The notes below the pieces were generated by a model that was not told the DNA's origin, did not search any database, and saw nothing but the letters and a program-made list of their open reading frames with translations. 64,000 nucleotides of DNA from a virus (taxonomy: Duplodnaviria > Caudoviricetes). The first letter of the stretch is position 1. Each line of letters starts with the position of its first letter. The stretch covers positions 1 through 64,000 of the IMG/VR virus record IMGVR_UViG_3300043013_000026; one strand, 5' to 3'. Shown piece after piece: positions 1 through 64,000 of this stretch. Made by a program: the position numbers and the translations under genes.

Positions 1-170
1 GCGCAGGTCTTGCGCACACCACATTGCGCACAGGGCTAAGCCCCACGCACGATGTCACGAGCACACGTCAATGCGAGCGCAGGTCTTGCGCACACCACAT
101 TGCGCACAGGGCTAAGCCCCACGCACGATGTCACGAGCACACGTCAATGCGAGCGCAGGTCTTGCGCACA
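1..170. repeat. 76-bp perfect tandem repeat, 2 full copies plus an 18-bp partial third; may continue upstream of the window
   Basis: Unit GCGCAGGTCTTGCGCACACCAC...CACACGTCAATGCGA at 1-76 and 77-152; GCGCAGGTCTTGCGCACA again at 153-170. Confidence 0.95.
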
Positions 171-870
171 GGCGTATTATGCGCAGGCACGTTGTGGGCG
201 TATGGGCGTAAGTGTGCGCTTGCACCTACGCGACCGTGTACGGGCACATTATGCGCGTAGGCATACCTGAGCGCCCACGTAAGCGTCACGCACTTACACG
301 CAGGCACACACATACACCCAGACGCACGCATGATGGTGGGCGCACATTATGCCCACGCACCATTACGCGAGCGCACGTTAAGCGTCCACGCCCACGATGT
401 TGCGCTCGCCAACCCTCACGCGCATGGTTGTGGGCACGCATTATGCACGGGTGCAACGGTGCGCACACGGTTGCGTTACGTGCGCCCAACTACGCACACG
501 CCTTCACACATACGCACGCGATTATTTCGCGCCCACACACATTACGCGCAGCCACGCGATTACGGGCGCCAACACGCACACATACCCACACACACGTACT
601 TGCGCACCTGCACGCAGTTCCGCACGCCCACACACGACCGCACGCAGACGGGTTACGCACGTGGCCACGCCCTACGCACGCAAGCTCGCACCCTTTCGCG
701 CCCACGTTTGCAAGCGGGCGGGCGAACCGCGAGCGCACACCTTCGAGCACATACGCGAAGCCTACCGCGTGCCTGGGTGTGGGTATGTGTGCAAGGGCGC
801 AGACGGGGTGCTAAACCGTGCGCACACATACGCGATTGTTCATCACGGGTGCGCGAGGATGCGAGTCCAC
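171..870. other. Non-coding low-complexity tract rich in alternating purine-pyrimidine words (CACACG, GCGCAC, TACGCA, CATTAYGC)
   Basis: Composition sharply unlike the rest of the window; all overlapping ORFs are His/Thr/Arg/Ala low-complexity artefacts. Confidence 0.8.
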
Positions 871-1053
871 ACGTAAGCGAGCTAACTTGCTGAAAATCAG
901 CGAGTTACGGCATTTTGGCTCACTTGGGCGCAAGGCGCATATTTGCGAGCGAGCCAAAACCGTGCGGGCGCACACGCAAGATTGAGTTTCACTTTTGCAC
1001 AAAGTGAAAGTGCCTAAGCCGTTGATTTTCAGCGAGTTGGCTTGCGTGTGCGC
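868..1053. repeat. Cluster of nested inverted repeats
   Basis: 877-899/1023-1045 (20 of 23 match), 883-907 palindrome, 913-921/951-959, 968-980/1041-1053 (13 bp perfect), 987-995/1001-1009. Confidence 0.85.
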
Positions 1054-1463
1054 GATTAAAAATACGCGGGTGGGTGTATGCGTGGGTGGGGATTCCATAT
1101 ATATACTCCACGAAAATTTTCTAAATCTCGTTTTCCGGAAAGCTCAACCAAAAAGCTGGGAACAAACGCAAACCTCCCAGTACCTCGACCAGCAGTCTAA
1201 CCCTTCTTAACAGAAATCCTGGGTATCTAAGCCATGTTCCGCTCCGAAATTTATTGTTAAGACGAAAATCCTCCCAGTACACCTTATTATATATATAGAA
1301 GCCATTGTCCGGCGGTCGTTGCCATAAATTTTCGACCTTGCTCCTATAAGTTCTCTAAATGTCAAATCCAAAAATTTTCCCCGACCCAGAAATTTGAATC
1401 CGATTTTTGGCTAAATTTTCTCACAAATCGCGATTTCTATCCGACACTCTCAGAAATTATCCT

Positions 1464-1471
1464 TATATTTG
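1464..1471 (+). promoter_or_regulatory. Bacteroidota sigma-A -7 promoter element (TAnnTTTG)
   Basis: TATATTTG 33 nt upstream of ATG 1505. Confidence 0.6.
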
Positions 1472-1504
1472 CCGAAAAGTTGATAAATTCAAAATCTTAC
1501 GGCA

Positions 1505-2476
1505 ATGAAATCACAGTTTCAGACCCTCTCATTTCTCTCTAATTACACTCCAAAATCGGATCTCGACCAGGAGTTCATAGAGTCGTTCTTGGTACAACGG
1601 TTCCAAATTACCCCAAGAACGCTCAGAAACGCCCCAAATTTCTCGTCTAACACCATTGACGTTAGTTCCTTCATCCAGTGGTTTGAAAGCGGCTTAGAAG
1701 CGCTTAAAATCGCTCGTTTCCAAAACAGCCTTGTAATACTGGGTAATTGTGCCCTCGAAAAGTGCGAAATCATTGGAACGTTGCTGGAAGATGGCACTGT
1801 AAATACTAAACCCCACTCAGTACCCCCTTCAGAAATCTCTCCGGCATCTGCGGACGATATTGAAACCTTTCAGTCAGCCTTACTAACGAACAAGCTTCAA
1901 CCCGACCCAAACAAGCTGCGCCTCGTTCCCAAACATATTCCAAACCTGGGAGAACGGGTTATCTTCTATGATTACGCTCAGGAAGTACAAGGCGTTGGAG
2001 TAGTTCGTAACGTGACTCCTGAAGGTAACGTAATCTTCTTTTGCTACTTTACCTACCCGACCTATTCCCAGAAACGCCGCATAGGTTTCTCGCTATATGA
2101 AGACCCCGGCTATAATTTGCGCTCAATGGTTTTTGAAAGCATCGACCGTGAAAACATTCAAACAACATTGGGAAACTCCACCAGTTGTTTCAGACGATTA
2201 GGCAGAGAGCTTGAACGAGAAGGAAAAGTCTGGAAAGATAAGTTACTCCGCATCGAACCGCTCAATGTAAAGACGGATAAGGGCGGCAAGTATTGGTATA
2301 TCTCTGACAAGCTAAAGGTGGTCATGGAAAACGAGAAAGGAACACCGACATCACATCTAAGGTATCTTGCCGGTAATTATTTCACTTCGCATAAAGCTGC
2401 CACACAAATGCTGGGTAAGTTAAACGAATTGCTAAGAGATTACCTTGCATCTCCAAAGTGGCCCGAAGTAGAATAA
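1505..2476 (+). CDS. Hypothetical protein, 323 aa
   Basis: Long ORF with upstream promoter element and downstream terminator; no family recognised. Confidence 0.8.
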   Translation: MKSQFQTLSFLSNYTPKSDLDQEFIESFLVQRFQITPRTLRNAPNFSSNTIDVSSFIQWFESGLEALKIARFQNSLVILGNCALEKCEIIGTLLEDGTVNTKPHSVPPSEISPASADDIETFQSALLTNKLQPDPNKLRLVPKHIPNLGERVIFYDYAQEVQGVGVVRNVTPEGNVIFFCYFTYPTYSQKRRIGFSLYEDPGYNLRSMVFESIDRENIQTTLGNSTSCFRRLGRELEREGKVWKDKLLRIEPLNVKTDKGGKYWYISDKLKVVMENEKGTPTSHLRYLAGNYFTSHKAATQMLGKLNELLRDYLASPKWPEVE

Positions 2477-2544
2477 CCGAAAACTGGGAAATATTTGAAA
2501 ACTTCTCTATCTTTCCCTATTATTTCCCAATCCAAGAAAACAAA

Positions 2545-2587
2545 TAAACGCCCCACTTGACCAGCCGGAGGTCTTATGGGGCGTTTA
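2545..2587. terminator. Probable bidirectional intrinsic terminator between convergent genes
   Basis: TAAACGCCCCA / TGGGGCGTTTA 11-bp inverted repeat with inner GACC/GGTC pairing. Confidence 0.65.
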
Positions 2588-2609
2588 CCAATTTACTATG
2601 AACTATGAA

Positions 2610-4712
2610 TTACTGTAATGCTTCATGTGAAAGGCTGCTTAGATAACCGTTACGTTCATTCCATTCAACGATTGTCTCAGCTGAGAATATGAAGGCTTTC
2701 TTGTGAATACCTTCAATGGGCTTGTATTTGGTGCTTAGAACGCTTGTAAACTCATTATAGCCTACAGACGGTAAACTGTAACACCAAGGCTTCAAAAGAT
2801 GATCTGGGAGTCCTCCACCGCTTTCTAAGGACGTTCCCTTATCGTCGGTGAACTCGTTTATGACATTATCATCACCCAGGACCACAAAAGTATCGTAGAA
2901 GTTTCGTACCGCTGCTTCCATAGGGGTTAAGCTGGAAGTGTCAATATCAGAAGCCAGAAGAAGATTGACGAGCTTCTTGTTATAACCGGTCTTAACCTTC
3001 TTATCTTCTTTGCCGGGTGTATAGACATCCTTCGCTTCAATGTCATAGAATTTGTCGATGGCAATCCTCAAAGCTGGGATTGATTTGTCCTGCATTGTGC
3101 AAGGAGTCCACTGGAATATTTCGTATGGGTTGAAATCTTCAAACGAGCTGAACGAGAATTTAACCTCCCATTCGTTGTGGTCTCCATAAACGTACCGACC
3201 TTGTTCAACCGCTCCGAGTAAATCCTCATAAACGTTCTTTGCAAGCTGGTAGATTTCATCCTGTGGTAACGGAGCGCCAATCATCTCCTTCCAGTCACAA
3301 GTCTGGGGTTCATCTTCCACCTCACCTTCTTCATCAATTTTTAGAGAAGGCTGGTAGTGGTCACAGTACAGATCGAAGATGCCCCACCAGAATTGATATA
3401 GGAAGAAATCTACTGGGGATTTGACAACCTCATCTAAACACTCTACAATCTCCTTAACCTTTTCAACCTTTAAGAACGGTTTATTGCGATAAGAGTTTTT
3501 TGCCCTTAAAGAACGCTCGGCTCTTTTTAAGACTTGCTGGGAATGTTCATCGACCTCTGCTTGAAAATTTTCTTTAACATCTTCTGAAGGTTCATCAAGA
3601 TTTAAGACCTCAACCTTTCCAAAACCTTCAAAACCTTTTAAAACCTCCTCCTTTTTTTCTTCTTGAAAATTTTCCTCTCCCCCTTTATTTCTTTTTACGT
3701 TATATATATTATTACTGGTGCGTAAAAATACGCAGGTTTTTGGGGTCAAGGTGCGTATAAATACGCAGGTGGGGTGCGTATAAATACGCAGGTTTTCGAG
3801 CTCGTTTTTGAGTTGATTCGGCACTTTTCCGGTCGAAAATGAGTATTCCAGCAGTTCAATATCGTGTGAAGTGGCATCGGAAATGTCGAAATTGGTACAA
3901 AACTCCTCGAAATTACACAGCTCACTGCAAAAATACGCAATTTGCACTGCTGTTTCGACCAAGTTGCGTATAAATACGCAGGTTTCCTCAGTAAGCTGGA
4001 TAACTTCATCCTGTTGTAGGGTGCGTAAAAATACGCAGTTTTGCACTTCAGGAGTTGAAAGTTGCGTATTTATACGCAGGTCAGTTGCGTATTTATACGC
4101 AGTTTCCGGGTTCGCAACATCAGAATTGCGTATTTTTACGCAGGTTTCGGAATCTGTTTCTGAAAACTGCGTATTTTTACGCAAGTTGCGTATTTCTACG
4201 CAGTTTTCAACTTCGCTTTCCGAAAGTTGCGTATTTCTACGCAGGTTTTCGCTTTGTAACGATATTGAGCTGCCACTCATGCCCAGAAGCTCAACTCTGC
4301 TTTCTCCTTTTACACAGAGTCCGTACTTTGGTAATATGGCTACACCTTCGGTCGCAAAGCTTTTGGCGAACTCTATTTTTTGAGCACGCTCCAAAGTTTC
4401 GTAATATTGCACGACCGTAACGTACTCATCGCAACAAACGGTGATGGCGTTAGGGAATCGCTTAATCAATCCCAGCGATTCAAGTTTTTTGATACTGGCA
4501 GGAATTGTCCTGTCTCGGTTCAAGCCCGTAAATTGGGCCAGCCTGCTTGTCGAAATGAATATGGTTTGATCGTCCAACGATTTTCTCAGTTGTTCGCGAA
4601 CAAGGTCAATGAGACACTGAAAAAGTACTCGGTCACTTGTGTTCGTGATGAGTTGGTTGTTCGCGTGATAGTGCAAACCATATCCGGCTACTTGCGGTTT
4701 GTCTATTTTCAT
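2610..4712 (-). CDS. Putative replication initiator / replisome organiser with N-terminal winged HTH, 700 aa
   Basis: HTH-like ISTSRLAQFTGLNRDRTIPASIKKLESLGLIKR; internal iteron-like DNA repeats as in lambda O-type initiators. Confidence 0.55.
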   Translation of the reverse strand: MKIDKPQVAGYGLHYHANNQLITNTSDRVLFQCLIDLVREQLRKSLDDQTIFISTSRLAQFTGLNRDRTIPASIKKLESLGLIKRFPNAITVCCDEYVTVVQYYETLERAQKIEFAKSFATEGVAILPKYGLCVKGESRVELLGMSGSSISLQSENLRRNTQLSESEVENCVEIRNLRKNTQFSETDSETCVKIRNSDVANPETAYKYATDLRINTQLSTPEVQNCVFLRTLQQDEVIQLTEETCVFIRNLVETAVQIAYFCSELCNFEEFCTNFDISDATSHDIELLEYSFSTGKVPNQLKNELENLRIYTHPTCVFIRTLTPKTCVFLRTSNNIYNVKRNKGGEENFQEEKKEEVLKGFEGFGKVEVLNLDEPSEDVKENFQAEVDEHSQQVLKRAERSLRAKNSYRNKPFLKVEKVKEIVECLDEVVKSPVDFFLYQFWWGIFDLYCDHYQPSLKIDEEGEVEDEPQTCDWKEMIGAPLPQDEIYQLAKNVYEDLLGAVEQGRYVYGDHNEWEVKFSFSSFEDFNPYEIFQWTPCTMQDKSIPALRIAIDKFYDIEAKDVYTPGKEDKKVKTGYNKKLVNLLLASDIDTSSLTPMEAAVRNFYDTFVVLGDDNVINEFTDDKGTSLESGGGLPDHLLKPWCYSLPSVGYNEFTSVLSTKYKPIEGIHKKAFIFSAETIVEWNERNGYLSSLSHEALQ
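3719..4243. repeat. Array of 11 palindromic 16-mers TGCGTA-N4-TACGCA (iteron-like, candidate origin)
   Basis: Copies start at 3719, 3752, 3775, 3965, 4022, 4063, 4086, 4127, 4168, 4187, 4228; degenerate copy near 3926; AT-rich tract at about 3650-3715. Confidence 0.9.
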
Positions 4713-4721
4713 TGCTGATAA

Positions 4722-4922
4722 TTAAAATTGTTCATTTTGGTGCATCATGTACTGGCGTAAGCACGGAGGTAAGTAACTCTTGTCAGCTTGATGCTTTTCA
4801 CATACTTTTCTGTAAGGGCAATCCTCACAGGCGCTTTCTTGAATTGCAGTCATAAGTGCGAAAAATCCGATGACGATGATTAGCACAAAGACAACTGTGA
4901 TAATGATTAGTAGAGCTTTCAT
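4722..4922 (-). CDS. Small membrane-anchored protein with Cys cluster, 66 aa
   Basis: Hydrophobic N-terminus, CEDCPY...C...C motif, overlaps stop of upstream ORF. Confidence 0.6.
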   Translation of the reverse strand: MKALLIIITVVFVLIIVIGFFALMTAIQESACEDCPYRKVCEKHQADKSYLPPCLRQYMMHQNEQF

Positions 4923-5332
4923 TGTGATACTGATTGTTGGTCTATTATTTCTCTGAGATGAGCAATCAGTTTCTCCAGCTCGAAGGCTTTCTTGTATTCC
5001 TCATCCTCTACGGCGCAGTCTTTAATGTCTTCCATCAGCGGTATCATGCAAACCACAATGTGCTGGAGGGCATAACCTGTGTCGTTCATATAAGCATCGC
5101 CGGTCTTGAAATATTCCGTTAATGCTTTGCAAATTTGATTGAGAGCGTCAATGGTGTTCTTCTCAATCCGGTCGCAGGACTCTGCGTATCGCATTACTGT
5201 GTTTAGCGAGTTAGCAATAGTCAGTAATGATTGGTACATATTTCTCTGGTAGATTTGAATTGAACGAACCTTCCAGAGAATCACGAAAAGCGTTGCGAAT
5301 AAAATCGCGTTAGTCAGAATTGCATAGTTCAT
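4919..5332 (-). CDS. Hypothetical protein with N-terminal transmembrane segment
   Basis: Probable start MNYAILTNAILFATLFVILW at 5332; operon packing. Confidence 0.6.
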   Translation of the reverse strand: MNYAILTNAILFATLFVILWKVRSIQIYQRNMYQSLLTIANSLNTVMRYAESCDRIEKNTIDALNQICKALTEYFKTGDAYMNDTGYALQHIVVCMIPLMEDIKDCAVEDEEYKKAFELEKLIAHLREIIDQQSVSQ

Positions 5333-5879
5333 ACTTATCAACAAAACTTGGGCAACATTCGCTGCCAATTACATATTTCTTGGGAATGGTATTCCACGGT
5401 TCGCCAGGCTCGGCTATATCGGCACGATACCACAGGCAGTGATAGCGGTCGAAGCAACCTTTAGAAAGACAAAACTCGGCACCGAAATATTTGATACGGT
5501 TGTACACGGTGCGAGAGATGAATTTGTATTGGTCGCGGAGAATAGTGCGGTTGAGCTTTTCTGGTACCTTACCACGGAGTATCAGTTCCTTTGTCGCAAA
5601 CAGGTTGAATGGGTCGTTGACATCAACGAGGAATTGCATTGCCTTTGCGGTAGAGGCTTGGTAGTTCGGTTTTCTTAGTGGCTGGGTGAGCTTATACACT
5701 GCGCCACTGATAACCAACGTGTCAGGCTCCGGATTATCCATCCAGCACTTCCAATACGCGCAATCAAAGCATAACTGTTCTCCTCTCATTCTGGTAACGA
5801 GCGGCGTTTTAATCATGCGATAGGGTTCAACATCCTCTCGCTTTCCACAAAATGAACAGGTGATAAAAGTCTGTGCCAT
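5310..5879 (-). CDS. Hypothetical Cys-rich (possible Zn-binding) protein, 189 aa
   Basis: CSFC, CFDC, CLSKGC, CCP motifs. Confidence 0.7.
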   Translation of the reverse strand: MAQTFITCSFCGKREDVEPYRMIKTPLVTRMRGEQLCFDCAYWKCWMDNPEPDTLVISGAVYKLTQPLRKPNYQASTAKAMQFLVDVNDPFNLFATKELILRGKVPEKLNRTILRDQYKFISRTVYNRIKYFGAEFCLSKGCFDRYHCLWYRADIAEPGEPWNTIPKKYVIGSECCPSFVDKYELCNSD

Positions 5880-5977
5880 GTCCTTGCGAGTATATTAGTC
5901 CGGCTAACGTCGGGAATGAATGATTGATTATGCAAAGGGCACAGGTTGGTGTGCTTCAATTTGAGTTCTCAGGATGA

Positions 5978-6565
5978 TTACATATTGATTGAGGCGTAAA
6001 TGCCGTCAACTTCTTCCTGAGTGATACCGATGTAGGTCTTAGTAACTTGAATGGTGCTGTGGTTAAGAATCTTGTTAAGAAGAATCAGACTCTCAGCACT
6101 ATGGTTGTTGCTGTCGTACACATAGCGTCCGAAAGTTTTGCGGAATGTATGTGTCGAGAAGTTTTCGATTTTCAGGTGATAGCGGTCTTTGAAATATTTG
6201 AGACGCTGGTTAATGTACTGGATGGTCATTGGTTGATCACCGCGACTTGACGGCATTACATAATCGCCTTTGTCGGGACAGCCAAGGAGCTTCCAGAGTT
6301 CATTGAAACTTTTCTGTACTGATGGGTTGAACGGGATGCGACGAGCCTTGCCGGTCTTTTGTTCAACGATAGTAACAGAAGATACCCCCAAGATGTCACG
6401 CCATTTGAATTGTAATGTATCAGAAGCACGGCAAGCTGTACAGAATGACAGGCGTGCATACATTTCCCAGCGGTATTCGCCATCTTGACGAAGACATTCC
6501 AGGAATCTCGTGAACTCATCATAAGGAAGATGGTCACTGGTTGTGAGTTGATTTTTCTTTGCCAT
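5978..6565 (-). CDS. Tyrosine recombinase, catalytic domain only (195 aa)
   Basis: R (CRASD), K (EQKTGK), HxxR (HTFRKT), H (LNHS), Y (TKTYIG) catalytic set. Confidence 0.9.
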   Translation of the reverse strand: MAKKNQLTTSDHLPYDEFTRFLECLRQDGEYRWEMYARLSFCTACRASDTLQFKWRDILGVSSVTIVEQKTGKARRIPFNPSVQKSFNELWKLLGCPDKGDYVMPSSRGDQPMTIQYINQRLKYFKDRYHLKIENFSTHTFRKTFGRYVYDSNNHSAESLILLNKILNHSTIQVTKTYIGITQEEVDGIYASINM

Positions 6566-6591
6566 ATCTTGATACTTTCATTTATGTGATG

Positions 6592-6599
6592 CAAAGGTA
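6592..6599 (-). promoter_or_regulatory. Bacteroidota -7 promoter element for the recombinase
   Basis: TACCTTTG on minus strand 26 nt upstream of start. Confidence 0.6.
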
Positions 6600-6676
6600 C
6601 AAATTGAAACTGATACTTCCAAAAGATTTTGGAAAAATCTATCCTTTTGCATTAATATTTTTTCAAGCAAACAGAA

Positions 6677-6713
6677 AACCACTGGCTGAAATTATACGTA
6701 ACAGCCAGTGGTT
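6677..6713 (-). terminator. Probable terminator after ligase
   Basis: AACCACTGGCTG / CAGCCAGTGGTT 12-bp inverted repeat, T run on minus strand. Confidence 0.6.
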
Positions 6714-6729
6714 CAGTGAAATGTGATAA

Positions 6730-8682
6730 TTATATGGTTTTGAAGCTCTCAATGGTAAAAATCGGGATGCCGAGGGCTTTCGCTTTCTCAGCTTTTCCTG
6801 ATGTTGTATTGAGGTCTGCGACGATGAGGTGAGTTGTCTTCTTAGAAACGCTGCTTACCACTTCGCCACCTTGTGCTGCGATTTCTGCTTCCAGCTCTTT
6901 GTCACGGACACCTGTGAAGCAGACCTTAAAACCTTGGTATTTATCACCAATAGGTTTAGCGGGTTCTTCCATAGGTAGCATGACCAGTTTGTTGGTTGCT
7001 ATAAAATCGTAGAACGGAACAATGCCTTTGAGGAATGATTGCAGTGTCTTATTGAGTGCCAAGAACTCCGGGGTTTGGTCAAAGCCTTCATTAGTCCTGA
7101 CGAGACCGTTGACAAAAGCGAAGCGGTCGCTTTCGGATAGTTCTAAAAGAATACTTTTGGCTTTGACTTGTCCAATGCCTTGGAAACAATCGCTGGCGTG
7201 CATGAGCTTGGTGAGTTCAACGCCTTCACGGATTTTCTTGTTGGCATCAAGTATAGCATTAGCAATCACTTCGCCAAAGGTATCAATTAGAAGCAGCTCA
7301 TCAAAGGTAATGTCAAGAATACGCCTGATGGAGTCATACCCGGCTTTGAACAATTTCGTAATTGTCTCCTCGCCGAGCTGCTCAGCTTCCAGAATGTTGT
7401 AGAAATGGATAATCTTAGCCAAACGTATGCCTGGACAGTCGGAATTTGTACAGATGAGCTCTACCTGCGTATCGTTCCACTTAGTAGGCTGACCGCAATC
7501 CGGACAATATAGGAGCTCATCACGCTGCTCGATCATTGTATCAGAGTCGGCTTCTTCCAGTACATTGAGAATTTTAGGTATCACACCGCCTGAGCGTGTA
7601 ACTGTAATCTTTGCACCTTTGCCAATGCCATTCTCGAAAATGTACTTGGCATTGTAACCTGTGGGACACTCCATTGTGCAATCTCCTGTGTTGACCGCTT
7701 CAATGTTGACTACCGGCTTTAATGCGCCGGCTTTGCTAATTTTCCAGTCCACTCCTTTGACGGTCGTCTCAAACACGTCAGTAAAGTCGGGGTGTTTGTA
7801 GGCGATAGCATAGAGAGGATTGCCGGTTGTCTGTTGACGACCGATAGTGTCCCAAAGATTGAGGTCGTTGAGATAGATTACAAGTCCGTCGATGTAATAT
7901 AACTTGCGCCACTCTTGGAATAGTTCCATAAGCATAGCGTCATCCAGTTCGTTGACGGTAATCGTTTTTCCGAGATATGGCTGATTGAAAACGTCGCAAA
8001 GTTCACGATACAATGCTTCGTATGTGCTGAAGTTGCCAAGGTCGCCTTCGCCAATGCCATACCTGAAGAATTGCAAGAACCTGATTTTGTCTGAAGCATC
8101 ATCACGATTGATGAAGCCTGCGACTGTGTTACGTGGTGAGCGGTATGGTTCGCCTGTGGCGTCTGATACTTGACCTACAAAGTTGGCTTCCCAGCTTGCT
8201 CTACTGAAGACAAGCTCACCAAAGGTGAACTCAGGCGATAACTGTTCGTTGCCCCAAGGGTTCTTCTTATCGAAGTTTCCTTTGAGATAATGCTGGGTGC
8301 AAATCTGCCCTTCGTTGTCAGCACCGCCACGAGAATATGTAGCACCGGTTCTTTCATCGTGTAGCCAAGATATGCCATCGAATTTAGGATTGATGACGAG
8401 TTTGGCGGTTTCAGGGAGAGCCAGTGACTTCATCCATTGTTTTACCTCATTCAAAGATTTTGCTTTGTTGAGAGATTTCATAGGATGAGGCAGCTTGACT
8501 TTTCTACCTTTGCCTACTGTGGCAGGCTCTGTGTGCTTGAACCAATCATTTTCCGGATCAAGCGCTCTCAGTTCATCCATCTCTTTGTCATATTCCGCAT
8601 CAGATATGACCGGGTTGCCGGCCCTGTATGCTTCGTTATGAGCTTTGATGGAGGCGAGTAGTTGGTCTATTTTATTGCTCAT
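6730..8682 (-). CDS. ligA: NAD+-dependent DNA ligase
   Basis: YRAGNPVISDAEYD, KFDG adenylation motif, SRGG, RSGGVIPKI, Zn finger CPDC...CTNSDC, C-terminal BRCT (VCFTG...SVSKKT); start likely MSNKIDQ at 8682. Confidence 0.95.
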   Translation of the reverse strand: MSNKIDQLLASIKAHNEAYRAGNPVISDAEYDKEMDELRALDPENDWFKHTEPATVGKGRKVKLPHPMKSLNKAKSLNEVKQWMKSLALPETAKLVINPKFDGISWLHDERTGATYSRGGADNEGQICTQHYLKGNFDKKNPWGNEQLSPEFTFGELVFSRASWEANFVGQVSDATGEPYRSPRNTVAGFINRDDASDKIRFLQFFRYGIGEGDLGNFSTYEALYRELCDVFNQPYLGKTITVNELDDAMLMELFQEWRKLYYIDGLVIYLNDLNLWDTIGRQQTTGNPLYAIAYKHPDFTDVFETTVKGVDWKISKAGALKPVVNIEAVNTGDCTMECPTGYNAKYIFENGIGKGAKITVTRSGGVIPKILNVLEEADSDTMIEQRDELLYCPDCGQPTKWNDTQVELICTNSDCPGIRLAKIIHFYNILEAEQLGEETITKLFKAGYDSIRRILDITFDELLLIDTFGEVIANAILDANKKIREGVELTKLMHASDCFQGIGQVKAKSILLELSESDRFAFVNGLVRTNEGFDQTPEFLALNKTLQSFLKGIVPFYDFIATNKLVMLPMEEPAKPIGDKYQGFKVCFTGVRDKELEAEIAAQGGEVVSSVSKKTTHLIVADLNTTSGKAEKAKALGIPIFTIESFKTI

Positions 8683-8731
8683 AATTAATGATAAGGGCGC
8701 ACCAAAAGATGCGCCCATTTTAGAGTGAATA

Positions 8732-9202
8732 TTAGTGAGTGCCCGTTGATTCAAAGCCACCCTCTCCGCGAGTGGTATCATCCAGTTCGTCAACAACGGT
8801 GAAATCACCGCTATAGTGAACTTCGATAACCATCTGAGCGATACGGGTGCCGGCAGTTACCATAAACGGTTTCTTTTCACAGCTCTTGACGATGACACCG
8901 ACATTGCCGCGATAGTCTGCATCCAGTGTACCTTGGATGACATCGGCGTTGAAACGCTTAGGAATTTTCTTGTAACCTGTCTCGGTAAGTTCGTGACCCT
9001 CGAAGCCTTTAGCTGCAAAGCCTGAACGAGGGCGAATGTGACCTTCTTGACCAGCGCCGAGAGCGATGGAGATGTCAAGAGGAACAATGTTACGACCGGG
9101 CTCTATGATTGTGTCATTGGGAACATACAGGTCATAGCCGGCAGAGAACTGTGTGCCTCTGGTAGGCACTTTGGCTCCAGGTGAGAGTAATTTGATATTC
9201 AT
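8732..9202 (-). CDS. dut: dUTPase (trimeric type)
   Basis: SAGYDL, IRPRSG, GTLDADYRG, RIAQMV, RGEGGFESTG motifs. Confidence 0.95.
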   Translation of the reverse strand: MNIKLLSPGAKVPTRGTQFSAGYDLYVPNDTIIEPGRNIVPLDISIALGAGQEGHIRPRSGFAAKGFEGHELTETGYKKIPKRFNADVIQGTLDADYRGNVGVIVKSCEKKPFMVTAGTRIAQMVIEVHYSGDFTVVDELDDTTRGEGGFESTGTH

Positions 9203-9537
9203 TTTTTGCTGTTTTTAGATTGTTTATATTTCATTCCTTTTCGCGACATACTGGTAGTAGGATAATATGTGCGAGTTACGCCGCACATCTCATCATAATC
9301 TTCCAGTCGCAATGTTCCATAGTCATTATCCTCAATCTCCATGTCATTGGCAAGAAATCTGAAGTATAGCCCGCAACTGGATATGCAAGGTCCGACGCAA
9401 GCCTGATAGATTGAAGAATTTGATGTTTTGAAAGCTGTAGCCACAGCGGTTAGCGAGTGGAAATATCCCACTAAACGCTTGGATGGATTAAATACGAGGA
9501 CCGGGCTACTGGTCTTGTTACTGAGACTCTTTTTCAT
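9199..9537 (-). CDS. Small DNA-binding protein, NUMOD1-like HTH
   Basis: GYFHSLTAVATAFKTSNSSIYQAC...GLYFRF pattern. Confidence 0.45.
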   Translation of the reverse strand: MKKSLSNKTSSPVLVFNPSKRLVGYFHSLTAVATAFKTSNSSIYQACVGPCISSCGLYFRFLANDMEIEDNDYGTLRLEDYDEMCGVTRTYYPTTSMSRKGMKYKQSKNSKK

Positions 9538-9973
9538 AGTCACTTATCGCTGTTAAGACTTCGCTTGACAGACGGGCTCTCGCCGCCGACAGAAGGTATG
9601 TGTCTGATACAGCAACCCCGTGGGCAAAAAGTTCAAATACCCTGTCGCACATATATGCAAGGAAATCGGGTTCGACAAATGCTATGAACAGGAACACGAA
9701 AGTTCCATCAATTAGATAATGCCCTTCTTCATTGACTAAGCAAACCTGAGCATCATCTATCTTGTAAGCGTCGCAAAGTGCTTTGATTTGATAGCGATAC
9801 TGATTAAAGAAGGACTGGATGGGCACTGATTCTGTCATCTTCGACAGATAGTATGTAGCGTCAAAGAACGATCGCCCGTCTTCGTTCTTACCAAAGAGCA
9901 GGTTAGCGAACTCAGGAAAGGATTGCTCTTTACATTTTAATTGGATTTCACCTTTCCCTGGCTGACCCAGCAT
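9518..9973 (-). CDS. KilA-N-like DNA-binding domain protein
   Basis: FFDATYY and GTFVFLFIAFVEPDF resemble KilA-N motifs. Confidence 0.45.
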   Translation of the reverse strand: MLGQPGKGEIQLKCKEQSFPEFANLLFGKNEDGRSFFDATYYLSKMTESVPIQSFFNQYRYQIKALCDAYKIDDAQVCLVNEEGHYLIDGTFVFLFIAFVEPDFLAYMCDRVFELFAHGVAVSDTYLLSAARARLSSEVLTAISDYEKESQ

Positions 9974-10521
9974 TAGTTCTGGTCAAATTCGGATACCTTT
10001 CTCTTATGTTCGTCAAGGGGCCAATAGATTGCTTCAGCCTTGTCAAATTTGCAGTCGCGGATTACGAAATCCTGCATGTTGCTCTTGAGATATTGCGAGA
10101 TGCGGTTGGTGGCATCGGCATTAGAGCGGGCAGGAACATAGAATACCTCGGTTGTTTGTTTTTCTTTGGCTGTTCTTTCATCAAGTGTTAGGAAGATGAC
10201 TTTAACAGAGTAGAGACCTTCGCCTGAAGTTTCTTCCTCCTCAAAGTAGTTACAGCAGAACCCCTTCAGCAGTTCATCTTGCTGAGACAGGATTTCGTTA
10301 TACAACACATCCGAGATTTTAGTCTTGGTAATCTCGTAAGATACGCTACCGAACTGTGTCCGGTTAAGTGAAGAGATAATTTCATGTACAAGCGTCTCAG
10401 CTTCTGTATAGCTGGTAGCTAATACTAACTCTTCAATCTTCTTTTTGGCTAAAGAACCATTGGGCTCCTCAACCGTACATTCCGTTTTAATGCGGAAGTA
10501 ACTAAAAGTTTTTTCTTCCAT
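9973..10521 (-). CDS. DUF4494-like Bacteroidales protein
   Basis: YFRIK...NG...KKIEELVLATSYTEAE and duplicated second half; start likely MEEKTF at 10521. Confidence 0.6.
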   Translation of the reverse strand: MEEKTFSYFRIKTECTVEEPNGSLAKKKIEELVLATSYTEAETLVHEIISSLNRTQFGSVSYEITKTKISDVLYNEILSQQDELLKGFCCNYFEEEETSGEGLYSVKVIFLTLDERTAKEKQTTEVFYVPARSNADATNRISQYLKSNMQDFVIRDCKFDKAEAIYWPLDEHKRKVSEFDQN

Positions 10522-10556
10522 ATTGGTGTGATTGGAGTTAAAATTAAATGATGATG

Positions 10557-10564
10557 CAAAGATA
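10557..10564 (-). promoter_or_regulatory. Bacteroidota -7 promoter element driving the leftward operon
   Basis: TATCTTTG on minus strand 35 nt upstream of 10521. Confidence 0.6.
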
Positions 10565-10734
10565 GGTAAAATTTTCAATAGTACAATAACGAAAACAGTC
10601 TTTTTGCATTAAAATATTTTATTCAACGCTGATTATCAATAATATAGAAGATTAAAATTTTTCTAAAACATTTAAGTTGACTAATCAATATCGGATAATT
10701 GCTGGTTCGTCATAAAACAAAAATGAGCGGCGAA

Positions 10735-10751
10735 CTCTATTCTTCAGAAAG
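10735..10751 (+). promoter_or_regulatory. Candidate phage late promoter motif CTCTATTCTT-N-AAAG (copy 1)
   Basis: Same motif in leaders of protease (14251), chaperone (19057), tape measure (19742), fibre (41775). Confidence 0.6.
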
Positions 10752-10765
10752 TAAACTCGCTAACA

Positions 10766-12091
10766 ATGGCTAACGCAGAATTATCAGATAAAGAAATCTC
10801 TCAGTTGCTGGAAAGTACCTTTATGACCAGCAAAAAGAGCGTACAGGAATATGTACGGGAGATTGAGCGCCGATGCCGCTTTCAGTCTGCCTATAGGCAC
10901 CTCCAAAACGGAACGGTGCTGGATGACCGTAGCCGCCTCATAGACATCTACGATGCCTGTGTGCAACAAGACGCTCATCTACGTGGCGTACTGGAAACTC
11001 TGTTCTCTCAAATTGTGGGAGAACGATTTATGATGGCTAAGCAAAACGAGAAAGGCAAATATTCTAAGGACATTCCAGCGACCAAGAAAATCCAGAACAC
11101 TGAGTTCCTGAAGATTATCTACGGTATTGCTGAGTCGAAGCTGTATGGATATACCGGTCTTGAGTTCTTGGTTGACCCAACTCTGGAACATAATGGACTG
11201 AAGGTGAACTTTGTTGAGCGCCGTAATATTCTTGCAGACCAACGCCGTATCGTTCAGCGACAAGGAATATGGATGCCTCAGTGGAATTTCGATGACCCGA
11301 AGTATGCAGACCATTATGTTCTTGTGAATAACGGTGACTTGGGATTGTTCTCTGCTGTTGCTCCGTTAATATTAGCCAAGAAGTTTACATTTGCCAATTA
11401 CGTTAACTTTTCTCACACCTATGGTCAGCCTATTATTCATGGCAAAACCGAGTCTGAGAATACCATTGACCGTAAGCGAATGGCAAACGATATAGCGAGT
11501 GCTGCTCAGAATAAGGTTATTGTAACTGGTCTGAACGATGAGGTGGATATTAAGACTTTCACGATGTCGAACTCAGAGCAGGTGTTTACCGGGCTTATTG
11601 CTATTGTTGATAAAGACGTGTCAAATCTTATTCTCGGTTCTGAGTCAATCGCCGGTGCTACCCAATCGTATGTTGGTGCTACTCGTGCGCACGAAAACAT
11701 TTTCCGTGACCGTATTGAGGTGTATCGTGATTACATTGAGCTGGTGATGAACGAGAGCATCGTGCCTCGTCTTGTTCGTCTTGGATATTTGCCGGACGGT
11801 CTTGAGTTCAAATATGCGAAACGTATTGAGATGTCAGACGAAGACCGCATACGCTTATTCCAGAACTTAACTGCTTCTTGGGAAATGGATCCTGAAACTA
11901 TTGAGCAGGAGTTTGGTGTGAAAGTTAAACGTCAGCTGAATGTTATGACTGAAGGTGCTGGTGGTACTCCGTCCGGTGGAGGCGGCGGCTATAGCAATAA
12001 TACAACTCGTCATTTAACCGATGAAGAATATTTTAGACGTTACGGGCACGCTCGTAATACCAAAAATTTTCTTCGGGAGAGGGGGCAATAG
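10766..12091 (+). CDS. Portal protein (DUF935 / Mu gp29-like)
   Basis: DAHLRGVLET, LYGYTGLE, YGQPIIHGK, SNLILG, HENI motifs; first gene of head module. Confidence 0.8.
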   Translation: MANAELSDKEISQLLESTFMTSKKSVQEYVREIERRCRFQSAYRHLQNGTVLDDRSRLIDIYDACVQQDAHLRGVLETLFSQIVGERFMMAKQNEKGKYSKDIPATKKIQNTEFLKIIYGIAESKLYGYTGLEFLVDPTLEHNGLKVNFVERRNILADQRRIVQRQGIWMPQWNFDDPKYADHYVLVNNGDLGLFSAVAPLILAKKFTFANYVNFSHTYGQPIIHGKTESENTIDRKRMANDIASAAQNKVIVTGLNDEVDIKTFTMSNSEQVFTGLIAIVDKDVSNLILGSESIAGATQSYVGATRAHENIFRDRIEVYRDYIELVMNESIVPRLVRLGYLPDGLEFKYAKRIEMSDEDRIRLFQNLTASWEMDPETIEQEFGVKVKRQLNVMTEGAGGTPSGGGGGYSNNTTRHLTDEEYFRRYGHARNTKNFLRERGQ

Positions 12092-12108
12092 GTCCGACCC
12101 TACTCTCC
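12064..12108 (+). other. Putative -1 programmed ribosomal frameshift signal linking portal to gpF-like ORF
   Basis: In-phase A AAT TTT (12064-12070), 5-nt spacer, stem GGAGAG(GGG)/(CCC)..CTCTCC 12076-12108; -1 frame open into 12112 ORF. Confidence 0.6.
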
Positions 12109-12111
12109 AAC

Positions 12112-12990
12112 GTGATGGCATTACGACATCCAGATACAAGCGAGGACCGGCATGAAAAAGAGGTGGCAGTATTGTTGGCTCTATTCCATGATTTTGTCAT
12201 CAGTGTTGCTAATCAGGAGAACGAATGGGATACACTGGAAGATTTGATGGAAGCTCGTGCTGACATTATGATTAGACGAGCACTGGATGGTTTTGGCATT
12301 ACGTTTGAAGATGCAATAAAGCTCATCCGTGAAGCTGAAGGTCTTGACAGTGAACAGATTGCCCAACGAAATATTGTTATGGCGGCTGTTGATAACCTTG
12401 TTGATTTCTCAGTAGTCGCGGAGTACCAGATGGCCGATGACATGGCTGAGCTGGAAGAAGAACTTAGCGATGAGGAGTCTGAAGATATGGATGATGACGA
12501 CTGGAAGCTGTTTTTCTTGCCTGTGTTCAAGCGTTTCAACGACCAATATATGCGTACAGAAAATCAGGATGCGGAGTATTCAATGATTGTTGCTGCTTTT
12601 CTTGCAGCTGTCAGAGATGATACTGTGCTGATGTACATGACACAAGGCGATGAGCGTGTGCGCCCTTGGCACTTGCAGTATGAGGGCTTCACGGCACCAA
12701 AATCTCGCTTCCCGGCTTGGCTGATACCGCCTATTGAATATCAGTGCCGTTGCTATTTGGTTGAGGATACCGCTTCAATAGACGGAAAGTCAAACCTTAG
12801 CTCGGTTCAGGCAATGGCCACTCCTGAGATGCCTGATTGGTTCAACCGCACATTTAAGGAGAGCGTTGCGCTGGGTGGTCGAATTTTCTCAGATGAACAT
12901 CCATACTTCCAAGTTGATGAGCGACATGTTGGCCGTCTCAATGCCATAGCTAAACGAATTAAAGCGAAATATTATGACGAGAATCAATAG
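12112..12990 (+). CDS. Head morphogenesis protein (Mu gpF / SPP1 gp7-like)
   Basis: YMTQGDERVRPWH...PPIEYQCRC signature; FSDEHPYF tail; follows portal. Confidence 0.85.
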   Translation: MMALRHPDTSEDRHEKEVAVLLALFHDFVISVANQENEWDTLEDLMEARADIMIRRALDGFGITFEDAIKLIREAEGLDSEQIAQRNIVMAAVDNLVDFSVVAEYQMADDMAELEEELSDEESEDMDDDDWKLFFLPVFKRFNDQYMRTENQDAEYSMIVAAFLAAVRDDTVLMYMTQGDERVRPWHLQYEGFTAPKSRFPAWLIPPIEYQCRCYLVEDTASIDGKSNLSSVQAMATPEMPDWFNRTFKESVALGGRIFSDEHPYFQVDERHVGRLNAIAKRIKAKYYDENQ

Positions 12991-13510
12991 AGGTATTCCG
13001 ATAACACCTCAGCAATGGGTGACATCGTGGGAGTTGCTTCCACATCAGTTTGAATTGAATATCTGGAATTTTCAGGTATCAGTTGGTCGCTCTGCTGTGG
13101 AGATATTCCAGAAGTCGTTTGATATGAAGCGTTTTAATACTTCTGGCAGTGTCGTTTGGAAGCATCGTCCAAAGCGCAACAAAGGTGGTTATACCGTCGG
13201 TGGCTTGATCGAGTCACATTCGTTGCGCAACTCTATTGTGTATGAGACTGAAACATATAATCGTACAAGAGGTCGCATCAAAGTTTTTACCGACCCATCA
13301 GCATTTAGTGGAACATATAGTCACAGAGGCTTCTGCTTCGCCGCAGTACATAACTCTGATGACTCATCTATACGAACCGGACGAGTGGCTAACATGCCAC
13401 AACGCCAGTTCATGCCAACTGAAAAGAAAGACTCATCTGTAATGAATGATAAGTTACGTGAGCTTGAAAGAATGATTTTTAGAACTTTCCCAGGCGTAGT
13501 TAGACGATGA
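12974..13510 (+). CDS. Virion morphogenesis protein (Mu gpG-like)
   Basis: F...W..R, LRNSI, FAAVHN, MPQRQFM motifs. Confidence 0.7.
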   Translation: MTRINRGIPITPQQWVTSWELLPHQFELNIWNFQVSVGRSAVEIFQKSFDMKRFNTSGSVVWKHRPKRNKGGYTVGGLIESHSLRNSIVYETETYNRTRGRIKVFTDPSAFSGTYSHRGFCFAAVHNSDDSSIRTGRVANMPQRQFMPTEKKDSSVMNDKLRELERMIFRTFPGVVRR

Positions 13511-14226
13511 TAGTAGATAAAAAGCCAATTCAACCGTCCGAACCGGAAGAAGTCATAACCCCTGAAGTGTACGATGAAGTCCAAGAGGCCGTTGAAACCA
13601 ACGCCATGATTGAGACGTACAAGGCGGTGAGAAAAATTTTGGAGTCTATTAAGGAAGACCCTAATGACCCGGACAGCCCGCCATTGTTCAAAACTATCAA
13701 ACTGGACAATGGCCAATTAACTCGTATTAAACACGATGAATACAACAAGGAGTATGGTATTGTATTCCCAGCAGTGTTCATCCACTTTATCGACATTTAT
13801 TACAATGTCGGTACTTCAAGTATTGCTGATGGCAAGGGCACAATGCGTATTCATTATGTGCTTAACAGGTTGAACAACAGCGATGATGAGGTTGAATGTG
13901 AAGGGTTAGCGGTATATAAACGAATTATTGCTGCTATTGAGGAGCAAAAAAGCTCGTTCCCAGCACTCGTCTATCGCTTCCAGTTGCAATACTGGGATCA
14001 GCCATTGTCATTTGATGATGCTTTACAGCCTTATTGGATTGATTATCAGATTTGGTTCCAAGACTTCACCTCATACGCATACAAGAATTACAAGGATGTG
14101 TATGTTACTGTGCCACCGTTTACTCAGCCAAGCGACCAGAATGAAATTGCGAACCCTGACCATTCGCCTAATTTCGCTGAGCCTAAGTTTGAAGATGTTG
14201 CCGGTTTTGATAATATCACGGGGTGA
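13507..14226 (+). CDS. Putative neck / tail-completion protein
   Basis: FPAVFIHF motif and position in morphogenesis block. Confidence 0.5.
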   Translation: MIVDKKPIQPSEPEEVITPEVYDEVQEAVETNAMIETYKAVRKILESIKEDPNDPDSPPLFKTIKLDNGQLTRIKHDEYNKEYGIVFPAVFIHFIDIYYNVGTSSIADGKGTMRIHYVLNRLNNSDDEVECEGLAVYKRIIAAIEEQKSSFPALVYRFQLQYWDQPLSFDDALQPYWIDYQIWFQDFTSYAYKNYKDVYVTVPPFTQPSDQNEIANPDHSPNFAEPKFEDVAGFDNITG

Positions 14227-14268
14227 TTTCACCCAAATTAAATTACAATCCTCTATTCTTGGGAAAAG
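14227..14268 (+). promoter_or_regulatory. Candidate late promoter (copy 2)
   Basis: TTTCACC-19nt-CTATTCT...AAAG upstream of ATG 14279. Confidence 0.6.
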
Positions 14269-14278
14269 GTAAATCACA

Positions 14279-15544
14279 ATGGACGTAGAAAATCTGAAAT
14301 ATGTAGTTGGTAAGGCTGAAACAGACAAGCCGGCTATTATACGCTTTTTCTCTTCCGTAGATGAATGTAGCGTCCAATGCTTCAATGATGAATTTTTGTG
14401 GCTGCAAGATTATGTTAAGCCCTCAAAAATTATCGTGATGATTAACTCAGAGGGCGGTTCAGTTCTTTACGGAATGAGCACATTCTCAATCATACGCTCT
14501 TGTCCTATTGAAGTTGATTGCGTAGTTGAGGGTATTGCTGCTTCGATGGCAAGTATCATTTGGGCAGCTGGTGACAATCTGTTCATGCACGATTATTCGT
14601 TGCTGATGATTCACAATCCCTTCAATGCTAAGAACATTGATAACGACCCGTCGCTCAAACAAACCGTGGAAGCTTTCCGCTCTCAGCTTGAAACCATTTA
14701 TACCAAACGTTTTGGTCTGTCCAAAGAAAAGGTAGCTGCCATTATGAATGGCGAAGGTGAAGCTGACGGCACATTCTTCAGTGCGTCTGATGCAGTTAAA
14801 GCTGGTTTTCTCCCGGCTGAGAACGTTATCAAAACTTCAAAGAAGGTTCGTGACAAAGTAAAATGCGAGATGGAAGGTATCGTAGATACCGCTTCAATTA
14901 GAGACATCATGTCGGCTGTGTCTGCCGAAGTGGATGAAAATAAACTTCTTGAGGACATCAGCGCTATTCGTAATCGAAAAGACAATTCACAAATCCAAGA
15001 TCAAAATAAAATGGAAACTAACGAAAATGTAAATTTCGACGCCATTTCAGCACAACTTGGACTCGCGAAGGACACTCAGGCCGCAGCGATAGAAGCTCGT
15101 ATTGCTGAGTTGATGAAGACAGAGGCAACCCTCAAGGAAACTCAGAGTGAGTTGACCGCTGTCAAAATTAAACTCGAAGGCAAGGAAGCAGAACTCGCAA
15201 ACGTCAACAGTGAACTTAGTGAAGTCAAGGACGCTCTCAAGGCGTACAAGGACGCTGAGCAAGCTGCTCGCGAGGCCGAGATCGCTTCAGTCATTGAAGA
15301 TGCTATCAAGGCAGGTAAAATTGAGGCTTCTGCAAAAGACGCTTGGGTGACGATGGCTAACGCCGACTTCGCTACTGTAAAAGCAACTCTTGCATCAATC
15401 CAGGCCCGTGAGGTAATCACGGCTACAATCGCATCAGATCCCGCTAACGTGGCTACTGTTGAGAAGACGTTGGAAGACGTTGACGCTCAGGTAAAAGCAG
15501 CCATTAAGGAAAAGTTGGGTGACGTGCAGTTCGACAAATTTTAA
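14279..15544 (+). CDS. ClpP-like prohead protease fused to coiled-coil scaffold region
   Basis: INSEGGSV, GIAASMAS, LMIHNP, FFSASDAVKAGF; Ala/Glu/Lys-rich C-terminal half. Confidence 0.85.
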   Translation: MDVENLKYVVGKAETDKPAIIRFFSSVDECSVQCFNDEFLWLQDYVKPSKIIVMINSEGGSVLYGMSTFSIIRSCPIEVDCVVEGIAASMASIIWAAGDNLFMHDYSLLMIHNPFNAKNIDNDPSLKQTVEAFRSQLETIYTKRFGLSKEKVAAIMNGEGEADGTFFSASDAVKAGFLPAENVIKTSKKVRDKVKCEMEGIVDTASIRDIMSAVSAEVDENKLLEDISAIRNRKDNSQIQDQNKMETNENVNFDAISAQLGLAKDTQAAAIEARIAELMKTEATLKETQSELTAVKIKLEGKEAELANVNSELSEVKDALKAYKDAEQAAREAEIASVIEDAIKAGKIEASAKDAWVTMANADFATVKATLASIQAREVITATIASDPANVATVEKTLEDVDAQVKAAIKEKLGDVQFDKF

Positions 15545-15562
15545 TTCCCCGTCACAATAACA

Positions 15563-16660
15563 ATGGCTACTATTAATTTTGCCGGTAACACTTATGCGGG
15601 TGAGGTTCTTGAAGACCTCCTGGTATATACCGCGAAGGGGAACGAGACTTATGAGGCTGGTCTTGTTCATGTTAAGCCCGGTATTCAAAAACGTTACGTT
15701 TTGCCTCATATCCAACTGGGCTCTATCATCCAGGACAACAAGCCTACTCCTACTTCTGTAGATGGCGCTGCCAACGATGAGAGCGGATTTAACCAGTACA
15801 AACTCTCTGAGCGCTACTTGGACCCTCAAGACTTCATGGTCTATCTGGAGTTCAATCCTCGCGACTTCGAGGAATACTGGCGCTTTGCTCAGCCCACCGG
15901 ACCTCTTGTATTCCGTGAACTTGACCCCGCTGTTCAGAAGACTATGCTTCGTCTGCTTCTCGACCGCAAAGACCAGTACATCAACGACTGTATCTGGTGT
16001 GGTAAGAAAGGCGGCGTAGATGCCAAAATCACTGCTCCTGAAGGTGCAACTGCTCTTGGTGGTGCTTCTGCTGCTGGCTTGATGAAGTACTTCGACGGTG
16101 CTCTCGCTCGTGTTCTTGCTAACCTCAAAGCTCAGGCTGTTGTCGCAGCTGGTGAGGCTTCTGCAATCACCGAGGACATTAAGAACGAGGTTGCTTCTGG
16201 TGAAGTGGTTCTCGCAGGCGCTGACACTTTCACAACCGGTAAAGACGTTGAAGACGCACTTTACGCTATTTGGATGAAGACTCCGGCTCACGTCCGCAAA
16301 TCTAATAAGCTCAAATTCGTTATGGGCTGGGATGTTTGGGACCTCTACGACCAGTACCTCACCTCGAAAGAGTACAAGTACGTTGAAAACCCCGACGTTA
16401 ACCGTCGCACTTTCAAGGGCAAACAGATCGTTGTAGTTGACGGTATTCCCGAATCTACAATCTTCTTCGGCAAGTTCTCTAACGACGCTGATTCTTGTCT
16501 CTGGATGGCAATCGACTACAGCACCGATGAGGAGTCTGTAAAGGTTGAACGTCTTCAGGCTAACTCCGAACTTTACTTCTTCCAAATGCGCATGAAGATG
16601 GACATCAACCTCGTGCGTCCGAGTGAGATTATCGTTTGGACTCCGTACAAGAACGCCTAA
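15563..16660 (+). CDS. Major capsid protein
   Basis: 365 aa, directly after protease/scaffold, biased high-expression codon usage, followed by terminator. Confidence 0.75.
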   Translation: MATINFAGNTYAGEVLEDLLVYTAKGNETYEAGLVHVKPGIQKRYVLPHIQLGSIIQDNKPTPTSVDGAANDESGFNQYKLSERYLDPQDFMVYLEFNPRDFEEYWRFAQPTGPLVFRELDPAVQKTMLRLLLDRKDQYINDCIWCGKKGGVDAKITAPEGATALGGASAAGLMKYFDGALARVLANLKAQAVVAAGEASAITEDIKNEVASGEVVLAGADTFTTGKDVEDALYAIWMKTPAHVRKSNKLKFVMGWDVWDLYDQYLTSKEYKYVENPDVNRRTFKGKQIVVVDGIPESTIFFGKFSNDADSCLWMAIDYSTDEESVKVERLQANSELYFFQMRMKMDINLVRPSEIIVWTPYKNA

Positions 16661-16685
16661 CTCATTATCGCATAGTATCATCGAC

Positions 16686-16725
16686 AAGAGGAGTGGAGGA
16701 ATAACGAAACTCCGCTCCTCTTTTT
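16686..16725 (+). terminator. Intrinsic terminator after capsid gene
   Basis: AAGAGGAGTGGAG / CTCCGCTCCTCTT stem then T run. Confidence 0.75.
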
Positions 16726-16747
16726 AATTAAAACAATAGTAAACTTT

Positions 16748-17146
16748 ATGGTAAGAAAAAATAAAGCAGCGGTTGAGGAAGAAGTCCCTGTAGTGAACAC
16801 TGAGGAGACCACCGAGACCCAAGCCCCTCAAACAGAGGAAGCGCCGGTTGATACGCCAGCTGAGACTACTGTTGAAGCACCTGTTGATACCAAGGCTGAT
16901 GAAACATCGACTGAAGTCGAGTCCACACCTGAGACAGAAACCGAGAGTAAAGCGGTTGAGGAAGAAGTCCCTGCCGAGAAGCCTGTTCTTACAGACATTC
17001 CCGACAAAGCTAAAGCCTATCTGAAACGCCATACCGAAGTTAAGGAGATTTATATCGACAAGCTTGGTGGCGTTTACCCCAGCGACACTCCAAAGGTGTT
17101 CGTAAAGAACGCAACTCTCTACCAGAATCCGTATTTCAAATTATAA
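16748..17146 (+). CDS. Hypothetical protein with acidic E/T/P-rich N-terminus
   Basis: ORF between capsid and sheath, A-rich leader. Confidence 0.7.
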   Translation: MVRKNKAAVEEEVPVVNTEETTETQAPQTEEAPVDTPAETTVEAPVDTKADETSTEVESTPETETESKAVEEEVPAEKPVLTDIPDKAKAYLKRHTEVKEIYIDKLGGVYPSDTPKVFVKNATLYQNPYFKL

Positions 17147-17158
17147 ACTTCTCATACA

Positions 17159-18490
17159 ATGGCATTAGGAAACGTTTTTATGAGCGACCTGGATGGCAAC
17201 ATTCCCAGCACTACAAACACCAATGTAGAAAAGGTTTGCGGTCTCCTCTTCGACATCTCCGGCCAGCCCGATTTTTGGACTAAAGGTGCCGGCGCTGCTA
17301 TCGCCGATACATGGAAGGACACAGTAGTTGAGCTTAACAGCCTCAACGACGCTGTTGAAGCCGGTATTACCGCTTACACTGGTGAGGTGGATTCGGAGAC
17401 CAGCGAAAGCACTGACTTGCTCGCAGGTATTCCTTACTACCATATCAGCAAGTTCTACGGTATGGCCGGTGGTTCAGGTCGTTTGTTTGTGATGTTTGCT
17501 GACTGTTCTAAAGACTGGAACGCACTCATCGAAATGCAACGAGCTGCTAACGGTGTCATCTTCCAAATCGGTATTTGGACTGAGCAACAGCTTTGGACCA
17601 AACCCGATGAAGCAGCTAACAGTTATTCAATCTCCCTCGTTGCTGACCTTAATCGTGTAGCTAAAGAGCTTGCTGACGATTATTTCGCTCCGGTATCTCT
17701 CTTGGTTAACGCCAACACGTCTAAGGTCAAAGTCGGCACTGCTACTTCTAACACTATCGCAATCAGCCAGATTCCGTCTTGCGTTATCGACGCTCGCTAC
17801 GTAACTGTGCTCTTGTCTCAGTCAATGGAAGAGTCTGTTCGCCGTATGCAGGCTTCCCTGACATCTACCACTCCTGTTGGTATTGTTGGTCTTGCTCTTG
17901 GCGCACTCACTCAGGCAAGTGTAGGTGAGTCTATCGGTTGGGTTCAGAACTTTGACGTTGTAAGCTATGTGCCGGCTATTGAAATGGGCTTCGGTGACTC
18001 AACAGTTGCTGACGGTCTCATCACTAACGGTCTTAGCTACTCAGCTTTGACTAAGGCTCAGCTCAACGCTCTTGAGGAAGCTGGTTACGTGTTCTTGCGT
18101 ACATTTGAAGGTCTTGAAGGCCACGTGTACTTCGCAAATGACCACACCTGCTCTGCCGGCGACTATTGCACTATTGCTCGCAACCGTGCAATCAATAAAT
18201 CTCGCAAGTTGGTTCGTACCGCTCTGTTGCCTTACGTCAACTCGCCTATCAAAGTTGATCCGTCTTCAGGCGAACTTTCTTCGGCTCAAGTTACTGTATT
18301 CGAGAACCTCGTTACAGATGTACTTGACGAGATGGAGAGCGCTGAGGAAATTAGCGGTACTTCATTCGTGACTGTATCGTCTGACCAAAACATTCTTGTA
18401 ACTAAAAAGCTGACCCTTTCGTATGGCATCGTTCCTATGGGCTGTGCCGAGTCTATCGAAGTCACCGAAGGTCTTTACGTCAGCCAGTAA
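17159..18490 (+). CDS. Tail sheath protein (DUF2586-like)
   Basis: YYHISKFY, ESIGWV, GYVFLR, YFANDHT, IARNRAINK motifs; precedes tube gene. Confidence 0.8.
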   Translation: MALGNVFMSDLDGNIPSTTNTNVEKVCGLLFDISGQPDFWTKGAGAAIADTWKDTVVELNSLNDAVEAGITAYTGEVDSETSESTDLLAGIPYYHISKFYGMAGGSGRLFVMFADCSKDWNALIEMQRAANGVIFQIGIWTEQQLWTKPDEAANSYSISLVADLNRVAKELADDYFAPVSLLVNANTSKVKVGTATSNTIAISQIPSCVIDARYVTVLLSQSMEESVRRMQASLTSTTPVGIVGLALGALTQASVGESIGWVQNFDVVSYVPAIEMGFGDSTVADGLITNGLSYSALTKAQLNALEEAGYVFLRTFEGLEGHVYFANDHTCSAGDYCTIARNRAINKSRKLVRTALLPYVNSPIKVDPSSGELSSAQVTVFENLVTDVLDEMESAEEISGTSFVTVSSDQNILVTKKLTLSYGIVPMGCAESIEVTEGLYVSQ

Positions 18491-18508
18491 ACAAAATAGT
18501 ATAAGAAT

Positions 18509-18958
18509 ATGATTATCAATAACGTCGCATACTCATGGGCAATGGTACAGCTCACCGCTCCTGCGTTGACCGGTTCTGCTAATGCCAACCCCACAATTCT
18601 TCAAGGTGTTACCGCTATCAAGTGGAATATCAAGAAGAAGGTTGAGTCTAACTATGGTCTGGGCGGTGAACCTGTGAATCGTGGCTTCGGTAATACCGAG
18701 TACACGGCACAGATTACAATGGACTATAACACTCAGGTTCAGCTTCGCGCATTGAAAGGTTCGCTTATGAACTTGGGCGAGTTTGACCTCGTAGTTTCAT
18801 TCGCCAATGAGTTCAATACTCAGGACTTCTCAACCGAGACTGTAACATTGAAGGGTTGCCTCTTTAACGAGGACGGTATGGAGGTATCTCAGGACGATAC
18901 CAACATCACTAAGGAGTTTGAACTCAACCCGTTCAAGATTGTCCCCAGCACTAAATAA
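18509..18958 (+). CDS. Tail tube protein
   Basis: INNVAYSWA...NYGLGGEPVNRGFG; 149 aa after sheath. Confidence 0.8.
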   Translation: MIINNVAYSWAMVQLTAPALTGSANANPTILQGVTAIKWNIKKKVESNYGLGGEPVNRGFGNTEYTAQITMDYNTQVQLRALKGSLMNLGEFDLVVSFANEFNTQDFSTETVTLKGCLFNEDGMEVSQDDTNITKEFELNPFKIVPSTK

Positions 18959-18988
18959 CTTCTTCCATAGAGTTTATTAGAGTGAACG

Positions 18989-19025
18989 GTGCGGCATCGG
19001 TTAATTCCGGTGCCGCATTTTCTTT
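18989..19025 (+). terminator. Intrinsic terminator after tube gene
   Basis: GTGCGGCATCGG / CCGGTGCCGCAT stem plus T run. Confidence 0.75.
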
Positions 19026-19032
19026 ACCATAT

Positions 19033-19075
19033 TTTCACCTCATCGTTCTTTAATCCCTCTATTCTTGAGTGAAAG
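19033..19075 (+). promoter_or_regulatory. Candidate late promoter (copy 3)
   Basis: TTTCACC-19nt-CTATTCT...AAAG right after a terminator. Confidence 0.6.
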
Positions 19076-19098
19076 TAAACTTTAATATATTCAACAAA

Positions 19099-19497
19099 AT
19101 GGAAGATAAGGAAAATCTTGAGACCGTAGAGCAGGAAGATGCTCTTGATCCGAAATTGCAAGCAACCATCGAAAAGAAGGTTGCCGACCTAAAAGAAGCC
19201 AATCCCAAGGCTAAGGTTTACCCCTTGCTCGTATTTGGCGAGGGTGACGATGAGAAAGAGGTTTATGTAGGCTACTTCACCCAGCCTTCATTCCCCACCT
19301 TCTCGAAGTACATGACATTCGCACAGAAAGACCAAGTGTCGGCTATGCGTCAGCTCGCTAAGGACTGTTTCCTCGACGGTGACAAGGAACTTATCGACGA
19401 TGACTCACTGTTCCTGTTCGGTCTTATGGGCCAGCTTCAGCACATCATTAAAATGCGCGGTGGCCGTGTCATAAATTTATCGAAACCTGGGAAGTAA
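19099..19497 (+). CDS. Tail assembly chaperone (gpG-equivalent)
   Basis: Between tube and tape measure; likely start MEDKEN at 19099. Confidence 0.75.
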   Translation: MEDKENLETVEQEDALDPKLQATIEKKVADLKEANPKAKVYPLLVFGEGDDEKEVYVGYFTQPSFPTFSKYMTFAQKDQVSAMRQLAKDCFLDGDKELIDDDSLFLFGLMGQLQHIIKMRGGRVINLSKPGK

Positions 19498-19664
19498 AAG
19501 AGGATGATTACTTTCGTCAAAAGATAATTTTCCTAAGACATTACTTTCCGGGAGTCAATATTGAAGACCTCGACGACGAAGATTTTGCCATTCTCGTTAA
19601 CGACGCTGAGTGGATGCACAGTCAAATGGTCATCACGCGACAGGCAAGTGCTTTAGGTCTATAA
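19473..19664 (+). CDS. Frameshifted chaperone extension (gpT-equivalent), not in ORF track
   Basis: In-phase A AAT TTA (19473-19479); -1 frame reads IETWEVKEDDYFRQKIIFLRHYFPG...ALGL* to TAA 19662-19664. Confidence 0.8.
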   Translation, partial: KFIETWEVKEDDYFRQKIIFLRHYFPGVNIEDLDDEDFAILVNDAEWMHSQMVITRQASALGL

Positions 19665-19681
19665 CTTATAACTCGTTGATG

Positions 19682-19713
19682 CCCCCAGTTGCCAAATTCT
19701 GTGCAGCTGGGGG
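19682..19713 (+). terminator. Hairpin / probable terminator after chaperone
   Basis: CCCCCAGTTGC / GCAGCTGGGGG. Confidence 0.55.
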
Positions 19714-19718
19714 TTATC

Positions 19719-19760
19719 TTTAACCGAGTAATTCCTCGTATCTCTATTCTTTGTAAAAAG
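19719..19760 (+). promoter_or_regulatory. Candidate late promoter (copy 4)
   Basis: TTTAACC-18nt-CTATTCT...AAAG upstream of tape measure ATG. Confidence 0.6.
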
Positions 19761-19773
19761 ACTCATACAAATT

Positions 19774-22700
19774 ATGGCTGGACAAACATATCAAGTCAAT
19801 TATATAGTCAACGTTGATGCGACGACTGCCTCAAACGCGATTAATGCGTTTAAGCGGACGCTGATGTCAATGGATAAGGCTACGAAACCGCTTGTAGATT
19901 TGCAAGCCAAAACTCGTGGTCTTATAGAGACACTTGGTGTCTTGGCTAATAAACCATATACTGTTAAGGTAGATACTCGCCCTGCCACTCAGAAGATTGG
20001 TAAACTTGTACGCTCTCTGCAAATGGTTAGAGGCGAACTGGAGCGAATCAATGCAATGGGCATTTATCTTGGCGGTGCGACCGTAAAGGGCAAAGGTAGT
20101 AAGCGAGCCGCTGCAAGAGGCGGTGGAAGTTCTGCTGCCCCCGCTGTTGCACCGGCTCCTGCTGCTCCGTCTCGTTCTCGCACATCAACGAGAGCCGCTG
20201 CTACACGCACCACTCGTACCGCTCCAAGAAGTATATTTCCCAGTGCTGCTAATACCACAAACCTTGGATATAAGTTGTGGGGCCCTACGCCGCTCCCTAA
20301 CAATGGAGGTATGGCGATTGATATGCTGAAGGGTATGGGCATCGCTTATGGAATTGCCGGAATGGGCACGCTTATTTCAAATGTAGTAGATCAGGCTGTC
20401 GAATACGATAACGTGATGAAGACCGTTGAAAATATCCTTAAATCGCATGATACGGATGAGGATTTCACTGGTCGTTTTGCTAACATGAGTGCTGTCATCC
20501 GAAATGTTGGAATGGAGACTAAGTTCAAGGTTACTGAAGTTGCTGATGCCGCTAAGTTCTTGGCAATGGCTGGTTTTGACGTTGAGTCTATCAAGCAGTC
20601 CATCAGACCTATTGCCGATATTGCGCTTGTTGGCGACACTGATTTAGGTCAGACTGCCGATTTGGTAACGAACATTATGACCGCTTACAATATCGCACCT
20701 CAAAAAATGCGTAACGCAGCGGATGTGATGACGAATACATTCACCATGTCTAATACCACTTTGACAGAGATTGCTGAGGCTTATAAGTATGCAGCATCTC
20801 TGTTATCAGCTGGTGACGTTCCTTTTGAGGAGGCGACATCGGCTATCGGTGTGTTAGGCGATGCCGGTATTAAGGGCTCTCAAGCTGGTACAACTTTGCG
20901 TACCATCATGGCCAATATTGTGAATCCAACTAAGAAGCAGCAGAAGGCGTGGGATGCGATAGGTATTAGTCGATTTAAATCTGACGGTTCAAGAAAGGGG
21001 CTGCTTGAAATTTTCAAGGAGCTTAATAACGCCAATCTTGACGTTGCATCATATTATCAATTATTCCATAAGACAGCCGCTTCAGGCGCTGTTGCATTGT
21101 CGAGTCATGTTGGTAAGTGGGAAGATGTATATTTAGAGAACTATTTGTCTAAAGGGCTGTCTTCTTCACTTGCTGACGAGAAAAAGAATACACTTCAGGG
21201 TCTGTGGGCACAATTAACATCTGTGTTCACAGATAAGGGTGTTACAGCTTTTAGCGGAATACAAGGGCAGCTGCGCAACTTAATGAGCAGTGCTATAGAC
21301 TGGTTAAAATCAGATCAGGCTACTGCTGCATTTAAGCGCGTATCTGACACCATGATGGAATTTGTCCATGTGATGATTGACGCTTCAAAATGGTTTGTAT
21401 GGTTCTTTGATAAGTTCGGTGGGGTCATTAAAGCATGGGCTAAGTTTCAGTTAATGATTTGGCCGGTTGTCAAGGGCGTTACAGCATTTAGAAGTATTAT
21501 GCTTGCTCTCTTGGGCATCAAGAAAGTTGGCTATATGATTACTGGTATTGCTAACTCCTTCCAGCTGCTTGGCAGGTCTGCGTCGATCGCCGGCACAAGA
21601 GCTGCAAAAGCTATGGGTGGATTAACAGCTACCACAGTTGCACCAGGTGTTGTAAGATATAATGGGCCTATTTCATGGGCTCCTGGATTTTCAAGTAATA
21701 CGATGGATGCTTTGCGTAGAGGCTCGTTCCAGATTGGCGGTAAGACCATTTGGAAATTTGGCGCTCCTGTAAGTAGCATACCTCGTCCACACTATGATGC
21801 TGCATTGTCCGCTGAAGAAAACGCTGCTGCTCTTGCTAATTACAAGAAACGCTATGGTGGTAAAATGGGTAAGCGTATGGCTTTGAACCAAGTTGGTAGC
21901 ATGGCTGGAAACCTTGTTGGTAGTGCGGCGATGATGTATGGTTTGTCGAAGGTTGCTGACGCTGATAACGGTTGGGATACTGCATCTGGTGCATTGTTTG
22001 GTGTGGCCGGTGCAGCTGCTATGATGGGTGGCCCTATTGGATGGGGCGTAGCTGGCGTAGCTGCTGCTTTAGGAGGTCTCGCGGCATTACGTAGTAGCTG
22101 GGTTGAGTCGAAAAAAATATATGGCGAAATGCAAGACTTTGCTCAGCAGAATGTTATCAAGAATGGTACGATTGCTAATTCAGAAAACACTATTATGCAG
22201 TATCTGGAGCAGCAATATACCAAACATAAAGATATAAACGACCTTGTTGAAAAGCGTATTGAGTTAACTGCTCAGCTTCTTGGTTTGCAGACTGGAGAAA
22301 ACCCGATGGAAGCCTCTACCGGTGTGTTCAAAGAGTTGATGGATAAGACTGATGACATGTGGAGCGGTAAGCAGCTTGATAGTTTTAATAGCATATATCA
22401 AGACAAGTTTGGCTCAAATTTGCATCTTGTTAATTTTGGCGGTGCTTATTATTTGACAACTGCTGACAATGTTAAAGGCAGCTATGTGTCAAACGGTAAG
22501 GGCGGGTCTGTATATACTGTAACTGGAGAAAATGGCGAAGAAGTTATTAGAGCAGGTAATGGAACTACTAATGGATTAAAAGCAGCATGGGCAAGTGCAG
22601 CTGCAACAGCGGAATTAATGGCTCCTGGTGGCTATTATGAAAAGTTGGTTGCCAATATGCGCATGAATGTTGCTAAGATGGGTTATAGAGGCGCTTCGAC

Positions 22701-24081
22701 TGCTGAGTTCAATGATTATATCAATTCAATCATTCATTCAAACGCCCCCCAATATCTCCAGAACCTCGTATCTCTCAGTGATATTAAAGACACTGATTGG
22801 GATATGGCTCGTATGCTTCTTGATGAGCAGACACGTAAATATATGTGGACTCAGCTGCAAGCTATATTGGAGCCGATGCAAGAGGCATTTACCAGCTTTA
22901 GAAATGAAGTTGATTCAAACACATTGACCGCATCCACATTAGCGAATTATTTACGCTTTGTTATTGGAGATCAGCCAGGTCTCAACATGAAAGACTATGA
23001 CCCCAATAATATAGCAGAATGGTATTCGCATTACGGTTTCAAAGACGGAACATTCACTTGGCTTGATATTAAAGATGAAAAGACAGGTGAAACGAAGCAC
23101 TACGATGCACAACAAGCTGCTCAGATGGCTGCTTCAAACATGCAGTCAGTTATTGATGCGGTTCAAAAATCAGGTGCTGCCGCCGAACCTGCTGGTGCAG
23201 CGTTGATTGGCTTCTGTCAGACATTGCTTACTCAAGCGCAAGCATTTATGGGCGCTTCTGACGAGTTAATAGATGTTGCTCAGAACCAAGAAATAACTTT
23301 GAATGGTCAGCTATATCGCTGGAATGAACTTTCTCAGCTATACGAGGCTATTGATGAGAATGGCAATTTGGTGATGTTGCAAACCCAGATGACTGGCTTA
23401 GGCAACTCTATTATGGGGTTGAGTGGAGCGTTAGGGCAAGACTGGAACAGTACATTCTCAGGCTTGACTAATAATTTGTTCAATCTTGGCAATTTGGCGC
23501 TTGGCTGGCCAAGGTGGGGGTCATATTTGCCATCTCCTTCATATACAGGTGATGGTGGTGTTACCGGTGGCGTAGGTGCGACTGGTGGCATTGGCATCAC
23601 ACCGTTGAGCGGAGACTTTAACTTTGGCACAACGCCTGTGTTCTCCTTGGGTCAAAACAATTCTTGGCTCAACACAAGGACAAATCCGTTGACTGCTGCC
23701 TTTAATAGGTCAATGAACAATATGAAACCTAACACTTTGAGTTTGCAAGGTGCCAGCAATATCGTTTCATTAGGTGGCGGTCACGTAAAAGGTTGGAAGG
23801 GCAGAAACTTCAACACCGGCGATAATGATGACATAGATCACAACGGAACTGGTAATGGTCATGGCACTAATACTTCAGACTACAAGTCTCACCAGACCAA
23901 CCGTGCTATACCAAAGCAAATCAACATCAATATCCAAAACTTGATGAATGTTGATTCAATCGACTTGACTAAGGGCGAGAATGTCGCAATAATCGAAAGA
24001 GTTAAACGAGAGGTAGCTTATGCACTCTATGAGGCCGCCGCTGACGGAACCATGATGCTGAACGACCTCGCAACTTCATAA
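19774..24081 (+). CDS. Tape measure protein (TP901-type core)
   Basis: TKFKVTEVADAAKFLAMAG, AGIKGSQAGTTLR motifs; 1435 aa; after chaperones. Confidence 0.9.
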   Translation: MAGQTYQVNYIVNVDATTASNAINAFKRTLMSMDKATKPLVDLQAKTRGLIETLGVLANKPYTVKVDTRPATQKIGKLVRSLQMVRGELERINAMGIYLGGATVKGKGSKRAAARGGGSSAAPAVAPAPAAPSRSRTSTRAAATRTTRTAPRSIFPSAANTTNLGYKLWGPTPLPNNGGMAIDMLKGMGIAYGIAGMGTLISNVVDQAVEYDNVMKTVENILKSHDTDEDFTGRFANMSAVIRNVGMETKFKVTEVADAAKFLAMAGFDVESIKQSIRPIADIALVGDTDLGQTADLVTNIMTAYNIAPQKMRNAADVMTNTFTMSNTTLTEIAEAYKYAASLLSAGDVPFEEATSAIGVLGDAGIKGSQAGTTLRTIMANIVNPTKKQQKAWDAIGISRFKSDGSRKGLLEIFKELNNANLDVASYYQLFHKTAASGAVALSSHVGKWEDVYLENYLSKGLSSSLADEKKNTLQGLWAQLTSVFTDKGVTAFSGIQGQLRNLMSSAIDWLKSDQATAAFKRVSDTMMEFVHVMIDASKWFVWFFDKFGGVIKAWAKFQLMIWPVVKGVTAFRSIMLALLGIKKVGYMITGIANSFQLLGRSASIAGTRAAKAMGGLTATTVAPGVVRYNGPISWAPGFSSNTMDALRRGSFQIGGKTIWKFGAPVSSIPRPHYDAALSAEENAAALANYKKRYGGKMGKRMALNQVGSMAGNLVGSAAMMYGLSKVADADNGWDTASGALFGVAGAAAMMGGPIGWGVAGVAAALGGLAALRSSWVESKKIYGEMQDFAQQNVIKNGTIANSENTIMQYLEQQYTKHKDINDLVEKRIELTAQLLGLQTGENPMEASTGVFKELMDKTDDMWSGKQLDSFNSIYQDKFGSNLHLVNFGGAYYLTTADNVKGSYVSNGKGGSVYTVTGENGEEVIRAGNGTTNGLKAAWASAAATAELMAPGGYYEKLVANMRMNVAKMGYRGASTAEFNDYINSIIHSNAPQYLQNLVSLSDIKDTDWDMARMLLDEQTRKYMWTQLQAILEPMQEAFTSFRNEVDSNTLTASTLANYLRFVIGDQPGLNMKDYDPNNIAEWYSHYGFKDGTFTWLDIKDEKTGETKHYDAQQAAQMAASNMQSVIDAVQKSGAAAEPAGAALIGFCQTLLTQAQAFMGASDELIDVAQNQEITLNGQLYRWNELSQLYEAIDENGNLVMLQTQMTGLGNSIMGLSGALGQDWNSTFSGLTNNLFNLGNLALGWPRWGSYLPSPSYTGDGGVTGGVGATGGIGITPLSGDFNFGTTPVFSLGQNNSWLNTRTNPLTAAFNRSMNNMKPNTLSLQGASNIVSLGGGHVKGWKGRNFNTGDNDDIDHNGTGNGHGTNTSDYKSHQTNRAIPKQININIQNLMNVDSIDLTKGENVAIIERVKREVAYALYEAAADGTMMLNDLATS

Positions 24082-24085
24082 TAAA

Positions 24086-25198
24086 ATGAGTTATTTCGGA
24101 GGAGTGTGGTCTAATTTAGCTTTCAATGCAGGCAATACAACCACACAATTTGTCAGTAGCCTCAACTGGCGGTATCAACAAAAGACCGGGAGCTTACAAT
24201 ACGTTTCCCAGTCTGCATATAAGAGCGTCTTGGTACATATTGCCAAGCAGCTTGCTATATCTACTTTGGAAGGGGAGCTTAATTCTCTCCTCCCAAAGTA
24301 TCAGAAGCATGTGGCAAAGCAACAAGTAGAAGCGGCACGTAAAGCTCAAGAAGCTAATCGTCAAGTGCTTATTGATAACGGAGCTAAATCTACTGAAGGC
24401 TTTGGCAGCATAACTTGTCAGGGTGGTCATAAATTGATTGCGAAAACTAAATATGGCACTCCAGTTCCTGAAGCGCTAATTCTTTCGTATGACGGTGAGG
24501 AAACATTGCATTATGTTGATACAGTATGGGGCAATGAAACAGAGTCTTATACGATAAAAAAGAAATCTACGCTTGAGAAACTGTGGAACCCTGGCAATGA
24601 AATAGAGCATACCGCTAAAACGCACAGCGATGATCCATTTGATACTACAACTGTATTTCATATTGACCTTGCGCCAACTGTGTCCATGAACAGTAGCAAA
24701 AATGTTGTTCTTACTCAGGTTCAAGGGCGAGATTATACTCGTAAGGAACTTGTGTCAGGAGGAGATTTGAAATACAATGTGAGTGGTTCTATCGTATCTG
24801 ATGAAGAGGGTGTGTATCCAACTGAAGCTGTGAAACGGTTCTTGAAAATTATGCAATATCAAGGTATTGTCAAAGTTAATTGCTATGCGTTTGGTGTTCT
24901 TGGTGTAACTCAAATCATTATTCAGGATTTTTCATTGGACTCCCCACAATATAAGAACATTCAGCCATATAGCTTTTCATGCGTTGCGGTTGAGCCTAAT
25001 GATGCAATTAAATTGAGCGGTGACACTATCTCCGTAATAAACGATGTTATCTCATCGTCAAGTTGGGATACATGGTACACAGCTATTCTTGATAACAAGC
25101 TCGCTCAAATGGCAGCAAGTACCGCTGTAAGTGCGGCTACCAGTGCAGCAGTTTCAGCCGCAGCAGCAGGGCTTGATGAACTTGTACCAAACATTTGA
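24086..25198 (+). CDS. Putative tube-initiator/baseplate protein (DUF6046-like)
   Basis: KNVVLTQVQGRDYTRKELVSGGD...YP motif; after tape measure. Confidence 0.6.
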   Translation: MSYFGGVWSNLAFNAGNTTTQFVSSLNWRYQQKTGSLQYVSQSAYKSVLVHIAKQLAISTLEGELNSLLPKYQKHVAKQQVEAARKAQEANRQVLIDNGAKSTEGFGSITCQGGHKLIAKTKYGTPVPEALILSYDGEETLHYVDTVWGNETESYTIKKKSTLEKLWNPGNEIEHTAKTHSDDPFDTTTVFHIDLAPTVSMNSSKNVVLTQVQGRDYTRKELVSGGDLKYNVSGSIVSDEEGVYPTEAVKRFLKIMQYQGIVKVNCYAFGVLGVTQIIIQDFSLDSPQYKNIQPYSFSCVAVEPNDAIKLSGDTISVINDVISSSSWDTWYTAILDNKLAQMAASTAVSAATSAAVSAAAAGLDELVPNI

Positions 25199-25202
25199 TG
25201 CT

Positions 25203-26696
25203 ATGGCAGTTTTCAATACTAATAAGCAACCCGGTTTTCACATTTTGATTTCATTAATTGAAGTGTGGAAACCGCAGGATAAAAAGAAGCCTAACGGAGA
25301 TGTTCAAGGCTCTGTTATGCGTATTTGTGAGGTTGAGCATGTGGAGATCGAGGAGTCTTATAAAAAACTCATCGGTACAGCATCGGTTCGATTTCCTCGT
25401 GGCACTATTCTTCGCAAAACGATTGAAGGGCGTACTGATGAGCAACAGAAAGATTTTGAATCTGTTACTGTAACACTGTCGAATAGCGGTGTAGTTGAAG
25501 AAAATCGTAGTTCAGAAACTTCTACTGTTACCACCAGTACATTTAGTGTAGGTCAGCGTATTAAGATTTATCTTGGGTACACAACAGACCCCAAAGTGGC
25601 TGCAATGGCAAAGACGAACAATACAGGTCAGAAAACAATATATAACGATGAAGAAACTCGTAAGTCTTACCAAAGCAATTTTAAACATAAAAAGGCAGAC
25701 GGCAAAGAGTATATGAGCCTGATGTTTGATGGATATATTACTAAGGTAAGTTTGGACACCCCGATTGAGCTGGAATGTGAAAATCTTGCCAGCTATTTGA
25801 AGACCATTACATGCCCTAAAGTCAAGCTCAAGAAATGTGAAGTCAAAGATTTTATTGGTGAGGATGGGCGATACAAGTTACTCCAGGATACAGGCTTGAT
25901 ATTGCACCCTGACACAGCCAAAATGGATTTTGATTTAGGTGCAGTTGAATTAAGTACTGATTTGACTGTCGCCGATGTGCTTACTGAATGGGCCAAGTAT
26001 GGTTTGTTCTGCTATGTTGGCGATTATAATGGTCAGCCGGCGATTCAGATTGGTAGGGCATATTTTTCTAATCCCGGCAATGATTCTTTGCTCAAAGCAA
26101 AAACGACCCCTACTCCTACGCCAATACATTTTGACTATCATGTGGCGAGCAATGGTCTGTCGCTTACATCTTCAGATAAAGACTTTTTGGCTGTTCAAGC
26201 GAAAGGAATTGATGCTGATGATAAGTTTATCAACATTACCATCATCAAAAACCCTCAGTATGATAGCTCAAAGGAAGAGTCATCCAGCAATCCGGCTTAC
26301 CGTTATGTAAATGAGACTAAGCTGAGCAAGAAGGCATTGAAGGCAGGCAAGCGATATTTAACTGATGCGCCTAACGATAAAGTTGATATGAAGCTTTACA
26401 CTCAGATTGCTTTTGTATCAAAGACCCGACCAATCACTACTGAGAAATTGGCAGAGGAAGCCATCAAGTATTATGAGGGCTATAATATGACCGGCATTGA
26501 AGGCTCGATCACATTGTTTGGTGATTTGCATTTGAGAACAGCTGACCAAGTAGAACTGATAGATACGCGCTATCCTGGCAAAAATGGCATATACTTAGTT
26601 GAGGAAGTCAATACAACTTTTGGAGTAGATGGCTTCCGTCAAAAAATAACATTGCCGTATTGCATTAGTCGTGCCGGCAATAAAACTTCAAACTAA
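25203..26696 (+). CDS. Baseplate hub / gpD-like late control protein
   Basis: IKIYLGY, FDGYIT, IELECEN, GSITLFG, GIYLVEEV...GFRQKITL. Confidence 0.7.
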   Translation: MAVFNTNKQPGFHILISLIEVWKPQDKKKPNGDVQGSVMRICEVEHVEIEESYKKLIGTASVRFPRGTILRKTIEGRTDEQQKDFESVTVTLSNSGVVEENRSSETSTVTTSTFSVGQRIKIYLGYTTDPKVAAMAKTNNTGQKTIYNDEETRKSYQSNFKHKKADGKEYMSLMFDGYITKVSLDTPIELECENLASYLKTITCPKVKLKKCEVKDFIGEDGRYKLLQDTGLILHPDTAKMDFDLGAVELSTDLTVADVLTEWAKYGLFCYVGDYNGQPAIQIGRAYFSNPGNDSLLKAKTTPTPTPIHFDYHVASNGLSLTSSDKDFLAVQAKGIDADDKFINITIIKNPQYDSSKEESSSNPAYRYVNETKLSKKALKAGKRYLTDAPNDKVDMKLYTQIAFVSKTRPITTEKLAEEAIKYYEGYNMTGIEGSITLFGDLHLRTADQVELIDTRYPGKNGIYLVEEVNTTFGVDGFRQKITLPYCISRAGNKTSN

Positions 26697-26708
26697 GGAT
26701 TGTAGAAT

Positions 26709-27701
26709 ATGAGTGACGAAATAAAAAAGCATTTAACTGACCATTCTTCCAATGAGATGATACGCACGGCCATTCGTGCTATCGCTCTAAAGGGAGTAGT
26801 CAATAGCAATACGGGAGCAGTTCGTGGCACTTCCAGGGTCACGGGCTTTGTTGCAAAGGTACATACCGATGAAAGTGACGAACTGTTTGGTACTATTGAT
26901 GTACAGGAATATGCAGACTGGGCAGTTTCAGAAAGCGAGGAGGCTAAGATTGGCTACCATGAAGGTGTCTTACTTACTGCCATCCAGAACGACATAAGTG
27001 GCTATGTGATTATTCCAAAGCTATATTCTGATGTGCTCGTCAGCAAAGACCCGGAAACTGGTAACGAATACGTCACAATGTTCTCTCATGTCGATTGTAT
27101 CCAGCTTGACTCCCACCAAGACATTTCAATCGGTGTTAGGGAGCGTGAGGAGTACAAGCCCGATGACGAGAACGCTCCTGATGTGCATGAGCTTGAGTTG
27201 ACTGGCGTTCAAACTAACACAGCCTACACTAAAGACTCTGTTATTACAACCGTCAATACTGAGAAAGATAAAGACGAGGCTACTGTCACTCACAGCCTTG
27301 GTAAAACCAAAGACGGTGTGCTTGCAAAGACAGATGTTGGAGGAAAGTCAACAGCAACAATGACTACTAAAGACATTGTGCTGGAGCATGATAAGGCTAA
27401 AGCAACACTTGACGACTCTCAGGCTAAGATTGAAATGGGTTCATCCTCAGTCACTGTTAAAGACGGCACGACATACGTAGGCAGTGAAAGTGGAGTTGAT
27501 GACGCTGTATTGGGTCAACAGCTCGCTTCCATACTCTCAGATTTAGTAGGCTATCTCGGACAGATGATGACACCTACTATGATGGGACCTCAACCGCCGG
27601 CCAATGTGCTTGGAAGTTTTATATCGCTGAAGGCTAAAATCTCAGCGTTTGCATCCAGTCACAGTGGTTTCTTAACTAATAAAGTTCAAATTCAGAAATA
27701 A
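26709..27701 (+). CDS. Baseplate spike / gpV-like protein
   Basis: OB-fold-like N-terminus with IIPKLYSDV, beta-rich C-terminus, AVLGQQL. Confidence 0.6.
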   Translation: MSDEIKKHLTDHSSNEMIRTAIRAIALKGVVNSNTGAVRGTSRVTGFVAKVHTDESDELFGTIDVQEYADWAVSESEEAKIGYHEGVLLTAIQNDISGYVIIPKLYSDVLVSKDPETGNEYVTMFSHVDCIQLDSHQDISIGVREREEYKPDDENAPDVHELELTGVQTNTAYTKDSVITTVNTEKDKDEATVTHSLGKTKDGVLAKTDVGGKSTATMTTKDIVLEHDKAKATLDDSQAKIEMGSSSVTVKDGTTYVGSESGVDDAVLGQQLASILSDLVGYLGQMMTPTMMGPQPPANVLGSFISLKAKISAFASSHSGFLTNKVQIQK

Positions 27702-27703
27702 TT

Positions 27704-29539
27704 ATGTCAGAAGCAAAGTTAAATTTCGATGAGGCTACGCTTGATACCAGCAGTGACTTGTATAACCTCTATGACCGTCTTTATCAAGGGATGGTTAGAG
27801 CTAATGAGGTCGATGCCCCAGCCTTTCCGTCTTCCGACGATTTATTGGTACTGGATGAAGAAGGCAACGCAACGTTTGACAATGATGGCAATCCTATAAT
27901 TGACTCTGAGAAACAAGCGTTAGCGCAATCTCAAGCGGCAAGCTACTCAGATATACTGATGAAGAACTCGGCATATCTGTTTGCTAACTCTATCATGGCT
28001 GTAATGAAAGGCGGTGGTGGAAATAGCGATGGTAGCAGTACAACCGGTTTCTTGTGGCGTGGTGGCGACTCGATGACGGGTGCGCTTCAGGCTTGGTATG
28101 GTTTTGACGCAGGTGTCAACGGAAAGAAGATATTTGAAGTTGCGATTGGAGCTGACGAGAAATCTTGGGCTATTATAACGGGTAGCCTGAGAGTGACCGA
28201 GGATGTCGAAATCAAAGGTTTGCTTAATCTGACTTCAGGAATTGCGTTTGACGGTAACAAAGTTCTCTATTACGACAATAGCAAATTGATGATAGAGAAC
28301 CCGACGATTGGAATTAAAGGAGCTATTGATGTTGATGGCACATTCGTATTAGGTGATGTGACTATTGACGAGAACGGCATCAGATATGGCGATTATGAAT
28401 ATTATCACGCAGGCAACTCTAATAAAGTGGATGTTGACTGGACCATGCGAAATGCCATAGTTGACGGTGACTTGGCTGTCAAAGGTTCGGCTGTTATAGG
28501 CGGTTCATTAAAAGCACAAATGGGCTTTACGCTCGGTGCGCTGGGAGATAAGCTGCTGTATTCAAAGGTCACTTCCAGCATTGGCGATGACGGCGAACCT
28601 GTATATGATGATTATATTGTTCTTGAGTCAGACTTACATATCATCAACGGGCATGGTGTTAAATTTGAGAGCAACTATATCCTGAATGTCCGCAACAAGG
28701 AGGTTGTATCGTTCTCAGCTCCGGGCATGATAATGAACCTTGGTGACAGTGATAACGGCATTGCCACCAATCATATATCTCTTCAGTCTGACATTTGGGA
28801 TTACTCGCACTCCTATAAGATTGTATCTAAAGAGGGTGCCGGCTATTTTCATAATGGCTTGATGGCTGCTTGTGCGGTGAATGGCTCTTCAGTGCTGGAG
28901 ACATATCGTATCAATAGTAAAAACCTTGGTGTACTGTTCCCCAAGAATATCCGCTTTGGCACTACTGACGGACCTGCATTATACCAGAACTCTGACAATG
29001 ATGGGCTGGAAGCTTCCATACCATATACAAGAGTAGTCAATGAAGGAACGTCACTGGAAAATATCACTTTTACGACATACGCTGACCTGACGACTTCGCC
29101 CTTTGCCAACAAGAGCCTAAGTTGGTCAGCCACACTACATTTCAATTCCAGCGCAGAATTTTTCGCCTTTGATAAGCCTGTTGAAGCGGACTATTTCGCA
29201 ATAAAAAGTGAACTGTATCACACCCGACTGATTGAAGACGCTCTATTCTTTGATGACGGAAAGTTCATCGAAGGAGTAACTGACGGTCTCCGATTTGCAG
29301 GCAACGGGTACTTTGACGATAACATTTCATCTCCAAGCTTTGCCAGCGGTTTCGCCGGTTATGGTTGGGCGGTCAAGGATGAGGTAACAAACGGTGGCTT
29401 CCATGCGACCTTCGACTCACTCACAGTCCGCAAAAAGATGAGAGTTTATGAGCTTGAAGTTCAGAAAATATCGACAACCAATGGCTCTCTTTGGGTTAGT
29501 GACTCTTGCTCAGGAGACGAAGTTATACAAATAGACTGA
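27704..29539 (+). CDS. Tail/baseplate-associated structural protein
   Basis: SFASGFAGYGW...FDSLTVRKKMRVYELEVQK motif typical of Bacteroidales phage tail proteins. Confidence 0.65.
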   Translation: MSEAKLNFDEATLDTSSDLYNLYDRLYQGMVRANEVDAPAFPSSDDLLVLDEEGNATFDNDGNPIIDSEKQALAQSQAASYSDILMKNSAYLFANSIMAVMKGGGGNSDGSSTTGFLWRGGDSMTGALQAWYGFDAGVNGKKIFEVAIGADEKSWAIITGSLRVTEDVEIKGLLNLTSGIAFDGNKVLYYDNSKLMIENPTIGIKGAIDVDGTFVLGDVTIDENGIRYGDYEYYHAGNSNKVDVDWTMRNAIVDGDLAVKGSAVIGGSLKAQMGFTLGALGDKLLYSKVTSSIGDDGEPVYDDYIVLESDLHIINGHGVKFESNYILNVRNKEVVSFSAPGMIMNLGDSDNGIATNHISLQSDIWDYSHSYKIVSKEGAGYFHNGLMAACAVNGSSVLETYRINSKNLGVLFPKNIRFGTTDGPALYQNSDNDGLEASIPYTRVVNEGTSLENITFTTYADLTTSPFANKSLSWSATLHFNSSAEFFAFDKPVEADYFAIKSELYHTRLIEDALFFDDGKFIEGVTDGLRFAGNGYFDDNISSPSFASGFAGYGWAVKDEVTNGGFHATFDSLTVRKKMRVYELEVQKISTTNGSLWVSDSCSGDEVIQID

Positions 29540-32070
29540 TGGCAGCACCGGTAACACTAAAGAAATATCAAATACTTGTAGCTCCTGACTCAAAGAAAGT
29601 TCAGGGGCTACAGACAGGTGATATTGTCCGTCGCCAGTATTTTGACGGTACTAATATCATCTATTCGCTTATGGTTGTGCTTTCTTATGGTACAACAAAA
29701 CGGACTGTAACTGAGGCACAATACGATGAAAATGGAGAAGCGATGTTCAATACAGACGGAACAGTGCTGACCAAAAATGTAGAAAAAGATGTGCCATACT
29801 TCATTGGGGCGTTACTGGAAGGCGATGCACCCAAAACTTCTGAGCTACTTGATTTCGCTCGTATCACTAACCTTTTCAATGTTGACCGTTCAGGTGCAAT
29901 GTATTTGACTGCTTCAGATAGCGAAGCGCCTTACATGGATGTCATCGACGGTATCGGTCGCAACAAAAGTTTGAGCTGGCCTGAGAATATCGCCAGCGAA
30001 GCCTTTGAAGATGCTCAGTCGCAATATATTGTTCAAGGCGATGGGTTATCGCAATCATACTCCAGCTCTGATGAAAGCGGTAATTATCGTGTTGTTAGGC
30101 TGACCAAAAGCGCTACCTCATCCGATTTTTGTGGGCTTAGTCAAAGTTTCTACGAGCTGATTGCCGCACAAAAAAGAGTGCTTGTATCCTATAAAGCCCG
30201 TGCAAGCAAGGCAGTTACGGTTAATGCTGAGATTGCCTATACTAATGGTGTGGCAAAGGATGCCGAGTGGACCGAGAATATTACCGAGGATTGGCAATAT
30301 TACTTCCAGGCAGTAACGGTCATCAACTCAGGCAGACATTTACGTACATTTAAGCTCGATCTCCAAAACCTGACTCAAAATAGCTGGGTGGAGATTTCAG
30401 ACTTCAATATTATATTGCTCGACAGTGTTTCTAATTTTGGAGACGCTGCCGCTATGCGCATAGGTAAGCTCGATGGCATTGCAGACCCTGTGTTTGGCAC
30501 GTTGTCAGGCTATGGCGCATATATTCAAAAGCTTTACGCTTCCCAGACTGCTCACATATCGGGTACTTTAACTGCCGGTGATGAAAACGGATTTGCTTCC
30601 ACTTTCTATGCTGGCAAGATACATCGTAACTGCTTCAAAAATTCTTGCGACATCAACTTCATCTCCAGCATCACGCTTGATAACATGACACTCATCAACC
30701 CGACAGGCATGGGTAACGTGTACAAGACTGAAACCGAAGCTGAGTTGGTAATGCAAGCACAAACCCGCGAATGGTTGAACGAGCATTTGGTTCAAAGATA
30801 TTGTTTCTCATTCTGGGGTTATGCGAAGAAGCCTTGTCAAATTGGTATCAAGCAAAACGGTAGAACGGTAGGGGTTATTCAAGTGTCATCCAGCCAAACT
30901 CACGAATGGCGTAGGATGCACGTATTCTTTGACCTGCTGAAACCTGAGAGTGACACTGAAGATATGTTGATGAGCATAATTCCTGAGTTCACAACCTCGC
31001 TATACCAATCGGTTGCAGGTAGCATTAATCCTGACGAGCAAGTATTGTTCATCACAGCTCCTCAACTTGAAGCTGGTGAGACTTGCACCCAGTATCAGCC
31101 TACTGACGATATACTTGATGAGACTGATGACTACGGTGCATGGTTCGCACGTGGCGGTATTGGTGGTACAATCCAAAATCCGCTGCTCCGATTGAACTAT
31201 GATGGTACCGGTGCGATTGACACTCGCAACCAATCTTTCAGGCTCAATCAAGATGGCTCAGGCTATTTTGCAAAAGAAAATATTCGTTGGGATAACAAAG
31301 GCAAGGTGACGTTTGGTAAGAATGTGACTTTGAACTGGGATAACCTCAGTGAAGATGCTCAAGACGAAATGGCGAATCGCTATATCCGTATCTTGGGCCA
31401 AGACGCATTTACTATTGTGGGTCAAGATGACTCGACTAATGGCATTACATGTAGTCCGGCATCAATTACTCTCACGCTGGAAGAAGTTGGGTTTGAGTCC
31501 ACTTCCAGCCAACGTCAATGGTATCTACTTATTGGAGACCAATGGGTTGCAATCCCTGGAGCTAATGCAAAGACTTTGGAAGTTACTCCGGACTCATGCT
31601 ACTGGCTTGGATATGTTATACAACCGCCTGAGTATGACCCTGAAGGCAATCCTATTACATATCATGGAGAAAGCGCCGTATCATTCCGTTGTGTTGTAAC
31701 TCTTAATGAGTCACGCACTTATGAGGATATATTCAATATCACCAAGCAATATATCCAAGGCTACTCAGTGCAAATTGTATCATCCAAGGGCACGACCTTC
31801 CAGAATGGCACTTGCTCGACAGTCTTGACAGCTAATGTGTACTACCAGGGCCAGCTCGTTGATACTGATTATGCACTGGAACATTTTATTTTTACATGGC
31901 ATAGATACAAAGCCAACGATACCACAAAAGACGTTGGTTTTACTGACCTCGATGTAACTGATGGAGCAAATGTATTGACGTTGAACTATGAAATGGATGG
32001 CAGTGACATCTTCATTTGCGAGATTAGTATTGACGATAGCTTCGATTATTCATTCCCGATAATATTCTGA
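29539..32070 (+). CDS. Tail structural protein with carbohydrate-binding-like domains
   Basis: TGATG overlap with upstream gene; APYMDVIDG, RIGKLDGI, PQLEAG motifs. Confidence 0.65.
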   Translation: MAAPVTLKKYQILVAPDSKKVQGLQTGDIVRRQYFDGTNIIYSLMVVLSYGTTKRTVTEAQYDENGEAMFNTDGTVLTKNVEKDVPYFIGALLEGDAPKTSELLDFARITNLFNVDRSGAMYLTASDSEAPYMDVIDGIGRNKSLSWPENIASEAFEDAQSQYIVQGDGLSQSYSSSDESGNYRVVRLTKSATSSDFCGLSQSFYELIAAQKRVLVSYKARASKAVTVNAEIAYTNGVAKDAEWTENITEDWQYYFQAVTVINSGRHLRTFKLDLQNLTQNSWVEISDFNIILLDSVSNFGDAAAMRIGKLDGIADPVFGTLSGYGAYIQKLYASQTAHISGTLTAGDENGFASTFYAGKIHRNCFKNSCDINFISSITLDNMTLINPTGMGNVYKTETEAELVMQAQTREWLNEHLVQRYCFSFWGYAKKPCQIGIKQNGRTVGVIQVSSSQTHEWRRMHVFFDLLKPESDTEDMLMSIIPEFTTSLYQSVAGSINPDEQVLFITAPQLEAGETCTQYQPTDDILDETDDYGAWFARGGIGGTIQNPLLRLNYDGTGAIDTRNQSFRLNQDGSGYFAKENIRWDNKGKVTFGKNVTLNWDNLSEDAQDEMANRYIRILGQDAFTIVGQDDSTNGITCSPASITLTLEEVGFESTSSQRQWYLLIGDQWVAIPGANAKTLEVTPDSCYWLGYVIQPPEYDPEGNPITYHGESAVSFRCVVTLNESRTYEDIFNITKQYIQGYSVQIVSSKGTTFQNGTCSTVLTANVYYQGQLVDTDYALEHFIFTWHRYKANDTTKDVGFTDLDVTDGANVLTLNYEMDGSDIFICEISIDDSFDYSFPIIF

Positions 32071-32074
32071 CATT

Positions 32075-32290
32075 ATGGATACTCTTAATATAGGAAAAAA
32101 GACAGCTAACCAAGGTATTAATTCCAGTGGTAAGCTCACAGCGCAAGAGTTCAATCAGCTTGTCGATAAGGTCAACGAGATGATTGAAGAGCTGAACAAT
32201 AAGGTATATGTTTCACAAGATGAATACGACGCTCTTGTGGCTGCTAATAACATAGTTTCTACCGTTGAATATAACATCTACGAGGAATGA
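32075..32290 (+). CDS. Small tail-fibre-associated protein, 71 aa
   Basis: LTAQEFNQLVDKVN, VSQDEYDAL; tightly packed. Confidence 0.65.
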   Translation: MDTLNIGKKTANQGINSSGKLTAQEFNQLVDKVNEMIEELNNKVYVSQDEYDALVAANNIVSTVEYNIYEE

Positions 32291-32460
32291 TTGTAAGAAA
32301 CAACATTGAACTGACTGCCAGATATTATGGCACAAAAGCCATAACAGCGGTTTATCGCGGTGCTCATTTGATATGGGAGGCCGTGAATAGCTGTTTTGGC
32401 AGTGGTTACTGGATTAAAGAAAAAGCCTGGAGCAACACCGACTCTTGGCGTATCAACTAA
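32287..32460 (+). CDS. Small 57-aa Trp-rich protein missed by ORF track
   Basis: ATGA overlap; MIVRNNIELTARYYGTKAITAVYRGAHLIWEAVNSCFGSGYWIKEKAWSNTDSWRIN*; fills the gap exactly. Confidence 0.7.
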   Translation: MIVRNNIELTARYYGTKAITAVYRGAHLIWEAVNSCFGSGYWIKEKAWSNTDSWRIN

Positions 32461-32471
32461 TAAATACCAAT

Positions 32472-35400
32472 ATGGCAAAAAGAACTATTATTGACAGCGC
32501 CATTCCTTCGATTGACACTCCTTGGGATGACGGAAAAAACGCCTATAGTGGTAAAGCGGTGGAGGACTTCATCAAGAGTCAGCTATCCTCTAAGATTGGC
32601 TATGCGGTCATTCCACAGGAGAAGGACACTGATGGATACTACCATATATGGGGCTTCGCTTCCCAGTCCGCTTATAACGACTATTTGACTGACACCGTAG
32701 GAGGTGCGTCGCTGCGTTTGTTGAATGTTGCCATCCCTCTGCTTGAAGAGCAGGGCGGCGTGAGCAACATTGTTACTTTGACTCGTAATTCGGCTGCATC
32801 TTTAGTTACGAGTAAGGCGGTGGCAAGCGTAAATGTATCTTATCTCTGGCAACAGTACAACCCTGTCACAAAGGAAACTACTGACCAAGATGAAGATGCT
32901 ACTATCGTTGTGTCATGTCGTACTCAAAACTCAAGTGGCACATGGGGTTCATGGGACTCCAGTAAGTCGTTCTCGGTCAATATTCAGTCCGGGCAGACTA
33001 AGACAATCGACCTTAGCTCTCTCCTGACTTCTGATGCAACTTATCAGGTGCGTTTGGTAGCCACAGGTGAAACAAGCGGAATTTCTGCGAGCCCTGTAAC
33101 AATGACTATCGTGTATTCTAACGTTTCTGCTACGTATGACGGTTCAATCGCGACTGCATACAAGGGCGGTAGTATTCAGCTCCCGTTCCGTATTACAGGT
33201 AGCGTTCAGAAGCAGCTCCGTATCAAAATCAATGGATACACAAAGAATTACACGTTGGGTACGACAACGTACACCGATAACACGTATGGCGCAGCGGTTA
33301 CTCAAACCGAGTTTGGGTTGGCTCGTGGTGCAGTGAAGGCAGAAGCATGGATTGCTTTTGGCGACAACTATTCTGCTGAGACAGAGCACCAAGAGTTCCA
33401 GTTTATCTACATTCCTGAAGGCGATACCGTTACAACGCCTATCTTGGCAGTAACGGATGTCGTAAGCGAGTTTGAAAACTGGACACGTACTACTATCTTC
33501 CGCTATGCTATCTACAATCCGCAGAAAGATTCGACAACAGTACGCCTGACCCTTCAGGACCGCGACACCGGTCAAATCTATATTCAAAAGGATCAGGAGT
33601 GCGTTAATGGGACAGCCTATGAGTTTGATGAGAACTTTGCAATGGAGTATGAAGGCGATGACCAGCCTACTACTATCAATGCACAGGTTACATTCACGAA
33701 CACTTCAGGCGTAACCTATGGTAACAGTATCAACTTCACAGTTGACAACTCGGAAAATTTCGCTCCGACAAAAGGTGCAAATGTAATTGTATCAGCTGAG
33801 AAGAAGACAATCACTATTGACGACGTTTCTTATGAGCTGAACGATCTCTTGAGCGATACTGAAGACACCAATTCAGGATGGAGCAGCAACGCCGAAACCG
33901 ATGCTACCGGTGCGTCTGTCAATGTCCCGGTCCTCAGTATTGCCGCCGGCAACCGTGTGACAATCCCTTATGAGCTTTTCGATGATAACACCGGTCGTAA
34001 TGACGGTGGCGTTGAAGGCTCTATTACAATGGAGTTTGACATCAAGGTTAAGAACATTGTAGGTGATGCAGAAATCATCGACGCTTCAGCGGATTTCAAC
34101 GGTGGCTACACAGGTTTGAAGTTTTATCCGACTCGTGCCGTTTGCCTGAGCCGAAATAACTACACTGAGGAATTGGCTGACGTTAACTTCCAAGAAGAAG
34201 TACGTGAGCATATCGCTATCAATATCATCCGTAACCTCCGTGGTGAAGGCATGAACCTTGTGCGTATCTATGTCAATGGTAAATCGAACCGCTCGTTCAT
34301 TTATACTGACGAGGATTACTTTACGCCTATCGGTGAAAAGGGCGCACAGAACATTATTATCGGTTCTGATGAGGCTGATGTTGATGTTTACGGCATCCGC
34401 ATTTACAAAGGTCAGCAGCTTGGTTCTACCCAAATTCAGAACGATTACATGGCCGGTATGCCTACGATTGAAGACAAGAAACTGTTCAAGCGTTACAATT
34501 CAATCTATAATGGCTCGGAGATTGGTTATGACCTTTGTAATGCAATGGGTCTTAACACTATTCTCCGTAAAATTCCTGAAGGCGGCCACTATCCCTCACG
34601 CGAAAATCAAAGCAAGCAAACCAACGTTACCATAGATGTTCGCATTTATAATGAGCGTGGTAATGCAGATAGCCTCGATATGAAGCACTCAGGAACTTTT
34701 GTTGGCATGACTGACAAAGGTCAAGGTACTTCAGCGAAAGGCTACTATTGGTGGAATATCACGGATGGTTTTGAGGATGATGTTGAGATTGAGCTTGCCG
34801 ACTACAATGCTTCAGACCCGACTCATTATACTTCCGATGGCAAGTACTACCGTAAGAAATCATACTTCAATTCTCTGGACGGCACAAGCCAAGTCTATGC
34901 CAGCAAGTACGAATTGGAAGATGGTCGTGGTGGCATTACAAAGCTCGTTGGTAAAGCCAACTACGCTTCTCCTATGCAGAGCCATAAGCTCGGTGCAATT
35001 TGGATGTATGATGAGCTTTGGCAAACTCTTGTCAACGATGGCTCTGATGACCGTCCTGTTCTGTCAAATACTCACGTTACCTGTTATGAGAAACCGTTCT
35101 TGTGCTTCTATCAGATAGGCAACGGTAATCCTATATTCTGTGGCTTCCAAACTTGGGGTAGCGGTAAAGGCGATAAGAAAACCTTTGGCTACGACAAGAA
35201 AAAGAGTCCGGGCTACTTGTGTATCTCAGGCGCTGATAATGGTGCAATCGCAGCACTTTTCCAGATGCCCTGGAATGTTTCTCAAAACGCTGACGGTGCA
35301 TGGGAAGGCAACATTTATGCTAAGAGTGTAACCATTAACACCGGTGACGTGAAGAACGGTTACTGCTATAAGAGCGGCACCAGCGACACATTGTCATTTG

Positions 35401-38400
35401 AGGTTGAAATCGGTAACAAATACGATGGCGGCGAAACTGACAAAGGCGTTCTCCGTATTGAGGACGAGGCGAAGGGCGAATCAGAGACTACTCTCTTTAC
35501 AACATTCGCTGAGTTCGCCAACTTTTTGTTCGCTTGCTCGCCGTTATTGAAGCCATACGCCGGCACTGAGTCTCAACTTATTGCTGACAGTGCAAATCTT
35601 ACACGTGACCATCAGTATTGGCTGTTCAACTCAGGTTCTGACCGTTACAACGTTTACTACTACAATCCTGCTACTTCTAAATTTGAGAAAGTAAGTAAAA
35701 TTCCGACTGCATGGGGTAGCGATGGTAGAGCATACGCTTATGGTAGTCCGAAACTTACTGAGCAGTTGGCCGGCGTAACCATTACGGTTGATACGGTTAA
35801 TGGCTCTCAGAGCATGACACTGGAAGACGCATTGAGTACTCTCGGTACGTCTGACATGAATGTGGTTAATGATTGCTTCTCAAAGGCGAGAGTGGCTTAT
35901 TTTGCCAACCATGCTTCAGCCTACATCGACACCAAAGACGTTATCTTCCACCAGTGTCAAATCAAGTTGCTTGGTGGTACCGATAACCGTACCAAGAACA
36001 CTTACTACTGCATTGACCCGGCTATTGACTTGTTGGTACGTTTGAAACAGGATGACTTGGATACTATCTTGAAGACCGATAACCAAGGTCGTCAAACCAA
36101 GCCTTACTATGTACTTGAACATACTAAGGATGCAAGTGGCAGCAACTACTGGAACGGTGAAAACAACGTTCTCTACACGTTGATCGAGCGTGCATATCCT
36201 GAACGTATGCGCACAATGATGCGTAACATGTTCGCTCAGATGGCACAGATTGCAGGTAGCGTTGAAAACTACTTCCAACAACGTTTCTACTGGGTTCAAG
36301 AGTACTTCCCTGCTGTTGCATATAACGAAACCAGCCGCCTTCTCTACGAGGTTGCTCAGGTTAAGTTGATGAATGGCTTGATTGATGTGAGCCAAGACCC
36401 TATCACTCAGGCAGTAGGCGACCAGCTGGAGTGCGAAAAGCAATTTATGAACCAGCGTCTTCCGATGTTGATGTCATGGTGCGAGTATGAAACCGGTGGC
36501 GATGGTACAGTCAGCTTCCGTTCAGTAAACAGTGTCAGCGGTCAATCACCGACATACGACATTGAATACACTGCATATCAATACATTTATCCGAAGCTTG
36601 CAGTCGGCGGTTACATCGCTACTCTGTATGCCAAGATTGATGGCGAATGGGTAAGCCAAGGTAGCGACCCGTATCTGTGTGCTCCCGGCGAAACGGTACG
36701 ACTGGTTATCGCCAGCACCGACTCTAATACCCAGTTTACACTGAGATGGATGCACTACGCTAAGAGCATTGGCAATCTTGGTACATTGCCTTGCGGTGAA
36801 GACGGTAGCGTCACTATCACAGGTAAGCGTTTGCGTAAACTGGAATGTTGGTCTGAAGACGGTGTGCCTATTGAGTTCCACCCGAAAGGCTTGGTAATCT
36901 CAAATTGCCGTAACTTGGAGGAAGTGAACTTGACTAACGCTTCGGCTTTCTCAGGAACATTCTCAGCCGACCTTCCACGTTTAAGAAAGCTCCTCCTCAG
37001 TGGCTCTGCTTACACCAGTGCGTCGCTTCCTAAGACTTCTACGTTGACTGAGGTCGAATTGCCGAGTACCGTCAATGCTATTACGGTTGACGGTCAGCCT
37101 AACCTTGCCAGTCTGACGATTGATGGTTTGTCAAGTTTGCGTACCCTCCGTATCGTTGGCAAGCATAAAATTCAGAAACAGACGCAATCAATCGTTCAGC
37201 TCGCTTACTCTCAGGCTGCAAACGCAAACAGCGTTCAGATTGACAATGTAAGCTGGACCGGCGTATCGGTTGACGTGATGATGTGGTTGCAGAAGTTGAA
37301 AGCTTCTTTGACCGGAACTATCAGCTTGACCGGAACTGTGACTTTTGCTAATAAGGTTGCGCTGGTTGGCATATACGGAAACATCGACTCTACTTCAAAT
37401 TCGTTGTATCTCAGCTATACCAAGCGTAGTATTAACAGTATAACTGTCAATGGCTTAACGTATATTTCAGAAACCGGAACATACCAATATGAAGTCGTTT
37501 GTTCGCCTTCAACCGGTAACGACGTGGCTATCAAGGATGGTAAGCTGGATGTTCTCTGGGAAATCGATGATGCCGCTAAAGCTTATGCTTCTTTCACTGA
37601 CTCTGTTAACGGAGTTTTGAAAGTCACTAAGCTGGATGAAAGCGGCACTGACACTCGATATGTTGCTCAGTGTACCGTGACTAAGACGGGTGGCACAACC
37701 CTTGTATCAGAGTTCCAAGTAGGCTTCTATCGCCGAATCCCGAAGATTGGCGACTTCGCTTATGCGGATGGCACTTTTGATGACCAATATCTGAAAGATA
37801 AGACGCTGGTTGGTATCATCTACAAAATTGATGAGATGTGGCAAGGTGATGGCGATGCTGAACCGACTATTTACACCGGTTATAACAAACCTACCGAAAC
37901 ATACAAAGCAAGTCACAAACTTGTTGGTTATCAGCTTAGTATCGACTGCAAAGAAAATCTTCCTTGCAAGAGCACTGATGGCTTCATCAATACCGGTAGC
38001 ACTGTTTGGGGTCTTTATCCGTCCAACGACTCGAATGGTCATACTGCAATTCAGAATGAGATTATCGCCGCAACCGGTATCTCAAGTATCTTTGACCTTC
38101 CGGGCATCAGTAATATCAGTAGCCGAGGTCTGTCTGGCGGTACAAGTAATGACTATGTGACAACCGGCAACTACATCGACACCAATGAAGACGACGGTTT
38201 CAAGGATTACAGTACCGGTTCTGGCTGTGTGACCGACTGGAGTGGCAAGAATAAGACGCTTGCAATCGTGAAACACGCAACTCAAATCATCTCAGCTTAC
38301 CTGCTGTCTGAAGCTAATGAGTCAGTTGCAACTAACTATGATGACGATGACGGCGTAAATCACGAGTTCGCTGAAGTTCCGACTACCGTTGAGGAAATGG

Positions 38401-39029
38401 CAAACGCTATGGAGATACTTTACAAGGCTAACAATAACCTGACGAAGTATCAACAGTTCCTTTACCCTGCCGGCTTTGGATGTTATCTCTATCAGCCTAC
38501 CGTTAAGGACGGCGAGGAGCTTGACCCTCAGTATGCTTCGACAAACTGGTATCTTCCCGCTTGTGGTGAAGAATATCGTCAGTATAGCTTCTTTGCTAAA
38601 TCAAGAACAGGCGGCATGGGTGATACTTATTCTGTTGGTCAGAATACATCTCCAGCTGCAAGTGTCATTGACAAAATGATTACTGACGCATTGGCTTCAG
38701 AGGAGTCAAATGAAATAAATTTGAATGTTTCTCCCTCTCATGTGGAGTACAGAAACTATACTGGTATAGAGATGGCTGCAATTAACCGCTATTTCCATAG
38801 CCTTGTAGAGGCTGAGAAACCGATTTATTCGATGGCTCTTTGGCGTGCTTTGGTGGCAAATGGTTCCGCACCGTTCACCCAGCACAGCACTGGCTACCAT
38901 TGGTCATCCACCGAGTACTCATCCAACTACTCGTGGTTCGTCTATTTCGGCTATGGTTATAGCTACTACTACAGCAAGTGCTTCACTTTCGTTGTTCGCC
39001 CTGCTGTAGCCTATCAGTTTTTTCTTTAA
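32472..39029 (+). CDS. DGR target: very large tail fibre/adhesin with C-terminal C-type-lectin-fold variable domain
   Basis: Start likely MAKRTII; WYLPACGE and WSSTE...W.V.F..G...VRP motifs; 3' end matches TR. Confidence 0.9.
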   Translation: MAKRTIIDSAIPSIDTPWDDGKNAYSGKAVEDFIKSQLSSKIGYAVIPQEKDTDGYYHIWGFASQSAYNDYLTDTVGGASLRLLNVAIPLLEEQGGVSNIVTLTRNSAASLVTSKAVASVNVSYLWQQYNPVTKETTDQDEDATIVVSCRTQNSSGTWGSWDSSKSFSVNIQSGQTKTIDLSSLLTSDATYQVRLVATGETSGISASPVTMTIVYSNVSATYDGSIATAYKGGSIQLPFRITGSVQKQLRIKINGYTKNYTLGTTTYTDNTYGAAVTQTEFGLARGAVKAEAWIAFGDNYSAETEHQEFQFIYIPEGDTVTTPILAVTDVVSEFENWTRTTIFRYAIYNPQKDSTTVRLTLQDRDTGQIYIQKDQECVNGTAYEFDENFAMEYEGDDQPTTINAQVTFTNTSGVTYGNSINFTVDNSENFAPTKGANVIVSAEKKTITIDDVSYELNDLLSDTEDTNSGWSSNAETDATGASVNVPVLSIAAGNRVTIPYELFDDNTGRNDGGVEGSITMEFDIKVKNIVGDAEIIDASADFNGGYTGLKFYPTRAVCLSRNNYTEELADVNFQEEVREHIAINIIRNLRGEGMNLVRIYVNGKSNRSFIYTDEDYFTPIGEKGAQNIIIGSDEADVDVYGIRIYKGQQLGSTQIQNDYMAGMPTIEDKKLFKRYNSIYNGSEIGYDLCNAMGLNTILRKIPEGGHYPSRENQSKQTNVTIDVRIYNERGNADSLDMKHSGTFVGMTDKGQGTSAKGYYWWNITDGFEDDVEIELADYNASDPTHYTSDGKYYRKKSYFNSLDGTSQVYASKYELEDGRGGITKLVGKANYASPMQSHKLGAIWMYDELWQTLVNDGSDDRPVLSNTHVTCYEKPFLCFYQIGNGNPIFCGFQTWGSGKGDKKTFGYDKKKSPGYLCISGADNGAIAALFQMPWNVSQNADGAWEGNIYAKSVTINTGDVKNGYCYKSGTSDTLSFEVEIGNKYDGGETDKGVLRIEDEAKGESETTLFTTFAEFANFLFACSPLLKPYAGTESQLIADSANLTRDHQYWLFNSGSDRYNVYYYNPATSKFEKVSKIPTAWGSDGRAYAYGSPKLTEQLAGVTITVDTVNGSQSMTLEDALSTLGTSDMNVVNDCFSKARVAYFANHASAYIDTKDVIFHQCQIKLLGGTDNRTKNTYYCIDPAIDLLVRLKQDDLDTILKTDNQGRQTKPYYVLEHTKDASGSNYWNGENNVLYTLIERAYPERMRTMMRNMFAQMAQIAGSVENYFQQRFYWVQEYFPAVAYNETSRLLYEVAQVKLMNGLIDVSQDPITQAVGDQLECEKQFMNQRLPMLMSWCEYETGGDGTVSFRSVNSVSGQSPTYDIEYTAYQYIYPKLAVGGYIATLYAKIDGEWVSQGSDPYLCAPGETVRLVIASTDSNTQFTLRWMHYAKSIGNLGTLPCGEDGSVTITGKRLRKLECWSEDGVPIEFHPKGLVISNCRNLEEVNLTNASAFSGTFSADLPRLRKLLLSGSAYTSASLPKTSTLTEVELPSTVNAITVDGQPNLASLTIDGLSSLRTLRIVGKHKIQKQTQSIVQLAYSQAANANSVQIDNVSWTGVSVDVMMWLQKLKASLTGTISLTGTVTFANKVALVGIYGNIDSTSNSLYLSYTKRSINSITVNGLTYISETGTYQYEVVCSPSTGNDVAIKDGKLDVLWEIDDAAKAYASFTDSVNGVLKVTKLDESGTDTRYVAQCTVTKTGGTTLVSEFQVGFYRRIPKIGDFAYADGTFDDQYLKDKTLVGIIYKIDEMWQGDGDAEPTIYTGYNKPTETYKASHKLVGYQLSIDCKENLPCKSTDGFINTGSTVWGLYPSNDSNGHTAIQNEIIAATGISSIFDLPGISNISSRGLSGGTSNDYVTTGNYIDTNEDDGFKDYSTGSGCVTDWSGKNKTLAIVKHATQIISAYLLSEANESVATNYDDDDGVNHEFAEVPTTVEEMANAMEILYKANNNLTKYQQFLYPAGFGCYLYQPTVKDGEELDPQYASTNWYLPACGEEYRQYSFFAKSRTGGMGDTYSVGQNTSPAASVIDKMITDALASEESNEINLNVSPSHVEYRNYTGIEMAAINRYFHSLVEAEKPIYSMALWRALVANGSAPFTQHSTGYHWSSTEYSSNYSWFVYFGYGYSYYYSKCFTFVVRPAVAYQFFL
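38884..39010 (+). repeat. DGR variable repeat (VR)
   Basis: 127 bp colinear with 39716-39842; all 17 mismatches are at TR adenines. Confidence 0.97.
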
Positions 39030-39036
39030 TCTTCCT

Positions 39037-39061
39037 GGCGAGTTGCCTCTGGCAACTCGCC
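39037..39061. promoter_or_regulatory. DGR target-recognition hairpin/cruciform
   Basis: Perfect 11-bp stem GGCGAGTTGCC-TCT-GGCAACTCGCC 7 nt after the target stop. Confidence 0.8.
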
Positions 39062-39089
39062 TATAACTGTTAAATAAATTTAAAAATCA

Positions 39090-39605
39090 ATGGAAATCCA
39101 AGGCAAACAAATGTCTTTTGAAGAGGTATGCGACCTGTTTGATACTGGCGTACCCACCGAACCCGGAGAGCAAGTTATTCTCTCTAACGATGAAATTAAC
39201 CGCGCTCGCCGCAACAAAAGAGCAGCACAAAAGAAGGCTGCTGGCTTTCAAAACACGCCCATTTACAGGTCGTTACATTCTTCAATGAGACTGCTTATAG
39301 AAATTGTACAACTTATGCCGAGGAAGACTGTCAAGATTACTGACATGCTTCTTCAAAACTATGCTGAGATGATCCGATGGACCGCTTCGGCATACAATCA
39401 CCGTGATCCGCTACTTAAACAAAATGCTATCGAAGAATCTATTTCTTTAATGAGCGTGATAAAGATCATGCTCAACTGTATGTCCGGTCTCGTTAGCGAT
39501 AAGAAGCACAAGCAGCTGACTGCATCATTTGATGCCGTGACGCGCCAACTCGTAGCATGGCGCAGCTCATTAGAACAAAGCGAGGGTCCCGATGATGAAG
39601 CCTGA
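39090..39605 (+). CDS. avd: DGR accessory variability determinant (Avd-like four-helix bundle)
   Basis: PIYR...MPR...VTRQLVAWRSS pattern; located between VR and TR. Confidence 0.8.
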   Translation: MEIQGKQMSFEEVCDLFDTGVPTEPGEQVILSNDEINRARRNKRAAQKKAAGFQNTPIYRSLHSSMRLLIEIVQLMPRKTVKITDMLLQNYAEMIRWTASAYNHRDPLLKQNAIEESISLMSVIKIMLNCMSGLVSDKKHKQLTASFDAVTRQLVAWRSSLEQSEGPDDEA

Positions 39606-41073
39606 TAAACGCTACATCGGGAGAGAGCTTAGAGCTTTGCTCGGATATGGGCGGTTGACTCCGTGGCATGGTATTAACTATGTCCGGAGTTACGAAGCTG
39701 CACAACCGCATATAAACAGCACTGGCAACCATTGGTCATCCACCGAGAACTCATCCAACAACTCGTGGAACGTCAATTTCGGCAATGGTAATAGCAACAA
39801 CAACAACAAGTACAACACTAACGTTGTTCGCCCTGCTGTAGCTCATCCGACAAAGGCTTGGCTTCAACTTAGGCAGACTCTCCAATTAGCCTATGAGGAT
39901 TGTTGTCGAGGTAAGACTTCCAGTCAACAATGTCAAGACTATATCCCTATCGCTAACGAGGACCTGGATATACTTACTACCGAACTTATAGAAGGAACAT
40001 ACAAGCCCACTACATCAACATGCTTTCTCGTCAGATTTCCGAAACTTAGAGAGGTATTTGCAGCCGCTTTCCGTGACCGTATCATACATCACTGGATATG
40101 TATGCGATTAGTGCCGCATTTTGAGGAACTGAACGAGAGCATAGGAAACGTTACGCATAACTGCCGTGTTGGATTTGGAACACGTTCAGCGGTTAACAGC
40201 GTATTCAACGCAATCAAAGAAGTAACTTACAGCTATGGTCAGGAAGCCTATCTTTTTAGAGGTGACTTGGTTGGCTTCTTCATGTCCTTACCTCAGCGCC
40301 GTATGTGCGACCAGCTTATTGAGTTTACACAGGCGCAATATCATGGCGATTTCAAGAACTTGCTCATTTGGCTCATAGAAGTAGTTGTTATGCACCGACC
40401 CGAATTGAATTGTATGTTCAATTCCAAGCCCGCTGATTGGGCTGGGTTGGCGCATAATAAATCTCTATTCCGTTCCGGCAAGGGACGAGGTGCGCCTATT
40501 GGAAATCTAACCACCCAGCTATTTGCCAATTTCTACATGACGGACTTCGATGCTTTTATGATGGATTGTGTAAAGAAACTGGAAGCTCAAGGCATCCGTT
40601 GTTCATTCCAGCGTTTTGTAGATGACTTTATCATTGTTTGCAACAACAAGAAAGCATTGAAGTGGATGATTAAAGCGGCTGAAATCAAAATCAAAGCAAT
40701 GGAGCTGACGATGCACAAGGACAAGCGTTACATCCAACCTACGAGCAAAGGAGTGATGTTTGTCGGCTCATACCTGAAGAACGGTCGCATATATCTCAGT
40801 AATCGCACACTTGGCCGTTTCCGTGATAAGGTTATCGGCATTGAGCGTTACATGAAAGTTTCGGAACGAGAAATCACCTCAGCCGACCTCGATCATATAC
40901 TTGCTACTCTCAATTCATATCTTGGCTTTTGTAAGGACCGCAAAACATATCGTTTGCGCCGACGTATTATGAAGCCGCTTATCTATTCGCATGAGTTTAA
41001 GCGTTACTTCAAAATCTCAAGATATGTCACAAAAGTTACTCTGAAAAAGAAATGGAAAACTATTATTAGATAG
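39592..41073 (+). CDS. DGR reverse transcriptase
   Basis: LAYEDCCRGK, PKLREVFAAAFRDRIIHH, DLVGFFMSL, GAPIGNLTTQLFANFY, RFVDDF, GVMFVG, NSYLG. Confidence 0.95.
   Translation: MMKPDKRYIGRELRALLGYGRLTPWHGINYVRSYEAAQPHINSTGNHWSSTENSSNNSWNVNFGNGNSNNNNKYNTNVVRPAVAHPTKAWLQLRQTLQLAYEDCCRGKTSSQQCQDYIPIANEDLDILTTELIEGTYKPTTSTCFLVRFPKLREVFAAAFRDRIIHHWICMRLVPHFEELNESIGNVTHNCRVGFGTRSAVNSVFNAIKEVTYSYGQEAYLFRGDLVGFFMSLPQRRMCDQLIEFTQAQYHGDFKNLLIWLIEVVVMHRPELNCMFNSKPADWAGLAHNKSLFRSGKGRGAPIGNLTTQLFANFYMTDFDAFMMDCVKKLEAQGIRCSFQRFVDDFIIVCNNKKALKWMIKAAEIKIKAMELTMHKDKRYIQPTSKGVMFVGSYLKNGRIYLSNRTLGRFRDKVIGIERYMKVSEREITSADLDHILATLNSYLGFCKDRKTYRLRRRIMKPLIYSHEFKRYFKISRYVTKVTLKKKWKTIIR
39716..39842 (+). ncRNA. DGR template repeat (TR)
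   Basis: AAC/AAT-rich invariant counterpart of VR, 14 AAY codons. Confidence 0.95.
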
Positions 41074-41085
41074 AAGGACTCTGAT

Positions 41086-41733
41086 ATGAAACAAGTATAT
41101 AAATTCAACACGGAGCCTGCCACAATCAGTAATGGCGGCTATAAAAAGGGCAGCTGGATAGTCTGGCTGAACCTTAATGTGGCTGAAATCGAAGAGCCGC
41201 AAGAAAACCAACCTGAGCGTTTTGAGAGCGTGACTGACCGTTACGTGCTCTCTGATAAAACGCTCTCAGCATTTTTGGATGTAGTTGATCCGGCACATCT
41301 GGCTATGGCATCTAATACCGAACTGGAGGCGATACTGCGTTATTTCCAGGTTGATGAGGATATTGATAGCTGGAAGGCAATCCGTAAGGTTCAAATACAA
41401 GGTTACGACAGCAGCAATAAGGTGAATCAATTCTACCTGAACGATGTCGCTTTGTGGCTTGACAAGGCTACCAGAGTCGGGCTTGTTAACTCTATCACTA
41501 TCGAAAAGGAGGCAGGACGAGAAGAAACCTGTTTGTGGTTCGATGGATTGATGGTTCGCATGAAAGTTACCGATGCACTGGCAGCGCTTTCTCAGCTTGA
41601 ATTGTATGCTTTGGATTGCTATAACGTGACCGCTCAGCATCAAGTAGCTATCACTCAAGCGCAAGCTATTGATGAATTACGTGACTTTGACATCACTGCC
41701 GATTACCCGGAAATGCTCCAGTTCAAAATGTAA
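41086..41733 (+). CDS. DUF4376-like tail fibre assembly protein
   Basis: YDSSNKVNQF...WLDKATRVGL...LELYALDCYNVTAQH...DITADYP. Confidence 0.7.
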   Translation: MKQVYKFNTEPATISNGGYKKGSWIVWLNLNVAEIEEPQENQPERFESVTDRYVLSDKTLSAFLDVVDPAHLAMASNTELEAILRYFQVDEDIDSWKAIRKVQIQGYDSSNKVNQFYLNDVALWLDKATRVGLVNSITIEKEAGREETCLWFDGLMVRMKVTDALAALSQLELYALDCYNVTAQHQVAITQAQAIDELRDFDITADYPEMLQFKM

Positions 41734-41774
41734 GAATAAGAGCAGCGTCTATCCCCTTTATGAAGGAGATTTGA

Positions 41775-41790
41775 CTATTCTCTATAAAAG
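41775..41790 (+). promoter_or_regulatory. Candidate late promoter (copy 5, variant)
   Basis: CTATTCTCTATAAAAG upstream of ATG 41803. Confidence 0.45.
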
Positions 41791-41802
41791 ACCAGAACAG
41801 AT

Positions 41803-44800
41803 ATGGGTACAATCGCAAAAGGTGAAATAACTCTTAATACGGTAAACGACGCTTATACAGTGGCGATTACCCCGGCGTCTTGTACCATTAATGCTGATTT
41901 CGATGGCTCGAACCCTAAGCTGGATAATGCTAAGGGTGTGATTACGGTTAAGCGTGGTTCAAAAGACCTTCTCTTTGGATTGGTTAACGTGACGACAAGC
42001 TCCTCAGATGTTTCAGTCTCGGTTTCTGCGTCAAGTGGCGTAGCAATTCAATTCCTTTTAAGCTCTATCTCTAACACAACTCTGTCAGGGTATGTGGATT
42101 TTGAGATTGTCGTTCTTGATAACACTAATTATCAAACCACTGTGCGTTTCTCGTTCTCAGTGATTCGTGAAGCAACAATGCTTGATTGGATTCAAGACTG
42201 GGAAGGCACTAAGACAAAAGTTGGTGGTACATACATTATGACCCCTAAGCTCTTTGTCGGCAAGAAGGAAGATGTCATCACTTATGTTGATGATGTTCCG
42301 ACATGGAAAGAAGGTGCGCTTACAGGCGTTTATATCGGTCCGGACCTTCTCAGTTCGGGCGAGAATAGCGTCGGCATTTATGGTTATCTAAAGGACAAGG
42401 AAATCTTTCATATTAACGCTGAAGGAGGCTTGATTGGTGGCTGGACTATTAATGAGACCGGTCTCCAGTCTTCTGACGGCGTGCTCAATATTTTAGCTGA
42501 AGGCTCGATTTATGCGCAAGATCCAAATTCATCAGACCCGTATTGGGGGCTTTATTCTGATGGTAGCGCGATTTTTGCTAAGGGTAACGTGTCTTTCAGC
42601 TCAAATGGCGATGCTTCATTTGCAGGCACTATTAGGGCTTCAGGCGGTAATATCGCTGGGTGGACTATCAATACTCGTCAGCTGTATAACAATAAGACTA
42701 TTATTGATTCAAACGGTTGGATTGGTATTGATGCGTCACTCTTTCAAAGCATAAACATAAAGACTGGTATTATTGACTTTCCGGAAACCCCAACCGGCGG
42801 TGTGAAAATGTGGTACACATCAACCTCAGATTTCGGCTTTGCAGGTTGGAGCGTATCTGGTAAGGTGTTCCAACTTGGCTCAACCAATATGATTGCCGGC
42901 TGGAACTTCAACACTGCTGCTATATGGACCGGAAGTGATGCCCCGTATCTTACACAAAACGCTTATGCGACCAATTCAGGAGAGTTGACATTAGCTCCCA
43001 ATGGATTGCGCTCTAATAAGTGGTACATTGACGCTGACGGTACTGCCGCTTTTGTAGGCGGTTCTGTTAGCTTTGGAACGGAGACTGCTGAGATGTTCGG
43101 GTGGCTGATGAGAGACGGAAGATTTTCATCCTCTCATGCCGCACTCATATCTCAGGATTCGTATTGCGGTTTGTTTGTGTCTCCAGCTGATTTGAGTGAG
43201 ATAAGTTCATCAGCGTTATTGACTACCATTAATCGTAATGGTGGCATTTACATATATTCTGACGGAGCAAACTCTATAATGAGGGCTTATGATAAGTCAG
43301 GAAATAAGAGCTTTTATCTCAGTACTGCCGGCTATAATTCAATCGCTGCATGGATATTTGATGATACCGCATTGTATGTTGGCTCATCAACGTTGGCAGA
43401 TGACGGATTTGCTCAAGCAAATTCTATGTTGCTGCTAAATAGTGGTATTTATGGACATTTATGGAAGCTTGTTAAAGATGGCTCTGGCGCTTTAGCCGGA
43501 GGTAAAATCAGTTGGGACACTGATGGCGCCGGCTATGTTGCTGGAGGTAATGTAAGCTGGGATGCGAGTGGTGCCGGTTCAATCGCTGGTGGAAAAATCA
43601 CTTGGGATGCAAATGGCGTGATGTCTTTTGACGACTCTGTTAAGTTGTTCTGGGAAGAAGGCATAACCGCTGCTCAGATGATGGCATTTGGCACTATGCT
43701 TTATCGTGATCCAGAATTTGCAAGTGGATATAACGATACAAAATCATACTTATATAGTCGTAACGTCAGCTTAACGGTTGGCGACTATTTGTCATTCCTT
43801 CAGACGAATGGCATCAAGCTTATTGGCTCAGCTCGAATTACTAAAATTCGCATTAAGGGTATTGATACTCCGCTATGGACCGGTTATCAATGGCTGTCTA
43901 ATTCTACGTCTATCCAGTTCGTAGAAGCTGATGCGTTGAGCGATTTAACTGCATCCTCAGTAATCGTGTTTGAAGGCGATGGAGAAGGAGGCACAATCAC
44001 TTTAACCGACGACAGCACGACTGATTATTGTTTGTATGACCCTGATGATTCAAGCGCAATAGGCACAGCCAGTGTTAATTTGACGAAAAGTATAGCCGAT
44101 GACGATACTGCCCCTAATGATAGTGGCAAAGTATTAAGCATGTCCGTTTCTCGCTGGCGTAATGCTTCAGATTTACGATTAGCGGGCTTTGCGTTTGCAA
44201 ATGACTCAAAAAAGAATGGTCAGTTTTTGGTGCGCATTGTGGCTAAGATCCCGGTTGGCTGGAAGATTAGTAATTTTCACAATGCCTATGGCGATGGAGG
44301 CACATCTAAGTGGCTCACGTCTCGTAGTGGCACTGGCGCATATACTGAATATCTTTGTCTTGTAACGTGCGGTGAGGATGGCACATTTAGCACCATTAAT
44401 CATTTTGCACTGGAGATTGATAACGATAGTGGCTATGCTGTGTATGGTGATGTAACAGATGGTTCTTTAGCTATCCGCATACGTAATGGTCTTACCCCCC
44501 CGCAATTAGTTCTATCAGTAACATGGAAGGTTGCAGTTGCTACGGTGTATGACGCCACATCCTCAGATAAGGTTACTACATATATTGATAAAAATGGTAT
44601 TTATACCGGAACACTGAGAGCTGACCAGATTGCTGCTGGTACGATTACGAGTGATTTGATTGATACAGATAGCTTAATCGTTAAGCATTTTTTTGCTGGC
44701 TATAGTGACGCTCAACACATTGAAATTGAGCCAGATAATAAACAGATAGCTATCTATGATGAAAACGGCATACTTGGAACTGCACTTTCAGGCAATACGT

Positions 44801-45996
44801 ATTCCGATGGCGCTGATGAAATTTACAAAAATAGCACAAAAGGTACAGTCGATTTAACCCCAACCGTTAGCGCTAACTCGATTCAAAAAGGAACGATTGA
44901 AAATGTTGGAACTGTTGGCGTTCAAAGAAAATTTGCATTGTATTCAACCGCATGGTACAGTGAAGACCCAGTACGCCTAACTTTTGATGCAGGTAAGGTT
45001 GTATTGCAGGTTTATTCAACAGGCTATAGCGAAACAGATAGTGGCACATCTTCTAACAACAGTAGCCAAGATATATTGCCGCCAACATTTGAAACGGCCA
45101 CAAAATCTTATGCTGAAGCGTATGTGTGCTTTTCACTTGAGGTTGCAGATGACGCTGATTTTACCACCAACGTTAAGTCGTATTATATATGGAGTAAATC
45201 AGCTTACGCATCATCGTCTCAAGCTGTTGTTACCAGTAGTGGGTCGCATCCGGCTATTTCGAGTAGCAATGTTGGCTCAGGCTCGTTAGCGTCTGATTCA
45301 CTAATGACTTCACGCACTGTGACATCACAAAGTAAAGGGTATCACAGAGTTGTGATGAGTGGTTATGTTGTCGCCAAAATGAGCGGTAGCTATGCCAAAA
45401 TCACTTGGGGAAGTTCATATTCCGGCGGCGCAAATTTGGCAGCTACATATCTAAATGAATTTTATATTAGCCGATACTTCGCAAATGGATTTTGCCTCGG
45501 TATTTCCGCTTCTCAGTACGTTTCCGTATGGAAAGATGCAAAAGATAAAATGCACTTTAAGGCAGAGGAATCCGGGTATGGCTTGATGCTTTCAGACCAA
45601 GGCCTGCAATATAAACATCATAGTGGTAGCTGGATGAAGATGCCGTTGCTTGTTTGGAAAGGGCAAATCACATGCAATTCATCAAGCAGCACATATTACG
45701 CAAGTAAGCATTTGTCTTTTAATGGACTGTCTATTACATCAGTTACAAGAAAGACAAATAGCGACGACTCAAATATTTCTAAGAATCACATCCATTTAGT
45801 ATGTGCTTTCCCTGATTCGTGGAGTACACTAAATCTGTCTGTTAGCAACACTATTGTTAATCTGACAGGATATGGCGATACGATGATGAAAGGAACATTA
45901 GTGTCGATGTCAAATACGTCGATGACAATAGAAATAAGCGATGATGCCTCTGCTAATGACGGAGATTTGTTAATTGAAATTTATACAATAAGCTAA
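41803..45996 (+). CDS. Tail fibre / receptor-binding protein, 1397 aa
   Basis: Repeated IGGWTI/IAGWTI/IAGWNF and GGKISWD motifs; IYTGTLRADQI. Confidence 0.7.
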   Translation: MGTIAKGEITLNTVNDAYTVAITPASCTINADFDGSNPKLDNAKGVITVKRGSKDLLFGLVNVTTSSSDVSVSVSASSGVAIQFLLSSISNTTLSGYVDFEIVVLDNTNYQTTVRFSFSVIREATMLDWIQDWEGTKTKVGGTYIMTPKLFVGKKEDVITYVDDVPTWKEGALTGVYIGPDLLSSGENSVGIYGYLKDKEIFHINAEGGLIGGWTINETGLQSSDGVLNILAEGSIYAQDPNSSDPYWGLYSDGSAIFAKGNVSFSSNGDASFAGTIRASGGNIAGWTINTRQLYNNKTIIDSNGWIGIDASLFQSINIKTGIIDFPETPTGGVKMWYTSTSDFGFAGWSVSGKVFQLGSTNMIAGWNFNTAAIWTGSDAPYLTQNAYATNSGELTLAPNGLRSNKWYIDADGTAAFVGGSVSFGTETAEMFGWLMRDGRFSSSHAALISQDSYCGLFVSPADLSEISSSALLTTINRNGGIYIYSDGANSIMRAYDKSGNKSFYLSTAGYNSIAAWIFDDTALYVGSSTLADDGFAQANSMLLLNSGIYGHLWKLVKDGSGALAGGKISWDTDGAGYVAGGNVSWDASGAGSIAGGKITWDANGVMSFDDSVKLFWEEGITAAQMMAFGTMLYRDPEFASGYNDTKSYLYSRNVSLTVGDYLSFLQTNGIKLIGSARITKIRIKGIDTPLWTGYQWLSNSTSIQFVEADALSDLTASSVIVFEGDGEGGTITLTDDSTTDYCLYDPDDSSAIGTASVNLTKSIADDDTAPNDSGKVLSMSVSRWRNASDLRLAGFAFANDSKKNGQFLVRIVAKIPVGWKISNFHNAYGDGGTSKWLTSRSGTGAYTEYLCLVTCGEDGTFSTINHFALEIDNDSGYAVYGDVTDGSLAIRIRNGLTPPQLVLSVTWKVAVATVYDATSSDKVTTYIDKNGIYTGTLRADQIAAGTITSDLIDTDSLIVKHFFAGYSDAQHIEIEPDNKQIAIYDENGILGTALSGNTYSDGADEIYKNSTKGTVDLTPTVSANSIQKGTIENVGTVGVQRKFALYSTAWYSEDPVRLTFDAGKVVLQVYSTGYSETDSGTSSNNSSQDILPPTFETATKSYAEAYVCFSLEVADDADFTTNVKSYYIWSKSAYASSSQAVVTSSGSHPAISSSNVGSGSLASDSLMTSRTVTSQSKGYHRVVMSGYVVAKMSGSYAKITWGSSYSGGANLAATYLNEFYISRYFANGFCLGISASQYVSVWKDAKDKMHFKAEESGYGLMLSDQGLQYKHHSGSWMKMPLLVWKGQITCNSSSSTYYASKHLSFNGLSITSVTRKTNSDDSNISKNHIHLVCAFPDSWSTLNLSVSNTIVNLTGYGDTMMKGTLVSMSNTSMTIEISDDASANDGDLLIEIYTIS

Positions 45997-46688
45997 TGCG
46001 TAAAGATATAGAATTACATATTCAAACAGGCGACGTTGCTCTTGACGCTCAGAATAAATTGAGACTGAGAACATTCAAGTGGGTTGATGACGACGAAACA
46101 GCCGCCATGTTATCTCGCTATATATATGGCGAGATAGACGTTCCGTATTCTGTAAGCACACGCACCATCCAGAATAATGGCTTATATTTTGAAGTGCCTT
46201 ATACCCCTAAATATAAGGAGTTCAAATTAAGGATACGCCGTGTATATGAAGACGGCACTTACGAATATTTGCAAAACGAGGTTGATGGCTCTCATTGGTT
46301 CTTAGCTCAAACGTCGCTGTATGGTACCGGCTTGAAGAATGTGTATGCGTCGATGTTGCCGGCAATCTCGGAAACGAGCTTTTATGCCTCTTTGCATGAT
46401 GGTATCGCTGAGATATATTCCAGCAGCCAATCCGATTTTAATATCGTCAAGGCAAATAGACAGAACGCTAACTGTTTACTTGCGTGTTTTCCAGGCGGTA
46501 ATTACCGATACCCATTAACAGGAGTCGGTTTGGCGCGTTGGATAAACTCTACCAATGTGATTTCTACGGACTTAACCACAGTGCTTCAGGACGAGTTTAG
46601 CGCTGATGGAGTGACAGTTAAGAACGCTGCATATAATTACGATACTCAACAAATGGAACTTGACTTGTCAGTTCAAGAAGACGATTAA
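45996..46688 (+). CDS. Putative baseplate wedge/sheath-initiator protein
   Basis: PGGNYRYPLTGVGL...EFSADG; position before LysM-like and J-like genes. Confidence 0.5.
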   Translation: MRKDIELHIQTGDVALDAQNKLRLRTFKWVDDDETAAMLSRYIYGEIDVPYSVSTRTIQNNGLYFEVPYTPKYKEFKLRIRRVYEDGTYEYLQNEVDGSHWFLAQTSLYGTGLKNVYASMLPAISETSFYASLHDGIAEIYSSSQSDFNIVKANRQNANCLLACFPGGNYRYPLTGVGLARWINSTNVISTDLTTVLQDEFSADGVTVKNAAYNYDTQQMELDLSVQEDD

Positions 46689-46689
46689 T

Positions 46690-47586
46690 ATGGCTACATA
46701 TACAGTAAAACCTAATCAAAATTTGTACGATGTTGCATTATATTTATATGGCAGCATTGAAGGGCTGTTTGACCTATTGATCAGCAATGAAGATATTAAC
46801 ATGACCACTGATTTAGTATATGGTCAAGAATTGACGTATCACGAGGAGTTTATCTTGAACTCAACAATCGTGGGTGAGTTTGCTGATAAATCAATCGTTC
46901 CGGCTTCAGGCGCACGAAAGGTATATTTCAAGCGCCCTGAAGAAGACTTGATTATGATTGTCGGAGTTAATGCTGACATGACATACGCCACATTCAAGGC
47001 ATCAGGAGAAGGTTCTATGGTGATTGACTGGGGTGACAACTCGGAGCTTGAGACTATAACTCTTTCAACAAGTGTGCAAAAGGTTGAGCATTATTTTGAT
47101 AACGAAACTGAAAAGCGTAGAATCAGAATCTATGGCGATAACAGCACATTAAAATTCATCCAGCTTGACACAACAGGACTGGGTGGGGCTTTGGTAATGT
47201 GTCGGCCATTGACTGTTGACGAATACACTTGTGTTGGTTGTGGGTATGTACTAACAGGATTGACATTGTTTGACGGTACATATAAAGTTGATTTACATCG
47301 AAGTACAATCGCTAATCTGTTGCCTATTGGAGACATGGGACTTCAGGAACTTGATTTAACGGATGCTCGTTTCGTAAACGATAGCGCAATCGACGATTAT
47401 CTTGAGTATGTCGTTAAACATTATGAGGACCGCAGACCATGTACTGTGTATCTCACAACAGAGCCCGGAGCACGTGGATATGCGGCTATTGACACAATCT
47501 TAGGTGAACCTGAGTGGAACATCTCAGATACTTGGAAATTTTATATTAACAATCAATTATATCAATCAGATGGCACGAACTCTTAG
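46690..47586 (+). CDS. Baseplate protein with N-terminal LysM-like (gpX-like) domain
   Basis: YTVKPNQNLYDVALYLYGSIEGLFDLLISN; IDWGD PKD-like motif. Confidence 0.6.
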   Translation: MATYTVKPNQNLYDVALYLYGSIEGLFDLLISNEDINMTTDLVYGQELTYHEEFILNSTIVGEFADKSIVPASGARKVYFKRPEEDLIMIVGVNADMTYATFKASGEGSMVIDWGDNSELETITLSTSVQKVEHYFDNETEKRRIRIYGDNSTLKFIQLDTTGLGGALVMCRPLTVDEYTCVGCGYVLTGLTLFDGTYKVDLHRSTIANLLPIGDMGLQELDLTDARFVNDSAIDDYLEYVVKHYEDRRPCTVYLTTEPGARGYAAIDTILGEPEWNISDTWKFYINNQLYQSDGTNS

Positions 47587-48475
47587 TGAAATATATGCGG
47601 TAGCTAAAGCGCAACGTGATAGCTATTTGGAGCTGACAGAATTTGAAAACAGCTCTAAGATGTCGGTGCTGGACGCATTTACATGGGTCACTTCTGCTTG
47701 TATATGGACGTTTGAGAATGTCGTTGATGTGTTTAAGATTGACCTTGCAAAAGACCTTCAGAACCGCATTAACGGCACTCCGGCTTACTTCGCTAACGCA
47801 CTGCTGAAATATCAGTCAGGCGATGAATTGGTGATGAATGACGAGGGTACTTCTTTCTCGTATGCCAGTGTTGATACATCAAAACGTGTTATCACAAAGG
47901 TCGCATACTATGAGGAAGATGAAGCTGGATTTCACGATAAGCTCGTCAGATTTAAGATTGCAACCGGCGACCCCGGTTCGTACTCTCGAATTGACGATAG
48001 CGAACTTGTGTCTATCCGTGCTTATCTCAACCAAATCTTGTTTGCCGGTCAACACGCGAAAGTTGTAAGCCGCATTGGTGACATCTTGGTTCCAAGAGTA
48101 GTCGTGTACTATGATGGAGCGGTGACTGAAGACGACCTGTACACGAGCATTGAAACAGCTCTCAACGACTTCATCGCCAACATCGACTTTAACGGTGTGA
48201 TATACGCTCAGAAAGTGATTGACTGCATCCAAAATGTAGAGCACGTAACTGACGTATCAGTATCGTCTAAAGACACCGACTATCAAGGCATTTATATAGC
48301 CTCGTATGACGACGATAACAACCTCATCAAAACCAATGATGACCCGTTGGTGAAGATTGACCGTTACGTTGTTCCAAACTCAGGTTATATCAAACAAAGC
48401 TCCGGCACTGGCGAGGAAGTTGACATTCCTTTGTGGCGTGATACAATAATCCTTAAACTGGAAGATAACGTATGA
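47570..48475 (+). CDS. Baseplate J-like wedge protein
   Basis: MARTLSEIY, GTPAYF..ALLKYQ.GD, YLNQILFAG, DCIQNVEHV. Confidence 0.65.
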   Translation: MARTLSEIYAVAKAQRDSYLELTEFENSSKMSVLDAFTWVTSACIWTFENVVDVFKIDLAKDLQNRINGTPAYFANALLKYQSGDELVMNDEGTSFSYASVDTSKRVITKVAYYEEDEAGFHDKLVRFKIATGDPGSYSRIDDSELVSIRAYLNQILFAGQHAKVVSRIGDILVPRVVVYYDGAVTEDDLYTSIETALNDFIANIDFNGVIYAQKVIDCIQNVEHVTDVSVSSKDTDYQGIYIASYDDDNNLIKTNDDPLVKIDRYVVPNSGYIKQSSGTGEEVDIPLWRDTIILKLEDNV

Positions 48476-49002
48476 GGTACTTCATTAACTTCGATAAGAC
48501 AATAAATCAGCTTGTGCCCTACTACATGGGAGGGCGCAGACTGATTCTGTACTTACAGGCCCTCATGTATCCGTTACGACAGGTTAATGATGAGTTTGTA
48601 GAGTACGCTAAGGAAACCCGTATTGAGGCAGCTATGACCTCTCAGATATTCAAGTTTGAGTGGTATCTCAATCGAAAATTCAGTAAGTACTTCGCTAACG
48701 GTGGTCGTATAGCAATCACCAGCTCCGAGACTCTTGGCGTTCCTTTCTATCTGGAGTCTGCCAATATTGCTAATAGTGAAAACCCGGTTGTCCGCTTTAA
48801 GTCGGAAAACAATAATGCCAATCAGCTAATTCTCTATCGGAGCGATGAGCAAACCGGCAAAAGTAGTGTGAGCTTCATCGTCACTACTCCCAAAATTGAT
48901 ACGAAACTCATTAGTGAGCAAAAATATACCGCAATGCTGAAATATGTCATCGACAAGTATCGGCTTGCTAACAAAACATATATCATCAAATACGAATCGT
49001 AA
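48472..49002 (+). CDS. Baseplate gpI-like protein
   Basis: LVPYYM...SQIFKFEWYLNRKF...YRLANKTY; follows J-like gene. Confidence 0.55.
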   Translation: MRYFINFDKTINQLVPYYMGGRRLILYLQALMYPLRQVNDEFVEYAKETRIEAAMTSQIFKFEWYLNRKFSKYFANGGRIAITSSETLGVPFYLESANIANSENPVVRFKSENNNANQLILYRSDEQTGKSSVSFIVTTPKIDTKLISEQKYTAMLKYVIDKYRLANKTYIIKYES

Positions 49003-50765
49003 TGAAAGAATTTAGCGCAGAAACTGGTGGTCGCTATACTTACGCCGATGACATTGAGAACCTTCAGGAGCTGTCATTGGCTTTCGCCCAGATTTTCGAT
49101 GATTGTGACAACTTCATAGTTAGCGGCTGTGAAGTTTCTTCCGGCTCGATCAGCGCCGGCTATGTGTACCTTAACGGAAGGCTGCGCAAGTTCTCAGGCG
49201 CAACCGGTATCTCGTCATGGCCTCAGTACATATATGAACTCAATTCAACTGAGAGCGTGCCGTATGAAAGTGGCACGACTAAGGTCGGTCGTAACGTATA
49301 TGGCTGTGCGGTTGCCAAGTCCGTTCCTGTTACTAAAGACCCTCTTACCTCTAAAGTTCCTCAATCTATCTCTATTGCATCGACTGGTGGCAAGCGAATG
49401 AAGGATGCGTTCATTGGTAAATATGCGCTTCTGCTTAATCCTGCCAGTGACACTCAGACCGTAAACAGCGCTGTGAACTTTTCTAAGACGTTGCAAGCAC
49501 TGGGCAGCTTGGTGGCTAACAAGGATGTGAAGATTGTCAGTGGTTCTCTGACCACTACACTGAGTTATGACAGTTCAGCCTTCAATGTAATACTGTCAGG
49601 TGGCACGAATACATACAAATTCTCGTTGATTGACGGCACCGGTTTTGGTTTTTATGTAAACGGTAACTTGGTTGCAAAAATCAATGCGTCAGCCATCACT
49701 TTTAATCAGCCGGTTACAGCTTCCAAGGGTACTTTCGGTGGGCTTGTGATGCACGATAATTACCTGTATCAAGGCACTGCCAACGCCGAGAGCTCGTTGT
49801 ACATCAACTACTATGGTTACGGCAATAGTTCTTCATATTACCGCAACACTTATATTGGCAATGGCAAAGGCTCAATCCTGCTTGCTATCAATGGCGCATC
49901 AGGTTCTATCAGCGCAAATGGGCAAACTACTATAACCACAAATGAGGTAGATGCGCTCATTCTCAAGAATAAGACTTATTCTAAGAATAACGCAAGCCTT
50001 GTCAACGCTATCTCTTGGAAAGACAGCGCCGGTAGTGTTATGGCTCGTGCCGGTTTTACCAGCACCGCCGACCAGATTTTCCGTATCATTTGTTCTTCAT
50101 ACGATATTGAGGTTACAGCTGGTACGGCGGTCAACATTGGTCCGGCTATTAAAGAAGGCGGCGTTCTATTGTCTGAGAAGTATGTGCTTGTTTCAGATTT
50201 GGAAAGTGCTCTTGGCGGTAAAATCAATGTGTCAGACGTGTACTCCACTACACAAGCCGATGCAAAGTTTGCGACCAAGGCCGGCGGTCTCTCTCAGTTT
50301 GTAAACAGTACAAATACCGCTGCCGTGTGTCGCACTCAAATTGGAGCGGTCGGTTCATCAGAGCTTAGCAGTTATGCCAAACTGAGCAACTTCCTCTCTG
50401 ATATGGCTACGTCAGATGCCAACAAGAAGAAAATCCGCGATAACATTGGAGCTGCTGCTGTTGATGAGTTCCAGACTAAGCTAACAGACTCTGGTTGGAT
50501 TCTCGTTAAGGATTCTCTTTATGTGCGTCAGATTGGTAATATCGTCAGCGTACAGGGTACAGTAAAGACGGTTCACTCAGGTACAGTATTCACGATACCG
50601 AACTCTATCCAAGCTCCTACACACGCTGTTAAACATTGTATCTCTTTTGCCAACAACCGTAACTGGGTGTGCAAGATTGACGCAGGACAGAGAGCTTGTA
50701 CGGTTGTCTATTGTGACAGCAGTTGTAGCCGCAATACAGAATTTTCACTCTCATATATGATATAG
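49002..50765 (+). CDS. Baseplate-attached tail fibre protein
   Basis: TGGRY..DD...LQ, IVSGC...ISAGYVYLNG N-terminus; DSGW...RQIGNIVSVQG C-terminal fibre domain. Confidence 0.65.
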   Translation: MKEFSAETGGRYTYADDIENLQELSLAFAQIFDDCDNFIVSGCEVSSGSISAGYVYLNGRLRKFSGATGISSWPQYIYELNSTESVPYESGTTKVGRNVYGCAVAKSVPVTKDPLTSKVPQSISIASTGGKRMKDAFIGKYALLLNPASDTQTVNSAVNFSKTLQALGSLVANKDVKIVSGSLTTTLSYDSSAFNVILSGGTNTYKFSLIDGTGFGFYVNGNLVAKINASAITFNQPVTASKGTFGGLVMHDNYLYQGTANAESSLYINYYGYGNSSSYYRNTYIGNGKGSILLAINGASGSISANGQTTITTNEVDALILKNKTYSKNNASLVNAISWKDSAGSVMARAGFTSTADQIFRIICSSYDIEVTAGTAVNIGPAIKEGGVLLSEKYVLVSDLESALGGKINVSDVYSTTQADAKFATKAGGLSQFVNSTNTAAVCRTQIGAVGSSELSSYAKLSNFLSDMATSDANKKKIRDNIGAAAVDEFQTKLTDSGWILVKDSLYVRQIGNIVSVQGTVKTVHSGTVFTIPNSIQAPTHAVKHCISFANNRNWVCKIDAGQRACTVVYCDSSCSRNTEFSLSYMI

Positions 50766-50767
50766 CA

Positions 50768-50977
50768 ATGAAAAAGTACAATTCACCAGCGCAGGCCCGT
50801 AGCCTTCGCGAAATCGAAGCTGCTGCTTATGCGCCGGCTATCGAAAACATTCAAAACGTTACTTGCGATGTTCAACCCGTATGTACCGCCGAAGCGACAG
50901 AAGAAGCGGGGGCCGAAGCCCAAGCCGAAACCAAAGCCAAAAAAGCGCGGAGCAAAAAGAATACCGAGACGGTTTGA
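50768..50977 (+). CDS. Hypothetical 69-aa Ala/Glu/Lys-rich protein
   Basis: Starts 2 nt after previous stop. Confidence 0.5.
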   Translation: MKKYNSPAQARSLREIEAAAYAPAIENIQNVTCDVQPVCTAEATEEAGAEAQAETKAKKARSKKNTETV

Positions 50978-51272
50978 TGAAGTTCCGCTGGGCTATAATT
51001 TACGCTTAAAGGCACCATTAGAGTACGACCTCATATTACAAGTGGTCGGCCCTAATGGGAAGCCTGAAGCGGACTTAGTGGAAGCCATCAGTTATTGCTC
51101 AGCCAACCCATACTTCCGAACCGAACAATTCCGAAAGGCTCTGATAAAGTATCGTGAAAGGGGCTGTACGACAGACCATGTAAAGAAGCCGCCATCCCCA
51201 GCGACCATCGCCAGAGCCATCACAATAAGAAAAAATGGTCTAAAAAGACAGTTTTCAAATGAGTGCGAATGA
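50868..51272 (+). CDS. Hypothetical basic protein with PK repeats
   Basis: Fills 50978-51272; overlaps previous ORF by 110 nt if started at ATG 50868. Confidence 0.5.
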   Translation: MFNPYVPPKRQKKRGPKPKPKPKPKKRGAKRIPRRFDEVPLGYNLRLKAPLEYDLILQVVGPNGKPEADLVEAISYCSANPYFRTEQFRKALIKYRERGCTTDHVKKPPSPATIARAITIRKNGLKRQFSNECE

Positions 51273-51387
51273 TTAAAAATTATTCGCACTTTTCTTTATA
51301 ATTTTGAAAATTATTTGTACCTTTACACCGTTTTTCAAATTGATATAGTACAGAATCCAGTAATAAACATTATGCAAATCCCTATAA

Positions 51388-52116
51388 ATGAAGGACTTTA
51401 CTGTGTCTGTACGCAAGCTTACAGACATTGAACTTTTAAGGGAAGCGTGCGAAACGACTTTCTTGGGAACGAGTCATGCGTCGTTAAGTTCTCTTTACAA
51501 GTCTGAACACTCCCCGGTGAGGACCCAACTCTTCTGGATCAGCCTTAAAAACATCCCGCTCTTTGTGAGCACTCATCTCCTTCGGCATCACGTTGGTTCT
51601 GTTCCATTCCAGCTATCTTGCCGAGATGACCGCAAAGGTGGCAACCCAGGTTTGCCCGGTCGAGTAGAGGAAATCAAAACACAGTTGCAATCTATTTTGG
51701 ACCATTTTTCAAAAGGAGGCAGCTACCACAACGGTATTCATACCGAAGCCGAAAACATTATCACAGAATTAGATTGGATTGCAGAAAACACAGACCGTCA
51801 AACTCCGGTGAACCTCAGTCTGTGTATCAATGCCCAATCCCTTATTGACATGGCGAAACTCCGTCTTTGTACTGGGTGCGCTTCAAAAGAAACAGTGATT
51901 GTCTTCCGCGCCATTAAAAATGAAATCGCAAAAATTGACCCTGAGTTAGCTGCTATGATGGTTCGCAAGTGTGTGTACCGCAATGGCCTGTGCGGAGAAC
52001 CACGCTGTTGTGGATTTAATCACACTTCAGAGTTCCAAGCTGAACTTGGAGATTACGTTTCTCACTTCTCAGAGAAACAAATAGGAATAAACCTCAAATC
52101 CGATACAACAAAATGA
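51388..52116 (+). CDS. thyX: FAD-dependent thymidylate synthase-like protein
   Basis: EHSP, VSTHLLRHH...S.R, INAQSL...LRLC, CVYR..C motifs; coupled to RNR. Confidence 0.7.
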   Translation: MKDFTVSVRKLTDIELLREACETTFLGTSHASLSSLYKSEHSPVRTQLFWISLKNIPLFVSTHLLRHHVGSVPFQLSCRDDRKGGNPGLPGRVEEIKTQLQSILDHFSKGGSYHNGIHTEAENIITELDWIAENTDRQTPVNLSLCINAQSLIDMAKLRLCTGCASKETVIVFRAIKNEIAKIDPELAAMMVRKCVYRNGLCGEPRCCGFNHTSEFQAELGDYVSHFSEKQIGINLKSDTTK

Positions 52117-54347
52117 CCATACAAGAATGGCTTAACAACGAGGATTTGCCTATCACCATTTGGAAGAAGAAATACCAGCAAAACGGAGAAGACTTCGAGC
52201 AATGGCTTGATAGAGTTTCAGGACAGGACGAAGAAGTAAAAGCTCTAATTCGTGATCAAAAATTTATCTTCGCCGGTCGAATTTTATCTAATCGTGGCGT
52301 AACTGGAAGGCACTTAACTTTAAGCAACTGTTACGTGTGTACACCGCCTGAAGACAACTTGGAATCAATTTTTGAGGCCGGCGCAAAAATGGCGCGTACC
52401 TTTAGTTATGGCGGTGGATGTGGACTTGATGTAAGCAAACTGCGTCCGAAAGATGCGCCTGTAAACAATGCCGCAAAGACCACTTCAGGTACTGTCAGTT
52501 TTATGGACTTCTACAGTTACATAACTGGATTAGTGTGTCAGCAGGGCCGACGTGGAGCAACAATGCTCAGCATTTCTTGCGAGCACCCAGACCTTATTGA
52601 CTTCATTAATCTCAAGTCAAATCTGGACGTATGCACCAAAGCAAACATCTCAGTGCGCGTAACCGATGCCTTTATGAAGGCGGTAGAAAACAACGCTGAC
52701 TTCACACTACATTTCACATTGGAAGATGGTTCAGAAATCAAAAAGGTTATCAACGCTAAAGAAGTATTCATGCTCTTGGCGAAACGTAATTGGGAGATGG
52801 CTGAACCCGGTATCCTTTATTGGGACCGAATTGCTAACTACAATTTGCTCCAGAATACAGGATTTCAATATGCTGGTGTGAATCCATGCGCCGAAGAACC
52901 TCTGCCGCCCGGCGGGAGCTGCCTACTTGGTAGCATCAACCTCAGCAAGTTCGTCGTGCATCCATTTACCAACGTTGCTTTCATTGATACTGACCGTTTG
53001 GCTGAGACGGTGGAGGTAGCTGTAAGGGCTTTAAATGATGTGCTTATGGAAGGCTTACCGCTTCATCCGCTTCAGGAGCAACGTGACGCTGTGAGGGACT
53101 GGCGACAAATCGGTCTTGGCACTCTTGGTCTTGGTGATATGCTTATTATGTGCGGATTGAAATATGGCTCTCGTGAATCATTAGAGACAATCCGCTCAAT
53201 CTATCATATTATCGCTGCTTCAGCAGTTCACGCCTCGCTTCAGATGGCAAAACAGTATGGGGCGTTCCCTAAATGTTCATCAGAAATCAAAGAAGCAATC
53301 GTTAAGTCTGATTTCGTTCAGTACTTAAATTTGCCGGATTCAATTCTGGATGAAATTAAGGAGTACGGTCTTTACAACTCTCAGCTTTTGACTTGCGCCC
53401 CGACCGGAACAATCGGCACAATGCTTCAGGTGAGCACCGGCGTTGAACCAAACTTCGCTTTCTCTTATAATCGACGCACCGTTTCTTTGAACTCTGAAGA
53501 AACAACATATAAAGTAGATACCAAAATCGTATCTGACTTCAGAAAGGCGACCGGCATGACGGAGCTTCCAGACTATTTTGTATCCTCTGCTGATATTGAT
53601 TACCATGATCGTGTTCGCGTTCAGGCAATGCTTCAGAAATACATCGACGCATCAATTAGCTCTACCGTTAATCTGCCTAACAGTGCCACTATTGAAGATG
53701 TCGCCGACCTTTATATGGAAGCCTGGATAAATGGTTTGAAGGGTATCACAATATGGCGTGACGGTTGTCAACGTCAAGCTATCCTCTCAACCGATAAAAA
53801 GGAAGAGCCTAAAAAAGAATCTGAGCCTGTTGACGAAAACGCTCCGACAAAAGTTAAGAAGGCTTCAGACGACTGTATCGGTCGTAAACGCACTCTTGTT
53901 ACCGGTTGTGGCACTTTGCATCTCACAGCGTTCTTTGACCGTCACACTGGGCAATTACTGGAGACATACTTCAGCAAGGGCTCACAAGGTGGCTGTGCAT
54001 TGTTTATGGTTGGCTTGTCGCGCATGGTCTCTTTGGCTGCTCGTGGTAACATTTCAATCCATGACATTGTTGACCAGCTAAAGAGTGCTGGCACGTGTCC
54101 GTCTTACGCTGTTAGAAAAGCCACTCGCAAAGACACTTCAATCGGTTCGAGCTGCCCGGTGGCAATCGGCTATGCTTTGATTGATATGTATAACGAGTTG
54201 CAAAAGGAGCTTCATGGTGAGCAACATCAGGAAGAAAATAAGCAACCCAGTGTGGACTCTCCAAAGTGTCCTAAATGCGGTGAGCCTATCCAGATGGTAG
54301 AAGGTTGTATGACCTGTGCATCGTGTGGATACTCCAAATGTAGCTAA
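52113..54347 (+). CDS. nrdJ: Class II (adenosylcobalamin-dependent) ribonucleotide reductase
   Basis: SNCY, GGGCG, RRGA, NISV, NPCAEEPL, CLLGSINL, APTGT, C-terminal TSCPD-like domain and Zn ribbon; no small subunit nearby. Confidence 0.9.
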   Translation: MTIQEWLNNEDLPITIWKKKYQQNGEDFEQWLDRVSGQDEEVKALIRDQKFIFAGRILSNRGVTGRHLTLSNCYVCTPPEDNLESIFEAGAKMARTFSYGGGCGLDVSKLRPKDAPVNNAAKTTSGTVSFMDFYSYITGLVCQQGRRGATMLSISCEHPDLIDFINLKSNLDVCTKANISVRVTDAFMKAVENNADFTLHFTLEDGSEIKKVINAKEVFMLLAKRNWEMAEPGILYWDRIANYNLLQNTGFQYAGVNPCAEEPLPPGGSCLLGSINLSKFVVHPFTNVAFIDTDRLAETVEVAVRALNDVLMEGLPLHPLQEQRDAVRDWRQIGLGTLGLGDMLIMCGLKYGSRESLETIRSIYHIIAASAVHASLQMAKQYGAFPKCSSEIKEAIVKSDFVQYLNLPDSILDEIKEYGLYNSQLLTCAPTGTIGTMLQVSTGVEPNFAFSYNRRTVSLNSEETTYKVDTKIVSDFRKATGMTELPDYFVSSADIDYHDRVRVQAMLQKYIDASISSTVNLPNSATIEDVADLYMEAWINGLKGITIWRDGCQRQAILSTDKKEEPKKESEPVDENAPTKVKKASDDCIGRKRTLVTGCGTLHLTAFFDRHTGQLLETYFSKGSQGGCALFMVGLSRMVSLAARGNISIHDIVDQLKSAGTCPSYAVRKATRKDTSIGSSCPVAIGYALIDMYNELQKELHGEQHQEENKQPSVDSPKCPKCGEPIQMVEGCMTCASCGYSKCS

Positions 54348-54357
54348 ATAAATCTAT

Positions 54358-54398
54358 CTATACCCCTTCTGCCTTCGGGAACAACGGAAGGGGTATAG
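54358..54398 (+). terminator. Terminator after RNR
   Basis: CTATACCCCTTC / GAAGGGGTATAG 12-bp stem. Confidence 0.65.
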
Positions 54399-54540
54399 CT
54401 TTAGACAAAACAGTTTCATTATTAATCCTTTTGACATAAATGAAACTTTTTTCTTTCTGTTTTTCAATTACTTAGATAATTTTTCATTTAACTTCTTGAA
54501 AATTTTTTCCAAAATATTTTGTTAAGTTAAAAATTCATCT

Positions 54541-54548
54541 TATCTTTG
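54541..54548 (+). promoter_or_regulatory. Bacteroidota -7 promoter element for replication operon
   Basis: TATCTTTG with TTTG about 20 nt upstream, AT-rich context. Confidence 0.65.
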
Positions 54549-54592
54549 CAACGTATTAATAAACCAAAGTTATCAAAAATGAAAGAAATGAC

Positions 54593-55066
54593 ATGATTAG
54601 AAGTAAGGGCATAGTCGAAGTCCATGAGGGCTATGCCGACTCCAGCGAGCTAAAAGAGGCTGTGGACATTTTGCCGGACGGAGAGTATGGTTATCTCCTT
54701 TTCGACAAAAAGAAAAACCGCTCGCTACCTCAGTTGAAGTTTCTATTCGGCTACCTACTCAAAACTCTCAGCGAGGAGTTAGAAGGAAACCCGGACGTGG
54801 AAGCACTATACAGTTATTTTGAAGAGCTATACGCACCGATTCATCACTGTAAAATCCCAGGAGAAAAGGAAGAGTTTGAATACTTTGACCTTAAAAACGA
54901 ACCAGCAACTGAGATGGATTATGTCATCAACAAGATTATCCATCATGCCAAGACAGAATGGGACATCGACCTGTTAACCCGTGAACGGCTCAAAGCCGCT
55001 GAAGCAAGCGAACTCTACGCAGGTGCCTACGCTGATACTTGGAAAAATTACCAAAGAAAAATATGA
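54593..55066 (+). CDS. Hypothetical protein, possibly NinB-like
   Basis: RSLPQLKFLFG resembles NinB/DUF1367 RS..Q motif; precedes SSB. Confidence 0.45.
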   Translation: MIRSKGIVEVHEGYADSSELKEAVDILPDGEYGYLLFDKKKNRSLPQLKFLFGYLLKTLSEELEGNPDVEALYSYFEELYAPIHHCKIPGEKEEFEYFDLKNEPATEMDYVINKIIHHAKTEWDIDLLTRERLKAAEASELYAGAYADTWKNYQRKI

Positions 55067-55084
55067 TAGACCAATTTTATCATT

Positions 55085-56494
55085 ATGATGGATCAAGACA
55101 ACGCACGTTCAATCTTCAGCGTGTTTGCCGCCTCTCAAGAAACATTCGAGGAAGCAAAAAAGAAGAGCAGTGAAGAAAGTAGAAAGAAAGCCTCATTCTT
55201 CCGTTTTGCCAAAGATGGCACTTACAGTATTCGTATTCTCCCCCTTGCACCGGTTATGGACAAGGATGGCAATTTCCTTCCTTTGGACCGTAAGGGCTAC
55301 GAATATCCCCTCCGTTCTCTGATGCTCAAGATTGAGAACAACAAGAAGCTCATCAAGGGCAAACCCGAAATCCACTACGTTACAGTCTGCAACGCTAAGT
55401 ACGCCTTCAAAGACATTGAAGCAGACCTTATCGACACCTATGTATCAACCGCATGTGAGCAATACGCCGACGATGAAGCTCTTTGCAAAAAACTCCGCGA
55501 GGGCAGTTTCTCAGGTGGCCTCAAATGGGATTCACGTCGCTGCATGTACATTATTGACCTCGACAATGTAGGTGACGGTATCCAAATCCTTCAACTTTCC
55601 TACTCTCAGTACAAGGACCTGGAAGAACGCAAGCTCAACCTTTGGGGCAAGCTCAACAAGAATGGCAAAAACGTCCCCTGTCCTATCTCGTCAATCGACG
55701 CTGCTTATCCGGTCGAAATTATCCGCAAGACTGAAAATGGCAAAGCAAGCTACAGCTTTAACATTGACACTGTAGCCGACAAGCATATCCTCGAAGAAAC
55801 AACCCTTCAGAACCTGCTTGACATGCCTCGCCTGCCGGAGCAAATCTATCGCTACACTCGCTATCACCTCGAAGCTACTGTTGCATATCTCACCCAGTTG
55901 GATGAGAAATTCGACATCGACGTTGTAAACACTGACGCGGTTCAGAATTGCATCGCTCAAATCAAGCTTCTTCTCCCTGCTGACGACCAATCTCACTTCA
56001 CTCTTGGCGACAAGGATGGTGACGACTCAGACGCAAATGCCAACGACATCGACTCGCTCTGGAAACGTTACGATGAACTCGTAGCTGCTGACCTCGATGA
56101 CCAGACCGCAGAAGGTCAGGAACTCCGCACTGCAATCTTGGCGTTCATCGACGCTAACGGTCTTGAGGTTAAGGTTGGTCGCAAGAAAACCAATGAGGAC
56201 ATCCTCAACGAAATCGAAGACGAGTTGGCTGCTATTGCCGATGAAGCAGATGAGGACGAGGAACCCGCTAAGCCTGCTTCAAAGCGCAAGCCTGAGCCCG
56301 AACCTGAAGCTGATGATGATGAAGACGATGACGAGCCTGAAACACCAGCTGACGAACCAGAAGACGATGAAGATGATGAGCCGGAGGAACAACCGGAACA
56401 CACATCTCGCCGTCGCAGCCGCAACGATGACACTAACGAACCTGCTGTTCGTGGAAGCCGCCGTGGAGCTCGTCCTCCTCGCCGCCGTGACTAA
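55085..56494 (+). CDS. Putative single-stranded DNA-binding protein (gp32-like) with acidic tail
   Basis: FFRFAKDGTYSIRILP N-terminal motif, D/E-rich C-terminus, replication-operon context. Confidence 0.6.
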   Translation: MMDQDNARSIFSVFAASQETFEEAKKKSSEESRKKASFFRFAKDGTYSIRILPLAPVMDKDGNFLPLDRKGYEYPLRSLMLKIENNKKLIKGKPEIHYVTVCNAKYAFKDIEADLIDTYVSTACEQYADDEALCKKLREGSFSGGLKWDSRRCMYIIDLDNVGDGIQILQLSYSQYKDLEERKLNLWGKLNKNGKNVPCPISSIDAAYPVEIIRKTENGKASYSFNIDTVADKHILEETTLQNLLDMPRLPEQIYRYTRYHLEATVAYLTQLDEKFDIDVVNTDAVQNCIAQIKLLLPADDQSHFTLGDKDGDDSDANANDIDSLWKRYDELVAADLDDQTAEGQELRTAILAFIDANGLEVKVGRKKTNEDILNEIEDELAAIADEADEDEEPAKPASKRKPEPEPEADDDEDDDEPETPADEPEDDEDDEPEEQPEHTSRRRSRNDDTNEPAVRGSRRGARPPRRRD

Positions 56495-56511
56495 TCTCAA
56501 CATCACTAATT

Positions 56512-56547
56512 AAAATGTTCGCCCAGTATTGTCTGGGCGGGCATTTT
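56512..56547 (+). terminator. Terminator/attenuator after SSB gene
   Basis: AAAATGTTCGCCCAG / CTGGGCGGGCATTTT. Confidence 0.65.
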
Positions 56548-56565
56548 CCTAACATCCTCTACATT

Positions 56566-57615
56566 ATGTTGAAATGCTTTCCATGTGCGTTGTTGATAAA
56601 TGACATTCACGTCAGCAAGGACAATATCGCAGAGTTCCATAAAAACTGGGATGAAGCACTTGAGATTTGCAAGGCTAATAAAATCCAATACTTGATTGTT
56701 GGTGGCGATATGTGGCTCTCACGTAGTGCGCAAACATTGGCAACGCTTATTGCCGTCAGAGATGCAATCCTGAAGGCAACCAAAATATATGACTTGTATG
56801 TGGTTATTGCAAATGGCAATCACTGCAAGGTTAATCAGGAAGATATTGCAGGCTATAGTCATATCTTCTCAGACTACGAATCGGTCGAAGTGGTAAACGA
56901 GTTTACTTCGATTGAACTTTCGGACTCTACTTCAATATGGATTATGAGCTACTTCCCTGAGAATGGTTCGTTCATCCAGCATTATGAAGCGGTTAAAGCC
57001 CATCTTGAAGGACACCGCAGCGCTTATAATGTCTTATATATCCATGAAGGCATTAGAGGTGGCTTAGCAACACCCAGTGATGATGAGCTACCGGCTAATT
57101 TGTTTAGCGATTTTGATGCTACTTTTGTAGGCCATTACCACAATCGTAAACGAGTACCAGGCACCAACATCGAATATATTGGCGCTTCTCGTCAGCACAA
57201 TTTTGGCGAAGATGAGGAAAAAGGCTACACCATACTTAATTCAGACGGTTCGATTAAGTTTATCAAGAACGAGGTCAACCAGCGCTATCTCGTTCTTGAG
57301 GTCGATATTGCAGATATGGACGATGACTTTATGGCTCGTTTAGCAGAAATCAAAGCAGACAGCCGATACAAGGTCAAAGTACGTATCAAATGTGACTCAG
57401 CTCAGTCATCTTCTGTCAATAAGCAAAAGCTGGCAGAATGTGGCGCAAATAAAATTGAGCTTGTGACAGAGCAAACCGAAGTGATGAACGCAAATCATCA
57501 AGCCATCACTCAGAAGTTTGACAAGTCCGGCATTAAAGAGGAGTACACTAATTTTTGTGCTCAGAAATCAATCGACAATCAACTGGGACTCCATTATCTC
57601 GAAAAACTGAATTAA
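56566..57615 (+). CDS. SbcD/Mre11-like metallophosphoesterase nuclease
   Basis: DIH, GGD, GNH, HE, GHYH motifs. Confidence 0.85.
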   Translation: MLKCFPCALLINDIHVSKDNIAEFHKNWDEALEICKANKIQYLIVGGDMWLSRSAQTLATLIAVRDAILKATKIYDLYVVIANGNHCKVNQEDIAGYSHIFSDYESVEVVNEFTSIELSDSTSIWIMSYFPENGSFIQHYEAVKAHLEGHRSAYNVLYIHEGIRGGLATPSDDELPANLFSDFDATFVGHYHNRKRVPGTNIEYIGASRQHNFGEDEEKGYTILNSDGSIKFIKNEVNQRYLVLEVDIADMDDDFMARLAEIKADSRYKVKVRIKCDSAQSSSVNKQKLAECGANKIELVTEQTEVMNANHQAITQKFDKSGIKEEYTNFCAQKSIDNQLGLHYLEKLN

Positions 57616-57617
57616 GT

Positions 57618-59954
57618 ATGTGGCACTTGAAATCCATTCACGCTAACAATCTGTGCTCTTTCCTGGAGATGGATTATACTCTCAAGCAAGGAGAGGCAAC
57701 ACTTATCTTTGGTAACAACTTGGATAGCGATTCCCAGAACTCTAATGGCTCTGGTAAATCAGCCCTTATTGAAGCCATCGCTATCGCATTGACCGGTGAG
57801 CCTTTGCGCAAGGTCAATGTCGATGAAATTATTAACGATACACAGGACGAAGCAGCGATTTCTGCCGTTCTGACCAATGACATACTGGGAGAGCAAATGA
57901 CTATCAATCGCAAGCTCTCTCGTAAACAGCCTCAACTCATCCAAATTCTCAAGCAAACCGGAGAATTTGATAGCGAGGTTGAAGAAATTAGTCAAGCTAC
58001 TGTTGCGGACTACAACAAGTATATTCTCGATCAACTTGGTTTGACTAAAGACGATATATTTGCGAACTTCATCCTGACTGCTCGCAAATACAAATCTTTT
58101 CTCTCCAGCTCTGACAAGGAGAAGAAAGAGATTATCAACCGCTTCAGCAACGGCGTATTGGTAGATGAGTCTATCGAAGAACTTCATACCGATATGGCGC
58201 CGGTCCAAGAGGAATTGAACAAAGCTGAAAAAGAGGTAGCCACATGCACAGGTAGAGTTGAGGCTCTTGCAGGTGAGATTGAAAAGACTATCAACGAGTC
58301 AGCGGAACGTAAAGCTACTAACGCTTCCAGAATCAAAAACTGGGAGGACGCTATTGTTGCAAAGCGTTCAGAAATTCGCTCTGTATCGGACAATATCGCT
58401 AAGGTCGAAGATAGTTTAGATTTGCTCGACGCTCTTGATAAAGCCATGCAAAAATTAGAGAAAGGCAAATCTGATGCTAACGAGGCTCTTGAAACAATCA
58501 ACGAGCAATTCAAAGCAAATGATTTGGCTTTGACTACCGATTATGCTCGTGAAATTGTTGTTCTCCACTCTCAGTACGAGCAAGCTCAAAAGACTGTTGA
58601 AGAAGCCAACCAAGAGGTTGAAAAGCTTCAAACTGCTTTGAAAGACGCTGAGAAGGAGCGTGACCAAGCTCTTAAAACTCTCAACGCAAAGTTCAATAAG
58701 AACAAAAAAGACAGTGAAGATTGTGCCAGCAGTCTATCTAAGCTTTCTACTGAGGTGCGTGAGCTTCAGAAAAAAGCGGATGATTTAACTGCTGAGCGCA
58801 CATCTACAAAAAATCTGTGCATGACGCTTTCAAACCAATTAGCCGGCGTTATTGAGTGTCCGAAATGTAAGCATGAGTTTATACTCAACTCTCAGCTTGA
58901 TGTTACAGACGCTCGCCATAAACTCGACACTCTCCAAGAAGCCTTGCGTCAAATCGCAAACAAGATTGAAGAGAATGAGGCAAAGTATAACAAAGTTGTG
59001 GCTGATGGCAAGAAACAACGTGAAGCAGAAGTTACTCTTGACGAAGAACGTCGCGCTCTTAACCAAGAAAGTCGCGACATCGCTGCTAAATATGAGGCTG
59101 CTGCTAACAAATGCGATGATTGTTCCAAGAAGGTTGAGCAGATCAGCGCAAGCTTGAAAGACGTTCAAAACAAGATTTCGAGAATCCGCAAACGTATTTT
59201 TGACGATGTGTTTGAAGTGATTGACGAAGCTTACAAACGTCGTGAGGCTGCTATCAAATCGTATGAGGAAGACATTGAAACTCTAAAAGGCTCTATCTCA
59301 TCGTTTGAGAACGCCATCCAGCAAGCTAAGAGTGCATCTGAAGAAGATATGCTCATCTCTCTCAAAGAAAGTCAAGAACAATACCAAAAGGAGCTTCAGA
59401 CCGCTATCCAAGTTAAGAATGAGGTAGAAGGTCGCTTGAGTGAATTGCAAGCTCAGGAAGCCACTTTTGTAGAGTTCAAAACTTATCTTGCAAATACAAA
59501 AATCAATGCCATCTCCCAGATAACCAACGAGTTCCTGGAGACCATTGGCAGCGACATACGAGTTGCGTTGTCCGGATACACAGTGCTTAAATCCGGCAAA
59601 GTGCGTGACAAAATTTCCGTATCACTTTTACGTGACGGTGTGGACTGCGGTTCATTTGAAAAGTTCTCAGCTGGAGAACGAGTACGAGTTGAACTTGCAA
59701 GTATCCTAAGCATGAACCAGTTGACGAATATGAACTGCGAAGATGGGAAGGGCTTGGACCTTCTTATCGCTGATGAAGTTCTTGATAGTGCCGACGAGCA
59801 AGGTCTCGCCAGTGTATTCAAAGCACTTAATAAAACACAGCTCACTTCATTAGTGGTTAGCCACGGTTTGACAAACGAAGGCTACCCCAACAAAATTACT
59901 GTAGTTAAAAGTAATGGGGTATCCTCTATTTATGAAACCAATCACATCATCTGA
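57618..59954 (+). CDS. SbcC/Rad50-like SMC ATPase
   Basis: Walker A NGSGKS, coiled coils with CPKC zinc hook, FSAGE signature, Walker B IADEVLD. Confidence 0.9.
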   Translation: MWHLKSIHANNLCSFLEMDYTLKQGEATLIFGNNLDSDSQNSNGSGKSALIEAIAIALTGEPLRKVNVDEIINDTQDEAAISAVLTNDILGEQMTINRKLSRKQPQLIQILKQTGEFDSEVEEISQATVADYNKYILDQLGLTKDDIFANFILTARKYKSFLSSSDKEKKEIINRFSNGVLVDESIEELHTDMAPVQEELNKAEKEVATCTGRVEALAGEIEKTINESAERKATNASRIKNWEDAIVAKRSEIRSVSDNIAKVEDSLDLLDALDKAMQKLEKGKSDANEALETINEQFKANDLALTTDYAREIVVLHSQYEQAQKTVEEANQEVEKLQTALKDAEKERDQALKTLNAKFNKNKKDSEDCASSLSKLSTEVRELQKKADDLTAERTSTKNLCMTLSNQLAGVIECPKCKHEFILNSQLDVTDARHKLDTLQEALRQIANKIEENEAKYNKVVADGKKQREAEVTLDEERRALNQESRDIAAKYEAAANKCDDCSKKVEQISASLKDVQNKISRIRKRIFDDVFEVIDEAYKRREAAIKSYEEDIETLKGSISSFENAIQQAKSASEEDMLISLKESQEQYQKELQTAIQVKNEVEGRLSELQAQEATFVEFKTYLANTKINAISQITNEFLETIGSDIRVALSGYTVLKSGKVRDKISVSLLRDGVDCGSFEKFSAGERVRVELASILSMNQLTNMNCEDGKGLDLLIADEVLDSADEQGLASVFKALNKTQLTSLVVSHGLTNEGYPNKITVVKSNGVSSIYETNHII

Positions 59955-60414
59955 ACGATTAAATCGAAACCAAGTTGCAGCCCTGGACATCGCAACTCAC
60001 ACAGGATTTTTCTGCTTAAATGAGCGAGGTACTTGGGATTTCACCGAGTCCATGCGTCGCAACAACAATAAGCAACACAAAGCCTTTCGTGACACCTTAA
60101 TTGATTTTATTCAACGCAATGACATCAAACAAATAGTCGCCGAAGACGTTAGTGTAAACAATCATTTCACAGACACCAGAAAACTGTCTGAATTTCGTGG
60201 AATTTTATTCGAGGTGTGCGACACTCTCGATCTTCCGGAGCCTGTCTTTATTAATCCTATGACTGTCAAAAAGTTTGCCACTGGAGATGGTCACGCTAAG
60301 AAGGACAAGATGATTCAATTCTGTAAGCTCCGATGGCAAATTGAGCCCGGCGACGACAACGAGGCCGACGCAATACACATATTCTTTTGTTACATCAAGC
60401 GTTTTAACCTCTGA
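59932..60414 (+). CDS. RuvC-like Holliday junction resolvase
   Basis: ALDIATHTG, VAED, TVKKFATGDGHAKK, DNEADA. Confidence 0.85.
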   Translation: MKPITSSERLNRNQVAALDIATHTGFFCLNERGTWDFTESMRRNNNKQHKAFRDTLIDFIQRNDIKQIVAEDVSVNNHFTDTRKLSEFRGILFEVCDTLDLPEPVFINPMTVKKFATGDGHAKKDKMIQFCKLRWQIEPGDDNEADAIHIFFCYIKRFNL

Positions 60415-60418
60415 AATC

Positions 60419-60700
60419 ATGCAACGACCAATCACGAATCACAGTGTTTCACCGGTACCATCGAAAGAAGTAAAGAAGCATAAGAAAGCTCTAAATGCTC
60501 ATCTGAAGGAATTTTTTAAGCTACTTGACTCTCGTCCCAAACCGACCACAGAGACAATCCGAGCTGAGTTCATAAGACATGAAGCGGAGTGGCATCTCTA
60601 CTGCGCTAAGCATCGTCTTGGGGCACGTTTAGCAGAGTTGTTCAACGCTAACGTGTCGCTCGAATGGGAACGAAAGTACACTGCCCAACAGAACCAGTAA
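60419..60700 (+). CDS. Hypothetical protein, 93 aa
   Basis: Operon packing; start MQRPIT. Confidence 0.6.
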   Translation: MQRPITNHSVSPVPSKEVKKHKKALNAHLKEFFKLLDSRPKPTTETIRAEFIRHEAEWHLYCAKHRLGARLAELFNANVSLEWERKYTAQQNQ

Positions 60701-61317
60701 CTGATCCGGAGAGTGACCCCGAAGTAATTGCTCGCAGGACAGCGCTATTTAACAAGTACATCACGCCATTCATCAACATGATATTTAAGCTTGTTGTGCG
60801 ATATTCAAATAGCCCTGATAACGTTGAAGAAAACTATTCTGAGGTGTTGGTAAATTTCTATCGTTACATTGAAACTTACGACCCCAGTCGTCCGATTAGA
60901 ACGTGGATTCACATTTGCGTTAAACGACAGGTTTTTGCCTGTGAACGCCAGCGTCAAGCCCACAATAATAAGGACTACGACAACGACATTGAGGATTACG
61001 AGGAAGAACTCTTTGCTGATGACCACATCAGCAGTAATATGCTTGGTGTGGATAACTGGAGAGAGCTATACAGTGCAGACATAGTTTCAGTGCTGGATGA
61101 ACTCAAACCACGTCATCGGGATGCTCTAATTCTGCAAGAAGCAGGATACTCTCTAAAGGAAATTGCGGAGATTGAATATGCTAAAGGTTCACTAAAAACT
61201 CCGAACATCGAAACGATTAAAAGCCGACTTAGATTGGCCCGACAACACTTAAAAAACAATATCACAAGAGATGGTAAACGAATACCTCGTCAAGCAGACG
61301 CTGAAGATGTTCCATGA
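60664..61317 (+). CDS. ECF-type RNA polymerase sigma factor
   Basis: Region 2 (YDPSRPIRTWIH) and region 4 (L..RHRDALIL..GYSLKEIAE...TIKSRLRLAR). Confidence 0.85.
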   Translation: MGTKVHCPTEPVTDPESDPEVIARRTALFNKYITPFINMIFKLVVRYSNSPDNVEENYSEVLVNFYRYIETYDPSRPIRTWIHICVKRQVFACERQRQAHNNKDYDNDIEDYEEELFADDHISSNMLGVDNWRELYSADIVSVLDELKPRHRDALILQEAGYSLKEIAEIEYAKGSLKTPNIETIKSRLRLARQHLKNNITRDGKRIPRQADAEDVP

Positions 61318-61858
61318 GATTGCGTCTAAGCTTATCCACCCAGGTTACAAGCTCCCCCAAGGCGGGGAGCCAACCAGGGTGATACGCACGGCATTGCAAC
61401 GATTGGAAAAACAATATGGGGCGCTTACAGGACAGCGTATCGTGGACTACGTGATATGTTCGGCTCATGCTTTCAAAGACCGTGGGTCTAATTGGAAGCT
61501 GAACCAAGTGTTCGGACCGAAATCTATGGAACGGTTCAACACCGATAAGGGGCGTGTCTATTACGAGAATAAATGGCTGAGCGGCGCAGATTTGAGCCGC
61601 AACGATTTATTGTCGATGATAGTGGACCGCAGCGAACATCCGAAAGCAAAGTACGTCTTGGTTCCCAGTGAAGAAGGGACAAAGATGAGATTGCTCAACC
61701 GCGAAGTAGGATTTGTCATTTGCCAGACTTCTACTTTAGGTTGGTCTCCGCTTTCTGAGGCTTGTTCCCAGTGCAATTTTATAGAAAAATGTAAAGAAGA
61801 AACGCAAAAAAAATTCCCGGAGATATACCGGTTAAGAACAGAATATGTCAGCAAGTAA
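61271..61858 (+). CDS. Hypothetical protein with C-terminal Cys cluster
   Basis: C...CSQC...C motif; directly before helicase. Confidence 0.65.
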   Translation: MVNEYLVKQTLKMFHEIASKLIHPGYKLPQGGEPTRVIRTALQRLEKQYGALTGQRIVDYVICSAHAFKDRGSNWKLNQVFGPKSMERFNTDKGRVYYENKWLSGADLSRNDLLSMIVDRSEHPKAKYVLVPSEEGTKMRLLNREVGFVICQTSTLGWSPLSEACSQCNFIEKCKEETQKKFPEIYRLRTEYVSK

Positions 61859-63191
61859 TAAAACAAACGTACTATCAGAGGCTTTCATCGAAGACTTGTT
61901 CATCACATGTATCGAGGATAGCTACATTCTTTCAATGGTATGTGAGTATCTGGAGGAGGAACATCTTCCTGACAGAAATACAGCTGCTGTTTTGAAGGCT
62001 TTTAAGGACTACTATAGGGAGTATCGCCGTGTTCCCAACTACTCTATCATCCAGCAAAAACTGGCTGGTAAGAATGGTGCTCTCAGGTTCTGGAAGGAAG
62101 CGTATGATGATGGAGAAGCGTTTGATACCGATGAATGTCTTGGATTGCTGGAAGAATATTTGAAACGAGTTGAATTTCAGAAGGTATATAAGAAAGCCGG
62201 CGAAATTTACAACCGTGACGGACTTGAAAATGCTCAGACAGAACTATCTAAATACATTGATTGGGTTCGCACATTTTCATTAACAGAATCGACATTTACC
62301 GATGTGATTAACACGTTTACATCACGTCACATTCAAAATAGAGCTAAGAATAATGCTCGCGGTGCAATCAGGGCAATTACCAGATTCTACATCGACGAGC
62401 TCGATCATCTCAATCAAGACCGTGACTTGCGTGGTCAGCTCTCTTGCATACTTGCCCCGACCGGCGTAGGTAAGAGTCACGCATCACGATGGATTGGGTC
62501 TCAGGCATGTATCGACGGATTTAACGTACTGCATTTCCAGCTGGAAGGTAGCCGTGAGGAAGTTGAAAATGCCTACTCCGCAGCGCTCGTAGCCTGTAAC
62601 GCTTATAGTTATGAGAAAGGCTTTATCAAGGATAAGGATATGGACGAGTTCGCTAAGGAGATTGAAGATATTGCCGGCAAGTTGTTCGTGCGCAGTTATC
62701 CTAAATTTAACCAGCATGTATCGACTATCAATATCAAGGAAGCCATTGCAGAGTTCCGCAAGAACTACAATGTGAAGCCCGACATCATTATCATAGACTC
62801 GATGGACCTGCTTACGGACTCATCAGGTCGCAAATATGGTGATAGCGGTGAGCGTTTGAAACGTATTGCAGTTGCCAATGACCTTAAAGATATTGCCAGC
62901 GAGGAAGAAGTCTGGGTGGTGACAACATATCAGGCCCGTATCGAAAATCCTGATTGGGTTAATGATGAGAAAAATGTATTGACTGAGTATTCTTCATCAG
63001 AGGCAAAAGGTATTGCTCAGCCGATGACTCACCTCATCACGCTTAACCAGTCAGCTAACGAGCGCAGAGAAAAGACCATGCGTATTCACATAGCAAAGAG
63101 CCGTTTCTTCACGAAAGGAGATACGTTCAAAATTGCTACCGATTACGACCACGAGAGATTTTTTGACCGTCAACGAACCGCTAACTTATAA
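61845..63191 (+). CDS. DnaB/gp41-like replicative helicase
   Basis: APTGVGKS Walker A, QLE, IIIDSMDLL, TYQ, HIAKSR. Confidence 0.85.
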   Translation: MSASNKTNVLSEAFIEDLFITCIEDSYILSMVCEYLEEEHLPDRNTAAVLKAFKDYYREYRRVPNYSIIQQKLAGKNGALRFWKEAYDDGEAFDTDECLGLLEEYLKRVEFQKVYKKAGEIYNRDGLENAQTELSKYIDWVRTFSLTESTFTDVINTFTSRHIQNRAKNNARGAIRAITRFYIDELDHLNQDRDLRGQLSCILAPTGVGKSHASRWIGSQACIDGFNVLHFQLEGSREEVENAYSAALVACNAYSYEKGFIKDKDMDEFAKEIEDIAGKLFVRSYPKFNQHVSTINIKEAIAEFRKNYNVKPDIIIIDSMDLLTDSSGRKYGDSGERLKRIAVANDLKDIASEEEVWVVTTYQARIENPDWVNDEKNVLTEYSSSEAKGIAQPMTHLITLNQSANERREKTMRIHIAKSRFFTKGDTFKIATDYDHERFFDRQRTANL

Positions 63192-63202
63192 AGACAAGGC
63201 TT

Positions 63203-64000
63203 ATGTACATTAGTAAGGAAGAAAAGGATTACTTAATACGTGAGCTCCAAGTAGAGCTTCACGCAAGGTTAGATGGCGGTCGTAAGAACCTTATTGTGCC
63301 TGAGTGTCCTTATTGTGGCAAATCAGGAGGCAAGTTCGGCATCTACGTCGGTCCTGAAAAAAACAACAAGATATTCGGCATGGGGCATTGCTTTTCATGC
63401 GGTCATACTTGCAAAGACCTCAATCGTTTACTTGAGGATATTGGTCGCCCGGATTTGCAAATCAAGGAAACCGCTCAGTTTACACCGATAGAAGTACCGG
63501 AGTTTTTCGGACTGGAAGAAGATGAGATTGACGATGAGCTTGCAGTGATAGAAATGCCTGAGTCATGGAAACGCTGCTATAAAAATCCATATCTTAAATC
63601 TCGTGGCTTTACGGTTGATGATTACGCTTACTTCCCAGTTGGCACTACTCGTGGACTGAACTTCAAATTTGACAATTATGTGATATTCCCTATCTATGAC
63701 AACAACGACATTGTAGGCTATGTTGCACGCCATACTTGGAGCAAGGATGAGATTGATGCCCATAACGTGAAAGCAAAACTGAACGGTAAGTATCAAATTC
63801 GTCGCTATAATAACAGTATTGAGAACGATTTCGTCAAGCTACTCTACAATTATGACGCGGTTATCGAAGATGAAACCGACACCGTAATCTTGGTAGAAGG
63901 TGTGTTCGATGTTATCGCTCTCACACGAAAACTGGAGTTGTACGACAATCATCGAATTGTTCCGGTATGCACATTCGGAAAGAAGATTAGTGACACCCAG
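63203..64000 (+). CDS. DNA primase (Zn finger + TOPRIM), truncated by window end; not in ORF track
   Basis: MYISKEEK...CPYC...CFSC Zn finger, YLKSRG, IFPIYD, LYNYD, VILVEGVFD. Confidence 0.85.
   Translation, partial: MYISKEEKDYLIRELQVELHARLDGGRKNLIVPECPYCGKSGGKFGIYVGPEKNNKIFGMGHCFSCGHTCKDLNRLLEDIGRPDLQIKETAQFTPIEVPEFFGLEEDEIDDELAVIEMPESWKRCYKNPYLKSRGFTVDDYAYFPVGTTRGLNFKFDNYVIFPIYDNNDIVGYVARHTWSKDEIDAHNVKAKLNGKYQIRRYNNSIENDFVKLLYNYDAVIEDETDTVILVEGVFDVIALTRKLELYDNHRIVPVCTFGKKISDTQ

Follow-up and report, generated by a model that had tools for sequence, protein, structure and literature searches.

Sequence comparison indicates that a programmed -1 ribosomal frameshift very probably occurs at the 3' end of the portal gene studied here, yielding a fusion of the portal protein with the MuF-like minor head protein encoded downstream. 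The window, the 64,000-nucleotide stretch of DNA that was analysed, is part of a complete 109-kb gut phage of the Bacteroides type. The initial annotation had predicted this frameshift from the window, and the prediction is supported by a conserved signal at the junction, the scarcity of start codons for MuF, the occurrence of natural fusions and the analogy with the tail chaperone. The features of the junction are listed in Table 1.

Table 1. Features of the portal-MuF junction in the window
Feature	Position	Strand	Evidence
Portal gene (zero frame), 441 aa, Mu-type	10766..12091	+	ORF list, PF06074 Portal_Mu
Slippery heptamer A_AAT_TTT, in portal phase	12064..12070	+	Sequence; invariant in relatives
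Spacer between heptamer and hairpin, 5 nt	12071..12075	+	Minimum-energy folds of relatives
-1 segment: 15-residue disordered linker and MuF/gp7-like minor head protein, 306 aa after the shift, stop codon included	12070..12990	+	Open frame, PF04233, AF2
Stimulatory RNA hairpin (predicted), with the portal stop (12089-12091) in its loop	12076..12108	+	Fold of -14.8 kcal/mol, covariation
GTG-ATG pair at the hairpin's 3' foot, possible independent MuF start, specific to a sub-lineage	12112..12117	+	Sequence, relatives

No head component of tailed phages is better conserved or more studied than the portal protein. The portal protein of the window matches the Pfam family PF06074 (Portal_Mu) with an E-value of 2.4e-43 and a score of 149.2 bits, against a gathering cut-off of 23.9, and the alignment takes in positions 2-336 of the 336-position profile. 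The protein shares 87% identity with the portal annotated in Bacteroides phage BS-TP1. The Gly-rich stretch that had been reported for the portal, GAGGTPSGGGGG, is found near 11955-11990, and the gene ends with the codons ACC AAA AAT TTT CTT CGG GAG AGG GGG CAA TAG.

Within these codons lies the in-phase X_XXY_YYZ heptamer described in the initial annotation, read as A (12064), AAT (12065-67) and TTT (12068-70), with TTT seven codons before the stop. The A/T run at the slip site is A5T4 in the window. The sequence also agrees with the description of a 5-nt gap followed by a GC-rich stem, in which GGAGAG (12076-12081) pairs with CTCTCC (12103-12108) and is followed by an A.G mismatch, a G.U pair and GGG/CCC. 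The heptamer A_AA.U_UU.Y belongs to the H_HH.U_UU.Y class, one of the most efficient in E. coli, where it was measured, rather than in Bacteroides, and the spacer falls within the range of 4-10 nt reported for bacterial stimulatory hairpins (PMC4066793). In-phase A_AAT_TTN sequences occur at 14 sites in the ORFs of the window and are thus not avoided elsewhere, so the heptamer by itself is probably only weakly shifty. No Shine-Dalgarno-like stimulator was seen upstream of the slip site.

The -1 frame is free of stop codons and continuous with the ORF at 12112, as had been claimed: from 12070 it reads SSGEGAIGPTLLSNVMALRH..., in the frame of ORF 12112..12990, but chance alone would leave about 14 codons open in roughly half of cases. 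Reading through the shift gives 435 + 306 = 741 amino acids, which reproduces the fusion length estimated earlier. Considered alone, the hairpin of the window has a z-score of -1.0, with 31 of 200 shuffled sequences folding equally well, and it is the weakest of the hairpins examined. At the level of sequence, the evidence from the window alone is weak, and it is the comparison with relatives that lifts the signal far beyond chance.

The protein encoded in the -1 frame is labelled here as MuF-like, and not as a certified member of the family, because against PF04233 (Phage_Mu_F) it reaches 22.1-22.3 bits in the window, below the gathering cut-off of 29.6 and over the C-terminal part of the profile only; the label is based on family, fold and position. 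Of 30 relatives, 29 have a PF04233 match with E <= 0.01 (lowest value 9e-7), and the annotation of BS-TP1 names the homologue a Mu F-like domain protein. The AF2 model of the -1 segment has a pLDDT of 85, with residues 1-15 disordered and a confident first helix at residues 25-48. Its matches in BFVD are 'phage head morphogenesis domain' proteins (E 7e-7), and neither a PDB profile search nor Foldseek against the PDB returned a meaningful match to a solved structure for MuF.

A megablast search of a phage collection with the junction region gave no match, and the relatives were gathered by protein-level searches. The resulting set of 66 loci consists of the window, BS-TP1, MT835494 and 63 IMG/VR contigs, with portal identities of 53-100%; many of these loci are related to one another, so that the independent events are far fewer. 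MuF lies in the -1 frame in 66 of the 66, in a frame that is open from upstream of the portal stop, and the spacing between the portal stop and MuF varies by multiples of 3 nt only. The alignment of portal-MuF junctions that the initial annotation had proposed as a check shows that the heptamer, its phase, the spacer, a covarying hairpin and the -1 phase of MuF are all kept, down to 53% portal identity.

All 40 distinct junctions, which represent the 66 loci, keep NNA AAT TTT in phase. Synonymous variation at the slip site is reduced: AAC or TTC is found in none of the 40, while the background in the portal genes is 66% AAT among Asn codons and 53% TTT among Phe codons. The codon before AAT can be AAA, CAA, ACA, GTA, GCA, GGA or GAA, representing seven amino acids, and its third base is always A, against a background of 24% for A at third positions. 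In many relatives the A/T run at the slip site is only A3T4-5, as in GTA AAT TTT.

The hairpins at the homologous position in relatives have folding energies of -12 to -25 kcal/mol, and those that were tested have z-scores of -2 to -5.5. In minimum-energy folds the hairpin begins 5 nt past the heptamer in nearly all of 39 distinct junctions. Nine of the 11 stem pairs have changed on both sides, a level of covariation that none of 500 shuffles matched. The portal stop always falls within the hairpin loop, 22-25 nt from the start of the heptamer (31 nt at one locus).

Start codons for a separately translated MuF are scarce in the relatives. An ATG is present within 25 codons of the slip site in only 5 of 47 distinct loci, and the median position of the first ATG is codon 56. 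Some relatives have no ATG, GTG or TTG over 55-81 codons, MT835494 being the case with 81. The GTG-ATG pair of the window is shared with its 99% relatives L003 and L004; elsewhere an ATG at the homologous place is found only in L054-L056 and a GTG in L024, L026 and L057, and L016 has an ATG further upstream that overlaps the portal stop. Just past the hairpin, the divergence at the three codon positions is 0.50/0.31/0.65, which matches the pattern seen within the MuF body. By this measure, the stretch upstream of the first ATGs of the relatives evolves as coding sequence, and the confidently modelled helix at residues 25-48 is encoded there. The MuF leader had been described as atypical and partly inside the stem, and this holds for the window: the leader of the MuF ATG has an A content of 0.20 and a GC content of 0.60, the lowest A and the highest GC among 18 start-codon leaders (the two MuF candidates included), most of which have an A content of 0.36-0.56. 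In the window phage, some free MuF may be made from the GTG at 12112 or the ATG at 12115.

The tail chaperone of the same genome serves as an internal control. It had been noted to have a slip site of the same A AAT TTN design, and the sequence A_AAT_TTA is indeed present at 19473-19479, in the reading phase of ORF 19069..19497; the -1 extension there is 61 aa long. This heptamer is conserved in the relatives, where the extension is 61-64 aa.

Natural in-frame portal-MuF fusions, which had been suggested as something to look for, were found in two relatives nested within the clade. In L069 and L070 an uninterrupted ORF runs over both domains, at the place where the window is interrupted by the TAG at 12089; the fusions, 753 and 763 aa long, come from independent samples, and their gene order is the same. 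Neither genome has retained the Asn-Phe pair or the hairpin, so the portal does not need that pair. A second, dnaX-like slip site within the fused genes was considered and rejected: one of them has A_AAG_GGG and C_AAA_AAG and the other has neither, so that no such site is conserved. The fully fused relatives show that a portal can tolerate MuF on all of its subunits and that limiting the number of MuF-bearing subunits is not obligatory.

MuF is also placed in the -1 frame in Elizabethkingia phage TCUEAP3 and Hankyphage p00, two phages outside the clade whose portal-MuF junction has an in-phase slippery site and a hairpin. In some Flavobacterium phages that share the portal type, MuF is in the +1 frame and has an ATG of its own, 4 nt past the portal stop. 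At its portal-MuF junction, Winogradskyella phage Peternella_1 has 10 consecutive A's.

The portal C terminus points to the capsid interior, and the portal contains twelve subunits. In the predicted mechanism, the majority of ribosomes would read AAT TTT, open the hairpin and terminate at the TAG at 12089, releasing the 441-aa portal. A fraction would stall at the hairpin 5 nt downstream, and in these the P-site tRNA-Asn and the A-site tRNA-Phe would move back by one base, from A_AAU_UUU to AAA_UUU. Reading in the -1 frame would then pass through the short disordered linker into the MuF/gp7-like protein and produce the 741-aa portal-MuF fusion. Given the orientation of the portal C terminus, the fusion would bring MuF into the procapsid covalently, and the rate of slippage would fix how many of the twelve portal subunits bear MuF. 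What we infer here is the slippage itself, its rate and the fate of the fusion, which would be either kept or cleaved by a prohead protease. The fusion would be a minority product and would set the copy number of MuF.

One alternative is that no frameshift takes place. MuF would then start at GTG 12112 or ATG 12115, the hairpin would be an element of mRNA stability, attenuation or coupling, and Asn-Phe would be kept for portal function. Such a start codon pair does lie directly past the hairpin in the window and its closest relatives, the hairpin of the window is not significant by itself, the in-phase heptamer is common within the window, and the +1-frame MuF of the Flavobacterium phages has its own ATG. 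We nevertheless regard this explanation as unlikely, since an ATG close to the conserved N terminus of MuF is missing in 42 of 47 distinct relatives and yet the stretch is coding. Conservation at the amino acid level would also not fix the synonymous third bases or the A that ends the seven different preceding codons, the relatives fused in frame have dropped Asn-Phe, and the fixed spacer of 5 nt and the constant -1 phase are left unexplained. MuF could also be made as a separate protein by termination and reinitiation, or from a non-canonical start (ATA, ATT or CTG) past the hairpin. The constant placement of the portal stop in the hairpin loop is a geometry that could serve coupling too, and some relatives have an ATA or TTG soon after the hairpin. 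Reinitiation works in any phase, however, so that the invariant in-phase heptamer and the constant -1 phase would have no explanation, and the alignment of the -1 frame contains no conserved position for a near-cognate codon. The natural in-frame fusions moreover show that a covalent product works, and we consider a separately reinitiated MuF very unlikely.

A change of frame at the level of the nucleic acid, by transcriptional slippage or by indels in the population within the A/T run, is extremely unlikely. The A5T4 run of the window would be compatible with it, and the 10-A run of Peternella_1 is long enough for polymerase slippage. A run of A3T4-5, however, is too short for efficient polymerase slippage. 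As many relatives have just three A's, transcriptional slippage was rejected as the main mechanism, and a precisely spaced, covarying hairpin is a hallmark of ribosomal frameshifting.

Frameshifts in phages are known for tail chaperones, capsid proteins and tube proteins. The predicted -1 ribosomal frameshift at the portal gene resembles that of the tail chaperone in that a structural gene has a conserved in-phase heptamer close to its end, which would give a fixed ratio of a short and a C-terminally extended product, and the chaperone site of this genome has nearly the same heptamer. It differs in that the gene pair is a portal and a minor head protein, that the extension is a whole folded protein of 290 aa which is a separate gene in other phages, and that a strong covarying hairpin is present at the portal-MuF junction. 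A tail assembly chaperone frameshift of the G/GT type is described for lambda and for the majority of long-tailed phages (Xu, Hendrix & Duda 2004, cited in PMC7302621 and PMC6316719), and SPP1 gp17.5/17.5* is a further example. Cassettes for -1 frameshifting in bacteria, of the dnaX and IS3/IS911 type, combine X_XXY_YYZ with a hairpin that lies downstream of it after a 4-10 nt spacer (PMC4066793, PMC5009743). For IS3, the functional protein is the transframe fusion OrfAB, which is comparable to the portal-MuF fusion. Unlike dnaX and IS3, the junction has A_AAU_UUU instead of A_AAA_AAG, lacks a visible upstream Shine-Dalgarno-like stimulator and comes from a phage with a host among the Bacteroidota.

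Portal-MuF fusion genes in a single frame have been reported in actinophages, namely in Microbacterium phage clusters EA3/EA5/EA8 and EB (PMC7302621), and mycobacteriophages have a 'portal and MuF-like fusion protein' (PMC9584339). There, as in the two cases within the clade (P0001, P0002), the product is MuF attached covalently to the portal C terminus. In such single ORFs every subunit carries MuF, whereas at the junction studied here a slip would be needed and both portal and portal-MuF would be made. SPP1 gp7 is delivered by the portal into the capsid in few copies (PMC6316719). The gp6-gp7 pair of SPP1 is similar in that a gene of the MuF/gp7 family directly follows the portal gene and its protein is delivered inside via the portal; the bond in SPP1 is a non-covalent one between separately translated proteins, and here it would be a peptide bond resulting from recoding. 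Our literature search found no publication of a frameshift or recoding event in a portal gene, and it did find the in-frame portal-MuF fusions (PMC7302621); the initial annotation, likewise, treated the arrangement as not known to have been described. For this clade, the search turned up neither proteomics nor reporter data. The word 'portal' is absent from the available portion of a 2016 recoding review.

The predicted frameshift would be a new role for -1 slippage in the structural genes of phages, and a widespread one. Gene calls in many gut Bacteroidales phage genomes would need correcting, as they contain truncated or arbitrary MuF starts and 'intergenic gaps' after the portal; BS-TP1 and TCUEAP3 are examples. 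Translation initiation in Bacteroidota differs from that in E. coli, and the junction would provide a natural system for frameshifting in Bacteroidota. As the relative BS-TP1, whose host is Bacteroides salyersiae BG8, is in culture, the claim is directly testable.

We lean slightly towards a broader reading, in which most phages of the clade, and other Mu-like phages of Bacteroidota including those of the Hankyphage type, may have no translation start of their own for full-length MuF and may make it solely as a frameshifted C-terminal extension of the portal, with slippage setting how many of the twelve subunits bear it. If MuF is made only in this way, the symmetry of the portal vertex would be broken, and the scheme would have been interchanged in evolution with permanent gene fusion, in both directions. 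The frameshift offers a simple route for a low-copy internal protein into the capsid interior, and this route would extend to the toxin domains that are attached to MuF in other phages.

The portal and MuF genes of the window are joined by a candidate -1 ribosomal frameshift site. The initial annotation had proposed a slippery heptamer, a hairpin and a portal-MuF fusion protein, and all of its sequence statements proved correct when the window sequence and the ORFs were rechecked. The heptamer A_AAT_TTT is in the phase of the portal gene, with TTT seven codons ahead of the stop, and is followed after a 5-nt spacer by a hairpin in which GGAGAG is paired with CTCTCC. Past an A.G mismatch there are four further pairs, the fold has an energy of -14.8 kcal/mol, and the portal stop codon sits in the loop. 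The -1 frame is open from position 12058 and runs into MuF without a stop, giving a predicted fusion of 435 + 306 = 741 residues. Heptamers of the form A_AA.U_UU.Y belong to the most efficient class, as measured in E. coli, not Bacteroides, and stimulatory hairpins begin 4-10 nt downstream (PMC4066793).

Coordinates of the portal and MuF genes, the two heptamer sites and the natural fusion genes (L069 and L070 are related loci; other positions refer to the window)
Feature	Position	Strand	Basis
Mu-type portal	10766..12091	+	PF06074, E 2.4e-43
MuF/SPP1-gp7-like minor head protein	12112..12990	+	PF04233 below cut-off; relatives' matches; AF2/viral structure library
Portal-end heptamer A_AAT_TTT	12064-12070		
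Portal-end hairpin	12076-12108		
GTG-ATG	12112-12117		
Tail chaperone ORF	19069..19497		
Chaperone heptamer A_AAT_TTA	19473-19479		
In-frame portal-MuF fusion gene, 753 aa	L069:2001-4262		Homologue search
In-frame portal-MuF fusion gene, 763 aa	L070:699-2990		Homologue search

The virus record (109,334 bp, direct terminal repeats) is rated complete, and the window is its first 64 kb. Among cultured phages its nearest relative is BS-TP1, a temperate phage of Bacteroides salyersiae with a portal 87% identical to that of the window (PMC12694917). The MuF protein of the window scores under the Pfam cut-off for PF04233, which is matched by 29 of 30 relatives, and its AF2 model (pLDDT 85) resembles "phage head morphogenesis domain" proteins in a viral structure library. 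The MuF gene is followed by two small ORFs and then a prohead protease that resembles ClpP and has a Mu gpI-like part. Other products of the window are an NAD-dependent DNA ligase that includes a BRCT domain (6730-8808, minus strand), the large subunit of a ribonucleotide reductase, which carries a TSCPD domain (52113-54347, plus strand), and a 2,194-residue protein without a Pfam match (32445-39029, plus strand); no tRNA genes were found in it by ARAGORN.

Judged from the window alone, the portal-end signal is not beyond chance, because the hairpin has a z of only -1.0 against dinucleotide shuffles and A_AAT_TTN occurs in phase 14 times in the ORFs of the window. At 12 of these sites the -1 frame closes after 1-23 codons. 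The other two, at the portal end (306 codons in the -1 frame) and in the tail chaperone gene (61 codons), lie within 25-28 nt of the end of their ORF (counting the stop) and lead into a long -1 frame.

The comparison covered 66 loci from a protein-pattern scan of IMG/VR, with relatives, including BS-TP1 and MT835494, at 53-99% portal identity to the window. Relative to the portal, MuF lies in the -1 frame in 66/66 loci holding both genes, window included, although the loci are mutually related and such counts overstate their independence. In all 66 this frame is already open ahead of the portal stop, and the distance from that stop to MuF differs by multiples of three only. All 40 distinct junction sequences contain NNA AAT TTT in phase. 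The synonymous codons AAC and TTC are absent from the heptamer in all 40; in the same portal genes AAT makes up 66% of Asn codons and TTT 53% of Phe codons. The codon before AAT (AAA, CAA, ACA, GTA, GCA, GGA or GAA) specifies seven amino acids and always ends in A, whereas third-position A is 24% overall. The absence of AAC and TTC and the constant A across seven amino acids reflect selection on the nucleotides, not the protein.

When the 39 distinct junctions were folded singly, they gave a hairpin of 10-14 bp (-12 to -25 kcal/mol), beginning 5 nt past the heptamer in nearly all. The arms vary widely among lineages (GGAGAGAAGA/TCTTCTCTCC, ACGGAAGAAGAA/TTCTTCTTCCGT, GGAGGAGA/TCTCCTCC, GGGAGCGGAA/TTCCGCTCCC), and the alignment contains both-sided changes in 9 of 11 pairs. 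The covariation score was reached by none of 500 shuffles, a control that does not remove phylogeny, and the true pairing register outscores every slid register. Single-sequence z ranges from -2.2 to -5.5 in six relatives of the clade, the hairpin of the window being the weakest of those examined. Taken on sequence grounds, the comparison shows a complete, conserved putative -1 frameshift cassette joining two coding frames.

The tail chaperone site, which the initial annotation had likened to that of the portal, is also real. Its heptamer is in phase, 22 nt ahead of the stop of an ORF that precedes the tape measure gene (19774), and the 61-residue -1 extension ends before that gene, at about 19660. 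This place ahead of the tape measure is the classic G/GT position, at which frameshifting is well established. Across 32 related loci, most chaperone junctions retain the heptamer, with a -1 extension about 60-64 residues long; one has G_GGT_TTA, and three are without a heptamer in the frame assignment used. With the heptamer conserved at this position, the clade uses the same heptamer type where frameshifting is established.

Production of MuF by independent initiation alone fails to account for relatives without start codons and for the fixed synonymous sites. In every relative the -1-frame translation can be aligned, beginning at the slip site. Only 5 of 47 distinct loci carry an ATG no more than 25 codons from that site, and the median first ATG is at codon 56; GTG or TTG occurs in 25 of 47, scattered as by chance and with no fixed position. 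MT835494 has no ATG, GTG or TTG across 81 codons of the -1 frame, and in four further loci (L013, L039, L050 and L021) the run without these codons is 55-59 codons long. Between the hairpin and those ATGs the DNA evolves as coding sequence, with divergence by codon position of 0.50/0.31/0.65, and 0.43/0.30/0.65 in the MuF body. In the AF2 model a helix of this stretch, at residues 25-48, is confident (pLDDT >90), and residues 1-15, encoded by the hairpin, are disordered. MuF thus has no recognizable start of its own in most relatives. In BS-TP1 (PQ571274) the annotated MuF start, an ATG at 5449 of the locus, falls within protein sequence that the window shares as a conserved region, and the sole start candidate ahead of it is a TTG at 5365; the N terminus as annotated is probably wrong. 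Termination-reinitiation, in which MuF would be translated after the portal stop, leaves the heptamer and the constant -1 phase unexplained. Transcriptional slippage is unlikely, as many relatives have just three A's.

In the window a GTG-ATG lies directly 3' of the hairpin, and the leader is GC-rich and A-poor. In the window and its 99% relatives, this GTG-ATG occurs together with a hairpin weaker than any other examined in the clade (A.G mismatch, 12101-12102). The lineage may be moving towards partly independent MuF initiation. It is possible that MuF is made free in part from the GTG-ATG in this phage, which would be a lineage-specific addition to frameshifting.

A search for longer MuF homologues recovered two proteins with a portal domain, from different samples with identical downstream gene order. 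Here the slip site and hairpin are replaced by an acidic, lysine-rich linker, and the Asn-Phe pair is lost. In the portal tree both are nested within the frameshift clade; therefore, a portal covalently linked to MuF is functional, and the Asn-Phe codons persist only in phages that need the slip. The nesting suggests that frameshifting gave way to permanent fusion. In-frame portal-MuF fusions have been published for Microbacterium phages (PMC7302621) and annotated in mycobacteriophages (PMC9584339).

Similar junctions occur in other phage lineages. Elizabethkingia phage TCUEAP3 (OK632026), with a portal about 21% identical, has an in-phase T_TTA_AAT_TTT_TTC 25 nt before the portal stop and a strong hairpin that folds at -21.8 kcal/mol, with z = -4.8. 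Its -1 frame continues for 104 codons without a stop, into what is annotated as the "minor head protein". The annotated 276-nt "gap" between the two genes, which the slippery sequence and hairpin precede, is open -1 frame (L074:3598-3904). The annotation probably truncates the MuF gene, and here too the two frames are probably joined by this frameshift. Hankyphage p00 (BK010646; L108:13257-13305, minus strand) carries T_TTT_TTC in phase at its portal end, together with a GCCCCG/CGGGGC hairpin; MuF is in the -1 frame, its ATG overlapping the end of the portal gene. In Winogradskyella phage Peternella_1 (L073:3205-3340) there is an A10 run with in-phase A_AAA_AAA heptamers at the portal end, and no stop interrupts the -1 frame on its way into the following "head morphogenesis/portal" gene; slippage by the polymerase may also occur there. 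In the Flavobacterium phages lotta8-2 and FPSV-S1 (L071:3563-3572 and L072:3740-3749), of the same portal family, MuF occupies the +1 frame and has an ATG of its own, 4 nt past the portal stop. This branch lacks the frameshift arrangement, which is therefore not universal.

A -1 frameshift is a mechanism of a known kind; the gene pair and the role are new. We found no report in the literature of a frameshift in a portal gene, the portions consulted of a large 2016 recoding review make no mention of portals, and the PRFect paper mentions MuF solely regarding toxin fusions.

At the portal end some ribosomes would slip, yielding portal-MuF. Because the portal C terminus faces the capsid interior, the fusion would put MuF inside the head; the fusion may remain intact or be cleaved by the prohead protease. 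In SPP1, a few copies of gp7 enter the interior of the procapsid through their binding to the portal (PMC6316719). In the phages studied here, the rate of slipping would set the count of MuF-bearing portal subunits.
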